From positions 4,912 through 68,911 of the forward strand of contig JAPYUP010000001.1 of assembly GCA_029940695.1 (NCBI GenBank): a DNA stretch of 64,000 bases. The letters are read 5' to 3'. A program made the translations under genes and the position numbers. Below, piece by piece: positions 1 to 64,000 of the stretch. Source of the stretch: Candidatus Thalassarchaeaceae archaeon (GTDB lineage Archaea; Thermoplasmatota; Poseidoniia; Poseidoniales; Thalassarchaeaceae). Every line of letters starts with the position of its first letter. Within the stretch, counting starts at the first letter, position 1. The notes beneath the pieces are model-generated. The model did not search any database and had not been told where the DNA came from. It saw nothing but the letters and a program-made list of their open reading frames with translations.

Positions 1-337
1 CAACACCCATAATGAGGAGTTGCACATAATGGGGACGTCCGGAGAGGATGTTAGCAGTGAGGGTTGCTGCACCCTTGACAGTCATTGCCTGGTCGCGCTT
101 GAGCTCGTAGAGTCGCAACTCCGCAGAGAGAATTCGGGACAGTGACTGCGCATGGCCAACTAAGCCCGCGGTAGTCAGAGCGACGTTCTTGGAGATTCGA
201 AACAACTTCTGAACGGACTTGTTAGCAATGAAATGACCCATGGTAGCCCTGTGGTCGGCACCAACAACCACACCGCCGTTGAAGGTGATGGCGACCGTAC
301 TGGTACCTGTCTTGATGGCGTCAATAGTAGCGTCCAT
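1..337 (-). CDS. psmB: Proteasome subunit beta (runs off the window start; not in the ORF track)
   Basis: Manual translation from ATG at 337: MDATIDAIKTG/TSTVAITFNGGVVVGADHRATMGHFIANKSVQKLFRI...LTTAGLVGHAQ...ELRLYEL. This shows a short propeptide, N-terminal nucleophile Thr and the AD.RAT.G motif. Confidence 0.95.
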   Translation of the reverse strand, partial: MDATIDAIKTGTSTVAITFNGGVVVGADHRATMGHFIANKSVQKLFRISKNVALTTAGLVGHAQSLSRILSAELRLYELKRDQAMTVKGAATLTANILSGRPHYVQLLIMGV

Positions 338-495
338 GAGAATCACCGGCGAGGAGGCCGAACGATAATTTCTCGAAATCGCCCCCTTATCAATGCGACG
401 GGAGGGAGTCCTGTCTCTGCGATGAATAGTCAATGAGGTCAATCGTCCGACACACAGCAGAAGGTATCAAGGAAGGAGGGGAGCGCCCCTGAGTC

Positions 496-885
496 ATGAA
501 CGCTAGTGAAGGAGGTCCGAAGTGGGTCGACATGCCCAGCATTTCCAAGATGTCTCTAGGCGGTATCGAAGCAGGGGAGGACTACCACGACCTCGGGATG
601 AAATACCCCGACGCACCCGTTCCGAGGGGAATTGGGGACGTTATTGTCCACAGAGCTATCCTTGACGATATCACCGGCGTGAGCACCCTGATAGACTGGA
701 TCTCCGAAGGCGCGCTAGTGGTCGTCGAGATGACGGATCTTCTTGAAAGGGACATGGAACTGCACTTGGCTGTGAACAAGATTCAGGATTTTGTGGAACG
801 AGACCTCAGTGGTCAAGTGGTCCGACTGGGTCAATCAAGGCTACTCTTGCTCCCTCCGGTGTTCGAAAGCGCTGGAATCGATTAA
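496..885 (+). CDS. sepF: Cell division protein SepF (archaeal type)
   Basis: 129 aa with a C-terminal SepF-like pattern (ISEGALVVVEM...KIQDFV...GQVVRLGQSRLLLLP). It lies next to ZPR1, as is common in euryarchaea. Confidence 0.75.
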   Translation: MNASEGGPKWVDMPSISKMSLGGIEAGEDYHDLGMKYPDAPVPRGIGDVIVHRAILDDITGVSTLIDWISEGALVVVEMTDLLERDMELHLAVNKIQDFVERDLSGQVVRLGQSRLLLLPPVFESAGID

Positions 886-889
886 TCGA

Positions 890-1480
890 ATGAGTGATCG
901 CATGGAGAGCCGGGTCGAACAGCCATGCCCCACGTGCCTTTCGCAAGACGGGTTGACGATGTTGACCCTAACCACAGAAATCCCATACTTCGGAGAGCAC
1001 ACTCAAATCACTCTAATCTGTGACTCATGCGGATGGAAGCATACTGACTTCATACCATCAGAGGGTCTGAAACCCGGTGCTTGGACCCTCCCTCTGGATT
1101 CGGAGGAAAACCTGTCTGCGCGGGTGGTTAGGTCCTCCTCTTGCACCGTCAGAATTTCCGGCTTGGACTTGGAAGTCACCCCAGGAAGCGCATCGAGCGG
1201 TTTCATCTCTAACGTTGAGGGCGTGATTAAACGATTCGAGGATGCCATCAGCATTGTACTGAAGGGCCCTGACAGTGAAATAGACGATGTTAGAGATATT
1301 GCGAACGATTTATTGGAGAAGTTGGAGAGGGTCAAGAACGGTGACTCGAGCGCTGAGATAGTACTTCTCGATCCTCGTGGGAGGAGCCAAATCCTCCATG
1401 CAAAAGCAGTTTCTCGAGACCTCACGGAAGATGAGGTCACCACACTTCAGGTCGGTTACGACCTGCCACACTTGGAGTAG
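890..1480 (+). CDS. ZPR1-type zinc finger protein
   Basis: CPTC...EIPYFGE...CDSCGWKHTD, VVRSSSCTVRI, PG..S.GFISNVEG and LLDPRGRSQI motifs. Start trimmed to ATG 890. Confidence 0.93.
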   Translation: MSDRMESRVEQPCPTCLSQDGLTMLTLTTEIPYFGEHTQITLICDSCGWKHTDFIPSEGLKPGAWTLPLDSEENLSARVVRSSSCTVRISGLDLEVTPGSASSGFISNVEGVIKRFEDAISIVLKGPDSEIDDVRDIANDLLEKLERVKNGDSSAEIVLLDPRGRSQILHAKAVSRDLTEDEVTTLQVGYDLPHLE

Positions 1481-1484
1481 TGCC

Positions 1485-2867
1485 CTATATGGCGTCCGGA
1501 GCAAGGAACTCATCAAGTCGTCCAGCCCATTGATCTCGCTTCTCCTTCAAATCCAATAGCCACTCTGTAGCCATGTCGGTGCAGATCTGCTTAACGTCAC
1601 CGGCAAGGAGCCTGCCACTCTCGTAATTATTCCGTATGTCGTCAAGGATGGAGTCGTCGGGCTCGAAGAAGAACTGAAGGTACTGGAATGCGACATCCTT
1701 CGAGGAATCCCCACCTAGCCTTCGATGTTCCTCAACGGTAGGTTGGCCGCCGCTGTGAGCACGCATGACCTTCTTACTCATCTGTTCTATCTCGTCGTCC
1801 ATGAAGATGGTCGTTTCTGGTCTAGAGGAGGACATTTTGTCACCTGTCATGCCAACGGCAAAACGATGGTATGTTGAGCACGGTGGCATGAGCCCCATCC
1901 CACCCATCTCACGTTCGAGAGCGAGTAGGACCATTCGAATAGATGACCGGTCGGAGAGCGTAGCTCCCGGAATCTCAATAGTACCGTGCTTAGGGTTGAG
2001 CAACAAGTCAGAGAATCCTAATTCCGTCAAAACAGCCTCAATCCTATCGAAGATGGTGGCTCTTACGCCAACATCCAGCTTGCCACCGGGAAGGATTCCC
2101 AGATTGGATGCATTGTCAGCCTGAACAGAAAGGGCAACGGTCATGCCACCGTCCTTGCGTGCATTAACATTGAACCAATTTGTCTTCTGAGTAATGCCCC
2201 TAGTGAGTCTGAGATGGGGGTCTTGGTCGATTCCAACAGGAACTACGATAGGACGCAACCCCCCAAACTCATCGAGCTGAGGATGGATAATGTCACCAGC
2301 TTGTACCAGCGGTGCCTGAACGTGTGCTAGGTTGGTCTCTCCGTTGAATCCATAAATCGCCTCGAACTCAGAGAGGTTGGTTCTGCGACCCATGGTGAAT
2401 GCGAGTCTCTGGACCTCGGGTCGAGAACTCTGGAAATACACGTTAGTGGTGTCTGGATTCAGGCCCAGTGCCGCGTAGTTGTGGACGTATTCGCTAATTG
2501 CCGTCTGGCGGCCCTCCGAAAGAGAGGTGCCCCTCGTGGCAAGGGCCTCGAGATCCGCTACGGTCACGGTGATGTCTGCGCCCTGCTCCTGAAACCAACG
2601 GACTTGGTCGATGACCATGCTGTGACCGAGATGCATTCGACCACTGGGCATCAGGCCTGTGAGCACACCAAAGGGGTCAGACCTCTGGATGCATCCCACC
2701 ACCACATCCAAGTCCCTATGTGCGAAAACGATACCGCGTCGATGCAGCATCCCAGGGTTGGGCAACGATGAGGGGTCTACGGTCTCCAGTCCGAACTGCT
2801 TGATTATGCGATCGTAGTCGGTGGATTGGTCCGATGACCATGGGTCTATGCGGTCACCATTGCCCAT
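1485..2867 (-). CDS. trpS: Tryptophanyl-tRNA synthetase (archaeal type, with insertion)
   Basis: TGLMPSGRMHLGH (HIGH-like), VPVGIDQDPHLRLTR, KMSSS, AHSGGQ. Confidence 0.96.
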   Translation of the reverse strand: MGNGDRIDPWSSDQSTDYDRIIKQFGLETVDPSSLPNPGMLHRRGIVFAHRDLDVVVGCIQRSDPFGVLTGLMPSGRMHLGHSMVIDQVRWFQEQGADITVTVADLEALATRGTSLSEGRQTAISEYVHNYAALGLNPDTTNVYFQSSRPEVQRLAFTMGRRTNLSEFEAIYGFNGETNLAHVQAPLVQAGDIIHPQLDEFGGLRPIVVPVGIDQDPHLRLTRGITQKTNWFNVNARKDGGMTVALSVQADNASNLGILPGGKLDVGVRATIFDRIEAVLTELGFSDLLLNPKHGTIEIPGATLSDRSSIRMVLLALEREMGGMGLMPPCSTYHRFAVGMTGDKMSSSRPETTIFMDDEIEQMSKKVMRAHSGGQPTVEEHRRLGGDSSKDVAFQYLQFFFEPDDSILDDIRNNYESGRLLAGDVKQICTDMATEWLLDLKEKRDQWAGRLDEFLAPDAI

Positions 2868-2912
2868 GTCATCGCGCCAGCAAGGCCCTCAATCAAGGCA
2901 TCGCTCGAATCT

Positions 2913-4037
2913 ATGGGCAAAGCACCGGACCGTTATACCGAAGAGTCTGGGCATCGTCGCCCCGACGTGAGTGTGATTCATTGCCTAGGTGCGGGCCTTG
3001 TTGGTTCATACGTTGCGAGGAAGCTTGCAGATCGTGGCCACGATGTCCATGTACACGACTTCAACCCCCATTGGGGCATCGTCGATTATCGCGGAATAAC
3101 CATCCATCACGGAGATGCACTAGATCACTGCGAGCAGATGTACGAGTTCGGTGAGTTCGACATTGTGGTCAACATGCTACCTGGTGACATAGGGCATGCG
3201 GCAATCGAGATCCTGAACGAATCCCCTTACAGAATCGTCGATCTCAGCTTCAGTAAGTTCACCCCTGACAGGAACCCCGACAAGGCAATAGAATTCGGAG
3301 CAACTATTCTTTGGGACGTAGGCATCGCACCTGGGCTTTCCAACATGCTCCTTGCAGAGGCCTATCGAACGATGGGTCCATTGCTGAAGGCCGAAGTGCG
3401 AGTAGGTGGTAATCCAATTGTCCCCACAGGCGGTTGGAATTACATGGCGCCTTTCTCTCCCAATGACGTCATAGCCGAATACACTCGTCCTGCTAGGGTC
3501 ATTCGAAACTCAGAACAAGTCATCCTACCCGCCCTATCCGAAAGGCACATTATCGATGTTCCAGAGAAAGGTGAGATGGAGGCATTTCTCACTGACGGGC
3601 TACGTAGCGTCCTCAATTCCATCCCAGTCGTTGAGATGTCCGAGTTTACCGTTCGCTGGCCTGGACATATACAACGCTTCATCGACGAGCGCGATGCCGG
3701 CACTCTGTTAGAGGAACAGTTGGTGTCCGAATGGGCATACAACCACAAGACGTCGGAATTCACCTGGATGGAAGTTCGAGCCGAGTCTCATGACGGCACC
3801 ACGATAACATGGCAGTTGCAAGACCACGGTGGTGTCGACGGGCACTCAATGGCAAGATGCACGGGGCTTGTCACTTTGTGCTGCATAGACGAATGGTTAG
3901 ACAATCCCGGCATGCTGCCTCCGGGGGTTCACGCTCCCGAGATGCTCTCGCCAAATGTACTCACTAGAATTCTCGCCACCATGACAAATGAGCGCGTTGA
4001 GGTAGAGGGGCCGATTATCACGAACTCTCTGGGATAA
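2913..4037 (+). CDS. Saccharopine dehydrogenase / lysine 6-dehydrogenase family oxidoreductase
   Basis: Rossmann LGAGLVG, DVGIAPGLSN, FSPNDVIAEYTRPA, EAFLTDGLRS, TVRWPGH, SMARCTG. The true start is probably a GTG near 2967-2973. Confidence 0.88.
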   Translation: MGKAPDRYTEESGHRRPDVSVIHCLGAGLVGSYVARKLADRGHDVHVHDFNPHWGIVDYRGITIHHGDALDHCEQMYEFGEFDIVVNMLPGDIGHAAIEILNESPYRIVDLSFSKFTPDRNPDKAIEFGATILWDVGIAPGLSNMLLAEAYRTMGPLLKAEVRVGGNPIVPTGGWNYMAPFSPNDVIAEYTRPARVIRNSEQVILPALSERHIIDVPEKGEMEAFLTDGLRSVLNSIPVVEMSEFTVRWPGHIQRFIDERDAGTLLEEQLVSEWAYNHKTSEFTWMEVRAESHDGTTITWQLQDHGGVDGHSMARCTGLVTLCCIDEWLDNPGMLPPGVHAPEMLSPNVLTRILATMTNERVEVEGPIITNSLG

Positions 4038-5166
4038 TCGGGGATTTTGTGTCCTTGTTCACCAAATACCGGACTGCAATCGGAACTGCTATCACAACGC
4101 TAATCGCCAAGACTGGAATATGCCACCCAACCTCCTCAGAACTGGGTCGTTCTACGAGCCACGTAAATCGCAATTCAGAATTCTGGAAGTCAGAAGACCA
4201 GTAGAACAGATTGGTGGTATGGTGCCCAACAACTGTAACGGAGTGATGCAGTCCGTTGAAAGTGGACAGCGGTGTTTCAATGAGTGCACCAATCTCGTCT
4301 GACAACTCAATTGTGACTAACTGACCTGGTGAAAGAGTCAGAAGAATTCCTTCCGGGAGTGGTCTCCATCCGACTTGCAGGTGACGAATACCGGAGTCAA
4401 GATTAGGGAATGGGATGGATCCCTCCTTCACGCTAAGAGTCGATTCGCCAAACCCGAGCATAATCGAGCCTGGAACTGACCAACTCTCAGTGTCGTTCAA
4501 ACTGGCGATGATGGTTGAGCCCTCCATCGAAACGTTGATTCTTTGGCCCGCCAGAAAGTGGTGATGCCACTCCCCCCATGTGGTGAACCAAACATCCTGT
4601 TGCTCTAGCCAGAAGATTAGGTCTTTGTCCTCCCTAACCTTTAGATCGTGAATTCTCGCCATCCATTGGATACTGAAGATACTGTTCTGTTCAGCGGACT
4701 CCAACAAAGCCCTGTCAGACAATGTCTTCTCGAGAGTACCCCCGTTGCTCTCGAAGAAAGCGAGCCCATCAGCACCACCAACAGAGCCATCACCGACTAT
4801 CTCGAAGCCAGCATCGATAAGCGCAGACGAAGTATTTGATTCCAAATCTATGCCGCTCAGACCGAACGAGATAGGAGTAGATCCCCATCGAGATGCCTCT
4901 GTTAGGTTAGTCAGATAGTAGCGACAAGCCTCTATGGTCCACGGTTCCTCGTCGATGCCAAGACTCTCGTAGCCATGGCAACCGAACTCATCCCCAAGGG
5001 CTAGACGTTCGGGTCCGAACACATTGGAAAGCCAGTTGTCGGTTTCCCATTCGCCGACAGCCGGTGAGGAAAGCATAGGAAGCAGCAGCAACGCTACTAG
5101 AATGGCTCCTATGGGCTTCCTAGCCACGGCCCACCGTGTTAACGATGGCATTTCACTACTTGCCAT
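4018..5166 (-). CDS. Exported, C-terminally membrane-anchored hypothetical protein (possible degenerate NodB/polysaccharide deacetylase fold)
   Basis: Signal peptide (ILVALLLLPMLSSPAVG) and C-terminal TM helix. EFGCHG and QDVWFTTWGE resemble NodB-domain segments. Confidence 0.6.
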   Translation of the reverse strand: MASSEMPSLTRWAVARKPIGAILVALLLLPMLSSPAVGEWETDNWLSNVFGPERLALGDEFGCHGYESLGIDEEPWTIEACRYYLTNLTEASRWGSTPISFGLSGIDLESNTSSALIDAGFEIVGDGSVGGADGLAFFESNGGTLEKTLSDRALLESAEQNSIFSIQWMARIHDLKVREDKDLIFWLEQQDVWFTTWGEWHHHFLAGQRINVSMEGSTIIASLNDTESWSVPGSIMLGFGESTLSVKEGSIPFPNLDSGIRHLQVGWRPLPEGILLTLSPGQLVTIELSDEIGALIETPLSTFNGLHHSVTVVGHHTTNLFYWSSDFQNSELRFTWLVERPSSEEVGWHIPVLAISVVIAVPIAVRYLVNKDTKSPIIPESS

Positions 5167-5207
5167 GAATCGACAAACTATCAAATGGGGCCCTACGAGC
5201 CACGTCC

Positions 5208-5984
5208 ATGGAGAAGCTGTCAGGGTCGTCATTGGAGACAATTTCCGGTAGCGTGGGGCTTGAGGGAACCGGGGAGTCTTTCAAGACTCCAATATTGTAC
5301 AAGTTCTGCGAGGCCTTCGTTCCAGTCCTCCTCAGGAGCGTCACTAACGTCCACTTCAGGGGACTGGAGAATATACCCCGAGAAGGTGCCGCCATCTTCT
5401 CAGGTAATCACCTATCCAACCTCGATCCGTTCATCAAGATTATCGCTGCCCAGAGGCCCATACATTATCTCGCAAAGGAAGCCCACTTCCAGAGGCAGCC
5501 CCACCGCTTCGTGATGGTTAGTACTGGGCAGATTGAAACATTCAGGGAGACTGGGGCCAAGGATGCATTGGCTAGGGCCGTAGACGTACTGGGTTCAGGT
5601 GGCTGCTTAGGGATCTTTCCAGAAGGCACTCGATCGAGGAAGTCTAATCCCCCATTCTTACAAGATGGCAAGACCGGAGTGGCTCGCCTTGCTGCTAGAT
5701 TCCCAAATATCCCAGTCGTTCCCCTGACTATCATAGGATCGAGGAACTGCATGCCTCCTGGTTCCAAGTTACCGAGGCCGTGGAAGAGGGTCGAGGTAAT
5801 CGTGGATGTCCCCATTACCTTTGCAGATTGGGCTGCTCATTCAGACGGAGGGGGATTGAGTGACGATAACGTTGCTTCTATAGCCGGGCTGTCGTATGAG
5901 GCGAGGGATGCTGCCATGAGAAAACTCTACCGTGGATTCACTGACCAGATAATCGGAACTATGAGGCAAAGGGGAGCCCCCTAG
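5208..5984 (+). CDS. plsC: Lysophospholipid / 1-acyl-sn-glycerol-3-phosphate acyltransferase (PlsC family)
   Basis: NHLSNLD (HX4D), YLAKE, GIFPEGTRS, KTGVARLA, PVVP. Confidence 0.9.
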   Translation: MEKLSGSSLETISGSVGLEGTGESFKTPILYKFCEAFVPVLLRSVTNVHFRGLENIPREGAAIFSGNHLSNLDPFIKIIAAQRPIHYLAKEAHFQRQPHRFVMVSTGQIETFRETGAKDALARAVDVLGSGGCLGIFPEGTRSRKSNPPFLQDGKTGVARLAARFPNIPVVPLTIIGSRNCMPPGSKLPRPWKRVEVIVDVPITFADWAAHSDGGGLSDDNVASIAGLSYEARDAAMRKLYRGFTDQIIGTMRQRGAP

Positions 5985-6029
5985 GCATCGCATCGTTGAT
6001 GAACTACCGACGCACAGGTCAGTAAGCGT

Positions 6030-6824
6030 ATGCAGCAGTATCTAGACTTCCTGCTTCGAATCCTCGATGAGGGCGAGGAGAAGGGCGACCGCACTGGCAC
6101 CGGAACCATCTCGGTGTTCGGTCACCAGATGCGCTTCGACCTATCTGATGGTCTGCCAGCCGTGACCACGAAGAGGGTGCACTGGCCCAGCGTCATCCAC
6201 GAGCTGCTATGGTTCCTCTCGGGGGACACCAACGTTGGCTATCTCCAGGATAACAAGGTCAGAATATGGAATGAGTGGGCCGATGAGGAGGGTGACCTTG
6301 GGCCCGTTTATGGCAAACAGTGGCGCAAGTGGGAGGCCGATGACGGGAGGGTAATCGACCAGATCGAAGAAGCAATCAACCAAATTATCGGCAACCCCCA
6401 CAGCCGTAGAATTATCGTGTCCGCATGGAACGTGGGCGAACTGGAGGAGATGGCGCTGATGCCGTGCCACGCCTTCTTCCAGTTCTACGTTAACGACGGG
6501 AAGCTATCATGCCAACTGTACCAGAGGAGCGCTGATGGCTTTCTAGGAGTGCCGTTCAACATCTCATCCTACAGCCTGCTGACTTGTATGATGGCACAAG
6601 TCTGCGACCTCGACCCGGGTGAGTTCATCTGGACCGGGGGAGACTGTCATCTCTACCTCAACCACCTCGAACAAGCGAGGCTACAGGTATCCCGGGTGCC
6701 TCTCGAGCTTCCCACACTCAGGCTCGACCCCTCTGTAAAATCCATTGACGACTTCAGATTCGAGCACATTGAAATTGGGAATTATATCCATCACCCCCAT
6801 ATTTCCGCACCCATAGCAATCTGA
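6030..6824 (+). CDS. thyA: Thymidylate synthase ThyA (bacterial type)
   Basis: [55 protein letters not shown]. 264 aa. Confidence 0.98.
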
Positions 6825-6833
6825 AGTGATTCT

Positions 6834-7355
6834 ATGAGGATGGCAATGATAGTGGCGATGGATGAGGATGGACGCATAGGAAAAGGCAACGGACTACCAT
6901 GGAGGCTGGCCGCCGACATGGCTCGGTTCAAACGCTTGACCGAGGGAGACGGATTCAATGCGGTGATAATGGGGAGGAAGACATGGGACTCTTTGCCCGA
7001 CGGGTTTCGCCCTCTGCCAGAACGACTGAACATCGTGATGTCTCGCCACACTGACTGGGCCAATGAAGAGGCCGAGACTGCCCTCTACCCTGGGCGGGCT
7101 ATCGAAATTGCGTATGCGGATGGTTGCGAGGAGTGCTGGGTCATTGGCGGGGCGCAGATCTACGGCATGTACCTAGACAGGGTGGATGAGATTCACGTAA
7201 CCACCGTGCACACCACTGGCAGCGGCGAAGTCTCCTTCCCCAAATGGGACAAGAGCGGTTGGACCGAGGAGACTATCGAAAGCCTCGATGCAGATGATGG
7301 CAACGAGCACTCGACTAGGTATTCGATTTGGACCAGGTCTGGATTCAAAGGATAG
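6834..7355 (+). CDS. folA: Dihydrofolate reductase
   Basis: IG.GNGLPW.L.ADM.RFK, VIMGRKTWDS, RPLPER.NIV.S, VIGGAQIY. Directly follows thyA. Confidence 0.97.
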   Translation: MRMAMIVAMDEDGRIGKGNGLPWRLAADMARFKRLTEGDGFNAVIMGRKTWDSLPDGFRPLPERLNIVMSRHTDWANEEAETALYPGRAIEIAYADGCEECWVIGGAQIYGMYLDRVDEIHVTTVHTTGSGEVSFPKWDKSGWTEETIESLDADDGNEHSTRYSIWTRSGFKG

Positions 7356-7367
7356 TCTTTGTTTCGA

Positions 7368-9029
7368 CTAAGGCGAAACGGTCTTGGATGATACGGTCCT
7401 ATTCTTATAATCAGAGTAGTTTCCAGGCCAAACAATTAGGTTTCCATCTCCTTGTAAATCCCAAATTGTGTCACACACTTTATCTAGGAAAAATCGGTCA
7501 TGACTTACCGTGATAATGCCTCCATCAAACTCATTCAGAGCGGTCTCGAGAGCCTCCTTTGCATCTGTGTCCAAGTGGTTTGTGGGTTCATCGAGCAAAA
7601 GCATATTATTTTCCTCAAGCAGGAGTCTGAGAAGAGCCACTCTGGCCCTTTCACCGCCACTAAGTTTGCTAAGTGGAGTTGAGACCATTTCCTTTGTGAA
7701 TTGAAACTGCCCAAGAAGTGCCCGCACTTTTCCATATTCCATCCTAGGTTTCAATTCCTGAACCTCTTCGATTGGAGTGAGTTTAAAATTTAAGAAGCGA
7801 TGATCTTGGTGGAAGTACCCGATTTGCACCCCGGGACTAATTTCTAGTTTACCGGAGTCAAGATTTAAGTCGCCTGTAATGAGTCTTAGTAGGGTGGTCT
7901 TGCCTGCTCCATTTGGACCTATGACTCCTATTTTCTGACCCCTGCGGACGCTTACTTCTAGATTCTTAATTATTGGCCTTGAAAGAGATTCAAAGGACAA
8001 ACTTGCATCACGGAATTCCAATACTTCCAGACTACTCTTCTCTGCAGATTGGAGATTGAAATTTAGACTCTGGCGCTGCTTTGGTTTCAAAGATTTCAGC
8101 CATTTTAACTCCCGTTGGGAGCGTGAAATCATGAAATGTTTCTGAGATACCGATTTGTCGAACTTGTTCGCTCTCTTCATCGATTGCATAGCCCCTTTAA
8201 GACGCTTGATTTCCTTCTGAGTTTTTACAATCCGATCATTCAATGTCCGTAAGAAGATTTCTTTCTGTTTTAGAAATGATGTATAGTTTCCTGGATAGGC
8301 ACGAAGATGCGAATCCTGGATCTCGACGATGTTATTGCAGACTCTATCAAGGAAATACCTGTCATGGCTAACTATCATCAATGCACCATCAAATCTGTTT
8401 AGGAACCTCTCAAGCCACTCTAAAGTATTGAAGTCAAGGTGATTCGTTGGTTCATCAAGGAAGAAAACTTCAATTTGACTTAGCCCGACCAGTTGTCTGG
8501 CAAGAGCGACTTTTGCGCGCTCACCGCCAGAGAAAGAAATTAGTGGCACCTCCATCGAGTTTTGATCGAGATTCAGTGCCTTGAGAATCTCCTGGGCATG
8601 CCCGGCGACGTCGCTTCCCCCTGATCGAGCCATCAAACTTTGCAACTCTTGATATCTTTCCATGTCTGGCTGCCAGTCGCCCTCATAGAACGATGGCTTC
8701 TCCATTTTTTCTTCGAGTTCAGAGATTTCTTCCTCTAGCTCTAGAAATTGTCGCCCTCTGCGACTAAGTTCCTGCCTCAGAGTCGCACCGTCGTCTATGT
8801 CTCTAATTTGTGTTAGGAAGGCTAGCCTCAATGCCGGGGCGAAGGAAATGTCTCCAAGATCCTGATCTTGGTTACTGATAGTTCTGAGAAGTGTAGTTTT
8901 TCCTGATCCATTGTGTCCTATTACACCAATACGATCACCTTCGTCAATGCGTAAATTTACCCCATCTAGAACTGTCAGTGGACCGAAGGCCCTGTGAACT
9001 TCTTCAAGACGAATCAACTCTCTGGCCAC
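7368..9029 (-). CDS. ABC-F family ribosome-associated ATPase
   Basis: Two ABC domains (GHNGSGKT / FSGGE / LDEPTNHLD / VSHDRYFLD and GPNGAGKT / LSGGE / LDEPTNHLD), a YPGNY linker and no TM segments. Confidence 0.95.
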   Translation of the reverse strand: MARELIRLEEVHRAFGPLTVLDGVNLRIDEGDRIGVIGHNGSGKTTLLRTISNQDQDLGDISFAPALRLAFLTQIRDIDDGATLRQELSRRGRQFLELEEEISELEEKMEKPSFYEGDWQPDMERYQELQSLMARSGGSDVAGHAQEILKALNLDQNSMEVPLISFSGGERAKVALARQLVGLSQIEVFFLDEPTNHLDFNTLEWLERFLNRFDGALMIVSHDRYFLDRVCNNIVEIQDSHLRAYPGNYTSFLKQKEIFLRTLNDRIVKTQKEIKRLKGAMQSMKRANKFDKSVSQKHFMISRSQRELKWLKSLKPKQRQSLNFNLQSAEKSSLEVLEFRDASLSFESLSRPIIKNLEVSVRRGQKIGVIGPNGAGKTTLLRLITGDLNLDSGKLEISPGVQIGYFHQDHRFLNFKLTPIEEVQELKPRMEYGKVRALLGQFQFTKEMVSTPLSKLSGGERARVALLRLLLEENNMLLLDEPTNHLDTDAKEALETALNEFDGGIITVSHDRFFLDKVCDTIWDLQGDGNLIVWPGNYSDYKNRTVSSKTVSP

Positions 9030-9280
9030 ACCCCTCCGCGAGAGTCCCCCCTACAAGTAACCGATTGACTCGGGGGTGATTCATAGATACCCATTGAGTC
9101 ACATACGCATCATATGATTTGAGAAGTGCCCCTTTGAACGGCAACACTTCAGAGTGGTTTCAATCGATGAAGTCACCTCCTCTTCTCTAGCCCCTGAAAG
9201 GACCCACTGATAGTCTACAGATTGCCTGCACAACCACATGGACCTAAGGACAAACACATTGATTCGTTAGTTAATCTCTT

Positions 9281-9302
9281 GAATCATGTTTCGACAAGAT
9301 TC
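9281..9302. promoter_or_regulatory. Imperfect palindrome, candidate transcription-factor operator
   Basis: GAATCATGT-TTCG-ACAAGATTC (8/9 arm match) about 100 bp upstream of the ORF at 9399. Confidence 0.35.
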
Positions 9303-9398
9303 CCATCTGACCTTTTGCGGGTTATTTCACCTATATTCACGCATTTTGACCCTATGATGATATGGTTTTGCAGGCTATGGGTTGTTAGGTGAGCAAAG

Positions 9399-10475
9399 AT
9401 GAACACTGACAGAACTACCGTAAGAGAACGAATACTAACACAGGCAATGGTCGCACTGGCTGTACTGGCATTATTTGCTGGTGCATCAGTTGGGGCGAGC
9501 TTAGAAGAATTCGCAGCACCCACCTACGCTGAAGATAACGCGTATTCAGGAGCTGTGGATGATTCTACAGACGATAGTGACTGGAAAGCCATGGATTCAC
9601 ACAAGGGTATGAAAAATGGTGCAAAGTCCTTGATTGGAAGTTTCATGAGTAAGGGAATGGATGACCGAATGGATGATCGTGAAGCACATCTTGAAGAGAG
9701 GATTGCTATTGGTCAAGAAAGTGTTATCGCATACCAATACTGTATCGACAGCGCTGAATGTGACGTAGAGTCCACTGAGCTTCAAGACATGATCGACAAC
9801 ATCAACTCTAGGCATGCAGAAATGCAGGAGAAACTCAATTCTGATGATAAGGAACTGTCAGAGGAATCCAAGGGGGAGATAGACAATAACGATTGGGGCG
9901 AGTGGAATATTGACCAAAAGAGAGTTTTCTCCGATGATAGAGCAATGATGCTAGAAGCTGGTCGTGTCGCTATTTCATTCTGTATAAACAGCGAAGACTG
10001 TACGGCAAATCATGAGGTACTTGCAGAAGTTCTCGAACACATCTCAGTTCGACACGCCAACCACCAAGATTGTTCTGAGGAGGAGCGATGTGAGCGTGGT
10101 GACGATGATCGAAGAGGTCTGATGGAGAGATTACAAGATGCAATGCGCAGAGGACCTCGAGGTGGAGCAGATCATCAAAAATCTCACATGGACATTGGTC
10201 CAGATGTCTGCAAGGAACGTGGTGGTGAGTGGAATCTTCGTGCCTATCCAGCAGAAGCAACCGACAGAGGCGAGGGAGTTTACTACTGTAACTTCTGGTT
10301 TGATGGCGACCGTGAAATCGACGACCGTGAAATGACGCAGGAGGACTGCGGGGCTCGAGGAGGCACCTGGACTCAGGATGATACAGGGGACTCCTACTGC
10401 GACTTTGGGCAGGAGGATGACCGTGAGAACAGTGAGGAATCCGAAGACAACCGTGAAGAAGAAACGACTGACTGA
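9399..10475 (+). CDS. Secreted or membrane-anchored acidic Cys-rich repeat protein, hypothetical
   Basis: N-terminal hydrophobic signal, two CI.S..C...RHA helical repeats and two C..RGG.W...YC.F repeats. Confidence 0.75.
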   Translation: MNTDRTTVRERILTQAMVALAVLALFAGASVGASLEEFAAPTYAEDNAYSGAVDDSTDDSDWKAMDSHKGMKNGAKSLIGSFMSKGMDDRMDDREAHLEERIAIGQESVIAYQYCIDSAECDVESTELQDMIDNINSRHAEMQEKLNSDDKELSEESKGEIDNNDWGEWNIDQKRVFSDDRAMMLEAGRVAISFCINSEDCTANHEVLAEVLEHISVRHANHQDCSEEERCERGDDDRRGLMERLQDAMRRGPRGGADHQKSHMDIGPDVCKERGGEWNLRAYPAEATDRGEGVYYCNFWFDGDREIDDREMTQEDCGARGGTWTQDDTGDSYCDFGQEDDRENSEESEDNREEETTD

Positions 10476-10506
10476 AATTTGGTTATTGACAATCTGATTA
10501 CACAAA

Positions 10507-10536
10507 CGGTCCGGTGTGCTGATGCGCACCGGACCG
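10507..10536 (+). terminator. Strong GC-rich hairpin between genes (terminator or stabiliser candidate)
   Basis: CGGTCCGGTGTGC-TGAT-GCGCACCGGACCG forms a 13-bp stem with one G.U pair. No U-tract follows. Confidence 0.5.
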
Positions 10537-10571
10537 CCCAAACTTCAAACCGAGAGCCTTAGGGTTCAAGC

Positions 10572-11054
10572 ATGGCCGATGGAACAAGTTCTGACCATTC
10601 GGCTAAGATGGACAGAATAGTGAAACTAACGCTTTCTCTTGGTAGCTTCATGCTCCTTCTGTTAATTTCACTCCCCTTCACAATGAGTTCAGGTTCCCTG
10701 AGTGGAACTGCTCCTTATCTTCTATACTCATTATTCTTAACAAGTGTTGGAATAGTCATCGGTATCTCTCTAACTTGGCTTAATGACCCAACCCGATTGA
10801 CTGACAACGCCATTTCTGATTTACAGGCCACTAAGACTCAGATGCCTATGCTTTCTTCTGATGAAAAAGTGGTTGTCAATATCTTAGCCTCCAATGGAGG
10901 TTCTATGTGGCAGGCTGAGGTTGTGCGGGCTAGTGGATTCTCAAACTCAAAAGCGAGTAGATTGCTTTCACGAATGGAGCATTCTGGTATAATTGGACGG
11001 TTGAGGGATGGAATGGGCAAGCGGATCGAGTTGATAGATTTAGGAGGAGAGTAA
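10572..11054 (+). CDS. Membrane-anchored winged helix-turn-helix transcriptional regulator
   Basis: Two N-terminal TM helices, then LSSDEKVVVNIL..NGG.MWQAEVV...GFSNSKASRLLSRME..GII.R.RDGMG.RIEL. Confidence 0.85.
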   Translation: MADGTSSDHSAKMDRIVKLTLSLGSFMLLLLISLPFTMSSGSLSGTAPYLLYSLFLTSVGIVIGISLTWLNDPTRLTDNAISDLQATKTQMPMLSSDEKVVVNILASNGGSMWQAEVVRASGFSNSKASRLLSRMEHSGIIGRLRDGMGKRIELIDLGGE

Positions 11055-11489
11055 ATGGAGATGAGAGCAGAGAAGAGAATGATTGCACTGGTAACATTGG
11101 CTTTGATGATAGTCGTATTGTCAGCTAGGATGCTGTATCTGGTAGATGCTTCTTTGAGAGCGGGTGAAGGCTACGGTCTTACCGGGGATGGAGCCATACA
11201 AACTGTACCCTTGCTGTTGTTGCTGGTGGTTTTGCTGTGGTTAGTAACGGGAATATTCAGAGACTCTCCTCTTAATCTCGAAGTCGCTGACAAACAGACT
11301 ATTGCTATCATGGCACTAATGTTCGTGATTGGTTTCTACATTGGACCGGGCATTACTATCCCAACTGAACTTTCCAATTCAAATATTGTTGGAATCCTCA
11401 TGGTCATAGTTCCTATATTGCTAATTGGGGCGATGTTTTTCTCGATGAAAGATACTGAGCAGTCAATCGATATTGCCGAAGAAGAATGA
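11055..11489 (+). CDS. Hypothetical 4-TM membrane protein
   Basis: Four hydrophobic segments. Abuts the HTH gene, with an AGGAG Shine-Dalgarno upstream. Confidence 0.7.
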   Translation: MEMRAEKRMIALVTLALMIVVLSARMLYLVDASLRAGEGYGLTGDGAIQTVPLLLLLVVLLWLVTGIFRDSPLNLEVADKQTIAIMALMFVIGFYIGPGITIPTELSNSNIVGILMVIVPILLIGAMFFSMKDTEQSIDIAEEE

Positions 11490-11602
11490 CTCGCTCTTTC
11501 CGGGGGCCCCTTTGACATGATTCGTTCCTGACCCTAGTATGGGTAACTCTCGCCGATAACACGACCGGCTTTTCTCTTGGTCAGTTCATCCATGGAGTCA
11601 CA

Positions 11603-11971
11603 TTATTCCACTGCATAACCCTTGAGAAGGTCTAACGGGACAATTTGGAGAGTCTCCTCGTGAGTAGCCGACAGTATCACATGACAAGCTACTCCTTTGT
11701 TGGCAGCGTCTTGCCATGTCTGTGCGCAAACGCACCACCTGTCCCCCGGTGAGAGGCCGGGGAATCTGTGCTCAGGCACCGGTGTGATCAGATCGTTCCC
11801 CTCGGAGCGAGCGAACTCTAGGAACTCCTGAGAGACCAAGCAACAAACGGTATGTAACCCCGGGTCGTTGCGGTCAGTGTTGCAGCATCCATCCCTATAC
11901 CACCCCGTGAGGGGGTCGGAAGAACAAGTCTGCAACTCACCCCCAAGAACGTTGAATGATGGTAGCAACAA
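11603..11971 (-). CDS. DUF2237 family protein
   Basis: NVLGGEL..CS.DPLTGWYRDGCC.T...D.GLHTVC...FL.F....GNDLITP.P...FPGL.PGDRWCVCA. Confidence 0.92.
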   Translation of the reverse strand: MLLPSFNVLGGELQTCSSDPLTGWYRDGCCNTDRNDPGLHTVCCLVSQEFLEFARSEGNDLITPVPEHRFPGLSPGDRWCVCAQTWQDAANKGVACHVILSATHEETLQIVPLDLLKGYAVE

Positions 11972-12111
11972 TACTGACTCAAGTATTCAGTAGATTAACT
12001 CATGGATGAATCATTCGCATTTGTCATGAAGATTAGGGTGATATCAAACCCATTGAAACCCCTGGTCCTATGCCTACACAGCAGTTGAAGCACTAACCCC
12101 CATCGCACCTC

Positions 12112-12885
12112 ATGCCCAAACCCCGTTCTGCCGTCTGGTCGGGTATCGCTTGGGACGGAAAATCATCCCTGCTAGCAGCGGACATGCACTTTGATAGAAT
12201 TCATCGCCACGCCACAGTCCTAGGAATACAGACTCCTGACAACCTAGCCAAGAGTGTCTTCGAGGTCCTGACTGACCTCGAACTCCCTGGAGAGGCAAAT
12301 GACAGCACAGATCAAGCGGCCTTCCTCGTCATAGTTGGTGTAAGATCAAACGGGGAGTTCTACGTTGAGCCAGTCGTCATCCGGACTTGGCCCGAAGTCC
12401 CTCTGTCAGCGATTTCTCTCGCCGCTCCCACGTGGGACGAGCCCGTCAGAGGCACCAAGCACGCAGAGTGGGGGCCGTACAGGGACGCGAGACTGACTGC
12501 TATCGAAAACGGTGCGGACATCGCTCTGCTGTTTGAAGAAGATATCCTAGTGGACGGAGATCGCTGTGCCCCGCTACTGCTCGACTACGATGGCGTGGCC
12601 TACCACCCTCGGCACAGCGACGGCGCCCTAGACTCGGTAACCATTGAACAGATCCGGCCAGAACTCGAGGCAGTAGGTATCCCAGTGAGGCCGGTCAAAC
12701 TAACTCTCGACATGATACTACGTGCGTCTGAGATGGTGGTGTGCGGGAGCGGAATGGGGGTTCGCGCAATCGGCAGCATCGATAGTCGAACCATTGGCAC
12801 ACCTCGAGGCAGGCTGTTCCAAGCGGCCACGGAAGCATGGTTCTCTAGGCTCGAAGTTGGCTGGATTACTGCCGGGGACATCTAG
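12112..12885 (+). CDS. PLP-dependent aminotransferase class IV (4-amino-4-deoxychorismate lyase-like)
   Basis: HFDRI, GTKH (PLP Lys), A...GAD.ALL, GALDSVT, ASEMVVCGSGMGVRAI.SID. Confidence 0.75.
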   Translation: MPKPRSAVWSGIAWDGKSSLLAADMHFDRIHRHATVLGIQTPDNLAKSVFEVLTDLELPGEANDSTDQAAFLVIVGVRSNGEFYVEPVVIRTWPEVPLSAISLAAPTWDEPVRGTKHAEWGPYRDARLTAIENGADIALLFEEDILVDGDRCAPLLLDYDGVAYHPRHSDGALDSVTIEQIRPELEAVGIPVRPVKLTLDMILRASEMVVCGSGMGVRAIGSIDSRTIGTPRGRLFQAATEAWFSRLEVGWITAGDI

Positions 12886-13098
12886 GGTACTCGTCAGAAT
12901 CTACTTCGCTACCCTCTGATTCAGAAAGACACGCGCTAGATATGATGGTAATGGGGTCATGTTAGTAAAATATGGAAGAACGAATCAATGTATTATAGGG
13001 AGTCGAATCAGTCCTAGAGATCGTGCTGTATAGCATTCTGATGGTTGATGGGGACAGCAGTGCGGCGTAAGATGGGTTGAGAATAGACTACCGACCGG

Positions 13099-13359
13099 TC
13101 ATTCGGTTTCCTGTATCGAAGTTCCATAGACTGTGAGAACGACCGACCAACGTTTTCCGTCGAACGCTGGCGTCAATCCTGGTTTATTGGTTTCAAAGGA
13201 CGCAGAAGAGATTTCTCTCGTCTCTTTGAAGTGTCGAAGGTATTCCTGAATGTTCTCCCAAAGTTCCGGGAGCGATTCCGCATATACCCTCACATGCTGA
13301 CCCGGAGCCTCCCATCCATCAGCTAGGCCCATATCTACAACCTCCCACTTTTCGCCCAT
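13099..13359 (-). CDS. Small hypothetical protein
   Basis: 86-aa ORF with the GTTCAAG..GCACCCCC element exactly 29 nt upstream of its ATG. Confidence 0.65.
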   Translation of the reverse strand: MGEKWEVVDMGLADGWEAPGQHVRVYAESLPELWENIQEYLRHFKETREISSASFETNKPGLTPAFDGKRWSVVLTVYGTSIQETE

Positions 13360-13511
13360 GGTTTCCGAAGGGGGTGCGTGGCTTGAACAGTGTGTTTCTA
13401 GGACTCCCTATGAAATGTCAATAAGGTGGTAAATGAGTTGCCCTCGAGTCAATGATTACTGTGGATCGTATGCTGTTAACAAAGTAATCCTACTTGCTAT
13501 GCTAAATAGGG

Positions 13512-14879
13512 ATGGCAGGCGCGACCCAAAAGAGGTATAGGTTGGTTCGATTTTCAGATTTAGGAATTGGTCTCCAATTGGTCGAAGCATTGCGAATCGA
13601 GGGAATTATCGAGCCATTTGAAGTTCAGTGCGAAACAATTCCGGATGCGATTCTCGGCAGAGATGTATGCTGTAGGGCCCCGACTGGATCAGGAAAAACC
13701 TTGGCATTCGGTTTGCCACTGATTGCAAGGACCGCTGAAGCCAAGCCAAAAAGGCCGACTTCCTTGGTTCTCACCCCAACGAGAGAATTGGCCGAGCAAA
13801 TCAGAAATGTTCTGAAACCTCTTGCTAGGTCTGTGGATTTGGGCGTCTTGTCTATCTACGGAGGAACCCCATATAGGGGGCAATTGAGGTCACTGGCGCG
13901 CGGTGTCGACATCTTAGTCGCCTGCCCTGGCAGGCTACTCGATTTACTAGATAGGGGTGCACTTCGTCTCGATGATGTAGACATTGTCGTCCTTGATGAG
14001 GCCGATCGTATGGCAGACATGGGCTTCATGGAACCAGTCTGCTCGATACTCGATAAGTGTCGTCCGAAACGCCAGACAATATTATTCAGCGCAACTCTGG
14101 ACGATGACGTTGCTGAGATTGTCAAATCATATCAGAGCGATCCCGTCAAAATCAATATTGGACCTGTGGAAGTAAGCATGGAAAGCATGCAACACCTATT
14201 CTGGAAAACCAACTCGCGTTCAAAGGCGGATCTTTCGTCCTACATTGCTGAGAAATGTGGTCGAAGCATAATATTCTGTAGAACTAGGGCCGGAGTGAAC
14301 AGACTAGGGGATGAACTGAAGGTGATTGGCTCATCATACACCACCCTTCACGGGGGCATGAATCAGGGACAGAGAGCCAGGTCAATGCAAAAGTTCAGTG
14401 GTGGCCGTGCGAGAATCCTGATTGCAACCGATGTCGCTTCGCGTGGAATTGACGTAAACGACGTCGGGTGCGTGATAAATTTCGATCCGCCTGAAAATGG
14501 TAAGGCGTACAAGCATCGAAGTGGTAGAACCGCGCGAGCGGGCTCGACTGGAACTGTAGTCTCTTTGGTGCAGAGATCGCAACAGAAGCGGTACCGAAGT
14601 ATTCAAAATGGAGCGGGAATTAAGTGTAAGTTTACCGATCCCAGGGTGGAAATATTGGAGGAAAGAAAATTTATTCTAACTCCCTCCAATAGATCAGAAA
14701 GACGTAGCAATTCCAGAGGCTCACGAAATCACAACAAGAGGACAAGAGGAAATCGGAAAGGGGCGCAATCCAGTTCTACCCCCCATAAATCTGGATCCCC
14801 ACATGGCCGTCGAAAAGGGAAAGGGAAACACAAGTCCCGTTCTCGTAACAAACTAAGGAAAGCAGATTCTAGGGCTTAA
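13512..14879 (+). CDS. DEAD-box RNA helicase
   Basis: Q motif, APTGSGKT, PTRELA, GG, DEAD, SAT, ATDVASRGID, HRSGRTAR and a basic C-terminal tail. The probable start is TTG 13542, downstream of a GAGGT SD. Confidence 0.96.
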   Translation: MAGATQKRYRLVRFSDLGIGLQLVEALRIEGIIEPFEVQCETIPDAILGRDVCCRAPTGSGKTLAFGLPLIARTAEAKPKRPTSLVLTPTRELAEQIRNVLKPLARSVDLGVLSIYGGTPYRGQLRSLARGVDILVACPGRLLDLLDRGALRLDDVDIVVLDEADRMADMGFMEPVCSILDKCRPKRQTILFSATLDDDVAEIVKSYQSDPVKINIGPVEVSMESMQHLFWKTNSRSKADLSSYIAEKCGRSIIFCRTRAGVNRLGDELKVIGSSYTTLHGGMNQGQRARSMQKFSGGRARILIATDVASRGIDVNDVGCVINFDPPENGKAYKHRSGRTARAGSTGTVVSLVQRSQQKRYRSIQNGAGIKCKFTDPRVEILEERKFILTPSNRSERRSNSRGSRNHNKRTRGNRKGAQSSSTPHKSGSPHGRRKGKGKHKSRSRNKLRKADSRA

Positions 14880-14986
14880 TCACTCAGGGGTTTCAATGGA
14901 TTCCTTTTCCAATATCCACCCAATAATCTACGTACGAATAAGAATACTCCCGTCAAACTTGATGGGTACCTCCCTCTGCCAGATTC

Positions 14987-15883
14987 ATGGCCAACCAAAG
15001 GATTGAGGCAGTGGTACAAGGGCATTTGATTGATGTTCTATCAATCCTCCATCCTGAAGCAAAGAAAAACTCACTGCGGCGAATGATTGATCATGGACGC
15101 GTGCGGATAGATGGTAACAAGGCGACTCGTGCTAAGGAAATTGTTTCCATCGGATCAATTGTAGAAACACTCTCTCGTTCTGAAGGAGATAGTCCTGCCG
15201 GGGTAAAAATTGATGGAATTCCAGATCCAAAGATTCTATTCGATGATCACTCATTAATTGTCGTCAACAAACCCGCAGGTCTTCTTTCTGTGGCAACCCA
15301 GAGGGGTGAATTGGATACAATGTTTGACCGGACACTGAATTGGGTTTCAAGAAATCATTCAACTCGAGTACATCTTGTTCATCGTCTTGATAGGGAAACA
15401 TCTGGTTGTTTGCTTCTCGCTAAGTCTCCAGAAGTAAGAAATATGCTGCAAAAACAATTCAAAGATCGTACGGTTGAACGAATCTATCATGCTGTCGTAT
15501 TCGGAAAACCCCCTTCCGATTCAGGTGTCGTAACCTCTCGTATTCAGGAGACGAAAGATAAACGGATGCGTTTAGTAACGAAGGGATGGAGAGCTGGTAA
15601 GGAAGCGATTACTAACTGGAGAATAGAGCAGACTGCACCGATTCATAGTTTAATCAGAATAAAAATCGACACAGGGAGGAGATCTCAAATTAGACTCCAC
15701 ATGAGTGAAATTGGTTGTCCGGTTGCTGGCGATACTCGGTATGGCCGAGGTAAGGCAAGTGTGAACAGATTGTGTTTACACGCTTCTTCACTTGAATTTG
15801 AACATCCGAATGGAAACAGGATACGAGTTGATAGTGAGATTCCAACTAAGCTAAACTCAGAATTGAATCGCAGGTCGTTATGA
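14987..15883 (+). CDS. RluA/RluD family pseudouridine synthase with an S4-like N-terminus
   Basis: VVNKPAGLL, VHRLDRETSG, TGRRSQIRLH, GCPVAGD.RYG, LCLHA. Confidence 0.94.
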   Translation: MANQRIEAVVQGHLIDVLSILHPEAKKNSLRRMIDHGRVRIDGNKATRAKEIVSIGSIVETLSRSEGDSPAGVKIDGIPDPKILFDDHSLIVVNKPAGLLSVATQRGELDTMFDRTLNWVSRNHSTRVHLVHRLDRETSGCLLLAKSPEVRNMLQKQFKDRTVERIYHAVVFGKPPSDSGVVTSRIQETKDKRMRLVTKGWRAGKEAITNWRIEQTAPIHSLIRIKIDTGRRSQIRLHMSEIGCPVAGDTRYGRGKASVNRLCLHASSLEFEHPNGNRIRVDSEIPTKLNSELNRRSL

Positions 15884-15935
15884 GATCGTGAATAGGTGAA
15901 TCAAAGATCATAAATGGGCAATGGAATCATGAGCA

Positions 15936-16979
15936 TTAACCAATGAATCCAGCCCTCACTAAAGGTGCCACGTCGTTGGCATAGAGTTCAATCGAATTCA
16001 TCAGTTGCTCATGCGGCATTCCCCCATTGCTGTACTTCATGTCGAATCTGGAGAGCTTTAGTATCCTAGCATTTCGAATAATCTTCTCAGCTACTGTCTC
16101 CGGAGAGCCAACATAGAGTGAGCCTTCGGGTCCGATGGCGAACTCAAATTGGTCGTAAGTCACCGGGGGCCATCCCCGCTCTCTACCAATCCTTGTGAAC
16201 ATCTCTCTGTAGTGGGGCCAGACCTCCGCCTGGGCCCGCTCATCCGTGTTGGACACATGACCTGGACTATGGCAGGATATTGGCTGTATGGGGTGGCCAA
16301 ACCGCTCTAGAGAATGCAAATAGAGATCAACATACTGGGTGAACCTCTCTGGTTGGCCCCCTATGATTGCGATGCATAGTGGGAAACCGTAGCGGGCCGC
16401 CCTGACGACCGATTCAGGACTTCCGCCCACGCCAATCCACGTCCTAAGTGACCCTCGCTGCGTAGTTGGGTAGGCCCTTTGACCCCTAAGTGGTGGCCTA
16501 ATCGATCCTTTCCACTCGAGTGGTCCCTCGTGCTTGAGCAAAGACAAAATCTCAAGCTTCTCCCCGAACTGTATGTCATATTCCTCCATCTTAATCCCGA
16601 ATAGAGGAAAAGACTCTGTGAACGAACCCCTCCCAAGGATAACCTCGGCCCTTCCGTTAGAAAGAGCGTCAACTGTGGCAAACCTCTCGTAGACTCTAAT
16701 CGGGTCATCTGAGTTCAGAACCGTGACAGCGGATCCCAACCTGATTCTATTCGTCCTGCTGGCGATTGCTGCTAGTACGACCTCGGGTGAGGAAATGGCG
16801 AAGTCCTCCCTGTGGTGTTCTCCGACCCCGAAGAAATCCAATCCTAAGCTATCAGCTAGTACGGCCTCCTCGACTACATTGCGCAAGACTTCGTGTTGCT
16901 CAAGATGCTGTCCATTAGCCCCTCGAGTGACGTCCCCGAAGGTATCCAGACCCAGCAAGATACCGTTGTCAACCCCCAT
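15936..16979 (-). CDS. LLM-class (luciferase-like) flavin-dependent oxidoreductase
   Basis: GLDTFGD, FGVGEHHR, RLGSAVTVL.SDDP.RV, GRGSFTESFPLFG, GVGGSPESV.RAA. SD AAGGTGG lies before ATG 16979. Confidence 0.93.
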   Translation of the reverse strand: MGVDNGILLGLDTFGDVTRGANGQHLEQHEVLRNVVEEAVLADSLGLDFFGVGEHHREDFAISSPEVVLAAIASRTNRIRLGSAVTVLNSDDPIRVYERFATVDALSNGRAEVILGRGSFTESFPLFGIKMEEYDIQFGEKLEILSLLKHEGPLEWKGSIRPPLRGQRAYPTTQRGSLRTWIGVGGSPESVVRAARYGFPLCIAIIGGQPERFTQYVDLYLHSLERFGHPIQPISCHSPGHVSNTDERAQAEVWPHYREMFTRIGRERGWPPVTYDQFEFAIGPEGSLYVGSPETVAEKIIRNARILKLSRFDMKYSNGGMPHEQLMNSIELYANDVAPLVRAGFIG

Positions 16980-16984
16980 TGATT

Positions 16985-17185
16985 TCACCACCTTAGTTTG
17001 GGGGCAATGAGGACGTCTGTCTCTGTCCAATCCTGGGACCTGAATTCATCCACAACGCCAAATCCGCCCCATATGGCAGAGAGAAAGATGCCCAGAATGA
17101 TGCCGACTGCGCCTATCCCGATGAACATCATCCGCTTCTCATCATCGTCGGGGATTGTTTCATCTTCAGATGGAGCATCTTCCAT
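16985..17185 (-). CDS. Small single-TM protein, possibly a truncated DUF3592-like fragment
   Basis: Acidic N-terminus and a TM helix, then SQDWTETD.LI, ending abruptly at the LLM ribosome-binding site. Confidence 0.45.
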   Translation of the reverse strand: MEDAPSEDETIPDDDEKRMMFIGIGAVGIILGIFLSAIWGGFGVVDEFRSQDWTETDVLIAPKLRW

Positions 17186-17329
17186 GGCGCGGTGTTTTCA
17201 CCTAAACTAATTGAGGCTATCTTGCCACATGGATTCAGAGGGGGGGCCATGCAACTAACGGGTGTTGGATGCGCCCCCCTTCCAAGGTACCGATAATGAC
17301 GCAGGCATCTTAGAGGGTGCCCCCTACTG

Positions 17330-17539
17330 ATGACTATGGTCAATTGGGAGCGTGCTATCCTCGAATTGATCGCTGGTATGATTTTTCTTACAACAATGTA
17401 CATTGTTGGTGTGGAATATTTTGGCTATTTTGGCTATCTAGCTTTCATTTCTATTTTCTGGATGTCAATACTAATTGTGTTAACCATTTGGCTTAGGGCA
17501 AATAGGAAAGCTATCTTCGTAATCGATGAAGAAGAGTGA
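17330..17539 (+). CDS. Small 2-TM hypothetical protein
   Basis: Two hydrophobic helices and an acidic C-terminus (DEEE). Confidence 0.6.
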   Translation: MTMVNWERAILELIAGMIFLTTMYIVGVEYFGYFGYLAFISIFWMSILIVLTIWLRANRKAIFVIDEEE

Positions 17540-17577
17540 ACGGCATCATCTTCCCTAGGGATTGTGCTGCATAGCAG

Positions 17578-17910
17578 TTAATCGAGCTCGGGGCTGTCCC
17601 CCCCCTCCCACCATCCCTTCTCTATGATTTTGTGTCTCCTTGCAAGGTAAAACACGGTAAGAGCCGGCCAAAAGGCAATAATCAGGAAGATAAAAAGTGC
17701 AGCGATTGGATCCCTACCTCTTATGGACCCCGAAGGAACGTAATCAAAAACCGACTGGATGGATGTAAGTTTCTGAAATACGTACCACCAGACTGTGTTC
17801 AGTGTCAACGCCAAGAGAAAAATCATCGTTCCAAGCCTATTGCGTTCGCCGAGTTCGGAGTCTTGCGTCGAGGTGGGGGAGACCTCTTCATCTCCTTCAG
17901 CCAGAGCCAT
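17578..17910 (-). CDS. Small 2-TM hypothetical protein ending in the GWWEGGDSPE motif
   Basis: Acidic N-terminus, two TM helices and a CTTGAAAG box 30 nt upstream of the ATG. Confidence 0.7.
   Translation of the reverse strand: MALAEGDEEVSPTSTQDSELGERNRLGTMIFLLALTLNTVWWYVFQKLTSIQSVFDYVPSGSIRGRDPIAALFIFLIIAFWPALTVFYLARRHKIIEKGWWEGGDSPELD
17588..17617 (-). repeat. 30-bp inverted repeat, copy 1
   Basis: The minus strand reads GGGATGGTGGGAGGGGGGGGACAGCCCCGA, 28/30 identical to 19176-19205 (+). Confidence 0.85.
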
Positions 17911-18071
17911 TACTCACCAATTGAGACCATTACTTTCAAGCATATTCCCTGCAATGACCCCTCTATGTCGTATGCATACACTAGGGTTGCGTGGTATATG
18001 CCACTGAGTACCTCGACGGTACCTCACACGATTTGCGATGCTTTCTTGACATGATTCACAACCGCGCTTTC

Positions 18072-18947
18072 ATGAGAGTACAATTATTGATCGCAATTCT
18101 ACTGCTTTTTTCTACCTCTTTAGCCGGTTGCGCGGGAGAAAACACTGAGGACGAGGCCACAGGCGGTCTGGATAACGTGGAAGACGGTACGTTGGAAGGT
18201 ACTGACAATGAGGGGGACGAGACTGAGGAAAACACCAATTCGAACGATACGGGGCCTGACTATGACGGTGACGGAATTGAAGACGGGATGGATTACGATG
18301 ACGACGGCGACGGAGTCAACGATACTTACGATGCCTTTCCTCTTGACTCAAACGAGTCTGCAGACACGGACTCGGACGGGATCGGAGACAATGCCGACGA
18401 GGATGACGACGACGACGGAGTCAACGACACGGAAGATGCGTTTCCTCTTGACCCCTCAGAGACAACAGACTTCGACGGCGATGGGGATGGCGACAACGGG
18501 GACGACGACGACGACTCTGACGGGATAGAGGACTCAATTGACGACTGCCCTCAGAGCTCGGACATCCTCGCAGTGATGAATGCGGATTATTTCAGTCTAA
18601 TGGCAGAGAACGGCATAGGATTGGTTACATTCATTGACGCAATAGACTCGTCAATGAACACTTCTGGGGAAACCGTACAAACCACCTTCCTGGACTGGGA
18701 CGGCGACGGATGCTGGATGTTCGAGGATCATGACGATGATGGGGACGGATTGGAAGAAGGCCCAGTGAACGGAACCATCCCGCAGTGGTGGCTCTACACC
18801 CCTGGTGACAACTGCGTTATCGTGGCCAACCCGAATCAGATCGATACCGACGAAGATGGGAGGGGGGACGAGTGCGATGATGATGATGACAACGATGGAA
18901 TCGAAGACTCCGAGGACGCATACCCGCTCGACCCCGAAAATTCGTAA
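18072..18947 (+). CDS. Lipoprotein with thrombospondin type-3 (Ca2+-binding) repeats
   Basis: Lipobox LAGC, followed by many DxDGDG..D..D.DDD.DG..D..DAFPLD repeats and a DNC...ANP.Q.DTD.DG.GD.CD repeat. Confidence 0.9.
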   Translation: MRVQLLIAILLLFSTSLAGCAGENTEDEATGGLDNVEDGTLEGTDNEGDETEENTNSNDTGPDYDGDGIEDGMDYDDDGDGVNDTYDAFPLDSNESADTDSDGIGDNADEDDDDDGVNDTEDAFPLDPSETTDFDGDGDGDNGDDDDDSDGIEDSIDDCPQSSDILAVMNADYFSLMAENGIGLVTFIDAIDSSMNTSGETVQTTFLDWDGDGCWMFEDHDDDGDGLEEGPVNGTIPQWWLYTPGDNCVIVANPNQIDTDEDGRGDECDDDDDNDGIEDSEDAYPLDPENS

Positions 18948-18994
18948 TCTAGGGTACCCTCTGAATCGTACCTCTGGTCGTCGTCGAACAATTC

Positions 18995-19012
18995 GTTCAA
19001 GGCTGGCACCCC
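18995..19012 (+). promoter_or_regulatory. 18-bp repeated upstream element GTTCAAGGCTGGCACCCC (copy 1)
   Basis: Identical to 19593-19610. Both copies begin exactly 29 nt before an ATG. Confidence 0.7.
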
Positions 19013-19023
19013 AACCCGTAATC

Positions 19024-19353
19024 ATGGAGCGTGGAGTTGTAGGTGGCCTTTGCGGGGTCAAAGGATGCAGAAGCCCCACCATGTACCAGAGTCCCGTCTG
19101 CTACAAGCACAAGGGGAAGTCTGGGGACTTCGCGTTCAGGTCTACAAAGGGCGATGCAGAGAAGGAAGAGGAGACGGGATGGTGGGAGGAGGGAGACAGC
19201 CCCGAAGAAGAGGCTCGACAGGTCGCCGACCTCGCCAAGGGCTATTCCAGCACGGAGGACGATGAGGATTGGGATTGGAGTGGGTGGTGGTGGAGAATTC
19301 CCTTGTTCCTTATCATCGTCTTCAGCTGGGAATACGTGAAATACGGACTCTGA
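19024..19353 (+). CDS. Small protein with an N-terminal CCCH-type Zn-finger-like motif, a WWEEGDSPE motif and a C-terminal TM helix
   Basis: MERGVVGGLCGVKGCRSPTMYQSPVCYKH...GWWEEGDSPEEE...WWWRIPLFLIIVFSW. Start inferred from the upstream element. Confidence 0.7.
   Translation: MERGVVGGLCGVKGCRSPTMYQSPVCYKHKGKSGDFAFRSTKGDAEKEEETGWWEEGDSPEEEARQVADLAKGYSSTEDDEDWDWSGWWWRIPLFLIIVFSWEYVKYGL
19176..19205 (+). repeat. 30-bp inverted repeat, copy 2
   Basis: GGGATGGTGGGAGGAGGGAGACAGCCCCGA; see 17588-17617. Confidence 0.85.
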
Positions 19354-19412
19354 TTGAATCATGGTGGAGTCCCAGCGAGGCATTCAAGAATGGTACCCCC
19401 TGTCGTAATGTG

Positions 19413-19556
19413 ATGATTGAGCCACCCCCCATGACGGGTGATGGTTGGGAGCCCGGTGCCGTAGAGGCAATGGTAATCGTTGGCATCCTTATCGCTTACT
19501 GGTTGGGTTGGCTGAATGTGATTTGGATGAATGCGTTGTCGTTGTGGCCGTTCTGA
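19413..19556 (+). CDS. Very small single-TM protein (47 aa)
   Basis: MIEPPPMTGDGWEPGAVEAMVIVGILIAYWLGWLNVIWMNALSLWPF, preceded by ATTCAAGAATGGTACCCCC at 19382. Confidence 0.5.
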   Translation: MIEPPPMTGDGWEPGAVEAMVIVGILIAYWLGWLNVIWMNALSLWPF

Positions 19557-19592
19557 CTTCGACCACGAATGAACTCATGACCCAAGCATCCA

Positions 19593-19610
19593 GTTCAAGG
19601 CTGGCACCCC
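19593..19610 (+). promoter_or_regulatory. 18-bp repeated upstream element (copy 2)
   Basis: Identical to 18995-19012, 29 nt before ATG 19622. Confidence 0.7.
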
Positions 19611-19621
19611 CTTTCGGAGGC

Positions 19622-19876
19622 ATGGAATACAGCGTTATTCAAGTCGGCTCGATAAATGAACTCAAGGATGCGGTGAGGAAGATGATTGGTTCGGGTTGGG
19701 TGCCTCTAGGGGGAATGAATGTTTACTCCAGCGGTGACCATGGCTCCCCCGATTACTATCAGGCGATGGTAAGGAAATTGGACAATGTAGCATCTTCGAA
19801 CGCCCAGATGACCGATCTCAAGACTGAGATCAACTACCTCAACGATGAGTTGACTGAGTGGTTGGAAGATCATTAG
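19622..19876 (+). CDS. DUF1737-like protein with a C-terminal coiled coil
   Basis: YSVI.....EL...V...I..GW.PLGG.......YQAMV pattern, then heptad-rich MTDLKTEINYLNDEL. Confidence 0.7.
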   Translation: MEYSVIQVGSINELKDAVRKMIGSGWVPLGGMNVYSSGDHGSPDYYQAMVRKLDNVASSNAQMTDLKTEINYLNDELTEWLEDH

Positions 19877-20213
19877 GACCTCCGCGAGGTGCCCAAGGCT
19901 ATCACTCCCTTATGTGATCCCTTCCAATTCATTAATCAACGAAATCCATGCTGACGTATTACCTAGGAGTTTGTTCCTCCAAGAACAAGGGGGTTGGGGG
20001 TTCCTAGGTCGGCATCTAAACTGCCGCGGTCCCATCGGCCGAAATCTCCCCCTTCCCCCACCTTCATCTTTGGACCTGCATAGCTTAGGTCCCCATATTT
20101 CCTCTCAGTGCAACAGAAGGCGTAGCCCCCAGCGAAATCATGCCGAAGTCGGCCGAGAGAGGGGTGGTGGGGCCCACCAACCGTTCAAGAATCACATCCC
20201 TTTGGCGAATCAT

Positions 20214-20336
20214 ATGGACATCAGACCAATCCTCAATGTGGGAAGACTCATCATCATCTTCCTGTTCATCCTGTTTGTCGTTTTCAGCAGGACTTCCATG
20301 CTCCGAGACAACCCCCTTAGCGGCATTTTGGGATGA
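20214..20336 (+). CDS. Very small single-TM protein (40 aa)
   Basis: MDIRPILNVGRLIIIFLFILFVVFSRTSMLRDNPLSGILG, with GTTCAAG..CACATCCC 31 nt upstream. Confidence 0.5.
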   Translation: MDIRPILNVGRLIIIFLFILFVVFSRTSMLRDNPLSGILG

Positions 20337-20366
20337 GCGTTTGACGGCCCCCTCTCCATGCTAATC

Positions 20367-21134
20367 TCAGTTAATCCGTTGAATTGCCTCTATGTCGAAA
20401 ATGGAGACTGCTCGATCCAGGGCAACTTCTTTGCTGAACCACCTCGCTTCCTCAATTTCATCTTCCTTAGGAATAATTTCCTCAGCACCGATGTCGGATT
20501 GACATTGATAGGTGAATGAGACCCAATTAATACCCTCGTTGTCGAAAATGGCAGTTTGTACGATGTTACCATCATCACCTGGGGTTGCCTCTCTAGTCTC
20601 GCCCTTGGGATCTGGAACTGAAATCACGATGCCTAGCTCCTCCAGCACCTCCCTCTCGGCTGCTTCACGGGGGTGCTCGTCATAGTCGACGAAGCCCCCC
20701 GGGAGAGTCCAGCAACCTGTGAAGAAACCCCTGGAAACCTTCGTCATCAGGATTTCTCCTAGGGGGTTTGTGATGATCACCTTGCTTACGACCCTGTGGA
20801 GGGTTCGGTAGACTGACTCCCTGGCAACTGGGTCGACTGCACTGTCGCTGATTACAGAATCCTTCCATGCCCAGTGCTCGGGCCAGCCAATCTTTGGCGT
20901 TGCATGAACGACTCTGTGACTGAGTTTGCCCAGCCTGAACTCATTCACCCTCTTCTGGTTCCATTTGATTCCCATCGCTGTAGCTTCTTGCGGTGTTGGC
21001 AACCTGATGAGAAATTTTTCGCCTTTCCATGAAGTGCGTCCCTTCACAGGTATTACGGGTCCATCACCACTGGTGTCAACCAACAGTAGTTTACCGTCGT
21101 GTTCTAGGTGAATGTGCTCACTGACTCCGCCCAT
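20367..21134 (-). CDS. NUDIX hydrolase with an N-terminal extension
   Basis: WTLPGGFVDYDEHPREAAEREVLEELG Nudix box. Confidence 0.9.
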   Translation of the reverse strand: MGGVSEHIHLEHDGKLLLVDTSGDGPVIPVKGRTSWKGEKFLIRLPTPQEATAMGIKWNQKRVNEFRLGKLSHRVVHATPKIGWPEHWAWKDSVISDSAVDPVARESVYRTLHRVVSKVIITNPLGEILMTKVSRGFFTGCWTLPGGFVDYDEHPREAAEREVLEELGIVISVPDPKGETREATPGDDGNIVQTAIFDNEGINWVSFTYQCQSDIGAEEIIPKEDEIEEARWFSKEVALDRAVSIFDIEAIQRIN

Positions 21135-21173
21135 GTCGCCCCCAGAACCCCTGTCCGGATGAAACCAACGCAG

Positions 21174-22112
21174 TCAGTATCCAAGTATGGAGCTCAACTG
21201 CTCCTTGTAGAAAGATCCGGATTGCTGGAGGCTGGCAATCTCTGAATCCTCCAGATCCAGTTCGATGATTTCCTCGACTCCGTTTTTCCCAAGAATGATT
21301 GGAACTCCGATGTAGATGTCATCCATCCCGTACTCACCCGAGAGGAAAGCGCTGCAAGGCAGCACCCTTCGCCTGTCGTTCAAGATTGATTCGACCATGA
21401 TAGCGGCAGCGCTGCCCGGTGCATAGAAGGCGCTTCCCCTCTCAAGTAGCTTGACAATCTCCCCCCCACCACCAGCGGTCCTATCGCAGATGGCCTTGAT
21501 AGCCCCAGCATCCAAGAGTTGTGTGATTGGTATGCCGTTGACAGTGGTGTAGCGAGGTAGGGGGACCATTGTGTCCCCATGCCCACCAAGAACCATGGCT
21601 TGAACATCCTCGTTACTGCAACCGACTGCATCGGAGATGAAGTGAGTCATCCTCGCGCAGTCGAGAATTCCAGCTTGACCGATGACGCGTTGGTGGGGGA
21701 AGCCGGTAATTCGTTGCATGTGGTATGTCATTAGGTCGAGAGGATTGGTTACCATCACGATGACAGCGTCGGGAGAATGGTCACGAATTCCCTCCCCTAC
21801 CTGCGAGATGATATCTGCATTCTTCTCTATCAGGTCCTCGCGAGTCATACCTGGCTGCCGTGGGAATCCCGAGGTTACGACGACGACATCTGAGCCTTCG
21901 ATATCGGCATAGTTGTTTGTCCCAGTGACGTGGCCGTCATAGTTCAGAATCCTGCCACCTTGGCTCATATCTAGTGCCTTGCCCTTTGCGACCCCTTCGA
22001 ATATGTCCAGAAGGACTATTTCACCAACGTTCTTCTCTGCGAGGACGAATGCGCAAGTGGCTCCGACGTTTCCTGCACCGATAATAGCGACCTTCCGCCC
22101 CCTCGCCGTCAT
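21174..22112 (-). CDS. mdh: Malate dehydrogenase (LDH-like, NAD-dependent)
   Basis: IIGAGNVG, GKALD, PRQPGMTREDL, TNPLD, LDCAR, VLGGHGD, GSAFYAP. Start trimmed to ATG 22112. Confidence 0.95.
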   Translation of the reverse strand: MTARGRKVAIIGAGNVGATCAFVLAEKNVGEIVLLDIFEGVAKGKALDMSQGGRILNYDGHVTGTNNYADIEGSDVVVVTSGFPRQPGMTREDLIEKNADIISQVGEGIRDHSPDAVIVMVTNPLDLMTYHMQRITGFPHQRVIGQAGILDCARMTHFISDAVGCSNEDVQAMVLGGHGDTMVPLPRYTTVNGIPITQLLDAGAIKAICDRTAGGGGEIVKLLERGSAFYAPGSAAAIMVESILNDRRRVLPCSAFLSGEYGMDDIYIGVPIILGKNGVEEIIELDLEDSEIASLQQSGSFYKEQLSSILGY

Positions 22113-22204
22113 TGTTCGATTCCCCGATGACTTGGGTCTTAGAATTTGGGAAGCGTTGAATTCATCTGTGCCGCCACAAAGGTATTGTCCCAACGGACCG
22201 TACA

Positions 22205-22897
22205 ATGGATGTGGAAGAACGAAAGCGTGCTCTCCTAGCCATCGCTCTGGTTGGCTTCGCACCATCTCTCTCGATTGTATACAGTTTGTCAGTCAGCAGT
22301 GATGAATTTCTGACCCAGGCGTTTTTCATTGCTTGCAAGGCATGGATCCTGATAATTCCCACTGTGTGGTACTTGCGAGTCGAGGGGAATGAACCGTCTC
22401 GTTCTTCGACTGATTGTGAGGGATTGCGTATGGGCGCTATTACCGGACTTGGAATGTCGGCGATAATTTTGGTCACCTGGTTCACACTAGGGGATTCAAT
22501 TGACACTTCGGCGATGATTTCCGAACTAGAGCCGACAGGGCTGATGGATATACAGATGTATATAGCCGGAGTTCTGTACTGGATCTTTCTCAACAGCTTG
22601 CTCGAGGAGTACGTGTTCAGGTGGTTCATCACCACCAAGGGATACGAATTGCTCGGTAGCGAGGTGCAGGCAATTATCCTCTCGGCTGTGATGTTCACCC
22701 TGCACCACTCTTTGGCATTGCACTTGTTCGGATTCGAATGGTGGCAGACTGCATTGGCTAGTTTCGGTTTGCTCGCAGCAGCAGCAGTCTGGTCGTGGCT
22801 CTACATGCGTTATCGCTCGATTTGGGTTTGCTGGTTGTCACATGCTATGTGCGATGTAGTAGTGTTCGGTGTCGGCTACGTGCTCTTATTTTCATGA
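22205..22897 (+). CDS. CPBP (CAAX/Abi) family intramembrane glutamic protease
   Basis: Multi-TM protein with EEYVFRW, FTLHH and SHAMCD motifs. Confidence 0.9.
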   Translation: MDVEERKRALLAIALVGFAPSLSIVYSLSVSSDEFLTQAFFIACKAWILIIPTVWYLRVEGNEPSRSSTDCEGLRMGAITGLGMSAIILVTWFTLGDSIDTSAMISELEPTGLMDIQMYIAGVLYWIFLNSLLEEYVFRWFITTKGYELLGSEVQAIILSAVMFTLHHSLALHLFGFEWWQTALASFGLLAAAAVWSWLYMRYRSIWVCWLSHAMCDVVVFGVGYVLLFS

Positions 22898-22996
22898 TGT
22901 GTTCTACCCTTGAGCACCTATCGCCGACGGCTTCAATAAGCGTCTTCAATTCGAAGGCTCGTCTAACCATAATGGGCTATTTCGGAGAGGTTCTGG

Positions 22997-24160
22997 GTGC
23001 GCTTAGGAGTACTGAAGGAGCCTGATGCTGAGCGCAGAGTCTCCATCGTCCCTAATTCCGTCAAAAAGTTACTCAATCTCGGGTTCGAAGTCATTGTTGA
23101 ACGTACAGCTGGTGCCCTAGCTCACCATGATGATTCGGAGTACGAGGAAGCAGGGGCTATGTTATCAGACCATTCATCAGCAATTTCTGCCGACATAGTG
23201 GTTTCCATTTCTATGCCGGATGTTACTTCCATGGACGACGGGCAGATGCTGGCTTGCATAGTGGACCCATTTCGTCATCCTAGAAGGGTCAAGGACGCCG
23301 TTGATGCAGGAATTACATTGTTCAGTATGGACATGATACCACGAAGACTGTCCCGTGCTCAGACGATGGATGTCAACTCAAGCCAAGATAACCTAGCCGG
23401 ATACAAGGCCGTGCTTCTTGGTGCGGCACACATGCCAAGGGGAATCCCTATGATGACCACCAGCGCAGGTACCGTCCGTCCTGCCAAGTTCGTCGTAATG
23501 GGCTCAGGCGTAGCGGGATTACAGGCCATTTCCACCGCCAAGAGACTTGGTGCCATCGTATATGCCTCTGACGTGCGTAAGTCAGCCGCCGAGCAGATCG
23601 AATCTGTAGGAGGCCGATTCATTGAGGTAGAGGGCATGGATGACTTCGAGGACGAGTCTGGATACGCCAAGCCCTTGACACCCGAGTTTATTCAGAAGGT
23701 CAATGATACTGTTTGTGAGGTCGCGCGTGACGCTGACGTAATGATTACCACTGCTAGGATATTCGGCCGGCCAGCTCCTATCACTGTCCCTGCAAGCGCC
23801 GTTTCTACCTTCAAGCCCGGGTCAGTCATCGTCGACATGAACGCTGATGTTGGCGGTAATTGCGAATTGACCCGTCCGGGGGAGGTGATGACAACCAACA
23901 ACGGGGTCACCATCATCGGGATCACCAATTTACCTGGTGAGCTTTCTGCTACAGCGAGTATGTTGTACTCCAACAACATGACAAACTTCCTCACTACACT
24001 TGTGAGGGATGACTCACTAGTACTTGACCAGGGAGACGATGTATTAGTTGGCGCTCCTGAGGGTGATGAGTTGCACGTTCCCGGAATGGGTGGCGTGCTT
24101 CTGTGCAGTGGCGGCGAGATTCACCCAAAACAGTCTAGATTGGCAGAGGTGGTCAACTGA
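22997..24160 (+). CDS. pntA: NAD(P) transhydrogenase subunit alpha, part 1 (domain I)
   Basis: GVLKE...ERRVS, RLSRAQTMD..SSQ.NLAGYKAV, MMTTSAGTV.PA, GSGVAGLQA, GGNCELT, SMLYSNN. Confidence 0.95.
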   Translation: MRLGVLKEPDAERRVSIVPNSVKKLLNLGFEVIVERTAGALAHHDDSEYEEAGAMLSDHSSAISADIVVSISMPDVTSMDDGQMLACIVDPFRHPRRVKDAVDAGITLFSMDMIPRRLSRAQTMDVNSSQDNLAGYKAVLLGAAHMPRGIPMMTTSAGTVRPAKFVVMGSGVAGLQAISTAKRLGAIVYASDVRKSAAEQIESVGGRFIEVEGMDDFEDESGYAKPLTPEFIQKVNDTVCEVARDADVMITTARIFGRPAPITVPASAVSTFKPGSVIVDMNADVGGNCELTRPGEVMTTNNGVTIIGITNLPGELSATASMLYSNNMTNFLTTLVRDDSLVLDQGDDVLVGAPEGDELHVPGMGGVLLCSGGEIHPKQSRLAEVVN

Positions 24161-24477
24161 GTCTCACCGTCGCTGCTCTTGTTGGCAGCATCACAGTCTT
24201 CATTCTGGCAATTTTCCTTGGCTTCGAGCTTATCAGCAAAGTTCCACCTACTCTCCATACACCTTTGATGTCCGGTGCTAACGCAATATCTGGCATCACC
24301 ATTGTAGGGGCGTTAATCCTCTCTAACACTGCATTCAACTCCGGTAATCCAGGACCTGCCGCCTGGTTGGCATTCATTGCCTTGGTAATGGCCACTATCA
24401 ATGTAGTTGGAGGCTTCATGGTCACCAACAAGATGCTGGAGATGATAGCGGGCAAAAGGCGTAAGGGTCGTGAGTGA
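24157..24477 (+). CDS. NAD(P) transhydrogenase subunit alpha, part 2 (membrane), probable CTG start
   Basis: In-frame ...FILAIFLGFELISKVPPTLHTPLMSGANAISGI...NVVGGFMVTNKML. There is no ATG/GTG/TTG between the in-frame TAG (24136) and 24265. Confidence 0.9.
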   Translation: MSLTVAALVGSITVFILAIFLGFELISKVPPTLHTPLMSGANAISGITIVGALILSNTAFNSGNPGPAAWLAFIALVMATINVVGGFMVTNKMLEMIAGKRRKGRE

Positions 24478-25905
24478 ATGATAAACACAGCCGTCTGGGA
24501 TATAGGCTACCTATTCGCTGCAGCCCTTTTCATCTTCGGGATTAAGCAGTTGTCTAGCCCCAAGACTGCCCCTAGAGGAAACAGGCTAGGTGCGCTGGGG
24601 ATGTTACTTGCAATACTGGTTACCCTGTCGAGAATGTACACAGAGGGGATAATCGGATGGGAACTGATTGTTGCAGGGTTGGCCATTGGGATACTAATTG
24701 GCGCTTTGATGGCCACAAAGGTCGAGATGACTGGAATGCCCGAGCTGGTTGCTCTGTTCAACGGCTTTGGTGGGGGAGCATCAGCCCTAGTCGCCCTTTC
24801 CGAGGTTCTGGATAGGATACAGGATGGTAACATCCCTGAACCCGGAGTTGAGTTATATGCAGTATGGTTGGCGATTGGACTTTCCGGACTAGTTGGCTGG
24901 ATGACTCTGACAGGTTCTCTTGTAGCTATGATGAAGCTCAAGGGTGGCTTCGAGATGCCATTCTCCAGAAAGTGGATTAGATTCCCCACTTGGGGCCCAC
25001 AATGGCTCAACGGCGTAAAGATTATTCTGTTGATTTCTTCTTTCGCCCTGATTTGGATGACGATCAATGAACCAGCCAACAAGGACTACATTTGGGGCAT
25101 TGTGGCCATGTCCAGCCTTTTGGGAATTCTCTTTGTTATCCCAATTGGAGGTGCTGATATGCCAGTAGTCGTTAGTTTGCTGAACTCACTTTCAGGAATT
25201 GCAGCAGCATTCACTGGGTTCGTGATTGGAAACAACGTGCTAATCATCGCTGGATCAATGGTCGGCGCTGCAGGACTCATTCTCACTTTCATCATGTGCA
25301 AGGCAATGAACAGAACATTACCAGACGTATTGTTCAAGTCGTTCGGTGGCACTGCAGACAAGGCTCAACTCTCGCGAACTAAGATTGGCAGCGATCCTAT
25401 TGAGGTCGCTATGGTCTGTGACGGAATCACTAGGTGTGTCGTCATCCCGGGATACGGAATGGCTGTTAGCCAAGCACAACATGCAGTGAAGGAATTCGCT
25501 GATCTCATGGAGGCTCGGGGGGTCGAGGTGATTTATGGGATTCATCCCGTTGCAGGTCGAATGCCCGGGCACATGAATGTACTACTCGCAGAGGCCAGTG
25601 TTCCTTACGAGCAGCTAATTGAAATGGAAGATGTCAACAACGACATGCCTGACATGGACGTTGCTATAGTCATCGGAGCTAATGATACTGTCAACCCAGT
25701 AGCAAGAACTGGTGAGGGACCGCTTGGTGGAATGCCCATCATCAACGCTGACGTTGCCCGCATCGTAGTCTTCATCAAACGAAGCCTATCGGTCGGATAT
25801 GCAGGTGTTGACAACGATTTATTCTACGAAGACTCAACAATGATGCTCTTTGGAGACGGTAAGAAGATGATGAACGAGTTGAATGCTGCCATCAAGGACT
25901 TGTGA
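24478..25905 (+). CDS. pntB: NAD(P) transhydrogenase subunit beta
   Basis: MTGMPELVALFNGFGG, IGGADMPVVVSLLNS, PGYGMAVSQAQH, HPVAGRMPGHMNVLLAEA, GANDTVNP. Confidence 0.97.
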   Translation: MINTAVWDIGYLFAAALFIFGIKQLSSPKTAPRGNRLGALGMLLAILVTLSRMYTEGIIGWELIVAGLAIGILIGALMATKVEMTGMPELVALFNGFGGGASALVALSEVLDRIQDGNIPEPGVELYAVWLAIGLSGLVGWMTLTGSLVAMMKLKGGFEMPFSRKWIRFPTWGPQWLNGVKIILLISSFALIWMTINEPANKDYIWGIVAMSSLLGILFVIPIGGADMPVVVSLLNSLSGIAAAFTGFVIGNNVLIIAGSMVGAAGLILTFIMCKAMNRTLPDVLFKSFGGTADKAQLSRTKIGSDPIEVAMVCDGITRCVVIPGYGMAVSQAQHAVKEFADLMEARGVEVIYGIHPVAGRMPGHMNVLLAEASVPYEQLIEMEDVNNDMPDMDVAIVIGANDTVNPVARTGEGPLGGMPIINADVARIVVFIKRSLSVGYAGVDNDLFYEDSTMMLFGDGKKMMNELNAAIKDL

Positions 25906-25963
25906 CGTGTACGCCCCCCAACCGTTATGAAACCCCTGCTGACGAGACAATACAGGCGATAGA

Positions 25964-26986
25964 GTGCGAGTAAGAGTTAGTCGACTGGCCGTTTGCGCAC
26001 TCGTTGTGCTGGCTCTCTCGATTCCATCCGTTGCTATGAGTTCCGGTCCCCCCGCTATGAACTCCAATGACGAGCTTACCGTGAAGTACGGATGTTCTTG
26101 TCACAACAACGGAGCGCCCTCAGAACGTGCCGTAGTAATGATTACTGGGGTACCTCTGATGTATGAGCCCTCCCATGTGTATGACTTCACAGTCACAGTT
26201 GCTGATTCCCTAACTCTCTCAGGTGGCGAAGGCAACACTGGAGCCGGGTTCCTACTCTCTTCGGACGCCAAAGGTGTATTTGCATGGGAAGAAGATCAGG
26301 ACATCAAAATGACCGATGATCGACCGGACGACGTATCGCACTCTGAGACAAGCAATGATGGTATTTGGCATCTGAGTTGGACTGCCCCCAACGAAGACGT
26401 CGGTCCAGTGCAGTTTTGGTTGGCTGGGAACTCCGTTGATGCTGGAGGAATTCCCGACGATGCGGACTACTGGAACCTCCTATCATTCTCGATTATTGCA
26501 CCGGACACCGTCACTACCTCTGAGTCGTCTTCAACTCTGGAGACTAGGACAATTTCTGTTGGCACCTATGACGCCCTCTTCGTTATTGAGGAGTCAGAGA
26601 GCCATCTAGAGCAGGAACGCCAGAACGCTCTGGCAGCTAGGGTATTCTCTCAAGGGAACCTCTTCTACTGGACCACCCTAGTCGCCCTCTTGGTCGGTGC
26701 CGTCGTACAGCGTGAAATTCTGGAACGCCGATATGACGAAGGTCCTGAATTCCTAGCAAGCGAGCTAGCGTATCCTCAAGGGATTCGCAGGAGCCTCGTT
26801 GCCTCCCTCTCCTTCTACCTCGGTGTCAGTTGGTCTGCTTCAGGTCAATCCATGGAATTCCAAGGAGTGGACTTCTCTCAATTTGCCATTGGGACGGTCT
26901 TTTTCATCAGCGCTTGGGCTGCTTACGGAGTCTATCGAACACTGATTGCTGCACGGAAAGAACCCAAGGTTCGGGACCTAATGTGA
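25964..26986 (+). CDS. Reeler / choice-of-anchor V-like exported domain with three C-terminal TM helices
   Basis: Signal peptide, GCSCH, G.P..YEP...Y..TV and W...WTAP...G.V.F..AGN, then TM helices. Confidence 0.7.
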   Translation: MRVRVSRLAVCALVVLALSIPSVAMSSGPPAMNSNDELTVKYGCSCHNNGAPSERAVVMITGVPLMYEPSHVYDFTVTVADSLTLSGGEGNTGAGFLLSSDAKGVFAWEEDQDIKMTDDRPDDVSHSETSNDGIWHLSWTAPNEDVGPVQFWLAGNSVDAGGIPDDADYWNLLSFSIIAPDTVTTSESSSTLETRTISVGTYDALFVIEESESHLEQERQNALAARVFSQGNLFYWTTLVALLVGAVVQREILERRYDEGPEFLASELAYPQGIRRSLVASLSFYLGVSWSASGQSMEFQGVDFSQFAIGTVFFISAWAAYGVYRTLIAARKEPKVRDLM

Positions 26987-26987
26987 C

Positions 26988-28094
26988 ATGTCTCAATTTC
27001 ACATTACTGAACATACATCTCAATATTCCGTGCATCTTGCAGATATGCACAGATTGTTACGAACCTCAATCATAGCATTGGGTATATCGTGCCTATTTTG
27101 GTCGTTCTTCGTTAGCCACATCATGTCAGCATGGCTCGATCTGCTACCACTTCATACCGGCCCTGAAAACGAAAATCTCTCGATCTATGGACCATTTGAC
27201 TGGATTGAGGCTAGATGGTCACTGGTGCTGGTCCTCGCATTCACTTCGGCAATGCCGCTCACGTCAATTCTAATCCAGAGGTTCTCACACTCTGGATTGC
27301 TACCGAGTGAACGCTCATGGCTGTTCTCCGTCTTACTAATCTCCTCAATTCTCGTCCCACTACTAATTATCGCTGTCTGGGCCTTCGTAATTCCCAAACT
27401 TATTGGATTCGTCAAAATAGCAAGTTCGCTTGATGGGGTGGGCATAAGCTATGATGCGGCTTCCGTGTTTTCTCTCGCATTGGGTGCGTCTTGGATATTG
27501 ATCGTGTGGTCGTTAACCGTGGTCTCAATAGGTCTAGCTAGGCTATATGGTTTGATTGAATTCGCTGAGACTAGACTCCGATATAGAATATTAATTATTT
27601 CAGGGGGCACATTAGTCATTACTTTACCAGTCGAATTCGACGGACTAAGGCTTCTAATCGCAATTTGCATTACATCTTCAGCCGACGCTATTTCACGAAC
27701 AATCCCCGTTGCTCCATTGGGGCGGCGGCGCTTCGATATCACAGATATGCAAGACACCGAAGGGACCCCGATTAGAATCGCATTGCTTGATTGTGGATGC
27801 GAGGATTCGTGTCCGAGATTCCCTCAATATTTCGAGCCCCCTGGAGTTGCTATTCCAAGATGCGATGCCCTTTGCCTAAACAAGCCCGAGCAAGACGGAA
27901 TTCTTGATCTAGCCCTCCATTCGGGAATTACCCGGTTGGTTGTATCGGGATGCGATGGTACCCCCATGCCTCTGGTTTTACGGACTTCGCTGCGCACCCG
28001 CGGATGTGAGGTCAGAGGACTCAATTGGTTGGATGAAAACTCGTCTAGGGACGAGTCGTGGCGAGTCAACTCCCTCAATGACGCGCTGCTATAG
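26988..28094 (+). CDS. Divergent TatC-like protein fused to a C-terminal Cys-rich domain
   Basis: HL.DMHRLL, L.IYGPFDWI...W, P......RF..SGLLPSER and several TM helices, then CGC...CP...C..LC...VSGC. Confidence 0.65.
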   Translation: MSQFHITEHTSQYSVHLADMHRLLRTSIIALGISCLFWSFFVSHIMSAWLDLLPLHTGPENENLSIYGPFDWIEARWSLVLVLAFTSAMPLTSILIQRFSHSGLLPSERSWLFSVLLISSILVPLLIIAVWAFVIPKLIGFVKIASSLDGVGISYDAASVFSLALGASWILIVWSLTVVSIGLARLYGLIEFAETRLRYRILIISGGTLVITLPVEFDGLRLLIAICITSSADAISRTIPVAPLGRRRFDITDMQDTEGTPIRIALLDCGCEDSCPRFPQYFEPPGVAIPRCDALCLNKPEQDGILDLALHSGITRLVVSGCDGTPMPLVLRTSLRTRGCEVRGLNWLDENSSRDESWRVNSLNDALL

Positions 28095-28120
28095 CAGATG
28101 GGCATTGATTTGAAATCCCT

Positions 28121-30136
28121 TTGTCTGGCCGTTGCGCCGTGGATAAAACTCGGGCCCCACTTGTTGTCGTCCTCTTGATGTTGGGCACTTGGGCACAAGT
28201 CAACTCACCATTGGTAGATGATGCATTTGACCGGGAGCAATCAAATTCAGCCGATGGATACGAACTAGTCGGCCTGCAATCCGATGAGCGTTGGCTTGTA
28301 CTCAGAGTGGCCTTCCCTGACAAGTCATTACCTGGAAACATCCCTCTTTCATTGTTCGAAGGGGAAACTTCAGCTCACGCTTACATCCAACAAATGAGCG
28401 GAAATCGTTCCTCCCTCAACATCACTTTGTTCGACCAGATTTGGCAGTCTCCCCACCCAGAGTCCGAATGGGGCAAGGACACATCCGATGAAAGGGATGT
28501 TGGGGGTGACTATGGGGGAGCATCAGATTTAGCTGCAGCAGCGATTGTTGCACTTCTCTCTGGCATTGACCTCTCTGAATGGGACCTTGATGGAGATGGC
28601 GTGATTGACAGGCTATTGATTCTCCACTCAGGAGAAGCACAGGAACTCGGGGGCCCCTCTTCTTCAATTTGGAGCCATTATTCCCCCTTCCAAGATCCCA
28701 TCGACATAGGCGACTTCTCTTTCGAGCACTACACCATGGTGTCAATCAACGGGGGATTGGGCGTATTGATTCACGAAATGCTTCATCAGATGGGTGCAGT
28801 TGATCTATATGATGTCCACAGTGAAACACCAACTCGAAACTGGCATGGGTTAGGTGATTGGGGCGTCATGGCTAGTGGAAACTGGATTGAAGATGGCAAT
28901 CTTCCATCCCTACCCTCGTCTTCGACTCTGAATCTGATCGGCGGACTGACCGGGCCTTTCATACCCAATCAAGAGATAGAAACCGACTTACTTGTGCCAG
29001 TAACATCATTCAATGAATCCAAGACTTACACCTTGAAGCCAATTCCTCAGGGAGGGGGCCCCCTGTCAATCAAAATTGCCCCCGGGGAATTCGTTTGGGT
29101 GACGTTTAGAGCTAATTCTGGTTTCGACAGTGGACTACCTGGCCATGGTATTCTCGTAGAGCAGCAGGACACGAACTACGGTGACATTAGTGACAACCTT
29201 GTTAACACGGATCCGGCAAAGGCTTGGGTTAAGATTGTCGAGGCTGATGGCGATGACGCACTGCTCAGGGCTAGGAACTACGGAAGCCAGGGGGATGTGT
29301 TCACTGAAGGAGGGTCGTTCGGTTCGTCCGGCCATCAAATCAGGGACAATCGGGGAAGGCTAGTAAATTGGACAATCCAGATAACCAATGTTTCTGCATA
29401 TCAGGTACAAATCCAATACACCAAGGATGAGAACACAATTGCAAGCGTTGTTACTCCTAGATCACCAATAGTGTTGCTACCCGGTGAAGTAGCCACTGCT
29501 ACCGTTAGCACTCCACAAACCTGCACCTTGATTACCAACCTAACGACTGCTGAATCCATCAACATAATCCAAGTGGTCAAAGAAGAACGCCAGTATCTTG
29601 AAGTTACAATTCTTGATATTGATGCAAATGGTGTTTTTCCGGGCGACAGCGGACGTATCTCTGGAACTATGGGGTGCGAGGGACATCCACCCTATGACCT
29701 CTCATTGGAGTGGTATTCAATTCCCCACCGCCTATCGAATCAGACGCTAGAGGTGATTGTTCCTTGGGATGAGCCATCTACCATCGCTCTATATCCAAAT
29801 TCGGAAGGAATTGGTCCTAGGACATATTCCGTATCCATCGATGGAGCGGCGAACAGAATATCCAACGTTGTAAAACAAGTAAGATTTGAACCAGGTGACG
29901 CGATTGTATTGGAAATTAACCCTTCTGGATTGCTGGAGCCAGGAATGATTGCTAAGGGAGAGGTCGTGTTCATCGACTCGAACAAGCTCGAGCAGAGGAT
30001 TCCCCTCATCCTCCATGCGGAACAGGAATTTCCACTATCGGGGCCTTTGCGATGGTTGGCTGCTCCATCAAATACAATATCCCTAATTTGCTTGCTATTG
30101 GCTGCTTCTGTGGTCACTGGAAAGAAGGACGAGTGA
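28121..30136 (+). CDS. M6 family (immune inhibitor A-like) secreted metalloprotease with a C-terminal anchor
   Basis: DLDGDG.ID.L.ILHSG, IWSH, HEMLHQMGAVDLYD, W.VMASG.W, D.GLPG.GIL. Confidence 0.88.
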   Translation: MSGRCAVDKTRAPLVVVLLMLGTWAQVNSPLVDDAFDREQSNSADGYELVGLQSDERWLVLRVAFPDKSLPGNIPLSLFEGETSAHAYIQQMSGNRSSLNITLFDQIWQSPHPESEWGKDTSDERDVGGDYGGASDLAAAAIVALLSGIDLSEWDLDGDGVIDRLLILHSGEAQELGGPSSSIWSHYSPFQDPIDIGDFSFEHYTMVSINGGLGVLIHEMLHQMGAVDLYDVHSETPTRNWHGLGDWGVMASGNWIEDGNLPSLPSSSTLNLIGGLTGPFIPNQEIETDLLVPVTSFNESKTYTLKPIPQGGGPLSIKIAPGEFVWVTFRANSGFDSGLPGHGILVEQQDTNYGDISDNLVNTDPAKAWVKIVEADGDDALLRARNYGSQGDVFTEGGSFGSSGHQIRDNRGRLVNWTIQITNVSAYQVQIQYTKDENTIASVVTPRSPIVLLPGEVATATVSTPQTCTLITNLTTAESINIIQVVKEERQYLEVTILDIDANGVFPGDSGRISGTMGCEGHPPYDLSLEWYSIPHRLSNQTLEVIVPWDEPSTIALYPNSEGIGPRTYSVSIDGAANRISNVVKQVRFEPGDAIVLEINPSGLLEPGMIAKGEVVFIDSNKLEQRIPLILHAEQEFPLSGPLRWLAAPSNTISLICLLLAASVVTGKKDE

Positions 30137-31159
30137 CTACTTGCGACTCGGGTTTGACCATCTTGAGTTGGGTGGAGGCCTAGCCACTTCCAAGTACCTC
30201 CATACCCCATCGACAGAAATGGGATGGAGCCAATGCTTGTTCACGCCCGATGCAAGTCTTGATGCTAGACAAGTACCCCCCCAATCTTGTGAAGCTTCCA
30301 CAGGATTGACCACCAACCAAGGGGCATGCCCTTTCCCCAATTGACGTTCGTAGCACCTCCATCTAGTTCCATACTTGAATCCTGGACGCGAATGCAGCCC
30401 CCTCCGGTATAGATCCTGTAAAATGCTGGCGCCATCCGAGAGTTGAGGAAGCCCATCATCCACTGATGATAACACCAGTTCAATTTCGTATGCCCCGAGC
30501 TGTCTACCAGCGTGCACTGGGATGCCAATGATGTCAGAAGGCCAATTATCGAAATCGGAAAAGTAAGCTCCCCCATTGACAAGAGAGACTGATTGAAAGG
30601 CAGAAATGATGGACAGTTCTTCGTTGGTTGGGGGTGCTTGGTTTCCTTCCGGATTCGAGGGGTGCAGTCTGTACGTTACCACCGAGTGTTCGTCATCGAC
30701 TACCAGAATCTCTGCCAACCTACCAGTTTCAGTTACAGAAGCGCACCAATGGTAGAGGTCAATGGCATCGAATTTGTCCGAAGCGTGGAACCATCTGACC
30801 TCCGACATGGCAGAATCATTGTTTGGATGGGTGTTTGATGTCCAGCGAAGTCCCCAAGTACCCCTTGCATGATCATGTTCCAACAAGGTTAGGGATTCAC
30901 GAAAAACAACCTTATTTCCAGGAACCCTAAGTGCCTCTAATACGGCGGCCTCGAAGAGGATCTCTGGCTTGGAAAATATGCACTCACTCAACCATCCAGA
31001 GTTAGGCCACTCCAAGTTTCTGTGGTCATGACAGAAGATTACCTCAGAGTCGCATAGTATCAGTCCTCCTTTCCCATCTGCTCGCCCAATTGCAGACTTG
31101 TCCCATAATCTACCCCCTGACTGCCCGAGGTACTCCCACCCCCCATCTACAGGTTCCAT
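30137..31159 (-). CDS. endA: tRNA-intron (splicing) endonuclease
   Basis: DL..RG...RPGFKYG..WRCY......HAPWLV...RLA.GV.K (Tyr/His/Lys triad). The N-terminal unit ends VVDDEHSVVTY. Confidence 0.88.
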   Translation of the reverse strand: MEPVDGGWEYLGQSGGRLWDKSAIGRADGKGGLILCDSEVIFCHDHRNLEWPNSGWLSECIFSKPEILFEAAVLEALRVPGNKVVFRESLTLLEHDHARGTWGLRWTSNTHPNNDSAMSEVRWFHASDKFDAIDLYHWCASVTETGRLAEILVVDDEHSVVTYRLHPSNPEGNQAPPTNEELSIISAFQSVSLVNGGAYFSDFDNWPSDIIGIPVHAGRQLGAYEIELVLSSVDDGLPQLSDGASILQDLYRRGLHSRPGFKYGTRWRCYERQLGKGHAPWLVVNPVEASQDWGGTCLASRLASGVNKHWLHPISVDGVWRYLEVARPPPNSRWSNPSRK

Positions 31160-31239
31160 CTATCCTGTTGGCGTTGGCGATTTGATATAGACGGTATCCC
31201 CAAATCTCATCTGTTAATCCCCCATGCGTTAGTACATAC

Positions 31240-32295
31240 ATGTCGGACGGGGTAGCACAAAATCGCGTTGACTGCCTCAAGAGGCTGAGGCTTTTGCTCG
31301 ACGATATCGATGGGTCCAAGGTCACTCTAATAGGAGATACAATGCTTGATCGATATCACCACGGATTTGCTAACAATCTCAATTCAACTGCCCCAGTCCC
31401 AGTGATGAAAGTAATCCGCACAGAAGAATCCCCTGGTGCATCCGCCCACATTGCGCTTGGACTAAACTCACTTGGAATGGATGTGAGATTCCACTGTTGC
31501 ATAGGTGATGATTCAGAAGGGTCAAACATATCAAAGATGCTTTCAGACGAAGGAATTTCAACAGAACAAATCGAAATAGTTCGAAGTATGAAGACACTTA
31601 CGAAGATTAGATTCTACGGAAGCAGGGAGAGTCTTCTTGAGAAGAGTCAGATACTGCTTCAAGTAGATCGGGGGCCCCTAAACCCCCCCTCTCCGGAAAT
31701 TTCCGAGGCATTGGCCACATCAGCACTTGAGTCCTTGAAGAACAGTTGTGCCCTAGTAATTTCGGACTATGACAAAGGAGTCATCGATGAGGTAGGCTCC
31801 CATTTACTAATCAGAGAGGCACACAAAATTGGCATTCCAGTAATCGTCGATCCTAAACTTACCGGACTTGAGAAAAGCAGAAATGCCACCGTAGTTCTCT
31901 TTGAAATACGTGGTCTGGAGTTACTTAGAAGGCGTTCAATGCTCACTGACTCCCGAGAAACTGCTGCGCATCTCATTGATAGTTACGGTTGGGATTCCCT
32001 TGTCGTGCTTGGTGGGGTCAATGGGTTGACATTGTACCAGTCTGATGGATCCGTGGTGTTTTTCCCATGCATGTCACCTGCCCCAGAACAGCAGATTGGG
32101 CTTCACGATGCTGCTGCAACCGCACTTGCAGCCGCACTAGGACATGGCTACAGCATGACAGATGCCACCACTTTGGCTGCTGCTGCTTGTGAATGCGTAT
32201 TGACAGCAGAGTCGAGTCATGAGTTTGTTGACAAAGATACCTTGGGCCTCTGGTTAGACGAACTCTCATGGCAAATGCAAATCTCAGAAAGATAG
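31240..32295 (+). CDS. PfkB-family sugar kinase, RfaE/HldE kinase-domain-like
   Basis: IGD.MLDRY.G, APVPV, PGA.A.A, T.TK.R, ISDYDKG, VIVDPK. Confidence 0.82.
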   Translation: MSDGVAQNRVDCLKRLRLLLDDIDGSKVTLIGDTMLDRYHHGFANNLNSTAPVPVMKVIRTEESPGASAHIALGLNSLGMDVRFHCCIGDDSEGSNISKMLSDEGISTEQIEIVRSMKTLTKIRFYGSRESLLEKSQILLQVDRGPLNPPSPEISEALATSALESLKNSCALVISDYDKGVIDEVGSHLLIREAHKIGIPVIVDPKLTGLEKSRNATVVLFEIRGLELLRRRSMLTDSRETAAHLIDSYGWDSLVVLGGVNGLTLYQSDGSVVFFPCMSPAPEQQIGLHDAAATALAAALGHGYSMTDATTLAAAACECVLTAESSHEFVDKDTLGLWLDELSWQMQISER

Positions 32296-32344
32296 CAATC
32301 ATCATTCCACGGGGTTCAATACTGTTCGCTCAGCGCGATTATTC

Positions 32345-33823
32345 GTGAAGAGTAGCATTTCTTTGCCCTCGTTACTAACTCTCCTAATCATTCAGTCATC
32401 AATTTCAGTTGTCGCAACAAATCACTTTGATGACCCTATTATCATATCTATCGACCTAGATAATGGGATGATGACTGATCAAGATCTCATCGTTACTGGA
32501 TACATAGAGAACGAAGTGTCACCCACTTCTGTCTGGTGGTATCTTTCAAATTCAGATGAAACTCTGGCCTCGGGATTCCTCACAGGTGAACTCATTGAGA
32601 CGGATGTGCAATCTTCTCGGCCGCAATGGGGGTTCTCATTCATTATCGATGTTCACAACATCATGCCTTGCGCTTGCAACCTTCACATCCTCGCACAGGA
32701 GACCGTAGAGGATCCCATTGAAGCAATCCGGTCGCTTTTCCTTCACGGGAGTACTCAATTACTTCCACCCACCATATTCCTTGATTCTCCAAGGGAAGGA
32801 TCCTGGGTAAGCAGATACTTCCTACTCCAAGGAAACTCCTTTAGCATTGGGGACTCAGAACCCATGCTTCAAGCCAAGATTACCCAGTCTGAAACTACCA
32901 CCCAGTGCAGTGAGCAAGATTCTACGACAATCCTAGAATCAGTTGTAATCCCCGATAAAATTTCTTCAGTCGATTGGCTAGCTGGTTCATTTTCTTCCAA
33001 AATTGACGTGTCTGACTTTGCAGATGGATGGTACGACATTTTTGTTTTTGCTTCGAATGATGAATCTTCCGATGATTCAGAGTTATGCATTAGCTTGCGA
33101 ATAGACAACACCCCGCCCAAATCTATTATCAACGGTTCAGATTTTGCTATAGAAGGCTCTAGTGAACTTCTCTTCGATGGTAGCGAAACTGACGATGCTG
33201 TGTGGGGTAGAACTGGTATTAACTACATATGGACACTAAGACGTCCTTCTCACACCGGAAGCACCCCCATTGAAGTCAGTTCAGGTCTTGACGTTCGTAC
33301 ATACTCAGTTTCTACTGACTACTCTGGTGAGTTCGAATTGTCATTGACCACAATAGACCAAGCTGGAAATTCAGATACTACAATCAAATCGTTTGTCATA
33401 GACAACCTCTCCCCAATAGTTCGTCTACAAATAGATGGCAAAGCAATATTTGACGGGGATTCCGTCAGCATCTCAAAATCGTCAACCACCAGTTTCGATG
33501 CATCATATAGTAGCGATACGGTCAACGACCTCCAGTCGCTTAGGTGCGTTTGGAGAATCAACAACGTACCTTTCTACGAAGGTCTGCATAGAGATATGAC
33601 ATGGCCCGAGGGAGTCGAAGATCAGTATGAGCTCATCATTGAGGTATCAGATGATGACAGTGAAACTGCAATCCTTACAATCACCGTGTCAGATGCTGAA
33701 CAAAGAGAACAGTTTCCCAACTCCTTAATTGTCCTCTTCGGTTCGATGGGGTTTTTGCTTTATGCTGTAATTCGGCGCAGACAAACCTCTGAGGCAGAAC
33801 ACCGGATTCCTAAGTGGATTTGA
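32345..33823 (+). CDS. Cell-surface protein with Ig-like/PKD domains and a C-terminal TM anchor
   Basis: Signal peptide, IDNTPP, FDGS.T.D, Y.W, D.AGN, FDASYSSD, and a TM helix followed by RRR. Confidence 0.75.
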   Translation: MKSSISLPSLLTLLIIQSSISVVATNHFDDPIIISIDLDNGMMTDQDLIVTGYIENEVSPTSVWWYLSNSDETLASGFLTGELIETDVQSSRPQWGFSFIIDVHNIMPCACNLHILAQETVEDPIEAIRSLFLHGSTQLLPPTIFLDSPREGSWVSRYFLLQGNSFSIGDSEPMLQAKITQSETTTQCSEQDSTTILESVVIPDKISSVDWLAGSFSSKIDVSDFADGWYDIFVFASNDESSDDSELCISLRIDNTPPKSIINGSDFAIEGSSELLFDGSETDDAVWGRTGINYIWTLRRPSHTGSTPIEVSSGLDVRTYSVSTDYSGEFELSLTTIDQAGNSDTTIKSFVIDNLSPIVRLQIDGKAIFDGDSVSISKSSTTSFDASYSSDTVNDLQSLRCVWRINNVPFYEGLHRDMTWPEGVEDQYELIIEVSDDDSETAILTITVSDAEQREQFPNSLIVLFGSMGFLLYAVIRRRQTSEAEHRIPKWI

Positions 33824-33872
33824 TTACAGATATTTTACACAGCACTAATAACGAACCTTCGTAGGAAAGGAG

Positions 33873-35189
33873 ATGATGGCAACTTTACCCTTCACGTTCG
33901 ATGAATACCATGGACGGCAGTCTCGATTTCTAGAACAGATTCCAACTGACAGCTTAGTGCTAATTCCCACCAACCCTGTTTCGTTCCGCTCGAATGATAC
34001 TTCCTTTCCTTACCGTGCCAACTCGTATATGCTATATTTGTGTGGCTGGAGTGATCCGGAAGCAGTTCTAATGGCGCATTATAATGTAGATTCGTGGGTC
34101 ACGACTCTCTTCGTCCAACCTCGTGATACCAAGGCTGAAATCTGGACAGGTTGCAGGGTGGGCACTGAGGGTGCTGCATCTGAATGGCCAGTTCATGAGG
34201 CCTGCTCTATCATCGATCTAAAGGACATTGTTGGAACCCATCTCAGTGCCTGTAAGCAGGCATACTTGATTCAAGGCGTCAATTCAACTTTGGATGAATT
34301 GGTGAGCAGTGCAGTCGATACAGATTCTGCTGACCCCACATCGATACTGGATGAAATGCGGGTACGCAAGTCTGAAAGAGAGATACAATTGATGCTGAAG
34401 TCGGCAGACATCGCCTCTGCTGCCCATGTTGCTGCTATCAGGAAGGGGTGCGCCGGCATAGGTGAGTGGCAGATACAGTCTGTCATAGAGGCCCATTTCA
34501 CAGCAAGCAAGAGCTGTTGTAGCTACTCATCAATCGTAGGTGGTGGTGACAATGCTACTATCTTACATTACAATTCCAATGACAATGAGATCTCCGATGG
34601 AGAACTGGTACTGGTGGATGCGGGGTGCGAGGTTTCCGGGTACGCTTCCGATATCACTCGAACTTGGCCGGTCAACGGGAAATTCAGCGACCAGCAAAGA
34701 GAAATCTACGAACTCGTGCTGAAAGCACAGTTGGCTGCTATTGAGGTGTGCCAAGCTGGTTCAGTTTGGCTTTCAATGCACAGAGCCACATCATCTGTAC
34801 TAGCCCAAGGGATGATTGATTTGGGGATATTAGATTGTAGTCTTGAGGAGGCCATTGGAGACGATATGGAGTTCAATGGCCCCTATAGAAATTTTTTCAT
34901 GCACGGAACAGGACATTTCCTTGGTCTCGACGTTCACGATGTCGGTGGTGGTAGACAAGGCGATAAAGACGAGGGGAGAATATTGCAACCAGGAATGGTT
35001 GTGACTGTTGAGCCAGGGCTATACTTCGGAAGTTGGAGGACTGATGTCGAGATACCAGACCGTTATGCAGGGATAGGCGTCCGTATCGAGGACAATGTGC
35101 TGATTACAGAGGAAGGTCCTATGGTGCTGACCTCGAGTTGTCCCAAGACAATTGATGATATTGAAGCACTAGTAGGGAGTAAGGGGTGA
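33873..35189 (+). CDS. pepP: Xaa-Pro aminopeptidase (M24B)
   Basis: ILHY, LVDAG.E..GYASDITRT, HGTGHFLGLDVHD, TVEPGLY, GVRIED. Confidence 0.94.
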   Translation: MMATLPFTFDEYHGRQSRFLEQIPTDSLVLIPTNPVSFRSNDTSFPYRANSYMLYLCGWSDPEAVLMAHYNVDSWVTTLFVQPRDTKAEIWTGCRVGTEGAASEWPVHEACSIIDLKDIVGTHLSACKQAYLIQGVNSTLDELVSSAVDTDSADPTSILDEMRVRKSEREIQLMLKSADIASAAHVAAIRKGCAGIGEWQIQSVIEAHFTASKSCCSYSSIVGGGDNATILHYNSNDNEISDGELVLVDAGCEVSGYASDITRTWPVNGKFSDQQREIYELVLKAQLAAIEVCQAGSVWLSMHRATSSVLAQGMIDLGILDCSLEEAIGDDMEFNGPYRNFFMHGTGHFLGLDVHDVGGGRQGDKDEGRILQPGMVVTVEPGLYFGSWRTDVEIPDRYAGIGVRIEDNVLITEEGPMVLTSSCPKTIDDIEALVGSKG

Positions 35190-35193
35190 TTTC

Positions 35194-36360
35194 TTGGACA
35201 AGTGCCACTCAGTCCTCGAAGGCCAATTGTCCGATAACCCTCCGATCTTGGGAATTGATGATGCTGCCATTCTCTACAAGCATGCGGACCTCAATGATTT
35301 GATGTTTGTCGCGTTAAATAGGCGTCGTAGCCAGGTTCCCGGAAACGAAGTTACCTATCTCGTAGATAGGAATATCAACTACACCAACGTATGCACCATC
35401 AATTGCCAGTTCTGTTCGTTTTACAGGCCACCTGGGCATCAAGAATCTTATACTCAGAGCGTTGAACAGATTAGTCATAGAATAGACGAGCTTGAAACTC
35501 TTGGAGGTTCAAGGATTCTAATGCAAGGTGGAGTTAATCCAGAACTCTCATTGGATTGGTACGTCGACCTATTAGTAGAGTTACAACTTCGCCACCCCAG
35601 CATAGCCCTTGATTGCTTCTCCCCAATAGAAATTGAGGGAATTGCTGAGGTTTGTGGTAAGACCACGTTTGAGGTGCTACGTATACTATCAGAGGCAGGA
35701 TTGCACGGCCTCCCGGGTGGCGGGGCCGAGATTCTTGTCGATGACATTAGGTTCGCGGTCTCACCCAAAAAAGGCTCATCTGATAATTGGCTCAAAGTAA
35801 TGGAAGAAGCTCAAACGCACAATCTGACCACATCTGCGACCAACGTCTTCGGTTTAGGGGAGAGCATTAGTCAACGAATCGAGCACATGAGTCGTGTCCG
35901 TGAGTTGCAGGAAAGATCACTCAATAATGGACTGTCTGGTTTCACGTCATTCGTCTCATGGCCTGTGATGTTAGAAAACAACAGTCTTGGAAACGGAAAT
36001 GCTGGTCGCAACAAGATTGAGCTTGGTACTGGTGCTGTAGAGTATTTACGTCATGTTTCCATCTCACGAATATTTTTCCACAACATAGATCACATTCAGG
36101 CTTCGTGGCCAACTATGGGAATGGATATTGCGCAAATTGCATTGCTAGCTGGAGCAGATGATGCAGGCTCGACAATGATGGAAGAAAATGTCGTTTCATC
36201 TTCAGGCTCTACTAAGACGGATGCGACTGAATTGGAACTCCAACGAATGATCATCAGTGCTGGATTTGTACCTGTAAAGCGCGATTCTGAATATAACAAA
36301 CTGGATGCTTGCCTTCAATTGGGCGACAAATTAGGTTCCATTACAAGTCGAACTCAGTAG
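35194..36360 (+). CDS. mqnC: CofH/MqnC-family radical SAM enzyme (cyclic dehypoxanthine futalosine synthase-like)
   Basis: DRNINYTNVCTINCQFCSF, ILMQGG, LPGGGAEIL, HIQASW.T.G, GADD.GSTMMEENVV. Confidence 0.8.
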   Translation: MDKCHSVLEGQLSDNPPILGIDDAAILYKHADLNDLMFVALNRRRSQVPGNEVTYLVDRNINYTNVCTINCQFCSFYRPPGHQESYTQSVEQISHRIDELETLGGSRILMQGGVNPELSLDWYVDLLVELQLRHPSIALDCFSPIEIEGIAEVCGKTTFEVLRILSEAGLHGLPGGGAEILVDDIRFAVSPKKGSSDNWLKVMEEAQTHNLTTSATNVFGLGESISQRIEHMSRVRELQERSLNNGLSGFTSFVSWPVMLENNSLGNGNAGRNKIELGTGAVEYLRHVSISRIFFHNIDHIQASWPTMGMDIAQIALLAGADDAGSTMMEENVVSSSGSTKTDATELELQRMIISAGFVPVKRDSEYNKLDACLQLGDKLGSITSRTQ

Positions 36361-37523
36361 TCGGAAATTTCGATTCGGCCGCTTCTGACTGGTAACGACT
36401 TTGAGACTATTGGATTATCAGCACTTTCCATAGTTAATGGTTGAACCCACACGGTGTTTATGCCCAATCTATTTCTCGTTTTGATTGTACCATCCGACTG
36501 ATCGCCCACGGGCCATGCCCTGCATTCGAAAACTAATTCCCAATGCACAGCTATCAGGGGCGAGTAGATTGATCCGGGCCATTGGCTCTTCGGTAATTCC
36601 AAGGGCCAACCAGTAACTTGGCCGTTTTCATCTTGTTTTTGTGTTTGGAAATAATCTTGAGAGAATTCGGACCATTTCCCATATTCGGATGCTCGTAGAG
36701 GCTCTAGCATCATTACTCTGCTGTTTGGAACCTGCATGGGGGTAGCCTCCCCAACCCCAGTACCTATCTCGTCACCTGTGTTGATTCGTTTTTCTGGTAG
36801 TTTGGTCGACATCCCGGGCGCTGGCTGCCCCCCCTCTTTCCTTTCAAGCGCTCGTATGAGGGTATCTCTCTCCGGTACTGCTATTCCAACTTGGATTCTA
36901 GCTCTGCCTATACTAACGGATTCGGGCATATTTGGCAAGGTTGTTATTGTCACCCCACTCCTCGATATTTTGGTGCATACTTGCAAGTCAGTTAGGGGAC
37001 TAGAAAGTAGTAATCTTTGCCTTTTTAAATCTCTCATGTTGGCAATCATTCTGAATATCAATGGAAGAAGAAATATTGGGAATGAGATGAATAGTAGTTT
37101 TGGATAATATAGCGGACCAAACTTAAATGATCCAGCAAATGACTTTGATACGATGCCTAGGGAGACTAATCCTGGTTCAATTGCGTGAATAAACAGTGAA
37201 ATAATCAGCAGAATGACAGTTGGTGCAATCAGTTTCCGAGAAATGCTGTGGAGAGGGTCTGGTATGACGTACCAGCCCCTTCGAGTCTTGTCTATGAAAT
37301 TCGGTGGATGTTCATTGATTTGACATTCAATCACTGGTAAATGGCGGTAGTCATCTGAGAATTCTTTCCACTCTATGAACCAATCATCATTAGCACCAAT
37401 CTTGAATTTCGGGATTGGGCTATGGTTGGTTTCAACAACCACTTCCAACGCTGGTATCTGGCTCGGATCCATCTGTGATGGTTCAAAGGGGGGATATCTG
37501 ATTCTTTGAACTGAAAGCGACAA
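36354..37523 (-). CDS. Hypothetical protein with two central TM helices
   Basis: Long ORF directly downstream of the geranylgeranyl reductase. Start uncertain (TTG 37523 or ATG 37472). Confidence 0.7.
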   Translation of the reverse strand: MSLSVQRIRYPPFEPSQMDPSQIPALEVVVETNHSPIPKFKIGANDDWFIEWKEFSDDYRHLPVIECQINEHPPNFIDKTRRGWYVIPDPLHSISRKLIAPTVILLIISLFIHAIEPGLVSLGIVSKSFAGSFKFGPLYYPKLLFISFPIFLLPLIFRMIANMRDLKRQRLLLSSPLTDLQVCTKISRSGVTITTLPNMPESVSIGRARIQVGIAVPERDTLIRALERKEGGQPAPGMSTKLPEKRINTGDEIGTGVGEATPMQVPNSRVMMLEPLRASEYGKWSEFSQDYFQTQKQDENGQVTGWPLELPKSQWPGSIYSPLIAVHWELVFECRAWPVGDQSDGTIKTRNRLGINTVWVQPLTMESADNPIVSKSLPVRSGRIEISDY

Positions 37524-37527
37524 TTGT

Positions 37528-38733
37528 CTAACCCCATAGAACTGCCATTGCTGCCCTACCAGCAAGTTTCCTAAACTCTGGAATTTCCCTGAGCATTTGA
37601 ATCCCCAACGGAATTGGATTATCGATATCCCCTACTTCGTTAATCAAGTCAATTACTTCTGGTTTGGACCATATCTGGAAAATTTCATCCAATTCATGGT
37701 CCGTCGACTCTGTGAGAAATGCATTTCTAAGGGCCTTTTTCCTCCTCTGATTACTTCTCATATCATTTAATAATCTAGAGATAGCCAGCATCCTCTTGAC
37801 TGAGAGATTACCTTCGTTCAATGCAAGGCTGAGTTCAGGTACTAACAGGTCGACCTGTTTGATGCCTGGTCCTATCCCCCCGCCAGTAGTGGGCTTGCAT
37901 AACCCCGCAGCATCCCCGAATAGGGCCACCCTTTCGATTAGTGGGCGCTTGACTAGGCCACTCGGTATGGGGCCGCAATATCGACCAATCTCATTGCACT
38001 GAGCGAATCGGGCGGACCAAGGGTTACTACTCTGAAGCTTAGACAACAAGTCCTCGCATGAACGGCCATTGAGCAAGTCAGCTTTTGTCCAAGTCCCAAT
38101 TCTTGTTGTTTCGCCTGACGGAATGGCCCAAGCAAAAAACCCAGGAGAGTATTCACTTCCAGTGTACATGTCCAACTTGCCGTCTTCACCATGGTAACCA
38201 GTCACTTCCACTTGGAAGCCAATCATTTGCTCCTTCGGATTCCCCATTCGGAATTTCCTTCGCACCCAAGAATGCGCGCCATCAGCCCCACAAAGTAACT
38301 TTGCATTGACCTGCAAATCACCATCTGGAGTTTCGACAATGAGGGAAACATGCTCTGCATGAACCTTCGCAGAAGTGGGTTTACTGGATAAAAGAAACTT
38401 TGCTCCGTTATTGATAGCCTGCAAGACAATTGCTTCGTCGAATAGCTTCCTGCATACTGACCATGTGCGAATTCTACTAGGGTCGCCAATTTCGACAGCA
38501 GTGCCTGAGGGACTATGGATTCTGGCGCCCCAAATCCCAGACAAGATAGTTTGCTCCAGACCAACAGCAGACATTGCTCCGGGATTGACTAGTCCAGCAC
38601 ACTGAAAGGGACGGCCGACCTCTGAATGTTCCTCAATCAGCAAAACACTGTGGCCATGCTCGCAGAATCTCCGTGAGAGGTAACCTCCGATGGGTCCTGC
38701 ACCAACTACGACGACGTCGTACTGTGCAATCAT
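37528..38733 (-). CDS. Geranylgeranyl reductase family (digeranylgeranylglycerophospholipid reductase-like)
   Basis: VVGAGP.G, G.P.QCAG, R..FD, GADG..S.V, PGFFAW.IP, GDAAG..KPTTGGGI. Confidence 0.9.
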   Translation of the reverse strand: MIAQYDVVVVGAGPIGGYLSRRFCEHGHSVLLIEEHSEVGRPFQCAGLVNPGAMSAVGLEQTILSGIWGARIHSPSGTAVEIGDPSRIRTWSVCRKLFDEAIVLQAINNGAKFLLSSKPTSAKVHAEHVSLIVETPDGDLQVNAKLLCGADGAHSWVRRKFRMGNPKEQMIGFQVEVTGYHGEDGKLDMYTGSEYSPGFFAWAIPSGETTRIGTWTKADLLNGRSCEDLLSKLQSSNPWSARFAQCNEIGRYCGPIPSGLVKRPLIERVALFGDAAGLCKPTTGGGIGPGIKQVDLLVPELSLALNEGNLSVKRMLAISRLLNDMRSNQRRKKALRNAFLTESTDHELDEIFQIWSKPEVIDLINEVGDIDNPIPLGIQMLREIPEFRKLAGRAAMAVLWG

Positions 38734-38760
38734 GTGAATACACCTAAGACCGGAGTACTA

Positions 38761-41022
38761 CTATTTTCCCCTTCGTTTGGACTGGATTCGCTTCTTGAGA
38801 ATGCCAATCAGACTACTGGCATCCATCTTTGCGATGGATTCGATGGATTCGCTACGGACTAGTTCGACTGCTTCTTCAACAGTCACGCCAAGATTTTCGG
38901 ACATCGATCGAATGGTGCTGATTTGTCTCTCAGTCGCAGGTGAGGAATTATCTAGGATTATCAGTTTATCAATGACTTCGCTTGCAGTGCCATCCCGGCC
39001 ACCAGTAAGAGAATCGATTTCAATAACCCCCTGCTCCTTAAGGAACACATCCAAATCGATCGCCAGTTTGTCGGCTAGTTTTATGATCAAGGCTACCTGC
39101 TTCTCACTGGCTGGAACTCCCCCTTGTATCTGATTACTGAGAGAATCGATGACCCTCCTAATATCATCTCCAGAAAGTGCCCCTATGTCGTCCACCCCAA
39201 GAATCTCGTGTTTTTCTTCCTCTGTCATCCGACTGATCATGCTATCGAGGTATTGCAATTGACGCAGTGTCGGTTTTTTCCTCCTGCGTTCAAGAGCGTT
39301 GTTATGCATCCCCCTAAACACATCAACAAAATCATTCCACGTAGCCGCAGCATCAGCATTTCCAAGCTCAATCTTGTCTAAGCTTTGTTCCATCGATGAA
39401 GTAAATTCGGATGTGAACAAGCCGTCCACAATGAGTGCATCTTGGTTGTAATGGGGAACAACATCGAGCCATAGTAGCCTCCCATTGGAAGTTGGTGAGA
39501 GAGAGCGGCCGTCCTTGTCCACGTAACCCCTGTCCACTAGTTTTGTCACCGTGGACACGTAGGTAGAGGGCCTACCTATGCCCGCACTCTTCATTTGTAG
39601 GATAATGGAACTCTCCGAGAACCTTCTGGGGGGCTTAGTCACATCAGTAGTTAGAGTTGGTTCCCCATCGAATTCCCATGCAGAGCCAATTATGAATCCA
39701 GATTCTGGAGGCTTTGTTGCTACATTTGACATATACTTGGAAAAAGCTGCTTCCCATCCAGCGTGAGTTCTCCAACTTGAAGTCCCATAGAGTGGTAAAT
39801 CCAAACCTTCGCATGACATGACAATCTGTCGTCTCTCCCTTACCGAATCAGACATTTGACTGGCAGCGAAACGTGCCCAAACTAACGAATAGAGGGCACC
39901 TTCGTCCTTGTCGGAATCGATCGACTCCACATTTGGGTCGGTGGGACGTATTGCTTCGTGAGCATCCTGAACCTTGCTTTTGGAAGATTTCTTAGATTCG
40001 CCCACACCACTGCCGAGGTGATTTGTACCGAACTTCTTGGAAATCAAATCCCTAATACTCTCTCTCGCGTCAGCATTAGTCCTAGTAGAGTCCGTTCTAA
40101 TGTAGGTAATGTGGCCAGCTTGATAAAGAGAGGAAGCTACACCACTGGTCTTGGAAATTGACCATCCTAAGTTAGAGTTTGCCGATTGCAGCATGGTATC
40201 GGTAGTAAACGGTGGTTTAGGTCGCCTCCTAATTATTCCATCCTCCACAGATTCTACAGTTAGTGAGTCCGATCCCCGGAGCGCGTCATATGCGGAATTA
40301 GCCAGTTTAGAATTTGATGTTCTATCGGGGCGGTGCTTCCCATCATCGCCCGTCCAAGATTCAGAATCAGTTTTCTCATGGAACTTCACTTTCAGATTGA
40401 CGCCATTTGAATCGACAGATACGGAGTGGTACTCCTTTGGAACATGGGCTTCCCTCTCCAGTTCCCTATCCACTACGAAACCAAGTGCCGGCGTCTGCAC
40501 CCTCCCCATAGACCTAAGCTTCCACGATCTACAGAATTTCGAGCATCTATATCCGACTAGCCTATCCATGAATCGCCTAACCAAGGCCGCTTTTACAAGA
40601 TCCATATCCAGACTACGAGAGTTCTTCAGTGCATCAGTTACAGCCTTCTTGGTGATTTCGTTGAACGAAACTCTGGTTACTGAGGCGAATTCAGAAAAGA
40701 TGATTTCCAACCGCCAGGCAATGAATTCGCCCTCGCGATCAGGATCGGTAGCGATGAATACCTCTTCCACTCCAGAAGCTGAGGCTTTGGCAATGATTTT
40801 CCCGATGATAGATTCAGCCCTATCGGTCCACATCCATGGGGGATTAGGGAGCTCACCTGGTTTGGAAGCCCAGAGTGCTTTGGAGCTATCCTTCGTACCC
40901 CTTTTTGATGGTAAGTCTTGTACGTGGCCGTTGCATGCCTCGACAATCCAACCCTTGCCGAGGTATTTCTTGATAGTACGAGCCTTCGCCTTCGATTCTA
41001 GAATTACAAGTTTCATGTTCAC
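38761..41022 (-). CDS. topA: DNA topoisomerase IA
   Basis: LES.AKA.TI, GH..DL, ATDPDREGE, GRVQTP, ITYIRTDS, AHEAIRPT, GIGRPSTY. Confidence 0.97.
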   Translation of the reverse strand: MNMKLVILESKAKARTIKKYLGKGWIVEACNGHVQDLPSKRGTKDSSKALWASKPGELPNPPWMWTDRAESIIGKIIAKASASGVEEVFIATDPDREGEFIAWRLEIIFSEFASVTRVSFNEITKKAVTDALKNSRSLDMDLVKAALVRRFMDRLVGYRCSKFCRSWKLRSMGRVQTPALGFVVDRELEREAHVPKEYHSVSVDSNGVNLKVKFHEKTDSESWTGDDGKHRPDRTSNSKLANSAYDALRGSDSLTVESVEDGIIRRRPKPPFTTDTMLQSANSNLGWSISKTSGVASSLYQAGHITYIRTDSTRTNADARESIRDLISKKFGTNHLGSGVGESKKSSKSKVQDAHEAIRPTDPNVESIDSDKDEGALYSLVWARFAASQMSDSVRERRQIVMSCEGLDLPLYGTSSWRTHAGWEAAFSKYMSNVATKPPESGFIIGSAWEFDGEPTLTTDVTKPPRRFSESSIILQMKSAGIGRPSTYVSTVTKLVDRGYVDKDGRSLSPTSNGRLLWLDVVPHYNQDALIVDGLFTSEFTSSMEQSLDKIELGNADAAATWNDFVDVFRGMHNNALERRRKKPTLRQLQYLDSMISRMTEEEKHEILGVDDIGALSGDDIRRVIDSLSNQIQGGVPASEKQVALIIKLADKLAIDLDVFLKEQGVIEIDSLTGGRDGTASEVIDKLIILDNSSPATERQISTIRSMSENLGVTVEEAVELVRSESIESIAKMDASSLIGILKKRIQSKRRGK

Positions 41023-41132
41023 ACCTTGCTATTGACCTCTAGGTTCCCGGTGCCGGTACGAACCATGTATAAACGTGAGCAGTCAATACGAATTCCAACG
41101 CGCGTGAGCGCAGGCCTGCGCGTGAAGCCGAA

Positions 41133-41585
41133 CTAAGAGAGTAGTGATTCTCTATGAGCCTGCTCATCCCATTCTTTATCGAACGCAGGGCCAAGACATC
41201 CGTCACATCCCGGGTATCCTGCTTCGGCTAATTGTAGTAAATTTTCACAAAGCAATTCACTGAATCTCTTTGTCTCAACTGGAATCCATATTGCCTCCAA
41301 GGATGTTGGCTTATTGTTACCAACGATGGCAATCAATCTATCGTCCTTGTAGAAAGTCAAGTGTTGAGGTGTTCCTTCTGAATATTGGAGAGTTTCTACA
41401 TTAATGACTAGAGATGGTGCAATTTCGTTAATCTCCAACATTCTAGAGTTGTCATGGTTCCAATAATTATCGGACTCCCATTTGGAGTGTGACTCACCTG
41501 AACAGGGGATAATTGTCACAGGAGACAGCTTTAGAATCAGCCTTGCCAATTCGGCAATGGCGGTTTCTCCAGTTGTTGCGGTCAT
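41133..41585 (-). CDS. Hypothetical protein with a C-terminal CxxC
   Basis: 150-aa ORF ending AEAGYPGCDGC...WDE. Confidence 0.7.
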   Translation of the reverse strand: MTATTGETAIAELARLILKLSPVTIIPCSGESHSKWESDNYWNHDNSRMLEINEIAPSLVINVETLQYSEGTPQHLTFYKDDRLIAIVGNNKPTSLEAIWIPVETKRFSELLCENLLQLAEAGYPGCDGCLGPAFDKEWDEQAHRESLLS

Positions 41586-41637
41586 GCTACTCTATTCTTG
41601 CGCAACGATTGAAGAATAAGTGCCTTTAGCCACAACG

Positions 41638-42741
41638 ATGGGGTTAGCATGGAGAATGCTTGCTAATCCAACATTAAAGATGATTGATTCGGAACGCGCG
41701 CACTCTCGCACCATCTCTTTGCTATCTAGATTAGGTGAGAGGCCAACCGGACAGTATTTCCTAAACCAGATATATCGTTCGCCCGAACTCCCAATAGAAG
41801 TCTTCGATATGCTATTTCATCATCCTTTGGGGCTAGCGGCCGGTTTTGACAAGGGTGCGGAAGCTCTGCTATCTTGGCCTGCACTTGGATTCTCATGGAG
41901 CGAGTATGGGGGAGTAACTCGCTATCCCCAAGATGGTAATCCCAAGCCAAGGATGTTCAGAGCTAACAAAGACAGGGCATTGGTGAATAACATGGGACTC
42001 AACAATCCGGGGGCCTCTGCTGTGAGGGACAGGTTAATTGCACGCAAAGCAGTTAATAGATGGCCGAAGTCACCGGTAGCAGCAAACATTGGCCGTTCGC
42101 TAAAGGTGGATAATGAGCACGTTTCTAGTGACTATTCAGCAACTTTGGACATTCTCTGGGATTACGCCGATTTCTTTGTCTTGAACATATCATCACCGAA
42201 CACCCCTGGATTGAGGAATCTGCAAGAAGAAGATCTGCTCGAAGGCGTATTGCGCTCTTGTATTGATATTCGTGGAAGAAAGCACGAATCGAAACCAATC
42301 CTCCTGAAACTCTCTCCTGATTCATCAGACGAAGATACTTTGGAAACTACACGCATAGCAATGGGTCTGGGCATCGATGGCTTCGTAGCAACCAATACCA
42401 CCGTCAGTAGACCTGTACCTCTCACTACACAATCTAGGAAAGCACTTGCTCACGATGGTGGGCTGTCAGGTCGTCCCCTCCATGATAGGGCAATTGAACT
42501 CATCGAACTGGTTTACCAAGAGTCTAGTGGAGAGGTTCCAATAATCGGCGTGGGTGGAATAGAATCCACTGATACTGCATGGAATGCCATCACCTCGGGT
42601 GCTTCGCTTCTACAATTGTATTCTTCTATGGTTTTCAATGGCCCCTCAATCGTCTCGAATATAGTCAAGGGTCTCGTCAGGAAGACCAATGAATCTGGTT
42701 TCTCAGGAATTGGCGAAGCTGTCGGGTACAAACACATTTAG
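41638..42741 (+). CDS. pyrD: Quinone-dependent dihydroorotate dehydrogenase (class 2)
   Basis: D.ERAH, GLAAGFDK, PQ.GNPKPR.FR, N.MG.NN.G, NISSPNTPGLR, KLSPD, TNTT, GGLSG.P. Confidence 0.95.
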   Translation: MGLAWRMLANPTLKMIDSERAHSRTISLLSRLGERPTGQYFLNQIYRSPELPIEVFDMLFHHPLGLAAGFDKGAEALLSWPALGFSWSEYGGVTRYPQDGNPKPRMFRANKDRALVNNMGLNNPGASAVRDRLIARKAVNRWPKSPVAANIGRSLKVDNEHVSSDYSATLDILWDYADFFVLNISSPNTPGLRNLQEEDLLEGVLRSCIDIRGRKHESKPILLKLSPDSSDEDTLETTRIAMGLGIDGFVATNTTVSRPVPLTTQSRKALAHDGGLSGRPLHDRAIELIELVYQESSGEVPIIGVGGIESTDTAWNAITSGASLLQLYSSMVFNGPSIVSNIVKGLVRKTNESGFSGIGEAVGYKHI

Positions 42742-42770
42742 CACTATGCCACCGCACTGAGTTGAAGAAT

Positions 42771-43721
42771 ATGGCCGACCTCTCCGTAGGTGTACCTGGA
42801 TTAGACATGCATAATCCGTTGATGTTGGCCTCCGGAGTGCAAGGGGGCAGTGCTGGGGCGCTGCACAGAGTTGCCGCTAGTGATGCAGGAGGATTGGTGA
42901 CAAAATCCATTGGCCCTGTTCCAAGGGAGATGTATCCAGGGCCGGTATGTGTCGAAGCAATGGACTCCGTTATACTCAATGCGATGGGGCTTCCCAACCC
43001 CGGAGCTGATGCTTTTGCTGAGATCATATCGAATGAGCAATTTTCTAAGCCTGTGTTGGTGTCAATCTTTGGGGGTGACACGGAAAATTTTGTTGAAGTA
43101 GCTCAAAAAATGTCCGAGTCGGGTGCCGAAGCACTAGAACTGAACCTATCCTGCCCCCATTCCAAACCAGGTAGTCGGGAATTGATTATTGGACAACAGC
43201 CAGAATTGATTCGTGAGGTTGTTACAGCAGTCAGGGATGCTGTGGATATTCCCCTGTATGCGAAGTTAACGCCAAACACTAGTAATATTACAATTGAAGC
43301 GAAAGCAGCACTCGAAGCAGGAGCAGATGGTCTATCTCTGATTAACACTGTTTCGGCAATAGAAGTCGACCCCTTCGCAGGGAGGCCGATTATAGGAAAT
43401 CTTCTGTGTGGAATGTCAGGCCCGGCAATCAGGCCAATCGCACAGAGAAAGGTGGCTGAAATCTCCTTGGCGATGCTACGAGGTGAGCTTCCCGCTGCAC
43501 CCATCATAGGAATGGGGGGGATCTGTTCTGGGCTGGATGTTGTCAGATTCGTGATGCTTGGAGCATCGGCAGTTCAGATTGGTAGTGCCTTGATTTGGGG
43601 GGACGTGGATAAATTCAAAGAAATCTCTTTTGAGTTATCTGAATTCATGGATCAAAACGGCTATCAAAATATCTCATCGATGCAGGGGATCGCGCTGGAT
43701 TCATTGGAGGGGTTGTCGTGA
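42771..43721 (+). CDS. pyrD: Class 1 (1B-type) dihydroorotate dehydrogenase, catalytic subunit
   Basis: NP.MLASG, VTKS, LNAMGLPNPG, ELNLSCPH, KLTPN, INT, SGPAIRPIA, IIGMGGI. Confidence 0.9.
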   Translation: MADLSVGVPGLDMHNPLMLASGVQGGSAGALHRVAASDAGGLVTKSIGPVPREMYPGPVCVEAMDSVILNAMGLPNPGADAFAEIISNEQFSKPVLVSIFGGDTENFVEVAQKMSESGAEALELNLSCPHSKPGSRELIIGQQPELIREVVTAVRDAVDIPLYAKLTPNTSNITIEAKAALEAGADGLSLINTVSAIEVDPFAGRPIIGNLLCGMSGPAIRPIAQRKVAEISLAMLRGELPAAPIIGMGGICSGLDVVRFVMLGASAVQIGSALIWGDVDKFKEISFELSEFMDQNGYQNISSMQGIALDSLEGLS

Positions 43722-44701
43722 GTTTGAGAGCCTCTCCCCACAATCGACCACAGCTTGACATGCCTAGGCTTTCAGATGCCTGTACACTCAGGCTGGCTCA
43801 CTCATTTGAGGCCAGGAATTTGATTTCTGTCCCTACCCCCCTCCCTCTAGTCGAAGTACAACACGAAGCCGAAGGAATAGTCACTCTTTGGGTGCAGGTG
43901 CCTCATTCTTTGGCATCACAATATCGACCAGGTCAATACTTCATGTGCTGGAATCCTTATGATTCAACTGGTGGCATGAGTCGTTCTCACCACCACTCTG
44001 AGAAACCATATAGCGTAGGAGACGTGAGAATCGGCCACTCTCATGATAACGAATGGAGTGGAACTGATACAGTGTGTCAGAGCCGTGCATTTCTTGGATT
44101 CACCGTAAAGGACCTGGGGAGACAGAGTGGTGAATTGACAAGAATGAGGGCTGGAGACTGGTTAGCCATTAGGGGCCCATTCGGGACAGCTTTCCCTGAC
44201 ATGAATGCTGGAGTCCGGTTGATTCTGGTATCCGGTGGGATTGGCTCTACTCCCATGCACATGGTAGCCCGAGAAGCGAGGCACAAGCTAGGGGATGGGA
44301 TTCGGATTGAAGCGATCATGGGATTTCGAAATATTGCGGAATCTCATTACATTCCACGAATGGAATCAGTCTGTGACTACCTTCGCATTACAACAGACGA
44401 CGGTTCTCTTGGAACGGCAGGGTTTCCAACGGGTCTTCTTCCTGAATTACTCGACAATACTCACGATGGTCAAACAATACTTCTCACCTGTGGACCAGAG
44501 CCTATGATGGCACCAGTTCTACAGATTGCCGTGGATTCAAAAATCGAATGTTATGCAGCTATGGAGAGATATCTACCCTGTTCAGTAGCCGTCTGCGGTC
44601 TGTGCATGGTCGGAGATCGCCTCACTTGCATAGACGGCCCGGTTATGGAAGGCGACTGGTTGTTACAGCAGGATGATTTCGGCTCAGCACATAATCCCTG
44701 A
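43718..44701 (+). CDS. pyrK: Dihydroorotate dehydrogenase electron-transfer subunit (FAD, 2Fe-2S)
   Basis: PGQY.M, EKPYS, RGPFG, GGIG..P, TDDGS.G, CGPEPM, CSVAVCGLC...CIDGPV. Confidence 0.9.
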   Translation: MSLRASPHNRPQLDMPRLSDACTLRLAHSFEARNLISVPTPLPLVEVQHEAEGIVTLWVQVPHSLASQYRPGQYFMCWNPYDSTGGMSRSHHHSEKPYSVGDVRIGHSHDNEWSGTDTVCQSRAFLGFTVKDLGRQSGELTRMRAGDWLAIRGPFGTAFPDMNAGVRLILVSGGIGSTPMHMVAREARHKLGDGIRIEAIMGFRNIAESHYIPRMESVCDYLRITTDDGSLGTAGFPTGLLPELLDNTHDGQTILLTCGPEPMMAPVLQIAVDSKIECYAAMERYLPCSVAVCGLCMVGDRLTCIDGPVMEGDWLLQQDDFGSAHNP

Positions 44702-44750
44702 GTATTGCCCCAGTAGTCATCCTTAACGAGAGGAGTCAGTAGGGACTAAC

Positions 44751-45134
44751 ATGTCACTCAGTCGTTCCAGCCGACTTCTGGTAGTCGGATTGCTATGTGT
44801 TGCTGTTTTGGGCATGGCGATGATTAGCATTGAGCCAGAAGTACAATACTCCGTGGATGAGGTGCTATCATCGCCCTTGGACTTTGAGGACAGAATAGTA
44901 TTCCTCAGAGGCAAGGTCACAATTGATAGCCTAGATTCGCAGACAAAGACCTTCGATCTTGGTGGCGTTTCAACCTCACTGGTGGTAGATTTCACCGGTG
45001 TAGCCATTCCTGATGGGTTCCACGAGGGACTTACCATAGCTGTTCGCGGCACTTTAATGAACTCTGATGAGGGTTGGATACTAAACGCACATGAAATACA
45101 AACTGGTTGCCCGTCAAAATATCAGGCTGCATAG
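44751..45134 (+). CDS. ccmE: Cytochrome c maturation heme chaperone CcmE (CxxxY variant)
   Basis: N-terminal TM helix, L.G.V, G..P..F.EG....V.G and C-terminal CPSKY. Confidence 0.85.
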   Translation: MSLSRSSRLLVVGLLCVAVLGMAMISIEPEVQYSVDEVLSSPLDFEDRIVFLRGKVTIDSLDSQTKTFDLGGVSTSLVVDFTGVAIPDGFHEGLTIAVRGTLMNSDEGWILNAHEIQTGCPSKYQAA

Positions 45135-45173
45135 CAAAGGGATTATTCATAGGTAACCTCTTCACTGGTCCAT

Positions 45174-45480
45174 TGGGCTAGGGGGAGAGTTGACGTGCTC
45201 TGTATTTCACAAATCGTCAATAATGGTGACCCGAAGTCCGAGGGCGGCGCAGACGAGCCATTGGAACCTCACCGGTTGACGTCGATATCTCGCCCCCAAG
45301 AGATCCAGGTTGGTGAAACCCGATTCCGTAGGGAATCGGTGAAGGCCTTACGCCCGGGAACCAGGTCAGGCGCGGAAGCGAGCAACCCGACCGGGGATGC
45401 TGGATGCCTTGGGAATGCGGGATTGAGGAGATTGGTGTACAAGTCCCTTTGGTGACGAGCGTCCACCGAGGACACGCCCA
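45174..45480 (+). ncRNA. ffs: Archaeal signal recognition particle (7S) RNA
   Basis: Helix-8 signature CCAGGTCAGGCGCGGAAGCGAGCAACC, helix-6-like CCGATTCC-GTAG-GGAATCGG, Alu-like 5' GGGCTAGGGGGAGAGTTGACG..CTCTGTA, and 5' TGGGC / 3' GCCCA closing pairs. About 305 nt. Confidence 0.9.
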
Positions 45481-45481
45481 C

Positions 45482-45964
45482 CTACCTTTCGGGTATTCCT
45501 GAGAGGCCACCCATATGGCACACGGTCTCGAAATTCTCCTTGGAAACGGGTTGCACACTTAGTCTCATGAATCTCTGGAGCAGGGGCATTCCTTCCAACT
45601 CTGAATTGGCACGCAAATCCGGAAGTGGGACGGGGTCAGGCATACTCTGGACGGGTTCGATGTCGACCATGAACCATCGGGGATTCTCGAAAGTTGCCTT
45701 AGTATCGAAATAGTTTGATGTTGGATCTTGTGCAGTGTAGTCAGCATACCCCTCCTTGCATATCCTACCCACGCCCACGACATGGGGGGGCTTGCAATTT
45801 GAATGGTAGAACAGTACCAAGTCATCGAGTTTCATATCGTCCCTCATGAAATTCCTAGCTTGGTAGTTCCTCACCCCATCCCAATGAGTAGATCCATCGT
45901 CTACTAACTGGCTCCAGGGATATACATGTGGTTCGCTCTTCATCAGCCAATAATTATCTGACAT
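45482..45964 (-). CDS. EVE domain protein (thymocyte nuclear protein 1-like)
   Basis: YWLMKSEP, WDGVRNYQARNFMR, FYHSNC, YFD.K....NPRW..VD, RLSVQPV. Confidence 0.94.
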   Translation of the reverse strand: MSDNYWLMKSEPHVYPWSQLVDDGSTHWDGVRNYQARNFMRDDMKLDDLVLFYHSNCKPPHVVGVGRICKEGYADYTAQDPTSNYFDTKATFENPRWFMVDIEPVQSMPDPVPLPDLRANSELEGMPLLQRFMRLSVQPVSKENFETVCHMGGLSGIPER

Positions 45965-46001
45965 GAGTCGCGCTTGGGATACAATCAATCAAGGTGTCGT
46001 G

Positions 46002-48992
46002 TCACCAGGTATCCTTTGAGCGCCCGTATGCCAGAGCCGCATCAATGCTGTCTGCGTCTTCCCTAGCAATGGACCTTCTGAGTCCAGCAGCCTTAACCAT
46101 GGTCTCTACACCACCCGTCAGACCGAAGTTGGAATTGACCATGAACGAAAATATTGCGGGTAGCAAAAGCAATGACGAGAGTGCCGCAATGACGAGAAGG
46201 ACGATGATGACAGTGACGAAAGGAGTGATGGCCTCGATAGGAATACCATAGGCACAAGTGAGTCCCGCAGCAGTAACGGTTGTGGCCTCGAACAGACTCA
46301 TTCCCGTACTGGCACATGATGTGCGTATGGCCTCGATCGAGCCACCGAGCTCTTTCACTCGATTGGCGATGTGGATGGAAAAATCGATGCCGACACCGAC
46401 AAGAATGGAACCAATCATCACAGTGACCAATGAGAGTGAGACTCCTCCAGAGTCCATGACGAGCCATTGCATAGCCACTGTAAATCCAACGGGGATTGTA
46501 GTAAGTAATGCATAGCGTACGTCCCTGAAAACCAAAGCTAACGTGAGTATGGTGAAGCCGAGAGCAAAGGCAAGGGACGTCCACTGAGAGTCAACTATCA
46601 GGTTGTTGACCTCAATGGTTACTGAAGCCACACCGATTAACGAGTCACCGAGGACATCAATCGGATTCGCAGAGTCGCCTGCTGCCTTGGCCCATGCATT
46701 GATCTGATTAGCAGTCTTCTTTGTGGACTGAACATCCATGAACGGCATGTCGATGTAGATGAGTGTTCGTTGGTAGTCGGAAGAAATGAACAGCTCCCTC
46801 ATTTCAACGGTCATGCTATTGTAGAACACGTACAGAAGAAAGTTCTGAATTTGTCTGCCACCGTCATCCTCTTGGGCATCTAGGGTGTCTAAGACAGTCC
46901 AGAAGGAAACATTGCCAGACTGTTCACGATTGAAGATCAGGTCAGCGAGCTCTTTGATTGGTTCGGGCAATGGTTGGTCCTCTATGATGTCAGAAATGGG
47001 TGTCCCTGAAACATTGACGCCGACGGCAATTGCCTTCATGAGGAAAACTATGGAGACAGCGGTTGCATTTTCGACGTTGTTGCAATTGCCCTCAAGAGTT
47101 TCAATGCCCTCAAGATTAGCATAGGGATGGTCTGCTGTAATACCTCCTAAGTTGATTTCAGGATTAGCTCTTATGTCGGCTTCGACAAGTAGGAATCCGG
47201 GTTGCCCAGCTTCGAATTCATCGGAGTATACTTCCATCTTCACTACTGCATCAACTGGCTCACCATCAGCACCTTCTTTCGGGGCCATTTTCAGCAGGTC
47301 GATGTTCTCTTCGACGTTGTTTCTATTGTAACCAGCAGAGAGAAGCATGAAGGCCAAGAATATGACTATGGTGAGTTTAGACCATTTGATTGGCATGTTG
47401 ACGGCAGCCACGAATACCCTCGGAGGAGGATGGGATGGTTTTTTCAAATCAAGGAGGATTGTCAAGTTGGGTACCATTACCATTGTCATTATGTACACGA
47501 CGAAGATTCCGCCAGCAAGAGCCCAACCAACAGTTTGGATTGGTTTCATGGGTGCAAATGTCAGGGAGATGAATCCAATGATTGTAGTCATTGCAGACAA
47601 TAATACGGCTTTGCCAGTTGAATTGAGCGCGGTGGACATTTTCTCCTGCGGAGTTCCCTTTGATTCGGCATAACGATTAGTGATATGCAATCCATATGAA
47701 ACACCCAAGGCGAGTATGATGGGGCCAACGAGAATCACGGTCATGGTCACCTCGTAGTTAGTCAGACCAATGATTCCAAGAGTCACCCAAACAGCACAAA
47801 GTGTTGGCAATCCAGAGATGATGACGACCTTGATTCCTTGAACCCACCTAATCCTCCCAGTCTGCAAAAGATCACAATGGAAGATGAATAGTCCGAGTGC
47901 CACTGCAGCAACACCACGGGGAAAAACTTTCCAGAACAGCTTGAATGACTCCTCGGTGACTGCATTGGTTAACGGTGCGGGACCAGTCAATGTCATGGTG
48001 AGATTGAGGTCGTTCCAATCTTCATCTTCTGCGATGCGATCTATCCGGTCCTGGGTGTCATGTACAATGTCGCCAATTGTCAAGTTGCCACTGATGTCAT
48101 CAGAGATGCCGATGATGATTACGCCCCGATTCCAGAAAAACGCGCGTTCGGCCTCCTTAATCCCGTCACCATCACGGTCACGACCTACATCACGAACAAG
48201 CTTGTCAAGAGCGTTCTGGGGCATTTCCTGGAGGATTTGGTCCACACGCTCTTGTTCATCAGGAATCGCGTAATTGCCAATGATATCGCTTTGAGCATCA
48301 ATGGACTCATTGATCTCATCAGAATCTATATCGAAGGAATCGGCTAACCCGGATACGAAGGCCTTGATGACCCTGCCCCCACTCGAGTTGACCTCCTTGA
48401 TTACAGTGGAGATTGACAGGACGTAGATGACGTTGTCCTCGACACCCTCGTCGTTCATCGCCCAGTTGAGGTCCCTCTCGACCATGTCAATCTGATCAAG
48501 AATGCTGACTTTCGTGACGTTGAAGTTCTCTGACTCGACGTAGATGACCATCACATTAGTTGTCCAGTCTTTCTCAACTTCGGCTATTAGGGCCTTGACG
48601 CTCTCAGGGTTATCGTCAGTAGGTAAGTAGACCTCCAAATCTCCATTAACATTCAACGCAGGTTCTTCGGTGCACCAATCGAAGTCGTAACCATCCCTAC
48701 AGTCGTTTACCCCTGAATGGGGTAACATCAGAATCGTGAAGCCCAAAGAGAGGATGACTGCGATGACTGGGGCCATAGTGAGGATTGAGGTGGCATTAGC
48801 GTCTCTCAACTTCCTCCTCATGATGTTAGGGATGCGCCCAACAGCCCTCTCTACACCAGCACCGTCCAACTCACTGATTCGTTTTCCGACTTCGTTGATT
48901 CGACCAAGTCCACTTGAAATCGGAGATTCAGAGACAGTGCTCTGATCCTCGCCAATATCGAGTACTTCGTCTTCCATGGTCCCGCTTGTCAT
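46002..48992 (-). CDS. RND/MMPL family transporter
   Basis: Two repeats of a large extracytoplasmic domain plus a TM bundle, with LGVSYGLHI.NRY and GVGIDFSIHI..R motifs. Confidence 0.9.
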   Translation of the reverse strand: MTSGTMEDEVLDIGEDQSTVSESPISSGLGRINEVGKRISELDGAGVERAVGRIPNIMRRKLRDANATSILTMAPVIAVILSLGFTILMLPHSGVNDCRDGYDFDWCTEEPALNVNGDLEVYLPTDDNPESVKALIAEVEKDWTTNVMVIYVESENFNVTKVSILDQIDMVERDLNWAMNDEGVEDNVIYVLSISTVIKEVNSSGGRVIKAFVSGLADSFDIDSDEINESIDAQSDIIGNYAIPDEQERVDQILQEMPQNALDKLVRDVGRDRDGDGIKEAERAFFWNRGVIIIGISDDISGNLTIGDIVHDTQDRIDRIAEDEDWNDLNLTMTLTGPAPLTNAVTEESFKLFWKVFPRGVAAVALGLFIFHCDLLQTGRIRWVQGIKVVIISGLPTLCAVWVTLGIIGLTNYEVTMTVILVGPIILALGVSYGLHITNRYAESKGTPQEKMSTALNSTGKAVLLSAMTTIIGFISLTFAPMKPIQTVGWALAGGIFVVYIMTMVMVPNLTILLDLKKPSHPPPRVFVAAVNMPIKWSKLTIVIFLAFMLLSAGYNRNNVEENIDLLKMAPKEGADGEPVDAVVKMEVYSDEFEAGQPGFLLVEADIRANPEINLGGITADHPYANLEGIETLEGNCNNVENATAVSIVFLMKAIAVGVNVSGTPISDIIEDQPLPEPIKELADLIFNREQSGNVSFWTVLDTLDAQEDDGGRQIQNFLLYVFYNSMTVEMRELFISSDYQRTLIYIDMPFMDVQSTKKTANQINAWAKAAGDSANPIDVLGDSLIGVASVTIEVNNLIVDSQWTSLAFALGFTILTLALVFRDVRYALLTTIPVGFTVAMQWLVMDSGGVSLSLVTVMIGSILVGVGIDFSIHIANRVKELGGSIEAIRTSCASTGMSLFEATTVTAAGLTCAYGIPIEAITPFVTVIIVLLVIAALSSLLLLPAIFSFMVNSNFGLTGGVETMVKAAGLRRSIAREDADSIDAALAYGRSKDTW

Positions 48993-49119
48993 GATGTGCC
49001 TCTAGACATCCCTTCAACCCCACGCCGATGTATTTCGCGGTATGGCGTATTTTCGGATATTTCTTTGGTAACGGTCAAGAATGGTGGTCAATGGCATTGA
49101 CAGCGTAGGAGCCGAATAG

Positions 49120-51600
49120 ATGGGAGAACCGAAGATCGTCGACAAAAGGTGGACAGTGGATCTCGAAAAAACGATTCAGCAAGAACACTATGATTCCGGC
49201 TACGAGAAACGATATTCATTCGACCCAACTAGCGAAAGGGAACTATTCATCATTGATACCCCTCCACCGTACCCAAGTGGAACTTGGCATATTGGGGCCG
49301 TTGCCCAGTACAGTATGATCGATGTGATAGCTCGTAGTCAGAGGCTTCTGGGCAAAGAGGTGCGCTTCCCCTGGGGAGTCGATAGAAATGGCATCAACAT
49401 CGAATTTACCGTCGAAAAGAAGACCGGGCGTAAGATGAGGAGTTTTGACCGTGGTGAGTTCTTGGACCGTTGCGCCGAGATCATCGAGGATTACACCCAA
49501 GCCATGAGGCAAACAGCCAAGAGAGTAGGACTTTCCTGCGATTACGACAACGAGTACCTGACTGACTCCCCTGACTACCGGGCTGTGACCCAATCGATAT
49601 TCGTTAATCTATTCAGGCGCGGGGCTATTGTAGAGGATCTCAGGCCCAACCTTTACGACCCTGTGGAAGGCACTACCATTGCAGAAGCAGAGGTTCAGCG
49701 AACATCTCGCAAAACGCTGCTATGTGATGTCTCTTGGACCACTGCTGATGGTGAGAAAATCATCATCACAACGACCCGTCCTGAATTGATTTGCGCATGT
49801 GGCGTAGTCGTAGTACATCCAGACGACGAGCGCTACACCCACCTCGTTGGCAAGCGTATCAAACTACCCCTGCCAGTGAGCGGTCGTGAAGACTCGGTCG
49901 AGATTCTCACCCATCCATCTGTTAAGATGGGTTTTGGTAGTGGTGTTCTGATGATTTGCTCCTTCGGGGACCAGAATGATGTAGCGGTGTTCCGGGAATT
50001 AGGCCTCCGCCCCTACGTAGCTATCGACCTAGATGGGAAAATGACATCCATCGCCGGTCCGCTAGTAGGGTTGCCCGTACCCGAGGCGCGCAAGGTCTCT
50101 ATCGATATGCTTCGAGAGTCTGGTAGCCTCATATCCACCAAAGAACGAATGCAGGAAGTTCCAATCAGCGAAAGAGGGGGCAATCCCATCGAGATCATTC
50201 TGCTAAAGGAATGGTACGTTAGACAAACTCATATTCTAGACAGGCTGCGAGAGCTTTCGGACCAATGTGTATTCATACCTAATCGTAACAGGCAGTACCT
50301 CCACGATTGGATGGAAGGAATTTCCATAGACTGGCCAATCAGTCGGCGAAGATGGTACCATACAGAGGTGCCAATATGGTATTCTGAAGATGGCACAAAG
50401 ATAGTTGTCCCCCCACAAGGTATCTATGTCCAACCTTGGAGGGAATTGCCCCCTGATGAATCAGAGGTGCTTGATCGCGAATCCAAGGAATCCCTGGGTA
50501 GTTACAGTGAGATGGAGGACTTGCTTGGTGTTTTGGTCGGTGAGGAAAAGGTGTTCGATACATGGATGGACTCTTCTAACTCCAACCTGTTTGTCTCTGG
50601 ATATATCAGCGACCCTGAACTCTTCGAAAGGGCCTTCCCAACATCAATCAGGCCACAGGGAAAGGATATTGTGCGCACTTGGTTATACTACACGTTACTG
50701 AAAAGTGCACTCTTACTCGACAAACCCGGCTTTCAGTACATCTGGGTCGATGGCTTGGGCATGGACCCATGGGGTCGAAAGATGTCGAAATCCCTAGGTA
50801 ACGGCATAGACGCAGACTCAGTTCTCGAATGCGGTTCCGGTGGAAGGACCGGTTCGTGGAAGATTAAGGGTCCCGATGGGAAGCAAGTACAATTGCGAGC
50901 AAACAAAATCGGGAGCGAATGCTTCCGATTATGGAAGGCCTGTGAGGCACAGGTTGGTGACGACTTCCACATCAACCCAGAAGAGATTGAGACGAAGTAC
51001 TACGGTATCCTCACCAAGCTATTCAACGTCGCTAGGTTCGCTAGCCAGTTCGATGTTTCCGATGATTTAGAAAGGCCACCAGACAATTTGGCCCTCGAGG
51101 ATCGTTGGATTTTATCAGAGTTCGATCACGTGATGGCACAAGTCGAAGATGCATGGACTCGAATTGACATATACAGTGCGGCGCAGGCAATCAAGGGATT
51201 CGGCACCGGAATATTCCCCAGCCACTGGTTGGAGATGACGAAGTCAAGGCTGTACGATGGTGATGAAGCAGCTACTTGGACACTGCACAGAGTGATTCAT
51301 GATCTTCTATGCGCATTCACCCCAATCTGCCCATTCTTCACCCACTACCTATCTACCACCTTGTATGGCAAAAGCTCCGTCGATGCCCGCGCCTTCCCGC
51401 GACTTCCCACAGTAGTCATGGGTGAGGAAGCAGAGTCCCTGAGGGCTCTGACCCCTGTAATCACGGAGTTTAATTCCATGGTATGGAAGTTGAAGAAGGA
51501 CTCTGGATTGTCCCTGAATTCTCCAGTTTCAGATGTATCAATCCCCCTAGAACTGTCAATTATGGAAAATACACTTGTTCAAATGCACAGCATCGAATGA
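49120..51600 (+). CDS. valS: Valyl-tRNA synthetase (archaeal type)
   Basis: IDTPPPYPSG..HIG, TTRPEL, DW.ISR.R, DTWMDSS, RPQGKDI.RTW, KMSKS.GN. Confidence 0.96.
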   Translation: MGEPKIVDKRWTVDLEKTIQQEHYDSGYEKRYSFDPTSERELFIIDTPPPYPSGTWHIGAVAQYSMIDVIARSQRLLGKEVRFPWGVDRNGINIEFTVEKKTGRKMRSFDRGEFLDRCAEIIEDYTQAMRQTAKRVGLSCDYDNEYLTDSPDYRAVTQSIFVNLFRRGAIVEDLRPNLYDPVEGTTIAEAEVQRTSRKTLLCDVSWTTADGEKIIITTTRPELICACGVVVVHPDDERYTHLVGKRIKLPLPVSGREDSVEILTHPSVKMGFGSGVLMICSFGDQNDVAVFRELGLRPYVAIDLDGKMTSIAGPLVGLPVPEARKVSIDMLRESGSLISTKERMQEVPISERGGNPIEIILLKEWYVRQTHILDRLRELSDQCVFIPNRNRQYLHDWMEGISIDWPISRRRWYHTEVPIWYSEDGTKIVVPPQGIYVQPWRELPPDESEVLDRESKESLGSYSEMEDLLGVLVGEEKVFDTWMDSSNSNLFVSGYISDPELFERAFPTSIRPQGKDIVRTWLYYTLLKSALLLDKPGFQYIWVDGLGMDPWGRKMSKSLGNGIDADSVLECGSGGRTGSWKIKGPDGKQVQLRANKIGSECFRLWKACEAQVGDDFHINPEEIETKYYGILTKLFNVARFASQFDVSDDLERPPDNLALEDRWILSEFDHVMAQVEDAWTRIDIYSAAQAIKGFGTGIFPSHWLEMTKSRLYDGDEAATWTLHRVIHDLLCAFTPICPFFTHYLSTTLYGKSSVDARAFPRLPTVVMGEEAESLRALTPVITEFNSMVWKLKKDSGLSLNSPVSDVSIPLELSIMENTLVQMHSIE

Positions 51601-51631
51601 CTCGGTGACAACGCCTTGTCTCATAGGCACA

Positions 51632-52609
51632 TCAGTTGATAGTTGAAGATGGCCTTATTCCGTTGAAATAGTCAATGAGGAGTCCCGCCATCTCCTCTCC
51701 GACACGATCTTGGGCTTCCAAGGTCGCAGAGCCGATGTGCGGTGAGCCGTGGAAGTCAGCATGATTCAAAAGAGGATTTTCCCCAGGGGGCTCGACTTCG
51801 AATACGTCCAATGCCACTGAGGACAGCTGTCCCGATTCGAGGGCAGATAAGACAGCTGCCTCATCGACTATACCCCCCCTAGAACAGTTAACAATATGAT
51901 TTCCGCATGGAGTACCATCGGCACCGACGCCGCTCATCAATGCTAAACGATCAGAGTTGACTAGGTGTTGGGTCTCTTCCGAAAGATTACAATGAATGGA
52001 TATGTGAGTGCAGAGCCTGAATAATTCATCCACTTCGTCATGAAAGATACAATGTGAGGACTCGGTCACATCGCTGGAGATGTACGGGTCGAATGCATGA
52101 AGATTCATGCCTAAGGTGCTGGCGACTTCACCAACACCCCTAGCAATCCTGCCGAAACCAATCATGCCCAGACTTTTGCCCCCTAATTCTGATCCCCTGA
52201 GTGACTTCTTGGCCCATTCTCCCGATCTTAGGGTCCTGTCTGCTTTAGGAATATGACGCGTAGACGCAATTAGATGGCCAATAGTCAACTCCACTACGCT
52301 TCTAGTAGAAGCACCAGGAGTGTTGCAAACTACCACTCCACAATTGGATGCCGCTGCGAGGTCGATATTATCCACACCCACCCCGGCACGGCCGATGAAA
52401 CCAATTCCGCCGGCCTCGTTCCTTGACGCGTGAATGGAATCACTGGTCATCTTAGTGGAACTTCGGACTACTACAGCATCGAAATTGGACAGTACACCAG
52501 ACAACAACTCCTCTGGAGAGAAGTGCTGTAACACCACCTCGTGTCCGGCATCCTGCAGGCGTTCAACGGCCGCTAAGGACATACCATCGGTCGCGGCTAC
52601 ACGGCCCAT
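51632..52609 (-). CDS. D-isomer-specific 2-hydroxyacid dehydrogenase (SerA-like, no ACT domain)
   Basis: VRS.TK, RAGVGVDNID, NTPGA, GFGRI, N.SRGGIVDE, LDVF.VEP, PHIGSAT.EAQ. Confidence 0.9.
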   Translation of the reverse strand: MGRVAATDGMSLAAVERLQDAGHEVVLQHFSPEELLSGVLSNFDAVVVRSSTKMTSDSIHASRNEAGGIGFIGRAGVGVDNIDLAAASNCGVVVCNTPGASTRSVVELTIGHLIASTRHIPKADRTLRSGEWAKKSLRGSELGGKSLGMIGFGRIARGVGEVASTLGMNLHAFDPYISSDVTESSHCIFHDEVDELFRLCTHISIHCNLSEETQHLVNSDRLALMSGVGADGTPCGNHIVNCSRGGIVDEAAVLSALESGQLSSVALDVFEVEPPGENPLLNHADFHGSPHIGSATLEAQDRVGEEMAGLLIDYFNGIRPSSTIN

Positions 52610-52698
52610 GCACTGTGTACACGAGTGAGTTTGATGAATATTGTGAAACATGCCGTCTCAGTAGGATTAAATCGTAAGCCCCTTACTGACGCCTAGGA

Positions 52699-53298
52699 AT
52701 GGATATGGCATTCGAACTACCGGAACTTGGATACGCGTACGATGGCCTAGAGCCTCACTTGGATTCATTGACAATGGAAATTCACCACACCAAGCATCAT
52801 GCTGGGTATACTGCAAATCTGAATGCCGCTATCGATGGTACAGAGATGGCTGACAAATCCATTGAGGAGATACTCATTGAACATAACGAAGTACCCGCGG
52901 TAAGGAACAACGGTGGCGGATATTGGAACCACTCTATGTTTTGGAACATTATGTCACCCAATGGCGGTGGGGAACCAGAAGGCGAAATTGCAAGTGCTAT
53001 AGATGACTCATTCGGATCCTTCGATGCCATGAAAGAGGAATTCACCAAAGCTGCGATGACTAGGTTTGGCAGTGGTTGGACTTGGCTGTGTTCATCTGCC
53101 GGATCTCTGAGCATCTGCTCCACTCCCAACCAAGACAATCCACTCATGACTGGCGCGGGAATACCAATTATGGGACTGGATGTCTGGGAACATTCCTACT
53201 ACAAGAAATTCGGACCAGGGAGGGGGGATTACATTTCTGCATGGTGGAACGTAGTGGATTGGGGCGCTGTCAACGGTTACTTCTCCGAAGCCCAATGA
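52699..53298 (+). CDS. sod: Fe/Mn superoxide dismutase (Mn-type signature)
   Basis: [33 protein letters not shown]. Confidence 0.96.
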
Positions 53299-53359
53299 TC
53301 CCCCCCCAAAGGTTGCCCCTAACCGCTTCATTCTTGGGTCTCATCGGTGGGGGCGGAGC

Positions 53360-54433
53360 GTGGTTGAGTCACTGGAGGCATTGCTCACTTCGCTGTTGAT
53401 ACTACTCTCCCCATTATTCCTGGCTCTGCCCGTTTCTTTTGCATGGAGGTGGTGGGTTGGCATCGAGCCTGAGCAGGAGCACTACAGAGAGAAAGTCAGA
53501 AGGGTCCTAGACTCCGGCATCCCTCTCACTCGTTACCGTTCTGAGCTAGATGCCGAGGCTAGGAAAGTCCACCTCATCTCAGATAGGCAAGCCCGGATCG
53601 AGTCAGACTTGCTCCATCCTCTCCGGCTCCAGCATTTCCTCTTGTTTCCGAGCTTGATCCTATGGCCTCTTGTTGGCCTGTTTGGTGCACTCATCACCTT
53701 GCCCATGATGCCGGTACTCAGGTTGATTGAATGGGTCCTGATTGACAAGCGAGTCCTGTCCCTAATTGCGCGGATTATTCAGCGATACACTCGTTGGGAG
53801 GTAATTGGAATACCCCGACTTGGAGATGGCGCCAAAGAGCTCGATAAGGTTCTAGCTTCGATTTATCGTATGCCAATCACTGTGTTCCTAGGATTATTCA
53901 CATACCTGATAATCTCCTACTTACCGATGAAATCGTCCAATGTTCTGCTTGTCAGTGCCGCCGTGTACATCGTCCTAGTCTCGGCAATCTCAGTCATCAG
54001 AGCTGCAACAGAGAGTTCCTTGACCTTTGCAGACCCCACCCATCGACGACTTATCCCCATGGACACATTCGTCGAGGACGCGCTTGGGCCGTGGGTCGGT
54101 GTAGGACTCATATTTTTACTGTCAAGGCAACTCATGTATGGCTCTTCCATTCGAACGGGAGAGCTGTTTCATGACCCCATTGCCTTCTCAATCAGTGTCC
54201 TATTAGTACTCTACACGGCTACCATCATCGGAATCACAGTTGAGATCATATTCTTCAGAACTAGGGGCATTGGGGTAAGGGAAGCGTTTCAATCTCAAAT
54301 GGTTGCTGAATTCAACCCAATGGTCTACCTATTCACCCGCAGTCGGGGGTCATTGAGAATATCTCCAGTAATGCCTTTATCGGAGTGGAGCGAGGGCAGC
54401 GAGAATTTCGAATTCTCACTTAATTTTGAATGA
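53360..54433 (+). CDS. Hypothetical multi-TM membrane protein
   Basis: 357-aa ORF with about 6 hydrophobic segments. Confidence 0.75.
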   Translation: MVESLEALLTSLLILLSPLFLALPVSFAWRWWVGIEPEQEHYREKVRRVLDSGIPLTRYRSELDAEARKVHLISDRQARIESDLLHPLRLQHFLLFPSLILWPLVGLFGALITLPMMPVLRLIEWVLIDKRVLSLIARIIQRYTRWEVIGIPRLGDGAKELDKVLASIYRMPITVFLGLFTYLIISYLPMKSSNVLLVSAAVYIVLVSAISVIRAATESSLTFADPTHRRLIPMDTFVEDALGPWVGVGLIFLLSRQLMYGSSIRTGELFHDPIAFSISVLLVLYTATIIGITVEIIFFRTRGIGVREAFQSQMVAEFNPMVYLFTRSRGSLRISPVMPLSEWSEGSENFEFSLNFE

Positions 54434-55334
54434 GTGGTTCCAACCCAACGACTCTGTCTGGGGCGATTGTGAGCTCATCAAGCTCACACGCGGCCGAAGG
54501 CACAAGTGCGTAAGCGATATTGGCGTCATTGTTTGAGCTTGTTGAGGTCACGTACAATGTTCCAATCCCTTCCACCTTGTTCCTACCAGACACGAATTTT
54601 TTGGCAGATACGAGCCTCACCAAGCGTCTTGCCACCTTCCCACGACTATCCAATCTGGCATGGACCTCCTGCCCGGGATAGCATCCCTTGTCTAACTTCA
54701 CAAGTTCATCCAAACCCACTTCGAAGGGCAAGTTCCCAATGAGATCTTCAATCTCGGTAATCCCAATGAGCATCCTCATGGCATCCCACTTGTCCGTGGT
54801 AATCTCATGGCAACCATTATCTTGCAGAATATCCAAGAACCTAGGTAGTTCTGATTTCGGCAGAGCTACATCAACTGTTTCCACGCTATTGGTCATAGAT
54901 GAAGAAATGAGTGAATTGCCAAATTCTAGCCAGCACGAAGAACTCAATTCCAAGCAGTCGATTCCAAGGCCAACGAGTACTCGATGGATATTCTGACCGA
55001 TTATGGATAGATGTGATATTGCGTTGTCTCCGTCGAGCAAGGAGACATCCTCGTCCCATCCGATGCCCCGTAACAATGCCTCTCTCGTGCCAGTCCCGCT
55101 ATTTTCGCTGCCCAGCGCAATAATCTGAGTGTCGAGAACACAAATGGTAATCCTGTCCTGTATCCTTCCGTTGGCATCGCAGAGGAGCGCATCGCATCGA
55201 TCAAAGTTCTCTAAATCAACTAGACTGGCGGTAAGGCAACGGTCGAGATTTGTTAGGGCATCCTTGCCCCCTAGTACAGTAACGCTGGATTTCCTCACGA
55301 AGACTTCTGCATTTGGATGCAAGAATTCGGACAA
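54420..55334 (-). CDS. ygfZ: YgfZ/GcvT-like folate-binding Fe-S repair protein
   Basis: G.DA...L, GRI.D and KGCYPGQEVHAR signature. Confidence 0.88.
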   Translation of the reverse strand: MSEFLHPNAEVFVRKSSVTVLGGKDALTNLDRCLTASLVDLENFDRCDALLCDANGRIQDRITICVLDTQIIALGSENSGTGTREALLRGIGWDEDVSLLDGDNAISHLSIIGQNIHRVLVGLGIDCLELSSSCWLEFGNSLISSSMTNSVETVDVALPKSELPRFLDILQDNGCHEITTDKWDAMRMLIGITEIEDLIGNLPFEVGLDELVKLDKGCYPGQEVHARLDSRGKVARRLVRLVSAKKFVSGRNKVEGIGTLYVTSTSSNNDANIAYALVPSAACELDELTIAPDRVVGLEPLIQN

Positions 55335-55343
55335 GCCACTACC

Positions 55344-55730
55344 TCAACCGAAAGATTGCCCACAACCACAGGTCCTGTCTGCATTGGGGTTCAGTATTTG
55401 GAATCCGCCACCCATAAGGGTGTCTTTGTAGTCGATTGTGATGCCTGCGAGCAAGGCACTGTCCTTATTGTGAACCAAGATGCAAACACCATCGACATCT
55501 ACACGTTGAAACTCATCACCACCGGGATCCTCTATAATTTTCATGTCATACAGAAAGCCCGAACATCCACCCGATTGTGCACTGATTGCGAGAACGTGCG
55601 AGGCTTCGTCGCCATCCATCGTACCTTTAACTGCGTCCTTAGCAGCGTCAGTAATATCGATGTTCACGCTGACAATCTCGGAATGAGTAACCACGGGGAG
55701 GGAAAATCCCTCACCACTAAGAATGCCCAT
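55344..55730 (-). CDS. A-type Fe-S carrier (IscA/ErpA/HesB family)
   Basis: GGCSGF.Y, IDY...LMGGGF...NPNA..TCGCGQSF. Confidence 0.95.
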   Translation of the reverse strand: MGILSGEGFSLPVVTHSEIVSVNIDITDAAKDAVKGTMDGDEASHVLAISAQSGGCSGFLYDMKIIEDPGGDEFQRVDVDGVCILVHNKDSALLAGITIDYKDTLMGGGFQILNPNADRTCGCGQSFG

Positions 55731-55814
55731 GGCATTCTGTAAGTAGGCTGCTATATCAACGGTTGCTGTCTTCTTCCATCATGCATATCAATCGGATGCC
55801 AGACCAGCGTAAGG

Positions 55815-56618
55815 ATGAGGGGCATACAACAGCGAGACAGCGCACGATTCGTCGATTCGCATTCCCATAGAGGTCCAGACGAAGTGGTGGTGGAGAACAG
55901 CCTGTCAATTACCGTCACCAAACAAGGATTGGATAATGTCCCCCTAGGAGTCACAATGAGGACTCCGGGAAGTGACCGTGAGCTCGTTTTTGGGTTCCTC
56001 TACTCGGAGGGAATAATCGATTCTGCACAAGACATCGAAGACATTGAGCTTAATCGGGATGCTACGAACGTCAGATTGGCGGATTCATCTAATTTTCAGC
56101 CTTCAGAACACGTCAGGAACAGCACAGTGTCATCTTCGTGCGGTGTTTGTGGCAGGAGCTCCATTTCTGGCCTTCTTCACATGCACGGTCCCCCATTAAA
56201 CGAGGAAATTCGTGTTAATCAGGATGCAGTGAGGAAATCTCTCGATGCTATGAGCTGCAAACAAGGAATTTTTCACTCCACCGGTGGGTCGCATGCATGT
56301 GCGAGGTTCGACTCGTCTGGACAACTGATCAACATTTGCGAAGACGTGGGACGGCACAACGCCATGGATAAACTGGTGGGTTCCGCCATCATCAAAGGGA
56401 ACATCCCGATAGCGGATGAGTTCGTCGTAGTGTCAGGTAGAGCTTCTTTCGAACTGGTACAGAAGTCACTGCGCGCAGGCTTCCCGATGATGGTATCCAT
56501 AGGCGCCCCTAGCACTTTAGCCATTGACATGGCAAACGAATACGGCATGACGCTGGCCTGCTTCGCTAAGAAAGACTCGATTACTGTGTACAGTGGTTTG
56601 AGGAGGTTCAGCCCTTAG
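55815..56618 (+). CDS. fdhD: Formate dehydrogenase accessory sulfurtransferase FdhD
   Basis: MRTPG.D.EL..GFL.SEG, SSCGVCG, TGG.HA, EDVGRHNA.DK, SGRASFELVQK. Confidence 0.95.
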   Translation: MRGIQQRDSARFVDSHSHRGPDEVVVENSLSITVTKQGLDNVPLGVTMRTPGSDRELVFGFLYSEGIIDSAQDIEDIELNRDATNVRLADSSNFQPSEHVRNSTVSSSCGVCGRSSISGLLHMHGPPLNEEIRVNQDAVRKSLDAMSCKQGIFHSTGGSHACARFDSSGQLINICEDVGRHNAMDKLVGSAIIKGNIPIADEFVVVSGRASFELVQKSLRAGFPMMVSIGAPSTLAIDMANEYGMTLACFAKKDSITVYSGLRRFSP

Positions 56619-57562
56619 AGGCTGTTTCCATCAGTCAAACTGTACTTGCGTTCCTTCAAGTCGTTATTGTACTGGCGACCCAATACAAACCCATTCTCAG
56701 CAACCCATTCGTTGAATGAAATAACACCCAACGGATCCTCATCCGAGGCCACCAGTCCACGCATCAACCCACGTATCTCTGCTCGTGTAATCACCATATC
56801 TTTCAGGAACAATCCCAATATTCGGCCTGTCATCCATCCAATTATCGGGGGCAGAGGGACAATCAATCGTCGTAATCCCATGCTTCGAGCAATCAACTTG
56901 ATGAAGTCCTTGTAGAGGAATGTATCCGGACCTGTTGCATCTCTGGTGATGTCCTCTTTGCATAATCCCAATTCTATGGCTATTCGGGCCACATCGCTTA
57001 CGTGCACCGGTTGTATGGGGTAGTTCCCCCATCCAAATATTCCGAAAACAGGAATGTAACGTAGCATCCAGGCGATATTGTTAACCAAGATGTTTCTATC
57101 ACCTCCGAACAATACAGTTGGACGAATGATTGCATACGATATGCCACAGTCTCTGAGACTCTTCTCGCTGACTACTTTTCCTCGAAAGTAAGACCATCTC
57201 GGCGCTTGATCTGGGTGAGCCACGCTAAAATGGACTACTCGCCGTACTCCTGCCTCAATGGCTGCTTCGAACATAATGTTGCAATTCTCAGTGGCAATTT
57301 CGTGGTCGAAACTCTTGCTGTGATGGTTGTAGCGAACCCAGTATGTATTGTACAGCACATCGGCACCACGCAGTGACTCAACCAATGCTTCGCGGTTTTC
57401 GAAATTGAGTGGATGAACTTCGACTTGGCCATCAAAGGGGTCGTCGCGGCCAATTGCATTGGTCAACGTCCGAACCCTCTCCCCATTTTCCAGAAGTAGA
57501 TGTGCAATCCACCTGCCAGTGTAGCCGAATGCGCCAGTCACGACATGCAGGCGTCCGTTCAT
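56615..57562 (-). CDS. NAD-dependent epimerase/dehydratase (atypical SDR, NDUFA9-like)
   Basis: VTGAFGYTG, Y..GK, IIRPT..FG, QPVHV.D. Confidence 0.85.
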   Translation of the reverse strand: MNGRLHVVTGAFGYTGRWIAHLLLENGERVRTLTNAIGRDDPFDGQVEVHPLNFENREALVESLRGADVLYNTYWVRYNHHSKSFDHEIATENCNIMFEAAIEAGVRRVVHFSVAHPDQAPRWSYFRGKVVSEKSLRDCGISYAIIRPTVLFGGDRNILVNNIAWMLRYIPVFGIFGWGNYPIQPVHVSDVARIAIELGLCKEDITRDATGPDTFLYKDFIKLIARSMGLRRLIVPLPPIIGWMTGRILGLFLKDMVITRAEIRGLMRGLVASDEDPLGVISFNEWVAENGFVLGRQYNNDLKERKYSLTDGNSL

Positions 57563-57668
57563 GTAGTCGCCAGTTCGCTTTAGAAATAAAGCGCGTTGCA
57601 ATGGACTATCCGTCTGCACATCACATTCCCATCACATATCTGATGTACTCTTGCCCAAACCGATCCTC

Positions 57669-59945
57669 ATGGGAAGGGGCGTGACCGCGACTACTCCATT
57701 GGAGAGGAATTCCCCAAAGAGGTCCGCCCCCAAATCTGTTGCTGCGGGAATCCCGGCCGTTATCTCAACCGCTAAACACGGTATCAGGAACATGGGTGTA
57801 ATCAGCAGTATTTTCAAGCTGGGCAAATTGAACAAGTTCGATGGATTTGACTGCCCTGGTTGCGCATGGCCAGATCCAGATGGTCACAGGACGTTCGCCG
57901 AGTTTTGCGAAAACGGAGCGAAAGCGGTATCTGACGAAGCTACTCGCAAGCGCGCGGACCCCGAGTTCTGGTCCCGTTGGACAGTTAGCGAACTATCTGA
58001 GAAGTCGGATCACTGGATGAACGGCCAAGGAAGATTGACGCATCCAATGATTCTGCGACCGGACAACCAGCGCTACGTGCCCATCGATTGGGACGACGCA
58101 TTCGAGTTGATTGCACAGGAGTTATCATCACTAACCGATCCCAATCAGGCAATATTCTACACATCGGGCAGGACTAGTAACGAGGCTGCCTTCCTATGGC
58201 AGCTACTAGCCAGAAGATTCGGTACCAACAACCTGCCCGACTGCTCGAACATGTGTCACGAATCGTCGGGGGTCGCTCTAAGCGAATCCATTGGCATCGG
58301 AAAGGGGACAGTAAAGCTCGATGACTTTACGTCGTCTGACCTAATTCTAGTGGTAGGCCAGAACCCAGGCACCAATCACCCTAGGATGCTGACGTCACTG
58401 AGGGATGCGAAGAAGGCTGGAGCCTCGATAATCAGTATCAATCCGATAAAGGAAGCTGGAATGGGTCGATTCAAACACCCACAGAACCCATTGGATCTAC
58501 TCGGTAGGGGGACTAGAATCGCCGACGAGCATATCTCTGTGAATATCAATGGGGATTTCGCGCTATTCAGGGGATTCGCCAAGGTCATCCTCGATTCTCA
58601 GCAAGATCTCCCTGCCTTCGTCTCTGAGCACACACACGGTTTCGATGACTATCGAGATGCAGTGATGGGCACCTCATGGAACGAGGTGGTCCATACCTCG
58701 GGAGTAGATCGCGAAATTATTGAGCGAATCGGTGAGGTTATCGCTCGATCTGAATGCATGATATCATGCTGGGCGATGGGTCTGACTCAGCATAGGAACG
58801 CTGTTGCCACCATACAGGAAATCGCTAACGTCAGCCTTCTCGGCGGGCACATCGGTAGGTCCGGTGCCGGTCTTTGCCCCGTCCGGGGGCACTCTAATGT
58901 TCAGGGGGACCGTACAGTAGGAATCAATCACAAACCGACTATGTCTTTCCTCGATAGCCTATCTAAGGTGACTGGAATTGAATCTCCAATAATCGAGGGT
59001 GTTGATGTTGTAGAGGCAGTACACAGGATGAGGGATGGCGACTCTACTGTCTTCCTATCAATGGGTGGAAACTTTCTCTCCGCGATGTCCGACACAAATG
59101 CCACTGCGTCCGCATTGACTAACTGCAGCCTCACCGTTCAGATATCGACCAAACCTAACAGGTCCCACCTAGTCACTGGGAAAACTGCGTTGATTCTTCC
59201 TTGCCTTGGAAGAACCGAACTGGACCTGACTGTCTCCGGCAACCAATTCGTCACTGTCGAGAACTCGATGGGGATCGTCCACTCTTCGATTGGAACGGCA
59301 AAGCCGGCTAGTCCCCAACTTATGTCTGAGCCATCCATCGTATCTGGAATTGGATTGGCGTTGGACACAAAATGTGGCCAATCACCTATAGACTGGACGC
59401 ATCTAGTCGATGACTACGACAGGATTAGGGCCCTCATCGAACAAACCATTCCTGGTTTCGATGACTACAATGCCAGATGCAGGAATGAAGGGGGATTCTA
59501 TCTGCCTAACGCTGCCCGCGATATGGTATTCAACACCCATACTGGCAAGGCCAACTTCATCGTACACCCAATCACCTCTATACAAACAGAACCTGACCAC
59601 TTCGTCATGATGACCATAAGGTCGCATGACCAATATAACACCACGATTTATGGTTTGGACGATAGGTATAGGGGAATAAACAAGGGAAGAAGGGTTGTAC
59701 TGGTTAACGAACTTGATATGGAGGCGAACGGATGGAAAGAGTTCGATCTCGTGAACATCACCTCTCATTACGGAGGCGCAGAAATCTCCTCTCGAGGTTG
59801 GTATGTGATTCCCTATGCAATTCCCATGGGAAACGTTGCAACCTATTTTCCCGAAGCCAATGTCCTGGTCCCTCTTGACAGCGTCGCCGAAGGCAGCAAC
59901 ACCCCGACGAGCAAGTCGATTGACGTGACAATCACAACAAATTAG
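57669..59945 (+). CDS. FdhF/YdeP family molybdopterin oxidoreductase
   Basis: GFDCPGCAWPD, EFCENGAKA, FYTSGRTSNEAA, NNLPDCSNMCHE, PVRGHSNVQGDRT, RSHDQYNTTIYG. Confidence 0.94.
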   Translation: MGRGVTATTPLERNSPKRSAPKSVAAGIPAVISTAKHGIRNMGVISSIFKLGKLNKFDGFDCPGCAWPDPDGHRTFAEFCENGAKAVSDEATRKRADPEFWSRWTVSELSEKSDHWMNGQGRLTHPMILRPDNQRYVPIDWDDAFELIAQELSSLTDPNQAIFYTSGRTSNEAAFLWQLLARRFGTNNLPDCSNMCHESSGVALSESIGIGKGTVKLDDFTSSDLILVVGQNPGTNHPRMLTSLRDAKKAGASIISINPIKEAGMGRFKHPQNPLDLLGRGTRIADEHISVNINGDFALFRGFAKVILDSQQDLPAFVSEHTHGFDDYRDAVMGTSWNEVVHTSGVDREIIERIGEVIARSECMISCWAMGLTQHRNAVATIQEIANVSLLGGHIGRSGAGLCPVRGHSNVQGDRTVGINHKPTMSFLDSLSKVTGIESPIIEGVDVVEAVHRMRDGDSTVFLSMGGNFLSAMSDTNATASALTNCSLTVQISTKPNRSHLVTGKTALILPCLGRTELDLTVSGNQFVTVENSMGIVHSSIGTAKPASPQLMSEPSIVSGIGLALDTKCGQSPIDWTHLVDDYDRIRALIEQTIPGFDDYNARCRNEGGFYLPNAARDMVFNTHTGKANFIVHPITSIQTEPDHFVMMTIRSHDQYNTTIYGLDDRYRGINKGRRVVLVNELDMEANGWKEFDLVNITSHYGGAEISSRGWYVIPYAIPMGNVATYFPEANVLVPLDSVAEGSNTPTSKSIDVTITTN

Positions 59946-61216
59946 CGCGAAGTCTTCGCCTGACGCTTGAACTGCTCCCTCGAAAGCAGTCTGCAACGGC
60001 TGATTTGCTTTTCGCAGAGATCCGCATCATCCTTTTCAAGACCCCTCTCCAATGACTGAGTGAAGCATTTTACCGCATCGTCATAGAGTTCTAAGGCTGC
60101 ATATGATGAGCCCATGTTAAACAGTGCCTTCCCCGTGACGCTGTTTGGATTCATGCTGATTGCGGTGTGATAGGCCAAGACGCTCTCCGCAAACCTTGAG
60201 GATTTGAACAGTGCATGACCCCTTCCGTTCTGGGCCCTCACCCTAAGCTCAAGCTCGTCTTTTGGACAACCACCAATTGCCTTCTCAAAGCATGTCAGGG
60301 CCTCCTCACTCTTATCCTCTTGAAGAAAGGATAATCCCTTGTTGTACCATTCAATCGAAGCGTTCAGGTCCCCGCCCCGCTCGATGGGGGGCGGCTCTTC
60401 GTTCGAATGGGTCAAGGCAGCCTGGACGAGTGATTCTTCCACTGAATCTTCGTCTGGCTGAATGGGATCTGCAACCCGGTAATGCGCTTCATCTAGGCTG
60501 TTAGCCCTTTGACGGCATTGCTTGGCCCTGTCAGGATAACCCGCTGCTTCAAGGGCTTCTCCTAGGCCCCTCCAAACCTCAGGTGAGTCAGGGGAACCCT
60601 CAAGCAGGCCCTTCCATACAGCAACAGCTGCAGCGTGATTTCCGGTCGATGTATGGGACTTGGCCTCCACCAATTTACTCTCAGAGCCAACTGTAGGTTG
60701 ATTATCCAACTCAGAGGCAATTTCAAGATTGGGATGTTCCTCTGAGTATTCCGAAACTGGTGTAGCTTCCAAGAACAGACGAGGAGGTTCGTCGACTTCT
60801 GCTACTGAAGATATGCGTCCTAGCGCTTCGTGGTCCGGATAGGATATGAGAGCGATCCTCGCATATTCAGAAGCTCTGGGGGGATCCACGTTCTCCAATA
60901 GAATTGCCAGATTGGATAACGTAGGACCATGATTCGGAAACTGTCGATCGACAATTTCCAGAGCTTCGATTGCCCGATGTGACAGGCCTTGGCCCGAGTA
61001 TAGCACCCCCAAGCAATACCATGCAGTTGCGTTCTCTGGATCAATGGCAACCACCTCCTCGTAGACTTCGATTGCTGCTATTTCCTCACCGTGTCCCGCG
61101 AGAGACCTAGCTTGTATCAGCTTCGATGCAACCCCGCCATCGTCCACAAGGCCCGGGCTCAATGCCCGAGGGATAAGTATTGGCGAAGATTGACCAGTCG
61201 GTATGATTGAAGGCAA
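59942..61216 (-). CDS. Tetratricopeptide repeat protein
   Basis: Three TPR clusters (AWYCLG, VWRGLGEAL, WYNKG...ALTCFEKAI, ALFNMG...A..CF) separated by acidic linkers. Start uncertain. Confidence 0.88.
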   Translation of the reverse strand: MPSIIPTGQSSPILIPRALSPGLVDDGGVASKLIQARSLAGHGEEIAAIEVYEEVVAIDPENATAWYCLGVLYSGQGLSHRAIEALEIVDRQFPNHGPTLSNLAILLENVDPPRASEYARIALISYPDHEALGRISSVAEVDEPPRLFLEATPVSEYSEEHPNLEIASELDNQPTVGSESKLVEAKSHTSTGNHAAAVAVWKGLLEGSPDSPEVWRGLGEALEAAGYPDRAKQCRQRANSLDEAHYRVADPIQPDEDSVEESLVQAALTHSNEEPPPIERGGDLNASIEWYNKGLSFLQEDKSEEALTCFEKAIGGCPKDELELRVRAQNGRGHALFKSSRFAESVLAYHTAISMNPNSVTGKALFNMGSSYAALELYDDAVKCFTQSLERGLEKDDADLCEKQISRCRLLSREQFKRQAKTSR

Positions 61217-61234
61217 AGGCCCTCTCGTAGTTTC

Positions 61235-61780
61235 ATGAACGACCCAGTAGTCGTCATGGGAATCTGCGGCACATACGATTTGGATTCCGCCAATGGTAGG
61301 TTGCTGGAAATACTGCTTCAGGAATGCAATTCAATTGGTGCAGAGACCCTCGTATGGAATAATGGGAATACTCCTCTCCCCATGGTTGGGGAAGATGGGT
61401 GTTGGTCCCACCCCAATGTGGCGGCGTACAAGGAAATGGCCGAGTCCGCTGATGCGTTCGTCCTTTCAAGCCCCGAATACCACGGAACCATGAGTGGAGT
61501 AATGAAGAACAACCTAGATTGGCTGTCCTTCGACCAAACCTCTGGCAAGGTCTTCGGCCTCTTGAGCACCTTGGGTGGTCAGGCAAACAGCAACACTCTG
61601 AATCACATGCGTATAGCAGCTAGGTGGATACATGGATGGGTTGTTCCTGAGCAGGTGGCCATTGGCAACATCAAGAAGGCTTTCGATGATTCGGGGAACT
61701 TAGTGGATGAAGCCATACGTGACCGTGTGAGTAGACTGGCTGAATCAATCGTGACCAGCACCACCAAACTAAGGAGATAG
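61235..61780 (+). CDS. NADPH-dependent FMN reductase
   Basis: ADAFVLSSPEYHG.MSGVMKN.LDW. Confidence 0.92.
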   Translation: MNDPVVVMGICGTYDLDSANGRLLEILLQECNSIGAETLVWNNGNTPLPMVGEDGCWSHPNVAAYKEMAESADAFVLSSPEYHGTMSGVMKNNLDWLSFDQTSGKVFGLLSTLGGQANSNTLNHMRIAARWIHGWVVPEQVAIGNIKKAFDDSGNLVDEAIRDRVSRLAESIVTSTTKLRR

Positions 61781-61786
61781 TTCCTC

Positions 61787-61963
61787 GTGCCTTCGGGAAC
61801 ATTGCCACCCAGCAGCGAAATACTCCTCTTCATAACGGCCGCTTCGGGAGTTGCTACTTGGTGGACTAACAATTTCTCCGAAAGGCCAGACCTCACAGGG
61901 ATTTTTGCTTTAACAGGGATTATTTCTGCCGTCGCATTGGTCATCTGGGTATTTTCTGTGTGA
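61787..61963 (+). CDS. Small 2-TM protein, 58 aa (not in the ORF track)
   Basis: GTG start after AAGGAG: (M)PSGTLPPSSEILLFITAASGVATWWTNNFSERPDLTGIFALTGIISAVALVIWVFSV. It fills the gap between the flanking co-oriented genes. Confidence 0.65.
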   Translation: MPSGTLPPSSEILLFITAASGVATWWTNNFSERPDLTGIFALTGIISAVALVIWVFSV

Positions 61964-61969
61964 GAAGTC

Positions 61970-62341
61970 ATGAAAGTAGACTCATATCCAACAAGGTGCC
62001 CTGTCTACTGGTACACTACGGAATCTGGTCAAGTGATTATTGAGCATGAAAAGTCTCTGAGTAGGTTTGAGCAACTTCTAGCCAATTTCCTGAAGGCGCC
62101 CAAAGAACTCCATCACCCATTGGACGAAATGAACTCTATGTTGTGGAAACTGATTGATGGAAATAACAACCTCGCGGGCATCGTCGCCCGAATGGATTTC
62201 GCCTTTGCTGAGAAAATTTCCCCCGTCAACGAACGAGTAGTCATGTCAATCAAGATGTTTCTTGACCTAAAACTAGCAGTAATCATCGAGCGGCCAGAAG
62301 ATTTGTCGTGGGATGTCGGCCCGGGGATTGACCACCACTAG
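61970..62341 (+). CDS. PqqD-family (RiPP recognition element-like) protein
   Basis: LDE.NS..W.LIDG......I...M...F.E......ER......F.L pattern. Confidence 0.7.
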   Translation: MKVDSYPTRCPVYWYTTESGQVIIEHEKSLSRFEQLLANFLKAPKELHHPLDEMNSMLWKLIDGNNNLAGIVARMDFAFAEKISPVNERVVMSIKMFLDLKLAVIIERPEDLSWDVGPGIDHH

Positions 62342-62358
62342 GGCAATCCTCTGACCGG

Positions 62359-63171
62359 CTACTCCTCTGACACGGATAGTCGAATTCCCTCGTTTCTCCG
62401 TTCCTTGTAGGTGACGGAGAAGTATGCCATCAGTGGGATGATCAGGAGAAGGAAGAAGCAACCAACGAGAGTTGCGAAACTGTATATTGTCTCTTGTACC
62501 GGGTCAATCCTAAACTGCTCAATGCCAACGAACTCGTGGGTTGTGACCACTGCAGAGACCTCTATTCCATCGCTGGAAATAGTTTGACCTTCACTCTCGA
62601 CGCTGATTCTCCAAGTAATTGTCTTGTTTTGGGAATTGATTTTCTCCCTGGCTTCGTTTTTTGCTTCGGAGATGTTCTCGTTCTCCAAGTACCCGACTCC
62701 CTCGATTGGCAGGTCGAGGGAGACCCTCCCCCTCATGATACCGGAGCCGTCATTCAACTCCATAGAGTGCGAGCGTTGGTACGAACAGGTCTCCATTATG
62801 TCTGAGTAGTCGCTTTTAGGCTCATTGCAGACGTAGTTGATTGCACTATCCAGACCTAGATGTGGCGAGTAGTACCACTCGGATTTGATGCCCTCCGCCT
62901 CAACCACCAGGGTCGAGCCTTCATTGGGGGCACCATCCACGGACACATTGATCCATGTGATTGCGGCTTTCGTGGTGTAATACCAACTCGCCTTGTCCTC
63001 GGACTCCATTTGCAATTCCATCTCCAATGAATCGTTGGTGGTCGTATACCCATAATACTCGGAGTCGGCGGTATTCGAGTAGACTGCATAAGAAAGTACT
63101 AGAATCAGCATTAGTCCTGTTCCAATCATAGTGCGAATCATGTTCGGGTTCTTGGAAAGGGAGCGTTTCAC
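62359..63171 (-). CDS. Hypothetical membrane protein (N- and C-terminal TM, extracellular beta-rich core)
   Basis: Two terminal hydrophobic helices and a Cys pair. Confidence 0.7.
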   Translation of the reverse strand: MKRSLSKNPNMIRTMIGTGLMLILVLSYAVYSNTADSEYYGYTTTNDSLEMELQMESEDKASWYYTTKAAITWINVSVDGAPNEGSTLVVEAEGIKSEWYYSPHLGLDSAINYVCNEPKSDYSDIMETCSYQRSHSMELNDGSGIMRGRVSLDLPIEGVGYLENENISEAKNEAREKINSQNKTITWRISVESEGQTISSDGIEVSAVVTTHEFVGIEQFRIDPVQETIYSFATLVGCFFLLLIIPLMAYFSVTYKERRNEGIRLSVSEE

Positions 63172-63292
63172 AGCAACGGCATTCTATCAATCGTTTTCAA
63201 TGCTTGTCGATGGCATTCAACAATAGTATTGCAATATATCCTAATCGTGTCATTACGGTTAAATACGGTCTGTAGGACGGGCGCACGCACAG

Positions 63293-63772
63293 GTGAAGAA
63301 GGTGACCACATACTACGACGTCCCCCCAGAACAACTGATTGTTACTCTCGCTGAGAGGCTTCATGCCTTCGATGCAATCACACCTCCTGTTTGGGCTGCT
63401 CATGTAAAGACCGGTTCGCACCGAGAACGTCCGCCGACTCAGAGTGACTGGTGGCACACCCGTGCCGCGTCCATGCTCCGGAAGGTCGCTAAGAAAGGAC
63501 CCATTGGCGCTAACAGGATCGCTCAGGAATATGGGGGTTCAAAGGATCGTGGAGTGAAGAAGAACAAGGCTGTTTCAGGATCGAGGAACATCTCAAGGAA
63601 GATTCTGCAGCAACTCGTTGAGTCGGGACTCGTTGACAACTCCCTCAATGCTGCTGGGACTGTCAATTTTGGGAAGGTGCTGACTCCTACTGGGCATTCC
63701 CTACTGGACGATGTAGCTCATTCGGTGCGCAATCACGCCGAAGAGATTTATCCCGAGCTCAAGAGGTACTAG
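63293..63772 (+). CDS. rps19e: 30S ribosomal protein S19e
   Basis: TYYDVP, PVWA.HVKTG.HRERPP...WW..RAAS.LRK, YGG...RG, GSRNI.RK.LQQL. Confidence 0.96.
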
Positions 63773-63780
63773 GCGGTGAT

Positions 63781-63939
63781 ATGATGGCGAGAATCAAGCC
63801 ACTTGCCAAGAAACTGAGACTGCACAAGGTCACCAAGCAGAACAAGAGAGTCCCAGTTTGGGTCGTTATGAAGACCAACAGGAAAGTTAACACCCACCCC
63901 AAGCGACACATGTGGCGACGCTCTAAGTTACAGAGGTGA
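63781..63939 (+). CDS. rpl39e: 50S ribosomal protein L39e (not in the ORF track)
   Basis: [52 protein letters not shown]. Confidence 0.95.
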
Positions 63940-63943
63940 TGAT

Positions 63944-64000
63944 GTGGCGGAGATAAGGGAGTTAATCATCCCACTAAGGGCTGCTTGGAACGTTCCTCGC
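63944..64000 (+). CDS. rpl31e: 50S ribosomal protein L31e (5' fragment, runs off the window)
   Basis: GTG start after a GAGGTGA SD: (M)AEIRELIIPLRAAWNVPR. Conserved position after L39e. Confidence 0.8.
   Translation, partial: MAEIRELIIPLRAAWNVPR

Follow-up and report, generated by a model that had tools for sequence, protein, structure and literature searches.

An in-frame inverted repeat between two divergent membrane-protein genes of a marine archaeon is probably the by-product of a shared double-tryptophan peptide tag

Marine Group II archaea rank with the ocean's most abundant archaea and are uncultured. Elsewhere among prokaryotes, terminal docking peptides are exemplified by the C-terminal peptide that FtsZ carries on a linker and by the acidic tail of SSB, while the W-acidic cargo motifs of kinesin-1 are a eukaryotic example in which tryptophan is combined with acidic residues. 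The tails of the Plasmodium TRAP-family adhesins require both tryptophan and acidic residues for the binding of aldolase, according to the accessible text of the source (PMC3448169). Inverted repeats are known in archaea from invertons, of which the accessible part of one survey counts 12 among 42 genomes (PMC10028968), and the homology-driven integrase of the archaeal element pTN3 is described, in the part of the report available, as acting on identical segments down to a length of 104 bp (PMC8371274).

The window considered here is a stretch of 64,000 nucleotides from a Candidatus Thalassarchaeaceae archaeon (GCA_029940695.1, contig JAPYUP010000001.1), and an earlier note had pointed to two 30-mers within it that are identical at 28 of 30 positions and are read in the same phase in two divergent genes, here called A and B (Table 1). 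That description holds, and a repeat finder extends the arms to 35 nt (17588-17622 and 19171-19205), which are 91% complementary (32/35), lie 1548 nt apart and share a perfect run of 14 nt at the longest. A 29-mer taken from the repeat matches the window twice, once perfectly and once with 2 mismatches; two or more matches were obtained in none of 100 dinucleotide shuffles. Both arms are in frame, the left one in gene A, whose C-terminal end reads ...KIIEKGWWEGGDSPELD before the stop codon, and the right one in gene B, which contains ...EEETGWWEEGDSPEEE... at the equivalent place. The strict motif is confined to these two genes within the 1.42-Mb genome, where a third copy of the repeat DNA site was not found. 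The architecture that had been proposed for the surrounding genes was also borne out, with two hydrophobic segments in gene A, a Cys/His module and a terminal hydrophobic segment in gene B, and between the arms a lipoprotein gene recognized both by its TSP_3 match and by its signal sequence.

Table 1. Features at the inverted repeat (positions are those of the window)
Feature	Position	Strand	Basis
Gene-A unit, 431 bp, CCCTA at start and end	17556..17986	-	five-contig comparison
Gene A, hairpin protein of 110 aa, hydrophobic helices at residues 29-45 and 71-87	17578..17910	-	ORF, hydropathy
Left arm, gene A C-terminal WWE module, 12 codons EKGWWEGGDSPE	17587..17622	-	repeat finder, translation
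29-nt element with palindrome GTATGCATAC, upstream edge of gene-A unit	17958..17986	-	
Cassette of 1.58 kb that varies between strains, with the lipoprotein gene, gene B and a small hydrophobic ORF	17996..19576	.	
TSP3-repeat lipoprotein, signal sequence ending LAGC	18072..18947	+	Pfam TSP_3, E 3.9e-11
Gene B, 109 aa, CCCH zinc-ribbon-like module, WWE module, C-terminal tail anchor	19024..19353	+	ORF, alignments
Right arm, gene B WWE module, 12 codons ETGWWEEGDSPE, 21 residues past the zinc-ribbon histidine	19171..19206	+	
Hydrophobic ORF of 47 aa, closing the cassette on the right	19413..19556	+	no family found

We consider it probable that this repeat is a by-product of protein coding, reflecting a shared tag and no inversion of DNA: the inverted repeat exists because two neighbouring, divergent membrane-protein genes encode the same acidic double-tryptophan tag. 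With one module of about 12 residues in each of two divergently transcribed genes, the coding strands would mirror each other, and the 32 identical bases of 36 would come from the TGG TGG tryptophan codons, from biased glutamate and glycine codons and from the shared ancestry of the module copies. For these two peptides at the codon usage of the genome, about 27 identical bases of 36 are expected, and the probability of 32 or more is 0.0038, so the arms share more than peptide constraint alone predicts. On the basis of the sequence comparisons we attribute this excess to the common descent of the module, though past recombination between an A-type and a B-type gene could instead be its source.

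The earlier note had instead favoured a shufflon-like locus. As a shufflon-like or inverton-like switch, the locus would have its 1.55-kb interval inverted, by a recombinase or through homologous recombination, to yield two in-frame chimeras. A genuine in-frame repeat, an arm identity above the codon expectation and the existence of invertons in other archaea all speak for such a switch, but we regard it as very improbable in the face of the remaining evidence. Contigs from three independent runs (X3, X5 and X12) show only the orientation of the window: in X5 a single contig of 3108 nt spans 17205-20000 and is collinear over both arms with seven differences, X3 has a collinear contig of its own for each arm (17279-17719 and 19016-19742), and the left arm is also crossed by a contig of X12 (17241-17674). 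All five of the listed joints are skips and none changes strand. This read evidence consists of assembled contigs, which drop rare variants, and in the single raw-read run, X21, depth was about 4-fold at most, mostly from reads 90-95% alike, so an inverted subpopulation at low frequency could still exist. A loose end at 17604 was considered as an inversion junction and rejected, as only 11 of 30 bases agree with the junction predicted; it reads KIIEKGWWEAEDSVEADSS, part of a gene resembling gene A in a different population of higher abundance.

The machinery and the products expected of a switch are likewise missing from the places searched. The window contains no recombinase, as had been observed, and among the families scanned in the genome, which is 94% complete so that a gene may have been missed, PF00589 has one match, on contig C37, and PF00239, PF01548 and PF07508 have none. 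This lone site-specific enzyme is a conserved Xer-type protein that best matches archaeal XerA (195 bits against a cut-off of 220); 25 of 30 relatives possess an orthologue, and all six of the six genera are represented. The 14-nt perfect run of the arms falls well short of the 104 bp reported for the pTN3 integrase in the accessible text (PMC8371274). The suggestion that further copies and partners should be sought had a divided outcome, since the DNA site has no additional copy in the genome, the peptide does recur on unrelated membrane proteins, and chimeras of A and B are absent from the databases, specifically from 10 + 10 near-length homologues, from a search for longer forms and from 1.84 billion representatives.

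Further evidence comes from strain variation, as the right arm lies in a cassette and the left arm in a separate gene-A unit, so that the two are not inherited together. The cassette, and the right arm with it, is missing from contig L020, although L020 is 98.4-99.8% identical to the window over 7.3 kb, and one X12 contig joins 17995 directly to 19577; the junction has AT microhomology only, and contig L021 shows the same junction of gene A to the cassette as the window does. These observations also bear on the idea that a mis-join in the metagenome-assembled genome created the repeat or the gene order. The assembly is in 44 contigs and strains differ in structure here, but such an artefact is scarcely credible given that the same arrangement was assembled independently in the 3108-nt contig of X5 and piecewise in X3, and that L021 has the junction too.

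The gene-A unit is about 97-98% identical across five contigs, apart from a 39-nt indel, and this level is found also in contigs whose neighbouring helicase gene is only about 72% identical to that of the home genome. In L022 and L023 the sequence diverges immediately beyond the unit, which sits in other contexts there, and the 29-nt element at its edge, present in one copy in the home genome, occurs as two direct copies flanking gene A in L022. The module DNA is identical at 36 of 36 positions among the gene-A copies, which we considered as a sign of selection at the DNA level and rejected as such, because the whole gene is about 97-98% identical. In our preferred reading, genes A and B would stand side by side because the 1.58-kb gene-B cassette inserted next to a separately mobile gene-A unit in some strains. 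A broader proposal, that both arms ride small, independently moving gene cassettes and that these represent a cassette-exchange system new for Marine Group II archaea, strikes us as rather doubtful. If true, such a system would shuffle small membrane proteins bearing the WWE docking tag, perhaps by means of the Xer-type recombinase, and the idea of a mobile module would hold for genes as well as for peptides.

Alternatively, a stretch of about 36 nt might have passed between genes A and B in this lineage only once and recently, by local duplication or gene conversion, and have no function. This would suit the identity above the codon expectation as well as the distribution of the strict WWE-x-[GE]-D-S-P DNA pattern, which is found in the home genome only among 201 genomes of the order. 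It is nevertheless improbable. Identical module DNA is present in gene-A contigs that have no gene B nearby (L020, L022 and L023), and the module of gene A matches those of mini-proteins from other species at 31-32 of 36 bases: the value is 32/36 for L028, from another species, and 31/36 for L029, compared with 32/36 for gene B, so the DNA identity is not special to the A/B pair. The WWE core is, moreover, invariant in the homologues of gene B and in the wider family described below.

The alternative offered by the earlier note, that WWE.GDSP is a peptide module spread across small archaeal membrane proteins, fares considerably better and can be extended. The module peptide is EKGWWExxDSPE, with a consensus of E-(E/K)-x-G-W-W-E-x-x-D-S-P-E-E over roughly 12 residues, and it is found on at least six unrelated scaffolds, at their N- or C-termini, with gain and loss by in-frame indels of 36-39 nt. 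Its carriers, which are mainly small proteins and a CCCH-ribbon family, include a fusion of an MFS transporter with an S8 protease, an EF-hand-like protein with three TM segments, an S8 surface giant, the tail-anchored mini-proteins L028 and L029, and a DUF3592 protein that occurs in six genomes of the same genus and for which a search of the home genome was negative. Longer Trp-rich tails terminate two giant surface proteins encoded in the home genome, one of them ending in HLWWEQNSP. The regular expression WW[ED]x(1-5)[SD][PA], devised after instances were known, gives 11 matches in 1263 gene-like ORFs, compared with two for the reversed pattern and with a mean of 2.5 and a maximum of 7 over 200 shuffles. 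A short invariant core (W84, W85 and E86 in the family alignment) within an otherwise variable region, the use of unrelated scaffolds, and gain or loss through small changes, with indels that add or remove exactly the module, are the properties of a short linear motif. Our literature search turned up no description of a motif of this sort from Poseidoniales or from archaea in general.

Gene B had been taken for an orphan, which needs correcting: judged by profile alignment, it encodes a tail-anchored protein that belongs, as a divergent member, to an uncatalogued family combining a membrane anchor, a putative C-x4-C-x10-C-x2-H zinc ribbon, a variable acidic linker and the WWE module. Its layout runs from C10, C15, C26 and H29 through the WWE module, a conserved RQVADLAK stretch and an acidic linker to a hydrophobic segment at 92-108, and the anchor is C-terminal, as it is in family member L065. 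Alignment with the ribbon-WWE family by hhalign gives 96.3% with an E-value of 1.5e-9 over 77 columns, the family profile matches gene B in the home genome (E 7.4e-6), and the cysteine and histidine spacing is that of the family. Across the 16 aligned members, with a mean column identity of 26%, the sole invariant columns are C49, C54, R60, C65, H68, W84, W85 and E86, which makes WWE as invariant as the zinc ligands; W53, W54 and E55 are correspondingly invariant in an 11-row alignment of gene B. WW[ED] lies no more than 45 residues past the ribbon in 16 of 19 ribbon ORFs, a limit within which W53 of gene B falls at 24 residues past H29, while the linker varies in both length and sequence, in one form as PEPEPE followed by NWWEE. 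The family is present in 33 of the 49 genomes of one taxonomic family, where seven genera are positive for the motif (g1, g10, g11, g12, g13, g18 and g19) and six are negative (g8, g9 and g14-g17).

Pfam and NCBIfam yielded nothing for genes A and B apart from an unrelated weak NapE match (Pfam, E <= 0.1), and the best hit of the ribbon family in curated libraries was a sub-threshold Zf_WRKY19 in 4 of 16 members (E >= 0.09). Sequence searches of the PDB returned nothing meaningful, the ESM Atlas returned unnamed clusters only (0.84-0.87), and a scan of the genome contigs with the gene-B alignment detected no relative. Co-folding of the gene B ribbon (residues 1-48, with Zn) and the gene A tail (78-110) gave a score of 0.02 against a mark of 0.32, a result that speaks neither for nor against a contact.

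Gene A encodes a two-helix hairpin specific to its lineage, with the module displayed at one end or at both. No credible orthologue was found in 60 related species genomes, the sole match having 17 bits and an E-value of 0.0056, and a search for longer, fused forms, itself weak evidence, found none. Of 10 homologues, seven carry the module at the N-terminus and two at the C-terminus. The gene of the window keeps the C-terminal module, nine residues after the end of the second helix, and is without the N-terminal module of its close relatives as a result of a 39-nt deletion between GAAGAGG direct repeats. All three of the metagenome copies L021, L022 and L023 have the C-terminal module, with the N-terminal one intact in L021 and L022 and degenerate (PLWED) in L023. 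The other indel amounts to 12 residues, which distinguish KII followed directly by PD from KII and PD separated by EKGWWEGGDSPE.

What the module does can be approached through its placement. It probably faces the cytoplasm, to judge from hydropathy, clusters of K and R beside the helices, the layout of the tail anchors, the C-terminal position on the MFS carrier and the proximity of the Cys/His ribbon. Its most likely role is that of a putative cytoplasmic docking motif, a short linear element that would tie membrane-anchored proteins to a soluble or membrane-proximal partner. The module might also be functional in another way, either as an interfacial membrane-binding element, given that tryptophan residues sit at the lipid interface, or as a terminal degradation or quality-control signal for a membrane protease. 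This is possible, though the less likely of the functional readings: the module is mostly at the extreme N- or C-terminus, like degrons, the carriers are all membrane proteins, and the module of gene A is only a few residues beyond its second helix, but the ribbon and DUF3592 families place long, acidic, proline-rich variable linkers between membrane and module, an arrangement more in keeping with a tethered ligand than with an anchor at the interface. Anionic lipids would presumably also repel the flanking glutamate and aspartate residues, and in gene B the module is internal.

If the docking interpretation is correct, the cytoplasmic tail signals of Marine Group II membrane and surface proteins gain a W-W-E tag along with an uncatalogued zinc-ribbon family, and the module offers a concrete peptide bait for an intracellular partner. 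Gene A, with N-terminal, C-terminal or double modules among close relatives by way of single small indels, provides a clean natural example of motif movement. There is also a lesson for genome annotation. An in-frame inverted repeat between divergent genes can come purely from a shared peptide motif, and because such a motif can mimic the repeat of an inverton, repeat-based prediction of invertons needs a control for peptide conservation.

With R64-type shufflons (Rci) and invertons, as described in the accessible parts of PMC10028968 and PMC8371274, the locus shares an in-frame inverted repeat in two coding regions, of which the inversion would give in-frame chimeras. It differs from them in several respects: only one repeat pair is present, its longest perfect run being 14 nt, no recombinase is adjacent or dedicated to it, the contigs examined all show one orientation, and the arms belong to two independently variable units. 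In the FtsZ peptide and the SSB tail a conserved short peptide ends a variable linker much as it does in the ribbon family, although the sequence is different here, the carriers are membrane proteins and the module may also be placed at the N-terminus. The eukaryotic WWE domain (PF02825) is a globular domain of about 80 residues that has only the three letters of its name in common with the module, and Pfam scans of genes A and B gave no match to it. The tryptophan-acidic tail motifs of eukaryotes resemble the module in being short, centred on tryptophan, set in an acidic and probably disordered cytoplasmic tail, and reused on unrelated carriers, whereas the archaeal host, the invariant W-W-E core and the frequent location at the very terminus set the module apart. 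There is no homology between them, and the resemblance is one of a possible way of working rather than of membership.

The in-frame inverted repeat that the earlier note placed within two divergent membrane-protein genes, A and B, is borne out: a repeat finder applied to the window gives two 35-nt arms, 91% complementary and spaced by 1548 nt, and the reading frame is intact through both arms in both genes. The arms match perfectly over at most 14 consecutive nt, and a 29-mer from the right arm has two matches in the window (0 and 2 mismatches), with two matches in 0 of 100 shuffles. Each arm encodes an acidic double-Trp peptide of roughly 12 residues, here called the module. Gene A has two hydrophobic segments (residues 29-45 and 71-87). 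In gene B, four Cys/His ligands follow the spacing C-x4-C-x10-C-x2-H, and a hydrophobic segment (92-108) lies at the C-terminus. A TSP_3-repeat protein whose signal sequence ends LAGC is encoded between them, and the neighbouring genes in the window are ordinary housekeeping genes.

Features of the locus and carriers of the module
Feature	Location	Coordinates	Strand	Description
Gene A	window	17910->17578	minus	110 aa; C-terminal end KIIEKGWWEGGDSPELD, stop
Gene B	window	19024->19353	plus	109 aa; mid-protein EEETGWWEEGDSPEEE
Left arm	window	17588-17622
Right arm	window	19171-19205
Gene-A unit	window	17556-17986		431 bp
Gene-A unit	L022	75-602
Gene-A unit	L023	109-578
1.58-kb cassette	window	17996-19576		TSP3 lipoprotein, gene B, 47-aa hydrophobic ORF
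Direct repeat	window	18995-19028; 19593-19626		34 nt, 79%
MFS transporter fused to S8 protease	C11, home genome			C-terminus …GESGWWEKGGDDPVTTA, stop
303-aa protein	C20, home genome			sub-threshold EF-hand match, 3 helices; N-terminus MGNQESQWWDDEVGSPPED
92-aa helix + CCCH ribbon protein	C37, home genome			C-terminus …NWWEEGGDAS, stop
1598-aa S8 surface protein	C21, home genome			tail end …HLWWEQNSP, stop
Tail-anchored mini-proteins	L028, L029, other species of the genus			module in N-terminal region
DUF3592 two-helix protein	six same-genus genomes (L031, L032, L033, L038, L039, L041)			conserved; long acidic tail with the end EEVGWWE[DEG]DDGAERGI, stop

A shufflon-like inversion of the interval between the arms had been proposed, and the metagenomes lend it no support. 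Among the matches listed, the stretch was found in 20 runs from 17 studies, and four runs (X3, X5, X12 and X21) were compared with the window. A single 3108-nt contig of X5 is collinear with window 17205-20000, with seven differences, and therefore bridges both arms. In X3 the left arm is bridged by one contig (17279-17719) and the right by another (19016-19742), and in X12 the left arm is bridged by one contig (17241-17674); the contigs of these three runs hold the window orientation only. None of the five joints listed for the runs compared changes strand, all five being skips. The raw reads of X21 reach a depth of at most about 4-fold, mainly from reads 90-95% alike, and are thus uninformative on rare variants. 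Since contigs hide rare forms, inversion is unsupported while its absence is unproven; with the two arms also falling in separate units, the locus is almost certainly not an invertible element.

In X3 and X5, a loose end of high depth at 17604 was considered as an inversion junction and rejected, with 11 of 30 bases agreeing with the predicted junction; its translation, KIIEKGWWEAEDSVEADSS, is that of a gene-A-like gene of another population. The contig concerned, whose depth is about 5-10 times that around it, matches the window only at about 17604-17655 and continues KIIEKGWWE with AEDSVEADSS (from 30 letters of the unmatched part). In a more abundant relative, then, the gene-A-like gene has another tail, which is longer.

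Four recombinase families were searched across the home genome, which is 94% complete, and matched through PF00589 only, in a single protein on C37. Its best match is archaeal XerA (195 bits against a cut-off of 220), and orthologues occur in 25 of 30 relatives and in all six genera drawn, a spread as expected for a housekeeping dimer resolvase.

The DNA around the arms varies between strains. Metagenome contig L020 matches the window at 98.4% identity on one side of the 1.58-kb cassette and at 99.8% on the other but lacks the cassette itself, and one X12 contig likewise joins 17995 directly to 19577; the window and the flank of L021 both contain it. Its junction has AT microhomology only, and terminal repeats were not found there. 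The left arm lies outside this cassette, inside a gene-A unit that has CCCTA at either end; five contigs share this unit at about 97-98% identity, a single 39-nt indel excepted. In L022 and L023 the flanks of this unit are wholly different, and the helicase beside it in L022 shows only about 72% identity to the home genome. A 29-nt element of its upstream edge, which contains the palindrome GTATGCATAC, is present on both sides of the gene in L022. The gene-A unit has the look of a small mobile cassette, and on these comparisons the two arms do not form one unit.

About 300 nt 3' of gene A, L021:949-1275 is 95% identical to window ~8760-9086, so that about 8.4 kb (window ~9086-17556) is absent there. 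The GC content of window 7200-17000 is mostly 42-52% (genome, 57%), with peaks up to 55% near 12000-12600 and 16200-16800. Copies of a 34-nt direct repeat, sharing an 18-nt identical core (GTTCAAGGCTGGCACCCC), lie just 5' of the gene B ATG and 5' of an in-frame ATG in the ORF that follows the cassette; they may be a common 5' regulatory element or a remnant of the cassette's origin.

The modules of genes A and B share 32 of 36 bases, where about 27 are expected from their peptides and codon usage (P = 0.0038). The gene A module is equally near those of L028 (32/36) and L029 (31/36), while for the ribbon, MFS, EF-hand and DUF3592 carriers the figure is 22-27 of 36; the A/B pair would therefore belong, by common descent, to one EKGWWExxDSPE sub-lineage, and the identity of the arms appears to be nothing specific to this locus. 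Of 201 genomes of the order, one, the home genome, has the strict DNA pattern of the module, and no further copies were found in the others.

A set of 5.8 billion proteins holds 10 homologues of gene A. In the alignment, the window's gene A and two homologues carry a C-terminal KGWW(E/K)GGDSP, and in seven the N-terminus bears GWWEGEASPT or SWWEDGTSSP and the protein stops directly after the second helix (…KIIPD). The metagenomic copies on L021 and L022 have the module at both termini, and that on L023 combines a C-terminal module with a degenerate N-terminal PLWEDGTSSP. A 39-nt deletion flanked by two GAAGAGG repeats has removed the N-terminal module from the window's gene A. The C-terminal one is cleanly inserted or deleted, as 12 residues, between KII and PD. 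The C-terminus of one homologue, P0010 (…NHREGMVGEGGQPRA…), is the +1 frame of KIIEKGWWEGG; the DNA of its C-terminal module is out of frame, whether from an error in sequencing or from a true frameshift. In gene B, W53, W54 and E55 are invariant across 10 homologues, and the short homologues, which start MSE(E)KGWWE.xDSPEEE, contain little beyond module, linker and tail anchor. Terminal in gene-A homologues and heading the short gene-B forms, this is therefore one module on two membrane-anchor bodies.

Further carriers are listed in the table; the DUF3592 carrier was looked for in the home genome and not found. A post-hoc module regex matches 11 times among the 1263 gene-like ORFs of the home genome, compared with 2 for the reversed pattern and a mean of 2.5 (maximum 7) in 200 shuffles. 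Two giant surface proteins of the home genome, at C21:3638-8431 and on C30 (a 1492-aa ORF), have Trp- and Pro-rich cytoplasmic tails (…PEGWTMDQWIAYGHLWWEQNSP, stop; …YPGWLWDPSKQEWVPDP…).

The C37 protein belongs to a ribbon family that has no match in Pfam, NCBIfam or PDB sequence searches. Its relatives occur in 41 of 80 genomes and 7 of 13 genera of the taxonomic family, and the family profile is found in 33 of 49 genomes of family f1, 0 of 2 of f2 and 4 of 49 of f3. Among ribbon ORFs from the fetched loci, 16 of 19 have WW[ED] within 45 residues after the ribbon. A 16-row alignment with 26% mean column identity retains as invariant only the four zinc ligands, one Arg and W-W-E, the acidic, Pro-rich linker being freely variable. 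Gene B's family matches the ribbon family at 96.3% probability (E 1.5e-9, 77 columns), the ribbon profile recovers gene B (E 7.4e-6), and family member L065 has the gene B order of ribbon, WWE and tail anchor. The C37 ribbon gene (52250-52525; L045, L049) and those of L050-L053 lie some 200 bp from the gene for ribosomal protein S28e, a proximity seen at 5 of 5 home-genus loci and at none fetched from other genera. The presence of S28e also marks the home genome as archaeal: among 14 control genomes, this family gave hits in the 4 archaea alone. In the sister family f3, it is the ribbon by itself, minus the WWE portion of the profile, that matches within 1369-1375-aa open frames (G125:C63:5847-5963 and G048:C11:46648-46770), so the CCCH ribbon is found on large proteins too.

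The other reading in the earlier note, that WWE.GDSP is a shared peptide module, fits these data: the module is conserved, reused on unrelated scaffolds, terminal or within a linker, and turned over by indels. It is very probably a functional peptide signal. It would lie on the cytoplasmic side, because K/R clusters flank the helices, the layouts are tail-anchored, the MFS carrier bears it at its C-terminus, and a Cys/His ribbon adjoins it. There it may serve as a docking peptide for a putative partner; specific docking is a reading that we favour by a little, its main rival being an interfacial anchor or a degradation signal. A search for literature on this motif or its family found none. The FtsZ tail is a terminal docking peptide, and the module is like such peptides. 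It is also like the Trp-plus-acidic tail motifs described in PMC3448169.
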